DNA from: Octopus sinensis
Lineage: Eukaryota
Direction: 5' to 3'
DNA: 21,767 nucleotides
Assembly (NCBI RefSeq): GCF_006345805.1
Contig: NW_021823655.1
Span: 1-21,767 of the forward strand
In this document: positions 1-21,767 of the stretch, piece by piece
Position numbering within the stretch: the first letter of the stretch is position 1
Layout of the letters: each line of letters opens with the position of its first letter
Position numbers and translations under genes: made by a program
The notes under the pieces: model-generated
Database searches by the model: none
Seen by the model: the letters and a program-made list of their open reading frames with translations, nothing else
Told to the model about the DNA's origin: nothing

Positions 1-340
1 AGAGGATTGTGCTTATTTAAATAGTCTTTAAAATTTACAAATTTTTAATTCAATTTGTGAAGAATTTATTTTATATAAGAGTTTATAATTTACCTTCAAA
101 TATTCAAAAGGAATTTTTTGAATGTTAAACTTTTACGAGTCAAAAAATTCATTTGAATCTGCATCAGGGGTCGGCAAATACTTTTGGAGAAGAGCCAATT
201 TTGAACATTTTTGGAAATTTTGAAAAATTGAAGAGCCACCTTCTACCACTTGTCAAAAATTTAAATTCATGAAATTAAATAGACATTAATTTAAAAAATA
301 ATTAAGAATTCATTTTAAAAAATTAAATTAATTAGACGCA

Positions 341-838
341 TTAATGAGAAATGTGATTCCTCATTTCTTTGGAGAGTTGGTTAATGTCTGGGTCGTAAGT
401 CGTTAATTTTAATATGAGGTTAGATTCGACCTCCAAATATTAAATTAATCTTCGACCTCCGAATCTTCAAAATTTAGATTCCAAATTCGAATCTGTAATT
501 TTGTTCCTTAATTTCGATTTTATATAATTCATATGAGAAAAACTTTGTTCACACATATAAGTGGACCCGAATATTGTCAAAATTCCGTATGCAAATTTTT
601 TTAATTCATAATAAGAATCTGGAAGATAATTCCAAGTTTCGAGAATCACATCTTCAAGTTTCTTTTGTATAACATTAATATCATTTTTAATTTTACCAGA
701 CAATGTTTCTGTTTCAAGTAATTCTGAAAGGCGAATAAATTTTGATGCCCATAATTCCTTACATGTCAAGTCCAATAGCTGAATTTCGAACTCAACTGCG
801 TTGATTTCAAATGGCAATAAATTTAAATTGCTGACTTT
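341..838 (-). pseudogene. hAT transposase C-terminal remnant (GTF2IRD2/EPM2AIP1-like, hATC dimerisation region)
   Basis: Translates as ...LKKFAYGILTIFGSTYMCEQSFSHMNYIKSKLRNKITDSNLES. After a small insertion it continues NLILKLTTYDPDINQLSKEMRNHISH*. The FGSTYxCEQxFS motif is typical of this hAT group. Confidence 0.85.
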
Positions 839-839
839 A

Positions 840-980
840 GCACGTAGAGGGTTTATAACGAACGATAGTGTTGTCGAGGGAGCGAGGGAGGTCTTCCAAA
901 AATAGGTTGAAGAGGGCCGGGGATAAGGGGGATCCCTGAGGTACTCCGAGGTATTGCTAGGCATATATCGATGTACCACA
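840..980 (-). pseudogene. Non-LTR retrotransposon reverse-transcriptase fragment embedded in the hAT
   Basis: GC-rich block. A frame not in the ORF track reads GVPQGSPLSPALFNLFLEDLP from 947 downward, matching the conserved QG-x-x-LSP RT motif. Confidence 0.85.
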
Positions 981-1492
981 AAAAATTAATGTTAAACGTG
1001 CAAAAATTTTTTGTTATTAAAAAAACAAAAAAAATAGTTAAAAAATGAAATCATTTATTAAAAAAATAGTTAAAAATTGAAAGAGCCTACCGTAAGAGTT
1101 AAAGAGCCTTCAAAGGCTCGCGAGCCTGCTTTTGCCGACCCCTGATCTGCATCATTAATTAAATTTTTTGTGAAATGATATCAAATATCAAAACATTGGA
1201 TTATATAAATATATTTTTTGTTTTTGTTTTCAAAAACATATTTTTGCAAACAGGATTTTCATCATGCTAAATTTAAAATCAGTTGATCGTACGAGACTAA
1301 ATATTAAAGATGATATTTGGATGTATCTTTAATTTTAATATTCAGAATTAGAAAAATTAGTTCTGATAAACAACACCATCCATTAATTGAATAATTTTTC
1401 CCTTATTTTTTTAAATTGATAAGAGGTACGGAAAATATTGTTTAGATACCAAGAAATAAACGAGGCAAAAATGTTTGAAAACTACTGGTTTA

Positions 1493-1822
1493 ATCTTAAT
1501 AATAAAATGGTATGGTGTGTGTCTGTCTGTCTGTCTGTCTGTGTGTACACACCAACTTCAAATTGGCAATACGATGTCCTCGACTTACATGATGAGGACC
1601 TTAAAACCTTCCCCCCGAAAAAATTAAAAAAAAAATTTCTGCATTTTGGTTAAAATGAACAACTACGATCTCCTCGACTTGCATGATGAGGTCCTTAAAA
1701 CCTTCCCCCCAAAAAAAAATTAAAAAAAAAATTTCTGCATTTTGGTTCAAATGAACAACTACAATGTCCTCGACTTACATGATGAGGTCCTTAAAACCTT
1801 CCCCCCAAAAAAAAATTAAAAA
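1493..1822 (+). repeat. Microsatellite plus ~94-bp tandem-repeat element, copy A (deleted derivative)
   Basis: (GTCT)5 at 1521-1540, followed by about 3 copies of the ~94-bp monomer (TCCTCGACTT anchor at about 1578, 1672 and 1767). It is the reverse-complement homologue of 9440-10526. Confidence 0.85.
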
Positions 1823-2617
1823 AAGTTAAAGAAGAGATATACTGTTAAAATTATTGACTTAAACTTTGAATTTTTAAAGTTTTAATTTTGATTTTCTAAA
1901 TTTTTTAGAATGCTAAAATCAAAAAAATAAAAAATTTCTCAAATAAATCAAAGAATTAGTTTTGAACTCACAAAAAATAAAGTCCATGTTATTACAAATT
2001 GAGAGAGATTATTAAGAAAATGCTTTACAATATTGCGTATTCTGCTTATATGAAAATCTCATTCAGAAACGTGACAAATAAATTGCATTTTAAGAGTTCA
2101 CGTGGACAACATGTGAAAAAGCTTAATTTGATCTAAAATAACGAGTCGTGTTTATTGCAGAACATTTCTGAGTTGTTATTAAATACTTGTCAGAATCATA
2201 TGTTGAATAATAATTTCACGACTGAAATTTTGGAGGTTTATATTGAAAAAATAAAAATAATTCAGTAATATTTTTATTTTAAGCCATTTTTTGGATATTT
2301 TTTCAGAAATATATTAATGCATTGTATTAAAAATTGAATACATTGCTTGATTGTAAAAATATCTCAGAACAAAAAATTTTGCAATTTGATTTGCATTTAC
2401 AAGAATATTTGAATATAAATCGTTATAATTAGGGCAATTTAAGTTAAAAAAGTTAAAATATATGAAAATGTGTATTTTGGCTTAAAAGTAAAAATAAAGT
2501 ATTTTTTAAATGAAATAGTTACTTATTAAAGAAAAAAATAAAGTTAAAAAGTTAAAAAAATTTTTTTATAAAGTTAAAAATTTTAACTTTATTTAAAATA
2601 GCGCGTGGGTGTTTAGT

Positions 2618-4079
2618 ATGCCAAGAACTGCAAAAACAATGTATTTTAAGGCAAAAAAAATTGTTATTGAATATCCGCTGGAGTTTTTATTACGAGAGAA
2701 TGGCGAGTTGCAATGTCAACTTTGCTTATGCACAGTCAGGTGTGAGAAAAAGCATTTTGTGAATTCTCACCGAGAATCGAAGAAGCACTCAAATTTATTA
2801 AGTTTTTACAAATTAATATAATTTTTAGAGAATAATTTCTATCAGCCTTGTTTGGACGAGTTACCCAATGATGACTGGTCAATGCAAGTCACTAAAGCAT
2901 TTATTCAATGCGATATACCCTTGCATAAATTGACTATGCCTCCTCTAAAGAATTTATTCAAGAATACTTCTTTGCCTCTTCCTTCCCAATACAAAGCAAG
3001 AATGTGCGTTAAACAATTGAAAACTGAATATATTGTATTATTTCAAGAAAAGTTTAGGTTTATGAATATATAATTTTTTAGAAATCAACTTGTATTCGCC
3101 ATAAGTGACGAGGTCACTATTCGTAGTCAAAAATTTGTTGCAGTTTTAATGGGGATACTTAAAAATCCCGATAAAACTTATTTGATTTCTTTCGTAAAAA
3201 TTGATAAAACTTCTACCAAAGAAACAATTATTCAAATTGTTGACGATACGATTAAATGCGTTTTAATTGAAAGACAAAATTTCCTTCTCCTAATAACAGA
3301 TTCCGCTAAATATATGCTAGCAGGTTTTAATTTAACATATAATTATAGCTGGAAAAGTTCTTAAGCTTTTATATCCAAGGTTATTTCACGTAACTTGTGT
3401 TGCTCATCTGATGCATAATTGTTCAATGAAAATCAGGACTATTTATCCTGAAATTGATTCTCTTATTGCATCAATTCAAGCGGCAATAACAAAAAATAAC
3501 AAGAGAAAACGACTATTTAATGAAATTGGAATTCCACCTCATGTAGTTTTAACTAGATGGGGTACTTGGCTAACTGCTGCATTTTATTATGCAAAAAATT
3601 TAATACATGTGATAAACATTTTCAAAACAATTCCTGATGATGGAATCATTGTTCAGGCTGCAAAAAATAGCCTAAGAGATGAATCTCTAGTAAAAAGCTT
3701 AAGTTCTATTGTTAGAAATTATTCGACAATTCCAGGTAAAACTAGTTTAATAATAGCAGAATTATTGTGCAAATTTGAAAGTTCTCACTCCTCAATAGAG
3801 TTAGCTTACAATGAGCTAAAGAATTTAAAATTTGACGACGAATCAGATATAATTGAAAAATATTTGAATGAACGATTACAAAAAAATGATTTATGTCAAA
3901 TTATAAGAATGACAAATTCATCAATTTCTCCTGAAGAATATTGTATGCTTTTAAAGTGTCAGCCTTCATCCTCTTCCATAGAACGATGCTTCTCTCAAAT
4001 TAAAAACTTTATGAGGGATAACAGAAATTTTAATATTGAAAATATAGAGAATTATGTTATATGTTTGTATAATAAATGA
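2618..4079 (+). CDS. hAT transposase with CGGBP1-like N-terminal zinc finger; introns 2802-2828, 3058-3081, 3324-3348 and a candidate at 3736-3756/3759; 461 aa (453-454 aa if the fourth intron is spliced)
   Basis: The spliced ORF is uninterrupted. It contains CQLC...H...H (zinc finger), AISDEVT (D), LITDSAKYMLAAGK (D), VTCVAH (CxxH), TRWGTW and SSIERCFS (E). 1462-76 = 1386 nt = 462 codons. Confidence 0.85.
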
Positions 4080-4348
4080 TTCTTAAGTTAAAATTTGTTA
4101 GGTTAAAATTTTTGTTTTATAGGTTAAAATTTGGTTATTTTTAGGTTAAAAAGTTAAAATTTTTAGGTTAAAAAATCGAAGTTTTTAGGTTAAAAAAAAA
4201 TTGCCCTAATAATAAATGATTCTTAAGTTAAAATTTGTTAGGTTAAAATTTTTGTTTTATAGGTTAAAATTTGGTTATTTTTAGGTTAAAAAGTTAAAAT
4301 TTTTAGGTTAAAAAATCGAAGTTTTTAGGTTAAAAAAAAATTGCCCTA
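4069..4348 (+). repeat. Exact 140-bp tandem duplication of the hAT right end, including the TIR
   Basis: 4069-4208 equals 4209-4348; both copies end in AAATTGCCCTA. Confidence 0.9.
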
Positions 4349-6410
4349 GTTATAATAAAAAAAGAAATGTCCATGGTTAAATTCAAAATCAGACCTTTTA
4401 AACTTTTCGATCCGAAAGATAGTTTTCGGAGGCAGGAAATGAATAAATTACTTCATTAAAATAAGTCACGATGAAAAGAAATGATTGTGCCTAATTAAAT
4501 ATTCGGATATTGTCTTTTGAAGAAGTAGATTATTCGGATATTGTTTTTATTTCACGACTGAAAATTTGGAGGTTTATATTGAAAAATAAAAATAATTCAA
4601 CAATATTTTTATTTTAAGCCATTTTTTGGATATTTTTTTCAAAAAGATATTAATACATTGTATTAAAAATTGAATACATTGCTAGATTGTAAATATCTCG
4701 GAACAAAAAATTTTGCAATTTGATTTGTATTTACAGAATATTTGAATATAAATCGTTATAATGAAAAAAGAAATGTCCATGATTAAATTCAAAATCAGAC
4801 CTATTGAACTTTTCGATCCGAAAGATAGTTTTCGGGTGGCAGGAAATGAATAAATTACTTCATTAAAATAAGTCACGATGAAAAGAAATGATTGTGCCTA
4901 ATAAAATATTCGGATATTGTCCTTTGAAGAAGTGGATAAAGGGAAATCAAATTGGATGTTCAAAAAGCCATAACTGGTGATCCTGAAAAATTTGTAACTT
5001 TCATACAACAAAAATATAAAAGACACTAATAATCATTAAGTAATGTTGTTAATGTAATACCACTCAAAAACATCAAAAATAAATTACCAAATTGTCTGAA
5101 AAATAAAATTGGGATGATCAAGTTTAAAAATGGGGATGATATGGATGCAATGAGAAACTTAGCATGCAACAGGGGAGGTTGGATAAGGATTATCAAAAAA
5201 ATCGTTTCAAGTGCCGCACGTGTGGAAATATAACTTTTATGTTTCTACGGCAGTTGCCGATAATAATAATAATAAATAAAATTATAAATAGATCAAATCA
5301 AGAATCGATTTGACAATTGGAATTTAAAAATTTGGTCATTAAAAATATTCATGGAAATGAATGAAAATAATAAATTTTCAAATTTAAAACAAAGGAATAA
5401 TACATATCACATTATGGTGAAAAAAACTCATAACCAACAATTTTTTAATTCATGGAAGGTTCTGAGCAAATATTAATATGCATCAAGTCCTTGAATCGAA
5501 ATAATAATAATTATGAATAAAAAATTAATATATGCAATAAAAGAACATACGAATCGCTGACGTAGTTAATTAAGCAATGTGAATTTATATAGTTTTAGGT
5601 TTACCATTTAATAGCCTAAACTCAATAATATAAATAAATATATAATTTAAGTTTTTTAAATGTGCGTGGAAGAATCATGCTGGTATAAACGAATGTAATA
5701 ATACTATTTTTATGGACTTGACTGTGAAAAGCCTCATTGAGTTGAGATGGTGAATGTGGCCAAAACTATGTCCGGAAGGATGCCCGTGGAAGACGACCTC
5801 TGATTGCTGAGAATTTCAATGTTCAATATTGAGATAATGTTTGAGGTCAAGGATAGCAGTTTGTGTCAATTACTACTACATCGTATTTAAACTCATTTGA
5901 AATATTCTAAAAAAATATCATCAAATAAAATGGTGCTAGCAAGCAATAAGGAAAAATAATAGTTGAGACGCGCATATATAGTAGTAACGTCGTAAAATTC
6001 TTACTTAAATGCACAACACTTTGTGGAATGGGTAAAGTGTATCCCAAAAAATAAAATGACGATTAACCCTTTTATAATAAATTAGCTTTCTGGAATTTCA
6101 ACAAAGTACGAAATGTTAATGATTTGATTACGAAATGTTAACTCAATTTTAGATTGCAGCAATGACAGTTTTCGATATAATGAACGGTTATTCCGAATAT
6201 TTGATTATATAATTCTTCCCCCAACATTTTATTAATTTCAGAGTCAATTGATACATTTCAAGATCAAATAACAATCGGAATACTCTGCATGGGCAAGACA
6301 CACTTCATTTTTATGTGAAAAACAGTTAATTTTAACTAATCGTATAACCAAAAAATGATTTTAGCCTGCAAAGCAGGCAAGAAAAATTATTCTAACGAAA
6401 ATGCGAATCC

Positions 6411-6914
6411 TCACTTGAAGAATTCACATAGGCTACAAGAACATAAACCTGAACTTTGCAAGGCGAGGTACGGTTTGTAAAAGAGACTAGTTCCCGTGCC
6501 ACATATTGACCCCTGTTTCCAGGGTATGTGACAACAGTTGTGGCCATCAACTACGTACGGACCCCCCTTTACCTTCGTTTCGTTGACCACCAGAATGTCC
6601 GCACTCGTAGTGGCCAACATCCTCTGAACGACGTCTCCTTTACCGGACAAGGACGCGCTTATATGTCCGAAACCCTGACACCGAAAGCATTTGGTTGTTT
6701 ATTTTATCGTAGGTAGAGTTGCGAAATGGTCTTTACTTATTTTTTTCTTGTGTGTTGGTTCGAGATAGTCTCCAATCTTGTGTGTGGAATTTAGTTGAAA
6801 AAATTTCCACGTTTTATTGACTATAGCTCCTGTGATTGCCGAAACAGTGAGAATCGCAATCTGTCTACCGGTTACGGCAAGACACCAATGCCGATGCAGC
6901 GCACGTACAGCCAA
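6411..6914 (-). pseudogene. Non-LTR retrotransposon remnant (gag zinc knuckle joined to AP-endonuclease N-terminus)
   Basis: One frame reads ...TKCFRCQGFGHISAS (CCHC knuckle lacking its last Cys) directly into LSGKGDVVQRMLATTSADILVVNETK...GTSLFYK (APE DILxxxET motif). There is one in-frame TAA at 6699-6701. Confidence 0.7.
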
Positions 6915-7490
6915 GTTTAACTACCACTCCCTCTCATGTCGTAACATCACAGATTCAAGACTAGATTATCTGTTAATATCTTAGAACTTTGATTTACTTC
7001 ACGTTGCGTGGCGGAAAATCTTTTGCAATATAAAAAATAAGTACGAAAATTTAAGGAAAATTATTATAACGGAAATAAGCCTGCAAAGCAGACACAAAAA
7101 TTAGCATGTAAAAAGGTAATTGGACCAAAGAAGGTAGGTTTGGTAGGCTCATGGAAAAAATTAAGTAATTCAATAACTGGAAGGATTTGTTAATGCTTTA
7201 AAAATATAGTTTTCAAATAATTTCCTTTTTACTATTTAAAATCTAAAGTAATTATATAGAGAAAATTTAACAAATAAAATATTATTTAGAAATTTTTAAT
7301 TAATACAATAATTTGAATTATTGAGGACACTACTACGTAAGATTGCTCCTTAAAATTAAAAATTTAATTTTTCGTTACATTTCAGGAAGTACTACATAAC
7401 GAATTGGAATAAAGTGACTGGAGTGATATATTTATTAAATTTGACAGTAAATTATTAGCCGCAGCCTCTATAGGACAAGTTTATAGAAAA

Positions 7491-8525
7491 CTAGCTCGGC
7501 AGCTCGCTTCGCTCACCGCGACCTAGCTCCTGCGGAGGGCCTGTTTCATCAAACAACTATAAGTTTATGTAGATGTATAAAACTACCTGGTTTAATGTAA
7601 CCCTATTCTATCGCCTGTTGATAAACGATGTTTGTCGTCCGTCCTTCCTTGGCATATATGAATAAATTTTCTCTTCTGCCTACCCTCGAGCATCCCACAT
7701 ACAGCTGTCCATGTGAAAAGCACTCACTCTCTAAAAATAACCCAACTACCTTTAATGACTGTCCCTGGGCCTTGTTTATTATCATCGCAAAACTCATCCT
7801 CAAAGGAAATTGCAGCCTTTTAAATCTAAATGGTAATTCATCAGAAATTATCGGAATTCGTGGAATATAAACATCCTCACCTCTATACTTACCTGTTAAT
7901 ATCGTCGCCTCTATTACGTTAGCCATTAAATTTTGATAACTAACCTCGTTCCGTTGCATAATTTAGGTGGCGCAAGATTTCGTAATAAAACCACTGGAAC
8001 GCCTATCTTTAATTTTAAATGATGATTCGGCATTCCAGAGGATCTAAGGAGTTTAAAAATTCAAACGGATATTCGCAGGCTCTTTCATGGTCCATAATAA
8101 CGTCTACCGATTTATATATTCTTTCTTCTCCAGGGATTTTGATTAATAAATCTAAATTTATATTAAGTACCTCATCATTTAGCGGAGCTAATATAGCCCG
8201 TTGAGGAAGCCAGTCGAAATTCCTGTAGTGTTCTGATAGTTCAGAATATACTGAACTGAATAATTCTTCTGCTGTATTCACATATATACATAATTCTTCC
8301 GGTAGACTGATTTTCTGATCCTGTATATCTGAAGTAATTGCCCCATTTTCAATATCTAAAAGGATATTTGGAAATATGCTATTGACGCCTTGTAAATGTG
8401 CACGTACATTTACATCTAAGCTTACCTTTTTGACGTGTGTCCACAGGTATGACGATTTGAGGCAGGCATTCAATTCATCCGCAGGCGTCCCTCTTTGAAT
8501 AATTGGCAGAGTTTGTCTAAAATCA
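7491..8525 (-). mobile_element. Helitron 3' fragment (Pif1-type helicase C-terminus and CTAG 3' end)
   Basis: Translates as DFRQTLP (motif III) ... RAILAPLN ... LLRNLAPPKLCNGTRL ... RLQFPLRMSFAMIINKAQGQSL ... FSHGQLYVGCSRV, with two frameshifts. The minus strand ends GC-rich imperfect hairpin-CTAG|T at 7491. Confidence 0.92.
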
Positions 8526-8560
8526 ATGTCAAGAAAATAAAAAACTGGGCTCTAACCCCG

Positions 8561-8695
8561 TAGGCGGAAATGCGGTAGGCGGAAATGCGGTAGGCGGAAA
8601 TGCGGCAGGCGAAGATGCGGCAGGCGGAAATGCGGCAGGCGAAGATGCGGCAGGCAGAAATGCGGCAGGCGAAGATGCGGCAGGCAGAGATGCGA
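8561..8695. repeat. 15-bp GC-rich minisatellite, 9 units (YAGGCGRARATGCGG)
   Basis: Units start every 15 bp from 8561 to 8681. Central variants GGAAA/AGAAA and GAAGA alternate from unit 3 to unit 8. Confidence 0.95.
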
Positions 8696-8766
8696 CACAC
8701 AAAAAAGATTTAATTAATTACCTTATTAAGCTGACCGTTTTTTCTTCAGCTTCGTTTTCCTTCTTT

Positions 8767-8973
8767 GGTTATCTATTTAAAAATTATTTTGAATAATAAA
8801 AAATATTAGGAAAAAAGAGGCATACAGAAAATAAATTCTATCTTTACGAAAAACTTCTTTTCTTAAGGTCGTCTTCCCTCCTTCGGTTATCTATTGAAAA
8901 AATTATTTTGAATAATAAAAAAGTTTAGGAAAAGAGGCATACAGAAAATAAATTCTAGCTTTACGAAAAACTT
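8767..8973. repeat. Imperfect direct repeat, about 90 bp of homology at a 118-bp period
   Basis: GGTTATCTATT...TACGAAAAACTT occurs at 8767-8856 and 8885-8973. Confidence 0.85.
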
Positions 8974-9018
8974 AACTAAATAGTTAATATTTTTACGCAA
9001 ATTCTTCTGATGGCGCTG

Positions 9019-9221
9019 TCAATTGGTGGTAAATTGTGTTAATGATTGTGCTAATGTGGTTTCAACTATCAAAGTGTTTTTCAAAATCTGTTAATTGCAC
9101 ACTCTATTCAAGGTCGTGCGTCAATTGGTGGTAAATTGTGTTAATGATTGTGCTAATGTGGTTTCAACTATCAAAGTGGTTTTTCAAAATCTGTTAATTG
9201 CACACTCTATTCAAAGTCGTG
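9019..9221. repeat. Near-perfect 102-bp tandem dimer
   Basis: TCAATTGGTGGTAAATTG...AAGTCGTGC starts at 9019 and again at 9121. Confidence 0.9.
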
Positions 9222-9439
9222 CAATCTGTAATTGCACATTCTGTCAAAGTCAAATATGATAATAGCTTTAATTTTGATTCATGTCGATAATGATAATGAT
9301 ATATGCATTTAATTTTAAAGAGAAAAACATAGGATGAATTGAATTTCTTTCTCGCGAATAATTAGGAGTTCATCAGTGTTAATATTCTCGCTGTCGTTTT
9401 CATCAAGGATATTCTTAATACGTGAGATTTTTGCCTCGA

Positions 9440-10526
9440 AGGTTTTAATGGACCTCATCATGAATGTCGAGGACATTAACGTTGTTCATTTTAATCAAAT
9501 GCAGAAAATAATTTTTTGATTTTTTGGCGGGAAGGTTTCAAGGACCTCATCATGTAAGTCGAGGACATCGTAGTTGTTCATTTTAACCAAAATGCAGAAA
9601 ATTTTTTTTAATTTTTTTTGGGGGAAGGTTTTAAGGACCCCATCATGTAAGTCGAGGACTTCGTAGTTGTTCATTTTAACTAAACTGCAGAAAATTTTTT
9701 TTAATTTTTTTTGGGGGGGAAGGTTTTAAGGACCTCATCATGTAAGTCGAGGACATCGTAGTTGTTCATTTTAACCAAAATGCAGAAAATTTTTTTTAAT
9801 TTTGTTTGGGGGGGAAGGTTTTAAGGACCTCATCATGTAAGTCGAGGACATCGTAGTTGTTCATTTTAACCAAAATGCAGAAAATTTTTTTTAATTTTTT
9901 TGGGGGGAAGTTTTAAGGACCTCATCATGTAAGTCGAGGACATCGTAGTTGTTCATTTTAACCAAAATGCAGAAAATTTTTTTTAATTTTTTTGGGGGGG
10001 AAGGTTTTAAGGACCCCATCATGTAAGTCGAGGACATCGTAGTTGTTCATTTTAACCAAAATGCAGAAAATTTTTTTTAATTTTTTTTGGGGGGAAGGTT
10101 TTAAGGACCTCATCATGTAAGTCGAGGACATCGTAGTTGTTCATTTTAACCAAAATGCAGAAAATTTTTTTTTAATTTTTTTGGGGGGAAGGTTTTAAGG
10201 ATCTCATCATGTAAGTCGAGGACATCGTAGGGTGGAAGATTCTTGGAGGAGTTCATGATTTTAAGCTTGTTCCCCATTATTGGCTAATTATAAGGGGGAA
10301 AGATTTTGACAATTTATCTGTACTTTGCCAATTTGAAGTTGGTGTGCACACACAGACAGACAGACAGACAGACACACACCATACCATTTTTTTTTTTTTT
10401 TTTTTTTTGGTGCCTAATCAATTTATACAAACAAGACAAAAATTACAGATAGCTAAGTTAGTTAAAGGCCTCACGAGACACCCGACCAGCCGCGCGAATG
10501 GCGAAGACGATTTTATTATTAAGATT
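9440..10526 (-). repeat. Microsatellite plus ~94-bp satellite array element, copy B (DINE-1/Helentron-associated-like architecture)
   Basis: The GAGGAC anchor recurs at about 9469, 9561, 9654, 9749, 9844, 9936, 10030, 10124 and 10218 (9 units). (AGAC)5 lies at 10354-10373, followed by a long T run. The terminal 17-mer ATTTTATTATTAAGATT is shared with copy A. The family assignment is inferred from architecture only. Confidence 0.8.
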
Positions 10527-10552
10527 TCGGTACTTTTGTAAAGTACCATTTC

Positions 10553-11226
10553 GGTACTTTTGTCGAAGTGGTCGCAGTTTTTTTAGAAGATAATTAAAAT
10601 TAATTAATTTTTTTAGTGAAAAATAGATTATTTAATTTATAACCCTCTATCAATAATTTAAATGGTTATTAAAATTATTTAAAAATTTATTTAACCAATT
10701 TAGTCATTTTTAGTACGCGGCATCCAAATTCCAGGACTGTAGAAGGAATTTATGTCTTTTACAATCTGTGCAAAAGATTCCTTATAGTTCTGTATTTGTT
10801 TTCGCCACATAAATTCTGAAAAAATAACTAACTAAAAAAACCTGCGAAATAAGATCCCAGATGATGTCTTACAGCTCCTCTTTGAGCTTTATTCTTGCAT
10901 TTTGCACTTATACGTGATTTTGAAAGGATATCCACATTTTGCAGAAAATGCACTGCATCCTCCTTACTTATTGGGAGCTGTCGGAATTTGATGTTGCATA
11001 AGTCCACAACAGAATTTTCCATGTGACCTATAGTGCCAGTTTATATCAATATTAGGTACATGCTCGCCATAATATTAAAAAAATTAGAAAATAAATTAGT
11101 AAAAAATTTAATAATATTTTAAATTATTGATAGAGCGACTTAAATAAAATATAATATATTCCACCTCAAAAATTATTAGATTTTTAAAAGGCCTAAAAAA
11201 ACTGCGACCACTTCGACAAAAGTACC
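10553..11226 (-). mobile_element. Non-autonomous Merlin/IS1016-type element (674 bp, internal deletion)
   Basis: TIRs of about 30 bp, GGTACTTTTGTCGAAGTGGTCGCAGTTTTTTT and its reverse complement. 8-bp AAGATTTC at 10521-10528 and 11227-11234. The 3' arm is near-identical to 19063-19418. It retains the transposase N-terminus (MENSVVDL...SKSRI) fused to the C-terminus. Confidence 0.9.
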
Positions 11227-12730
11227 AAGATTTCTAACTGATTGGTTGTACCAAAAAAGTCGTGCACAACCCAAGTTAATGAATTAAAATTTTGTTTTAA
11301 TTATTTAATGAGAACCTTGGTTTTTATGGATTTAAAGTTTCTGATTGCAGTGGTTTATGAACTTTCTTCTCGATAAAACCCATGCTTCTCGAGCAAGTTA
11401 AGATAGAGATGATCACGAAAATATTATGTAAATTAAGGAATTGTTAAGAATATTATATAATTAAATAAATATTGTAAGTTCATGTTTCCGCAAATTTTTT
11501 GCTCGGCTCCCAAATGAGTAAATTTGAGAAGTTTTACTGTATATTTTATATGAATTCATATTAGGTTTTTTCTAACATTTTGGTTTTAGTTTTGACTGAA
11601 CTTTATTGTGGCGATCTGATTCAAATTGGGCTAATTACTACTAAGACCTATCATCTCAACATGTTGCTATAAATAATTACCGTCAGCTTTATCTACGGAA
11701 TTTTTTTGCGACTAGAACATAAATATAATCGTTTGTTGATGCTTACAGGTTTTTAAAAAAATGCAACATCTCTGAAGAAAGAAGGCCAAATATTATTCAT
11801 ACAATAATATTTAATTTTAATTCCTTCGTGCTGTTGCAATAAAAATCTAGAAAAGTGTTTCAATAGTACTTAACACTGAAGAACATATTGTTATATAAAA
11901 ATCAAACGACACTAAAACAAAACCTACGAATTTATAAAAATAAATAAAACTTTTTTGGCATAGATCAGGTTTTTGAGTTAATTTTTCTTGTTGTACTTGT
12001 AGTGGTGTTTACAGTGGTGGTTATATTTGAACAAATTTTTCTAAATTAACCATAGACTGTAGCAATGAACATACAACTACACAGTTAGCTAGATATTTTA
12101 CAAAAAAGAATTATAAATTTCATTTAATCTTAATCAGAGATTCGCTATAAATATTAAGATATTCTAACTGCGAAATGTGTTAAAGTTGCAATTAACAAAA
12201 TAAATTATTCTTTTAAATCAGTTCAAAAATTAAGCGAGCTTAAGAGCGAAATATCAAATTTTTCGAATTTATGTTAAATTATTTATTTTACTAGGAGCTT
12301 GTATCTGATGAATTTTTATTTCATAAGATGTGATTTCTTTATTCTTGCACTACCTAAAGAGAATATGACTTTAAACGAGCTTATAGACTACTAATCATGT
12401 AACCCATGTCCAAAATACTCTAATAAATTTAAAAACTCACTCATTGAATTATGTGAAACTCGTAATCCTCTTTAGGAACCGACCAAAAAATTCTGGCCCG
12501 AAAACTCTATTTATAGTAATTCTAAAATATTTTTAAGGTTTCGAAAACAGTATGGATTCTACAACATATCACCTGGTACTAAGAGAGACGAAAGTCAAAG
12601 ACCCTCACATGATTATGGATTAGCATAAAATAAGTACACAGCTAGCTTGCAACAATTTACGTGTAAAAATGAAAAACAAAAATCCAATGAAAGAAATCAA
12701 AAATTATAAATAGAAACCGAAATGAAAAAT

Positions 12731-14803
<2,073 letters not shown>

Positions 14804-16699
14804 TGTAGTTTATTATTTATAAATACTGTATTAATATCTGCTAGTTTTATATTAATAAAAATAATAATAAAGTAAAGTAAAATCAAATTTACTGATCATA
14901 AATCATTCATTTACTTTTCTGTTATAACAACTGCCCTCTCAAGTGCACGGCTTATTTTTGTCTATCACTCAGTCTCGTTCTTTGATTAGTCAGCTTATAC
15001 ACGTTTTCTAGTTGATTCGATGCACACATCAAAGTCTCTTTCATTTTTTTATAAAATCACCTCAAATCAGTTCTCCTTGATTTACGGAATCTGTTTTACT
15101 GAACTTCGTCTTTAAATGGGTCTAATACCCAACGAACCAATATTTAGCTCATTTATTAATATTTGACATTGCCTTATATTTGTTTCTTGTCTACGGTTGA
15201 AACAGTAGCTTTTTTGATTTAGCAAGACTATTTTGGAGTTCACTTTTCCAATTTGACTTTGTACGTTGGGGGGACTGATTGAGGTGCTGGCAAGCTTTCT
15301 AAATCGGTCAAATTGATTTAAAGCATGTTTTCAAAGAAAAAGTTTAGAGTTCGTGTTGAAAGTTATATTTCATTTAAAGTAGTTTGAGAGCTCTCAACAA
15401 ATCACACTTCAAAAAGATTCACTATCTCTTCTGTTGTTCACATTATATCTGGAATCTACTCTACTGAACAACAACAAAGACTACAATGATATAACTATGT
15501 AGATTGCATACGGTGACTAGTGGATTTTGTTTCAAATGGGAAGAAAACGCTTCAACTGCTTTTCAAAGTAATGGCACCCGTCAAAATGGTTTTGCATAAT
15601 GAAAATCTAAAAATATTAAGTTGACTGCGAATTGACTCGCAAAAAAATTGATAGAGGAAAACTAAAAGACCAAGAAACTTGGATTTTCCCTAAAAAATTT
15701 AAAGATATCAGAAATATGAAGTTCATGTCTGCTGCCAAAATGGAAAAACTGATAAAGGATTCGATAGGCCGACATCCCTTCAGGTTTCTGCTCCAAATAA
15801 GAATTTATAAAACATTTATGAAACCCGTTAAAAATTCTAGCACCTGGGAAGTCTATTTTCCAACTTTTAAAGTATTTAATCGACAGACCCTTAGATTCAA
15901 GTGATCACGGAGTCGCACTGGAATCTTTTTGAGTATATCTAAAGATTGAACCTAAGCACATTAGCAAATACAGCGAAAAATCACTGAGAGACGACAAGAT
16001 CTCAGAAGTCAACGTTCGACCATATAAAAATTAGATTTTGTGTTTTCCTTTCTGGTTTGGACAATTTTATTTTTTCCACGGCCTAACGAGTTTTTAAAAC
16101 AAACAAAAAATCATCAAAGTGTATAGCGAAGTTAAAAGAATGTTATCGAAAATTATTTCAAACAAGTTTCAAGCCATCCTGATTATATATCTATTCGTGC
16201 GATCAAATTATTTTTTGCAAACAACATCCTACGTACTCACTCGAAGGTTCTATCGTTCCAAGCGTTCTTTCCACAGAAATTGCGGCTAAACCTCACTCAA
16301 GGACACTGTTGCCACAACAATGGACTAGAAACCTACCTTCAAATATGGTCTGAATAAAACTCTGAACTGTCCAAACTGTGGCTTACTCAATCTAGCTTCA
16401 TGATTATTTTCATAAGCTTTTCGTTAACTTAACCATATGTTATTTATGGTATATGTAAATATTTGTTCTATGACAACGATAAAAAGAAATTTTAAAATTA
16501 GCAAGATTTGATATTTCAAGTGCATTTCATTTCTGAACAAGAAATAATGTTCCAAAAAATCGATTTGTTTAAACTAAAAATTCTTACTGTCTAATATGGA
16601 ATTAGCTAATCATAATGAAATCAGAATAGGTATCTCATCCAGAACAAAGCAGGTTTTAGTCCTCCTTCAGAAAAAACAAAATCCTTTCAAAATCACGTA

Positions 16700-18330
16700 C
16701 AGTGGGGCAAAAAAGTCATGGCACCTTTGCAAATTTTGACTAAATTTAACAATTCTTTGCAAAAAAAAATTAAATACATTACTTTAAAAAATAAATTAGT
16801 AATATAGAACTTTTTAGATAAATTATTAAAAAAACTATTAAAGGAAATTATTAATAGTGCACTAATTAACGATTTATTTTTAAAAGTCAATTTTTTGAGG
16901 GAAAAAAGTAATGGCACGAAATCCAATTAATATTTAGTTGCATTCCCTTTTGCTAGCAGAACTGCCTCCAATCGTTTTTTGTAAGAAAAAATTAGTTTTT
17001 ACATTCTACTTTAGAAATATTTTCCATTCTTCGTAGCAAATTGTTTTTAATTCCTGGATATTTTTGGTTTTCTTAAGCCAACTTTTATTTTGAATATTTT
17101 CCATAAGTTTTCGATGGGATTCAGGTCTGGCGATTGACTTGGCCATTCCAAAACATTTATTTTGTTTTTTTCTAACCATTTAACGGTACTTTGACTTGTG
17201 CTTAGGATCGTTGTCATGCTGGAATGTCCAATGTTGTGTCAAATTTAAGTTCGCGACCGAAGGTAAAAGACATTTTTCCAAAATTTCGCAATATTTAAAA
17301 GAATTCATCATTCCATCAATTACAAATAGTTCACCAACACCTGTTGATGAAAAACAACCCCACAACATGATACTACCTCCCCCGTGCTTTACGGTAGGTA
17401 TGGTGCATTTTGGGATATACGCCTGATTTGATTTGCGCCAAATTGAAAGCGTGTAGTTCAGTCCAAAAAGTTGTATTTTTGATTCGTCCGACCACAAAAT
17501 ATTGTTTATGAATTCATTTTCTTTGTTCAAAAGATTTTTTGCATATTGGATTCGCGCTGAAAGGTGTATTTTCTTTAATAACGGAACTCGACGGGGCCTT
17601 CGCTTATTGATACCTTCTTTGCGTAGTGTAGAAGTGATTGTACGAAGGGACACTGACGTTCCTGTGATTTTTAAATTATCGGCCAATTCTTTTCGAGTTA
17701 TTTTTGGGTTTGAAGTAACTAATCTTTTCATTAATGAAGAAGAACGCAGAGATATCTTTTTTGGAGCACCCGATCTTGGTTTATTAATAACAGTTCCGCG
17801 TTGCTTCCATCGAGTAATAATATTTCGAACAGTACTTTTTGGTAATATCAACAATTTAGAAATCTCTCCATAACTTTTACCGTTTTGGTGGGCAGTTACA
17901 ACTCGTTGTTTTAGGTCCAAAGAATGCTCTTTTCTCATCGACGAGATAATTTTAATAAAAGGCGCGAAAAATAAAGTATTTTATACTAATCGGAATCTAC
18001 TAATCAATTATATTAATAGAACTAAGAATCAATTATTTCAAAGAAAAAACAAGGCACAAAAGATAATCATTTGTATCTTATTGTCAAAAAAATCCATATT
18101 TTTTGATAGTGTCATCACTTTTTTACACATCAAATTTGACGTTTTTCTAAATATGAAGAAAAACAATTATATTTATTTGAAATTCATGAATATAATTAGC
18201 ACGAAATGGGTTCAAAAGAATGCAAGATTTTATTGTATAGCATGATAAACTAAATCGAAAAAGTTATCATTGTAAAAATATATTGAATTAAAAAAAATGA
18301 TAGGTGTGCCATGACTTATTTGCCCCACTG
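16700..18330 (-). mobile_element. Full-length Tc1-family (DD34E) transposon, 1631 bp, inserted in a Merlin transposase gene
   Basis: 25-bp TIRs CAGTGGGGCAAA(A/T)AAGTCATGGCAC with 1 mismatch. TA duplicated at 16698-16699 and 18331-18332. Confidence 0.95.
16927..17938 (-). pseudogene. Tc1 transposase with four apparent 1-bp frameshifts in its last third
   Basis: Paired-like HTH N-terminus, then [26 protein letters not shown], and after a frameshift [15 protein letters not shown]...KGNATKY*. Confidence 0.9.
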
Positions 18331-19418
18331 TATATGTCCGAAGGGACATCAGATGGAATTAGTCTTGGGACCGAAGCTCAATTGGAAATGCTCAAGAGTT
18401 GGTTGTAGAGTCCAATGTTCTATTAAAAAAGGTATAATTTCTCTCAAATAATCTAGATACCTGGTTAGAGAATTGTAGATTGCCATTTGAGGATGTCATC
18501 GCCTACATATACTTATGGAGTTACGATAGGCATACCTTCAAATGGCTTCATCACGAATACAATTGGGGTGAACATACATATGTCGATTGGGCTATGTTTT
18601 TACGTGAAGTCTGTGTGGACGCACTTGTTAAAAGATCTGACGGCAAAATTGGTATTATTAATGTTTATTTCAGGTGGTCCTGGTATGATTGTGGAGGTAG
18701 ACGAGAGTATGTTTTCCAAACGGAAAAACAACTCTGGAAGAGTTTTACCAAAACAGTGGGTCTTCGGTGGTATTTGTCGAGCCACCAAACAGTGTTTTCT
18801 GCAACCAGTCGCGGATAGGAGCAGAGAAACACTGCTCAGTCTAGTAATTCGATATGTCGAGGTGGGAAGCATTATTTATAGTGACTGCTGGAAAGGTTAG
18901 CATTATTTGATTAACATTTAGGGTATTCAACTGATCAATTGGTTGAAAACGGCTACACACACGAAACCGTTAACCATAAGTAAGGAAATATAATATATTC
19001 AGAAAATTCTTTGTGGATCCAACGACGGGAGTGCACACCCAGACAGTAGAACGAATGTGGGGAAGTGCAAAATGCAAGAATATAAAGCTCAAAGAGGAGC
19101 TGTAAGACATCATCTGGGATCTTATTTCGCAGGTTTTTTTAGTTAGTTATTTTTTCAGAATTTATGTGGCGAAAACAAATACAGAACTATAAGGAATCTT
19201 TTGCACAGATTGTAAAGACATAAATTCCTTCTACAGTCCTGGAATTTGGATGCCGCGTACTAAAATGACTAAATTGGTTAAATAAATTTTTAAAATATTT
19301 TAATAACCATTTAAATTATTGATAGAGGGTTATAAATTAAATAATCTATTTTTCACTAAAAAAATTAATTAATTTTAATTATCTTCTAAAAAAACTGCGA
19401 CCACTTCGACAAAAGTAC
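18331..19418 (+). mobile_element. Merlin/IS1016-type element, 3' part (5' arm reduced to 19 bp at 16681-16699, left of the Tc1)
   Basis: The right TIR AAAAAAACTGCGACCACTTCGACAAAAGTAC ends at 19418 and lacks the terminal C. ATCCTTTCAAAATCACGTA at 16681-16699 matches the N-terminal coding sequence of the 10553-11226 copy. Confidence 0.88.
18332..19272 (+). pseudogene. Merlin (DDE_Tnp_IS1595-like) transposase with five tiny introns: 18432-18456, 18652-18673, 18896-18921, 18980-19002, 19133-19158
   Basis: Spliced product: ICPKGH...WKCSRVGC...SIKKDTW...KIGGPGMIVEVDES...WVFGGICR...IIYSDCWKGY...HETVNHKKFFVDPTTGVHTQTVERMW...YFAEFMWR. It is inactivated by the Tc1 insertion, by a 2-nt insertion near 19081 and by 1-nt deletions near the 3' end. 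Confidence 0.88.
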
Positions 19419-19727
19419 AAATTATTTTTTAATCAAAAACGTTTGTTTTGAATAAAATACAGTTACAGTGAAGTTTTACTTTCCATTTAATAGGATTTTA
19501 AATAAAGTACTGGAAAAATTGATTAAACACCTTTCGAATAACTTTCAAAGTTTTAACATGTCACAGGCACTACCGCTGCGGGTTACTGAATGCTCGAATT
19601 TAACATTTTAAGCATTTTTTTATAAAAATTAAACCTAAATTTTCTTAGTTATTATATTAAATTAAGAAATATATAATTTCAATATTTGTCAATATGAAGG
19701 ACGAATCTGTTGAATTTAAGAAATTAT

Positions 19728-21005
19728 TCGGTCCTTTCACCTGCCTTATTTAACTTACATCTGTCAAATATCCCGACGAACATAATACTCTACTCTCTCC
19801 TACGCTGATGACTTAATTTTTGCCTCCCGCCACCAAAACATAATCACCGCTTCTGGATTTCTGCAGGAACACATGAACACTCTTTCGTCCTGGCTGAAAT
19901 GCAATCTTCTTCAACCTTCTCCTTCCAAATCATCTGTTACGCTATTCACAACTGACCGCCGTCAGTTCAACTTAGAGCCTAAAACTATTCCTAGACAACA
20001 CTCCACTCCCAGTTGAAAAATCCCCCAAAATCTTGGGTCTGATATTTGATTGCTGTTTGTCCTTCTCGAAACATGTTTCATATATCTGTGGAAAATCCCA
20101 GAAAAAACTCAATGTGCTCCGAGCTATTGCGGGGACTTCATTTGGCAGGATAAGGAAAGTCTAACAACTGTATACAGTGGGCGCAAAAAAAATCCGGTTT
20201 TCTTATTTTTCGAATTTTTCAATATAAATTTTATATTATTTTTTTTTAATTTAGTATCATTTTGAAATGTAAATCGAGTATGTTTTTAATTTTGTACAAG
20301 CAGTTTATTAGAACAACTATGAACTACGCCATCCCTGCTTGGGGTTCTGCTTATCTATTACAAACCTTGAAAAACTTCAGAGAACTCAAAACTCAGCATT
20401 ACGAATTATTACCGGCTGTCTAAAAACGACACCTACCGACCACCTACATTGGAATCGAAAATCCTTCAATCAGTGACCATTTTGAAATGCTCGGGCTGCA
20501 ATTTCTTGACAAATGCCGAACCCTAAATCACCCTGGCTACTTCCTCTGGCACTCCACTAACAACAGGAGAATAGTTCCGACCCTCGCGGACAAAGTCCGC
20601 AAGCTTATACGATCCCCTCCGGACATTAACCAGAAGGGGATTCACGACCTGGTGGCTACGAGGGCAATCAGATGTCTTGGAATAAACAAGCTTCTGGGAC
20701 GCCTTCCGCCGCCAATTAATAAGATCGAATCCTCCCTCTCAAGAGAAGCCCGAGTGAACTTGGCTCGCCTCCGCTGTGGCCACCATACTGGCCTACACGA
20801 TTATCGCATAAAAATCGGTCTTGGAGAAATAACCCCTTCCTATTCCCTCAACGACCTTTTCTCCTGTCCAGGCCCGCCTTCTACTTCCTCGGAACACCGG
20901 ATCACGATCGGGGATCTTTGGGAGCGTCCGACATTGGCCCTAACGTTCTTGTTAGCCACCGGCTTCCTTCAATTGAAGGGGCCGGGGGTAAATAAATAAA
21001 TAAAA
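19728..21005 (+). mobile_element. 5'-truncated, degenerate non-LTR retrotransposon (RT C-terminal half; I-group-like by motif recall)
   Basis: SVLSPALFNL...SYADDL...SPKILGLIFD...LRAIAGTSFG...MNYAIPAW...QNSALRIITGC...LARLRCGHH, with several frameshifts and a (TAAA)n tail at about 20988-21005. Confidence 0.9.
20175..20294. mobile_element. 120-bp insertion in the LINE, flanked by duplicated TA, with one Tc1-like end
   Basis: TA at 20173-20174 and 20295-20296. Removing the insert and one TA restores ACT GTA TAC AAG CAG (TVYKQ). The insert starts CAGTGGGCGCAAAAAA but has no matching right TIR. Confidence 0.7.
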
Positions 21006-21061
21006 AGGCGGAGCATTTGATAATTTTTAAATTGATGATTTAACATGGGTATTCTATAAAG

Positions 21062-21684
21062 CAGGGCTGGCCAACCCAAGGCCCGCGGGCCGCATGCGGC
21101 CCGCGATGGAGTTTGGTGCGGCCCGCGAGAGAATTTTGTATGTAGTTAACCTATAAATACATTCAAGATAAATTTTTCTTAAGTTTAATAAATAAAGATA
21201 AATTTTATAAGTTTAATAAATTTTAAAGTTTATCTATTTTTGTAGCTGTTATCAATATGAAGAAAAGGAAAATTTTTGAAGAAAACAGGCAATTCAGCAA
21301 TCATTGGGAGAAGATTACTTTTTTATAATGCATAATTCCAAGCCAACATGTTTAATTTGCAAGGAGAAAGTATCGGTGGTGAAAGAGTACAATGTAAGAA
21401 GACATTATGAAACAAAGCATTCCGAATACGCGAAATTTAGTAAGGAATTGAAAACAAGGAAACTGGATTCGCTTAAATCTGAATTGAGAAATCAGCAAAG
21501 ACTATTAAATTCATCGATACACTTTTCTTCTGATACTGTTAAAGCAAGCTACTCTGTTGCAATGATAATTTCAAAGAGAATGAAATCATTTTCGGATGGA
21601 GAATTCGTAAAAGAGTGTTTGGATGCTGTCGTGAAAGACATTTTGCCAGATAAAACTAAAAACTTTGCAGACGGAAATAATTGA
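21062..21684 (+). mobile_element. hAT transposon 5' end (SPIN/GTF2IRD2-type zinc-finger transposase N-terminus), frameshifted and apparently truncated
   Basis: The left terminus is CAGGGCTGGCCAAC with GGCCCGCG subterminal repeats. ATG at 21257 gives MKKRKIFEENRQFSNHW, then a frameshift, then DYFF...CLICKEKVSVVKEYNVRRHYETKH...KSFSDGEFVKECL. Confidence 0.88.
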
Positions 21685-21767
21685 CCTACAGTGCAACAGT
21701 GAACTAAGACTTGTTTATCCTATTATATCCAAAATTGACTTTTATAACAAATATGTGACTGCAGAAA

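Follow-up and report, generated by a model that had tools for sequence, protein, structure and literature searches.

A recent hAT-type transposon whose transposase gene probably contains four ultra-short spliceosomal introns

We propose that positions 2430-4348 of the window (the whole 21,767-nt stretch of DNA that was analysed) very probably represent a recent autonomous hAT transposon, with an undecayed transposase gene whose coding sequence is split by four ultra-short spliceosomal introns (27, 24, 25 and 24 nt). An earlier sequence-only reading of the same DNA had argued that this apparently dead transposase is not a pseudogene, but an intact hAT gene with tiny introns of the host type. 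Our analysis supports that argument through the status of the segments as insertions, profile comparisons, the introns of a host lysyl-tRNA synthetase (LysRS) gene, the predicted protein fold, and the element's terminal inverted repeats (TIRs) and target site duplication (TSD). The earlier reading had also counted three introns and a 461-aa open reading frame (ORF). The three segments and the ORF were borne out, while the intron count and the product should be revised, probably to four introns and about 453 aa. That the introns are actually spliced is something we infer from the sequence.

When read without splicing, the 2618-4079 region contains four ORF fragments on the plus strand (2609/2618-2821, 2852-3073, 3149-3364 and 3411-4079). 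The gene model that we propose is as follows, with profile positions referring to a protein profile of the family that is described below.

2618..2801, plus strand: exon 1, with the start codon and a U1-like C2H2 zinc finger; profile positions 1-62
2802..2828, plus strand: intron 1, GTTTTTACAAATTAATATAATTTTTAG, 27 nt, phase 1, GT..AG, with an in-frame TAA at 2819-2821
2829..3057, plus strand: exon 2, matching profile positions 72-138, with K and F in addition
3058..3081, plus strand: intron 2, GTTTATGAATATATAATTTTTTAG, 24 nt, phase 2, GT..AG, with an in-frame TAA at 3071-3073
3082..3323, plus strand: exon 3, with the first and second catalytic Asp, D147 and D211; profile positions 141-220
3324..3348, plus strand: intron 3, GTTTTAATTTAACATATAATTATAG, 25 nt, phase 1, GT..AG, carrying the frame change
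3349..3735, plus strand: exon 4, with the CxxH and RW motifs; the all-helical insertion domain begins here
3736..3759, plus strand: probable intron 4, GTAAAACTAGTTTAATAATAGCAG, 24 nt, phase 1, GT..AG, in frame and stop-free
3760..4079, plus strand: exon 5, with the catalytic Glu in an SIERCFS motif, the C-terminal hAT-type region and the TGA at 4077-4079

Joining 2618-2801, 2829-3057, 3082-3323 and 3349-4079 produces a single 1386-nt ORF that runs from the ATG at 2618 to the TGA and encodes 461 aa. Intron 2 divides an Arg codon into AG and A. If intron 3 is kept in, the frame is shifted and a stop is reached at 3362-3364; across this third junction the 461-aa ORF reads KYMLAAGKVLKLLYP, the sequence that the earlier reading had said splicing would restore. 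The coordinates, lengths and GT..AG ends which that reading assigned to the first three segments proved exact, and both TAA stops and the frameshift do sit inside them. Introns 1-3 have a G+C content of 11-12.5%, versus 30.6% for the transposase exons, and retention of intron 1, 2 or 3 is predicted to yield truncated products of 67, 143 or 232 aa, respectively. An AATAAA at 4071 overlaps the end of the transposase ORF.

Comparison with the transposase family supports the introns. Searching with the spliced protein, we recovered 39 relatives, 17 of which are 453-482 aa long, cover at least 96% of the query and share 28-43% identity with it; the closest 14 are 453-461 aa long, and the nearest are 38-43% identical to the window transposase. 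We built a profile from 28 relatives, leaving the window sequence out, and matched it against the unspliced reading-frame pieces. The four pieces occupied positions 1-62, 72-138, 141-220 and 219-456. Junctions 2 and 3 lie inside gapless conserved blocks of the family alignment, and once the few junction-adjacent residues are counted in, zero profile positions are lost; the profile runs gap-free over all three junctions. The sole long insertion relative to this profile is the eight residues of segment 4. An insertion within 2 positions of the junction was seen in none of the 98 relatives at site 1, none of 115 at site 3 and none of 99 at site 4, and at site 2 in only 1 of 105, where it consists of one residue (the other 104 have none). 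The earlier reading had suggested an alignment with intron-less homologues, in which segments that matched homologous coding sequence would count against it. That alignment revealed the segments to be insertions absent in approximately 100 relatives, which have no counterpart sequence there.

In all four segments, the GT and AG ends coincide exactly with the points at which excision restores the family alignment. We simulated the process by inserting random AT-rich 24-27-nt pieces of the window into the coding sequence (CDS) and checking for GT..AG excision, and in 0.17% of the trials (P = 0.0017) such an insertion could be excised exactly as a GT..AG segment. Four exact units would therefore be expected by chance with a probability of about 1e-11. 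No near-identical match to the spliced transposase, its fragments or the LysRS was present in the protein collection we searched, and an exact-sequence look-up of the 222-aa terminal ORF gave no match.

The fourth segment contains no stop and leaves the frame unshifted, which is why it was missed at first. It encodes eight residues, GKTSLIIA, between ...NYSTIP and ELLCKFES..., and these residues are absent in 99 of the 99 relatives that cover the site. In the AlphaFold model of one relative, P0001, the site maps within helix 335-355, where, judging from that model, eight extra residues would be disruptive. Given that 3736-3759 is probably an intron, the transposase product is probably 453 aa rather than 461 aa, the latter being its length if the segment is retained. 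We regard this intron as probable, although less certain than the other three. At 25% G+C it is less AT-rich than introns 1-3, it has an alternative tandem acceptor at 3756 that would make it 21 nt long, and it could be a genuine 8-residue insertion.

The protein itself retains the residues that characterize its family. In the 461-aa numbering, C33, C36, H51, H57, D147/E148, D211, C235-x-x-H238, R288-W289 and E430 are invariant or nearly so in the family alignment (R288 nearly invariant; C235, H238 and W289 fully so), and all of them are kept in the window protein. The zinc finger, D-D-E residues, CxxH and RW motifs are present, as the sequence-only reading held. A Pfam search with the window protein identified DUF659 only. 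It gave no match to the hAT dimerisation domain (PF05699) at E <= 1, and 15 of 18 family members have weak PF05699 matches, the best with E = 0.0018; the window protein contains the S-x-E-R-x-F-S motif. At the N terminus, a profile search matches the U1-C zinc finger (E = 0.004), and the finger is of the CxxC...H...H type. Pfam zf-U1 was found in two family members and zf-BED in one, the latter with E = 0.4, so that the window family has a U1-C-like N terminus and not the BED-type zinc finger.

Sequence profiles searched against the PDB returned zero transposases and only U1-C-like zinc fingers. We also compared structures, using the AlphaFold model of P0001 (pLDDT 90), which is 42-43% identical to the window protein. 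The best PDB match of this model was the Hermes transposase (E = 6.5e-10 to 4e-7, TM about 0.5), and the window protein aligns to P0001 over its full length with D147/E148, D211 and E430 kept. The modeled structure thus supports a Hermes/hAT fold for the window transposase family. The DNA ends of relatives are also informative: L002 is bounded by the same TAGGGCAAC ends and carries an 8-bp TSD of its own, GTAATGAG, while the TAGGGCAA end is conserved in L001-L004, and L001, L003 and L004 end in AAATTGCCCTA. Taken together, the window element and its relatives display an 8-bp TSD, YARNG-type TIRs, a D-D-E core with a helical insertion (via the P0001 model), and the CxxH and RW motifs, which are among the features used to recognize hAT elements. 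The family is a compact one, of about 455 aa, and goes by the Pfam name DUF659.

The ends of the window element, its insertion site and its repeats are listed here.

2430..4348, plus strand: whole hAT-type DNA transposon, 1919 bp with its 140-bp 3' end present in duplicate
2422..2429, no strand: left copy of the TSD, GTTATAAT, 8 bp
2430..2440, plus strand: 5' terminal inverted repeat, TAGGGCAATTT, 11 bp, with an exact inverse at 4338-4348
2443..2587, plus strand: 5' subterminal region, with five GTTAAAA repeats and one further inverted copy
4069..4348, plus strand: tandem duplication of the 3' end, 140-bp copies at 4069-4208 and 4209-4348, 100% identity
4349..4356, no strand: right copy of the TSD, GTTATAAT, 8 bp
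4735..4770, no strand: paralogous empty site, located in the adjoining unit of a tandem repeat of the host (about 400 bp per unit), AGAATATTTGAATATAAATCGTTATAAT followed directly by GAAAAAAG

The consensus of hAT ends is YARNG, and the TIR of this element fits it, beginning with TAGGG. The intact TIRs, TSD and nearby empty site described in the earlier reading are all present. Each 140-bp copy contains seven GTTAAAA repeats and the right TIR (at 4198-4208 and 4338-4348), so the duplication gives the element two right ends, and the TSD adjoins the outer one. In total, GTTAAAA occurs 27 times in the window, with 19 of these occurrences in the two subterminal regions. At the empty site, the TSD octamer occurs once (4755-4762), and the flanks correspond closely to those of the element: 2402-2429 is 100% identical to 4735-4762, and 4349-4429 is 95% identical to 4755-4835. 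Since the host repeat units diverge by 4-6%, the perfect TIRs, TSD and 140-bp duplication, together with the empty site, indicate from the sequence that the insertion is young. Another transposon in the window, a Tc1-like element at 17183-17980 on the minus strand, is clearly decayed by frameshifts.

We used a host gene from the same window as a reference for intron size and genetic code.

12735..14803, minus strand: host LysRS gene, the host-intron reference, with 12 introns

We finished this gene model by hand against the human LysRS sequence, and then compared the product with animal LysRS proteins; models chosen by the fewest introns or the shortest removed length were wrong. The 553-aa product is 58-64% identical to animal LysRS over 91-99% of its length, a range that spans arthropod, mollusc, echinoderm and vertebrate enzymes, and no cnidarian LysRS appeared among the source-named matches. 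Its introns measure 28, 24, 26, 27, 31, 121, 30, 22, 17, 27, 30 and 28 nt, so that 11 of the 12 fall between 17 and 31 nt and the remaining one is 121 nt long. The 24-27 nt of the transposon segments falls within that 17-31-nt range, in agreement with the earlier claim that their sizes match those of the window's LysRS introns. Base composition points the same way, with the caveat that the host sample is one gene: pooled LysRS introns are 23.6% G+C versus 42% for the LysRS CDS, and the transposon introns are 11-25% G+C versus 30.6% for the transposase CDS. The window as a whole is approximately 31% G+C, and Rfam and tRNA scans of it produced no matches.

The host uses the standard genetic code. 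LysRS terminates at TAA and the transposase at TGA, and neither gene has an in-frame TAA or TAG in any of its exons, which excludes stop-codon reassignment.

Introns 1-3 have a sequence element in common, ATATAAT, located 5-7 nt before the AG, such that they follow the pattern GTTT...ATATAAT-T/A(4-6)-AG. This motif is rare in the window and is found in 0 of the 12 LysRS introns; intron 4 has TAATAATAG. From sequence comparison, the shared ATATAAT may reflect a branch-site preference or be a sign that introns 1-3 have a common origin.

Introns are also found elsewhere in the family, which supports the intron reading. We examined 84 related loci from metagenome contigs and found that 31 of them consist of one full-length ORF. 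Nine others (L078, L067, L081, L049, L056, L029, L052, L059 and L017) have conventional GT..AG introns of 44-318 nt whose excision restores the ORF, and these introns mostly take the form GTAAGT or GTAAC...YAG. On the profile, the window introns fall at 61/62 (phase 1), 140/141 (phase 2), 220/221 (phase 1) and 349/350 (phase 1). The positions in the nine relatives and the four in the window are all different. We considered whether the tiny introns might be shrunken versions of family introns seen elsewhere, and dropped this idea because not one position is shared. Given that the introns of the nine relatives lie at other positions, intron gain recurs in the family, and we infer from these comparisons that the window's introns were gained in its own lineage. 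Intron length differs from one lineage to another, in keeping with a length that tracks the host.

The element can be placed among known systems by what it shares with them and where it departs. With Hermes of Musca domestica, and with hAT elements more generally, it shares an 8-bp TSD, short TAGGG TIRs of the YARNG type, subterminal short repeats, a D-D-E core, the CxxH and RW motifs, and an all-helical insertion domain. It differs in that its transposase is much shorter, at about 453 aa compared with 612 aa for Hermes, which is not known to have introns, and in that its family has a finger of the U1-C/matrin type rather than BED, with a Pfam signature of DUF659 and weak hAT-dimerisation matches. 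Maize Ac has four introns and medaka Tol2 three, and the fungal element Restless is another intron-containing hAT. These, like the window element, are autonomous hAT elements whose transposase mRNA needs host splicing before the protein can be made; however, their introns are tens to hundreds of nt long, while those in the window are 24-27 nt. Intron-bearing hAT elements are thus a known kind. The Drosophila P element, whose restriction to the germline is controlled by splicing, is likewise a DNA transposon with several short introns and a protein that depends on complete splicing. It belongs to a different superfamily, though, and in the window element retention of introns 1-3 is predicted to give only short truncated products. 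The window sequence gives no sign of regulated (rather than constitutive) retention, a repressor isoform or tissue specificity that would point to the regulatory switch suggested in the earlier reading.

Introns of this size are rare in animals. About 30 nt has long been assumed to be the minimum intron size in animals (PMC13644364), and a 2026 survey records animal introns of <30 nt solely in myxobolid myxozoans and Dicyema japonicum (PMC13644364; PMC6736024). In those animals, intron medians are 22-27 nt with little signal past the GT and AG, and the genomes are 29.1% G+C in the myxobolid Henneguya salminicola and 36.7% G+C with 49% repeats in D. japonicum (PMC13644364; PMC6736024). The window resembles them in the size class of its introns, the reduced splice signals, what may be an A-rich stretch before the AG, and an AT-rich, repeat-rich genome; the difference is that both of these papers (PMC13644364, PMC6736024) treat host genes, while the case in the window is a transposase gene. 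Ciliates with tiny introns (Paramecium, Blepharisma and Stentor) require special handling in gene prediction (PMC9942856). The practical difficulty is shared with the window, in that introns of <30 nt elude standard gene finders and leave genes looking broken, although ciliate introns are of a fixed 15-16 nt, whereas here we have an animal host with the standard code and introns of 17-31 nt. In the literature, we found no earlier report of a transposase gene with ultra-short introns in animals, and no work on intron birth in ultra-short-intron animal genomes; a 2024 Nature paper on SAFB proved to have no bearing on the matter.

Several other explanations could account for a transposase gene with this appearance. 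One is that the gene is a dead pseudogene, in which the stops and frameshift represent decay and the GT..AG ends are coincidences in AT-rich DNA. A single rescue of this kind would be unremarkable, given that 13.6% of codons could be hidden in a frame-preserving GT..AG segment of 18-30 nt, and the Tc1-like element shows that decay by frameshifts does occur in this window. We nonetheless consider it improbable. Were the stops point mutations, excision of 24-27 nt would cost the protein 8-9 family residues; none are lost and the spliced product aligns gap-free, so point mutations are excluded. Decay would also have to explain segments that are insertions missing from about 100 relatives, four exact GT..AG matches with the chance probability given above, and a 1.36-kb ORF that is otherwise free of defects and keeps all of the invariant residues. 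Unspliced read-through, with TAA read as Gln as in many ciliates and a programmed frameshift, seems to us scarcely credible. The pattern is that of a ciliate code, with TAA at the two in-frame stops and TGA at the end of the ORF; against this, the 453 codons of this 69% A+T gene include no further in-frame TAA or TAG, Gln is encoded only by CAA and CAG, and the TAA stop of LysRS falls exactly where animal LysRS proteins end. Read-through would moreover add 9 + 8 residues that are absent in relatives, and would leave a frameshift to be made at the 25-nt segment.

It is also conceivable, if very improbable, that excision of the segments takes place in the DNA, as with the short internally eliminated sequences of ciliates, and that the window holds the germline version. 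The shortest eliminated sequences of ciliates are close in size to 24-27 nt, and developmental DNA rearrangement has been reported for dicyemids, one of two groups to which the host may belong. However, the eliminated sequences of Paramecium have TA..TA ends, unlike the segments here, which end in GT..AG as the LysRS introns do, and the host has the standard code, an animal-type LysRS and animal-type transposons. Furthermore, the ultra-short introns of myxobolids and Dicyema are removed at the RNA level, as backed by long-read cDNA (PMC13644364). The alternative to which we give real weight, while thinking it unlikely, accepts the introns but holds that the element is immobile, being either a fixed and possibly domesticated hAT-derived host gene or a copy with subtle missense damage. 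In its favor, only a single copy is seen, the 140-bp duplication at the 3' end is unusual, and several introns are commoner in genes that are long resident or host-like. Yet domestication normally entails loss of the TIRs and TSD, both of which are perfect here; in addition, an empty paralogous site lies 400 bp away in units that differ by 4-6%, and the subterminal repeat arrays are intact.

Under our preferred explanation, a recent autonomous hAT transposon with ultra-short introns, the host spliceosome would excise the four 24-27-nt introns to give a 453-aa transposase carrying the U1-like zinc finger, D-D-E residues, and CxxH and RW motifs. The expected binding sites of this putative transposase are the GTTAAAA subterminal repeats and the TAGGGCAATTT ends, and the element would move by cut-and-paste, leaving 8-bp target duplications. 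Because keeping any of introns 1-3 would lead to a premature stop, protein output would be fully reliant on a spliceosome that can handle introns of 24-27 nt.

How the introns arose invites a more tentative suggestion, which we hold to be doubtful, that all four were born de novo at 24-27 nt inside the element, after its entry into an animal lineage with ultra-short introns. The three that follow the common GTTT...AG pattern may derive from a single template, for instance through intron transposition or reverse splicing. In most hosts the family lacks introns, while in some it carries introns of 44-318 nt elsewhere in the gene, and here they measure 24-27 nt; if de novo birth is true, it would serve as a natural reporter of the birth of ultra-short introns, its mode and its speed. 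Dependence on splicing would then also confine the element to hosts with an unusual spliceosome, creating a barrier to horizontal transfer.

Our finding leaves the general understanding of transposons or introns unchanged, and its consequences are more specific. As a potential tool, a compact hAT transposase of about 453 aa with defined 11-bp ends could be of interest, its activity being putative. For annotation, gene calling that is ORF-based or run with default settings scores intact transposons and host genes as pseudogenes where introns are <30 nt, and such miscalling would underestimate mobile-element activity in reduced parasite genomes. For intron evolution, the presence of lineage-specific introns in a mostly intron-free family would provide dated, independent gain events.

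The window is very repeat-rich, and the following mobile-element sequences accompany the hAT transposon at 2430-4348 (+):

17183-17980, continuing downstream to ~16900, minus strand: Tc1/Sleeping-Beauty-like transposase copy (HTH_Tnp_Tc3_2, HTH_SB)
470-985, minus strand: remnant, C-terminus of a different hAT
7606-8551, minus strand: remnant, two-piece PIF1/Helitron-like helicase
18469-18897, plus strand: remnant, IS1595/ISXO2-like DDE domain
19786-20013, plus strand: remnant, reverse-transcriptase fragment
21280-21681, plus strand: remnant, Spin-doc-type zinc finger ORF, extending up to the end of the window

Since the C-terminal part of the Tc1/Sleeping-Beauty-like copy can be reached solely via frame changes, this copy looks like an ordinary decayed one, unlike the window's hAT. 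Adjoining the PIF1-like fragment is a G+C-richer, short-period repeat (8473-8793), whose translation is (GGNAV/AGEDA)n from one strand and (CRISA)n from the opposite one. Farther along, TTTTAAC recurs every ~94 nt (at 9581, 9674, 9769, 9864, 9956, 10050 and 10144) and the ORFs across 9581-10144 repeat the peptide 'LDLHDE/GVLKTFPQKKLKKIF', which together suggest a ~94-bp tandem array; an ORF at 1423-1650 is related to those of this region.

The hAT transposon is itself housed in a host tandem repeat with a unit of ~400 bp (2213-2429 plus 4349-4548 versus 4549-4937; inter-unit identity, 78-100%), the adjacent unit of which, at 4549-4937, constitutes the empty site for the insertion. The element's 3' end is perfectly duplicated in tandem at 4069-4348, and it therefore carries two right ends. 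Each 140-bp unit holds the ORF's final 11 nt, AATAAA, seven subterminal repeats (GTTAAAA) and the right terminal inverted repeat.

The sequence-only reading had named three introns in the transposase gene (2802-2828, 3058-3081 and 3324-3348). All three are supported as introns, and the count is probably short by one: a further GT..AG segment of 24 nt, stop-free and in frame, lies at 3736-3759, where it would add 8 residues relative to the family, and it is seen in no relative. The reading overlooked this segment, probably a silent intron.

Introns 1 to 3 have in common the pattern GTTT...ATATAAT-(T/A)4-6-AG. ATATAAT occurs only 25 times in the window, counting both strands, and is found in none of the 12 introns modeled in the host lysyl-tRNA synthetase (LysRS) gene. 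It may represent a branch-site motif or, alternatively, the mark of a common origin of all three introns. The LysRS model itself includes, on the minus strand, a 27-nt intron that is apparently GC-AG (14327-14301), one of just 17 nt (13326-13310) and one of 121 nt (14085-13965), much longer than all the others.

Conventional GT..AG introns of 44-318 nt interrupt transposase relatives on metagenome contigs (loci L078, L067, L081, L049, L056, L029, L052, L059 and L017/L031). These lie at nine different positions, none of them in common with the introns of the window transposase. The hAT family to which this transposase belongs is one of repeated intron gain.

Follow-up and report, generated by a model that had tools for sequence, protein, structure and literature searches.

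A defective Merlin transposon whose transposase gene appears to be split by five host-type ultra-short introns

The stretch of DNA analysed here, which we call the window (21,767 nucleotides of contig NW_021823655.1 in an Octopus sinensis assembly), is best read as containing a defective copy of a Merlin transposon from the genome of an animal with tiny introns, its transposase gene being split by five introns that the host would remove by splicing. We put the probability of this reading at about 85%. Merlin elements are IS1595/IS1016-related cut-and-paste DNA transposons, and the host of this one, in all likelihood a dicyemid that parasitises octopus, would routinely splice out introns some 20-30 nt long. 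Splicing of the pre-mRNA at all five introns is predicted to give a transposase of about 309 aa with an N-terminal CHCC zinc ribbon and a DDE domain, and retention of any single intron would shift the reading frame and truncate the transposase. The introns travel with the element during transposition as DNA, as intron 5 has done in a 698-bp derivative, and were most probably acquired after the Merlin lineage had settled in a tiny-intron genome.

Results

Comparison of sequences confirms, as the original prediction held, that the gene at 18333-19272 is that of a Merlin/IS1595-type DDE transposase. The spliced model matches the Pfam family DDE_Tnp_IS1595 (PF12762) with E=1.5e-18, above the curated cut-off, and with the spliced product as query 93 Merlin-type proteins were matched at E<=1e-5, at about 50% identity over 97%. 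The best of these homologues, which are 287-303 aa long, have 48-51% identity at 97-99% query coverage (about 51% over 97% for proteins of 292 aa), and the matches that carry names come from nematodes, spiders, a planthopper and a shrimp. Eukaryotic Merlin transposases are about 270-330 aa long. In an alignment of 14 sequences the D of EVDES and the D of YSDCW are invariant and the E of AEFMWR is nearly so, while the C/H residues of the zinc ribbon fall in conserved columns. A composite of the two Merlin copies in the window forms an open protein of 309 aa, which matches DDE_Tnp_IS1595 with E=5e-19, again above the curated cut-off. No close copies of the element were found in the protein database, and among 5.8 billion proteins there was no match to a spliced Merlin-family protein from the source host.

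Five GT..AG segments of 25, 22, 26, 23 and 26 nt had been proposed as introns of this gene, and all of them are present where they were placed (Table 1). None of the five lengths is divisible by 3, each segment shifts the frame, and removal rebuilds the five family motifs at the junctions exactly as they had been quoted, with no gap in most homologues. All five junctions fall within ungapped conserved blocks of the 14-sequence alignment. At the junction of intron 2 both the I and the G are invariant; intron 3 lies directly 3' of the second catalytic D of the transposase and intron 5 directly 5' of the codon for the catalytic E. The GC content of the five introns is 21%, as against 41% in the exons. 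Where a branch-point A would be sought, TAAT/TAAC-like runs are found 5-12 nt before the AG in each intron, which is uninformative in sequence that is 80% AT, and at position +3 T is commoner than in the published 'GTa', in what is a small sample. The window as a whole is AT-rich (GC of about 25-44%) and uses the standard genetic code. GT..AG candidates of tiny-intron size come about every 22 nt in the Merlin region, too densely for an ORF-maximising search with free choice among them to discriminate unless homology is used.

Chance agreement at these junctions, which had been thought very unlikely, can be given a figure. In the 940 nt of the Merlin region, 43 of about 10,340 combinations of start and length (20-30 nt) are GT..AG segments, and with 1-4 equivalent placements allowed per junction the chance of finding GT..AG at all five deletions defined by homology is about 2e-10. 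By their boundaries, length and composition and by the restoration of homology, the comparison supports the view that the five segments are ultra-short spliceosomal introns of the host's own type, and we infer that the host spliceosome would remove them.

Table 1. Features of the window, with positions counted from its first letter. Junction counts refer to the homologues spanning the given junction, and gapless means no gap within 3 residues.
Feature	Position	Strand	Details
Long Merlin copy, main part	18333..19419	+	six exon segments, five introns, 3' UTR, 3' terminal inverted repeat
Merlin intron 1	18432-18456	+	25 nt, GT..AG, phase 1, junction SIKK/DTW; gapless in 61/62 homologues
Merlin intron 2	18652-18673	+	22 nt, GT..AG, phase 1, junction KI/GGPG; gapless in 71/84 homologues
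Merlin intron 3	18896-18921	+	26 nt, GT..AG, phase 1, junction DCWK/GY; gapless in 80/89 homologues
Merlin intron 4	18980-19002	+	23 nt, GT..AG, phase 2, junction VNHK/KFFVDP; gapless in 87/89 homologues
Merlin intron 5	19133-19158	+	26 nt, GT..AG, phase 1, junction YFA/EFMWR; gapless in 81/82 homologues
3' terminal inverted repeat, long Merlin copy	19386..19419	-	pattern match 19393-19414, 0 expected by chance
Left remnant of long Merlin copy	16681..16699	+	19 nt coding ...SKSR; ends in TA, the Tc1 target
2-bp insertion AT, long Merlin copy	19080..19081	+	relative to short copy; frameshifts exon 5
Two 1-nt deletions in A runs, long Merlin copy	after 19213, after 19261	+	relative to short copy; exon 6
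Nested Tc1-like element	16700..18330	-	splits long Merlin copy; TA duplications 16698-16699 and 18331-18332
Short non-autonomous Merlin copy	10529..11226	-	698 bp, internal deletion; perfect 34-bp TIRs GGTACTTTTGTCGAAGTGGTCGCAGTTTTTTTAG
Target-site duplication of short copy	10521..10528	.	8 bp, AAGATTTC; partner 11227-11234
hAT-type gene	2618..4079	+	tiny introns 2802-2828 (27 nt), 3058-3081 (24 nt), 3324-3348 (25 nt)
Probable fourth hAT intron	3736-3759	+	24 nt, in-frame GT..AG; 8-aa alignment surplus exactly there
Host lysyl-tRNA synthetase (LysRS) gene	12798..14550	-	reference for host intron style; at least 7 GT..AG introns, 25-31 nt
LysRS introns, examples	14422-14447, 14187-14217, 13689-13718, 13501-13525, 13301-13326, 13188-13214, 13072-13101	-	

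The second copy of the element in the window is a short derivative with perfect terminal inverted repeats (TIRs); weaker inverted similarity runs on to about 140 nt, and the left end of the copy carries an extra terminal duplication of 24 bp (10529-10552). Merlin elements reportedly have a target-site duplication (TSD) of 8-9 bp. The 8-bp TSD of the short copy occurs three times in the window, two of these occurrences being the ones that flank the copy. Reading on the minus strand, the short copy has an ATG at 11022 and the N-terminal 38 codons to about 10909, and passes over the deletion joint into the tail of exon 5, intron 5 (10816-10841) and exon 6, with a stop at 10700-10702. The N-terminus that had been assigned to this copy is real (10909-11022). 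The two copies are 98.3% identical over 358 aligned positions, and a block of 135 nt that includes intron 5 is 100% identical between them; the comparison is of two copies (n=2), and intron 5 is the only intron seen in both. A search of metagenome contigs with the 22-nt core of the TIR gave no matches.

Taken together, the TIRs, the TSD, the internal-deletion derivative and the two near-identical copies show a DNA transposon family that was mobile recently and takes its introns along. Since the short copy keeps intron 5 unchanged, the element moved as DNA together with its introns, which bears out both the retention of intron 5 in the short copy and the DNA-mediated transposition that had been read from it.

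The long copy is dead. It is truncated at its 5' end, split by a Tc1-like element and disrupted by three frameshifting indels. Once the AT insertion is taken out, GSAKCKNKAQRGAVRHH lines up without gaps against GSAKWRNKRHRGTARHH, the consensus of the family, and the first of the two 1-nt deletions leads to a premature stop in exon 6, upstream of the family stop codon at 19270-19272. Even after removal of the five introns the frame of the long copy still breaks in exon 5, and the spliced model is not a read-through of this copy. The remnant to the left of the Tc1 matches the short copy at 100%, just before the deletion breakpoint of the latter, and when the flanks are rejoined (16699 to 18333 onward) they read ...SKSRICPKGHQ..., as in Merlin homologues. 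Merlin sequence does not continue upstream of 16681, and the 5' inverted repeat of the long copy is found nowhere in the window. At its 3' end the long copy has the TIR sequence of the short copy, and an arm of 157 nt there is 99% complementary to 10554-10710. No intact autonomous Merlin copy is present in the window. The three indels, the end of the Tc1 just upstream of 18331 and the missing 5' end did not figure in the original prediction.

The nested Tc1-like element has inverted ends of about 25 nt, CAGTGGGGCAAA(A/T)AAGTCATGGCAC, and matches the Pfam families HTH_SB and HTH_Tnp_Tc3_2. The sequence MTYLPHC, which was considered as a start of the Merlin protein, belongs to the inverted end of this element and was rejected. 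The Tc1 open reading frame (ORF) is frameshifted near 17183-17238, and no tiny introns were found in the element, the changes of frame overlapping as frameshifts do. Its DNA shares 97.5% identity across 1290 nt with Octopus sinensis scaffold VCDQ01005863.1, with unrelated flanks. Over 58% of its length the ORF shows 99% identity to a protein of Octopus sinensis.

A hAT-type gene in the window also carries tiny introns, three or four of them, in line with the original prediction, which had counted it among the elements with host-style tiny introns. Its spliced ORF is intact, at 461 aa with three introns removed or 453 aa with the probable fourth removed as well, and contains Pfam DUF659; the last exon has 1878 homologues. 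Set against those of about 455-460 aa the spliced model shows no gap at junctions 2 and 3; junction 1 falls in a variable region. On the minus strand, a Helitron-like helicase fragment (7606-8551) has no tiny introns, its frame changes overlapping and being frameshifts. The Tc1, which has a nearly identical octopus copy, is free of introns; the Merlin and hAT elements, for which there are no close relatives outside, carry several each.

The LysRS gene shows what an intron of the host looks like. Against eukaryotic LysRS the protein reaches 69% identity in its best match, with no informative names among the matches, and none of seven ORFs of the window that were looked up exactly was present in the protein collection. 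The introns of the gene sit at junctions defined by homology, several of them being in frame but containing stops. At 22-26 nt the Merlin introns compare with 25-31 nt for those of LysRS and with published medians of 22-27 bp. In Dicyema sp. the median intron length is 27 bp (PMC6543705), in D. japonicum, with a genome of 49% repeats, the mean is 38 bp (PMC6736024), and in myxobolid myxozoans the medians are 22-27 bp (PMC13644364). O. sinensis is the octopus from which D. japonicum was collected (PMC6736024), and this, together with the near-identity of the nested Tc1 to an O. sinensis copy, points to a dicyemid parasite of octopus as the likely host, with a myxobolid as a possible alternative. 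A ciliate origin as the cause of the tiny introns was considered and rejected, the code being standard and TAA/TAG delimiting both the LysRS exons and the Tc1 ORF.

Discussion

How the Merlin gene came by its introns can be approached through its relatives. Five genes were checked for introns, of which four were clearly readable, and all four are single-exon: P0001 has 292 aa in 879 nt as a single uninterrupted ORF, and the genes of Nilaparvata lugens (P0012; 280 aa in 843 nt), Trichonephila clavata (P0029; 292 aa in 879 nt) and Palaemon carinicauda (P0073; 425 aa in 1278 nt) are likewise uninterrupted. The fifth, from Meloidogyne graminicola (P0025), spans 841 nt and encodes 242 aa; the stretch that is missing from this protein lies elsewhere than at the Merlin junctions. 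Partial Merlin matches at 55-60% identity are also unbroken across junctions 2-5. Because relatives in other animals have no introns at these positions, a gain of the introns in this lineage is suggested, and on such comparisons gain within the host lineage is probably the simplest reading. The suggestion of intron gain or long co-residence made in the original prediction is consistent with the four single-exon relatives and the intronless octopus-like Tc1.

It is less likely, in our estimate, that the introns were inherited from an intron-bearing Merlin ancestor, either vertically or with the element, and shrank along with the introns of the host. According to the account of Ogino 2010 given in PMC6543705, dicyemid introns are shortened introns at conserved positions, and the nearest Merlin relative is only about 51% identical, which leaves a long branch unsampled. 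Uninterrupted ORFs are moreover favoured in the protein database, and intron-bearing relatives may be missed in it. Against this must be set the finding that all four clearly readable relatives are single-exon, the unbroken matches across junctions 2-5 at 55-60% identity, and the different position of the stretch missing from P0025. Gain in the host lineage could be taken further, to the effect that DNA transposons resident in dicyemids acquire ultra-short introns de novo and densely, with five in the 0.9-kb Merlin, three or four in the hAT and none in the Tc1 shared with octopus; this we offer tentatively, as an idea that could be right but is more apt to be wrong.

As to the way in which introns might have been gained, the five Merlin segments are pure insertions relative to the related genes. 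No protein residues are missing, and therefore these introns were not made by conversion of coding sequence to intron. An introner-like source was looked for, as the original prediction had proposed, and did not emerge: compared in pairs, the five Merlin introns score on average the same as shuffled controls, and this holds also for all 15 introns of the window. Tandem duplication of an AGGT-containing exon segment was no better favoured, since matches between intron and exon ends were not above those in shuffles (p = 0.21-0.95 for the five introns). Old tandem duplications at intron ends would by now be erased.

Domestication, by which the gene with its introns would be a host gene of transposase origin and no longer part of a mobile element, is improbable. 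An exon-intron structure is typical of co-opted transposases, and the intron-bearing Tc1-like TLEWI genes of bivalves have been interpreted in this way (bioRxiv 10.1101/656579). A domesticated gene is nevertheless hard to reconcile with perfect 34-bp TIRs, an 8-bp TSD, a deletion derivative and two copies that are 98% identical at different sites, or with a long copy that is disrupted and not conserved.

Even less credible is the notion that the five segments are insertions which arose by decay in a dead pseudogene and would not be spliced. The long copy is demonstrably decayed, with its three indels, nested Tc1 and truncation, and in AT-rich DNA such as this GT..AG segments of 20-30 nt turn up often, 43 of them in 940 nt. 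Random insertion would scarcely produce GT..AG at the exact placement required by homology in five cases of five (about 2e-10), nor segments that are all 22-26 nt long with a GC content near 20%; furthermore, the true decay indels measure 1-2 nt and are not shared by the sister copy, in which intron 5 is present without any difference.

The shortest internal eliminated sequences of ciliates overlap the Merlin segments in size class, and circular contigs have been reported in a Dicyema assembly (PMC6543705), yet we consider the least probable explanation of all to be removal of the segments from DNA, by ciliate-like elimination or dicyemid DNA elimination, in place of splicing: their boundaries are GT..AG and not TA..TA, the TA-bounded alternative for intron 1 would be 21 nt and would not restore the frame, the standard genetic code is in use, and segments of the same type are found in the host LysRS, in lineages for which published transcriptomes support splicing (PMC13644364, PMC6736024).

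The preferred reading, in which five introns of a mobile element are spliced by its host, combines features that are familiar separately. Like other members of the Merlin superfamily (Feschotte 2004, as cited in PMC3673617 and PMC1636069), the element is compact and encodes a transposase of the DDE_Tnp_IS1595 type, about 300 aa long and bearing a zinc ribbon at the N-terminus; it has TIRs, an 8-bp TSD and internal-deletion derivatives, of which the Merlin of Schistosoma has many (PMC1636069). It differs in that its gene is split by five introns of 22-26 nt, where the four readable relatives are single-exon. The introns resemble the ultra-short introns of dicyemids and myxobolids in being GT..AG, of 20-30 nt and AT-rich, with reduced splice-site motifs, but those have been described in host genes (PMC6736024, PMC6543705, PMC13644364). 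In the literature that we searched, which took in genome papers on dicyemids and myxozoans, we found no description of introns in Merlin or hAT transposase genes of these animals. The finding is less of a surprise than the original prediction supposed, ultra-short introns being already the published norm for dicyemids and myxobolids, and introns being known from the transposase genes of other DNA transposons.

Spliceosomal introns interrupt the transposase genes of the P element and Ac. Introns in the transposase gene are known too from CACTA elements (PMC4158355), and GT..AG introns from the TLEWI Tc1-like elements of bivalves (bioRxiv 10.1101/656579). What these systems have in common with the Merlin family is that introns are the same among copies through transposition as DNA and that transposition depends on host splicing. 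The introns described here are, by contrast, an order of magnitude shorter, with five in 0.9 kb, and while TLEWI is without TIRs and looks domesticated, the Merlin family possesses TIRs and a TSD and has recently given rise to a deletion derivative. Introners (PMC9860276, PMC12130899) would account for many lineage-specific intron gains, but the 15 introns of the window resemble one another no more than shuffled sequences do, and 22-26 nt is too short for a transposable unit.

It is conceivable that the introns are of some use to the elements. They might make expression dependent on splicing, or might allow truncated, DNA-binding repressors to be formed through intron retention. Retention of intron 1 would leave only the N-terminal part with the zinc ribbon, a fragment that might, on the model of the P element, compete for the TIRs.

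Conclusions

Transposase introns in DNA transposons and ultra-short introns in dicyemids and myxobolids are both known already, and no new mechanism is involved. The dependence of a transposon on host splicing is likewise established, and the importance of the present case is in this respect moderate. There is a practical consequence for dicyemid and myxobolid genomes, in which annotation of genes and transposons based on ORFs will miss or fragment transposases unless introns of 20-30 nt are modelled. Merlin transposases being normally single-exon, the ancestral state can be set at zero introns, and the element offers a clean case for study of the origin of new introns, above all in those two lineages of animals in which introns approach the physical minimum of size. 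If de novo gain is true, transposon families arranged by their time of residence would form a dated series in which the creation of 20-30-nt introns, and its rate, could be followed.

The hAT-type gene and its surroundings

Besides the Merlin copies, tiny introns (GT..AG segments of about 20-30 nt) are present in the hAT-type gene and in the lysyl-tRNA synthetase gene. The hAT-type gene contains three of them, and a fourth is probable at 3736-3759, where the segment is in-frame and has no stop codon. Since the open reading frame is intact after splicing in silico (461 or 453 aa), it may be, on the sequence, that this gene is active or has been domesticated. No TIRs were found for it, and direct repeats lie on both sides of it, at 2213-2429 and 4549-4762. 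Two perfectly identical 140-nt tandem units (4069-4348) start within the last codons of the gene and extend past its stop; they are followed directly by a 406-nt repeat, the two copies of which (4349-4937) are 94-95% identical. Arrays of an approximately 94-nt satellite, at 1570-1827 and 9444-10230, enclose this gene together with the Helitron-like fragment and further repeats. The arrays are inverted relative to each other at a distance of about 8 kb and form arms of up to 159 nt with 90-95% complementarity.

Genes, transposon fragments and the octopus counterpart of the Tc1-like element (coordinates of the window, except for the last line)
Feature	Position	Strand	Description
hAT-related fragment	470-979	-	hAT C-terminal dimerisation domain, E=1.2e-4
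hAT-type gene	2618-4079	+	BED-like zinc finger, DUF659, hAT C-terminal region
PIF1/Helitron-like helicase C-terminal fragment	7606-8551	-	three overlapping frames (two frameshifts)
Host lysyl-tRNA synthetase gene, mapped part	12798-14550	-	at least 7 GT..AG introns, 25-31 nt
hAT-related fragment	21304-21681	+	N-terminal Spin-doc-type zinc finger, E=1.2e-10; extends toward window end
Octopus copy of Tc1-like element	locus L006, 9962-11248		nucleotide match

Other genes and transposon fragments

In the exon/intron model of the lysyl-tRNA synthetase gene a stretch of about 120 nt between 14086 and 13964 is unaccounted for, and could be a small exon or a longer intron. The helicase fragment has no tiny introns; it matches Pfam families weakly (PIF1, 0.0018; Herpes_Helicase, 0.0029), and immediately upstream of it lie about 12 copies of a 15-nt tandem repeat (AGGCGGAAATGCGGT-like; 8532-8711). 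Non-LTR reverse transcriptase-like pieces, with a YADD motif and conserved blocks downstream, were recognised by eye in several frames at 19786-21000 (+). Between ...TTVY and KQFIRTTMNY this reading is broken by some 95 nt of AT-rich sequence (~20195-20290). For the 170-aa ORF at 20487-20996, Pfam gave no match.

The short Merlin copy, an internal-deletion derivative, has an additional 24 bp (GGTACTTTTGTAAAGTACCATTTC, 10529-10552) at its left end, between the regular TIR and the target duplication. These 24 bp repeat TIR bases 1-11 together with the reverse complement of those bases; a terminal duplication or a repair footprint could account for them.

The Tc1-like element

The Tc1-like element which splits the long Merlin copy (16700-18330, -) has a counterpart on Octopus sinensis scaffold VCDQ01005863.1, with 97.5% identity over 1290 nt in nucleotide comparison, and its protein is 99% identical to LOC115228528 across 58% of the ORF. 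The remaining relatives, teleost and frog Tc1 elements, have about 50% identity. DNA flanking the element in the window and in octopus is unrelated. Judged from these sequences, the near-identical octopus copy would reflect either a recent horizontal transfer between the octopus host and its dicyemid parasite, or else the cross-contamination of one assembly.
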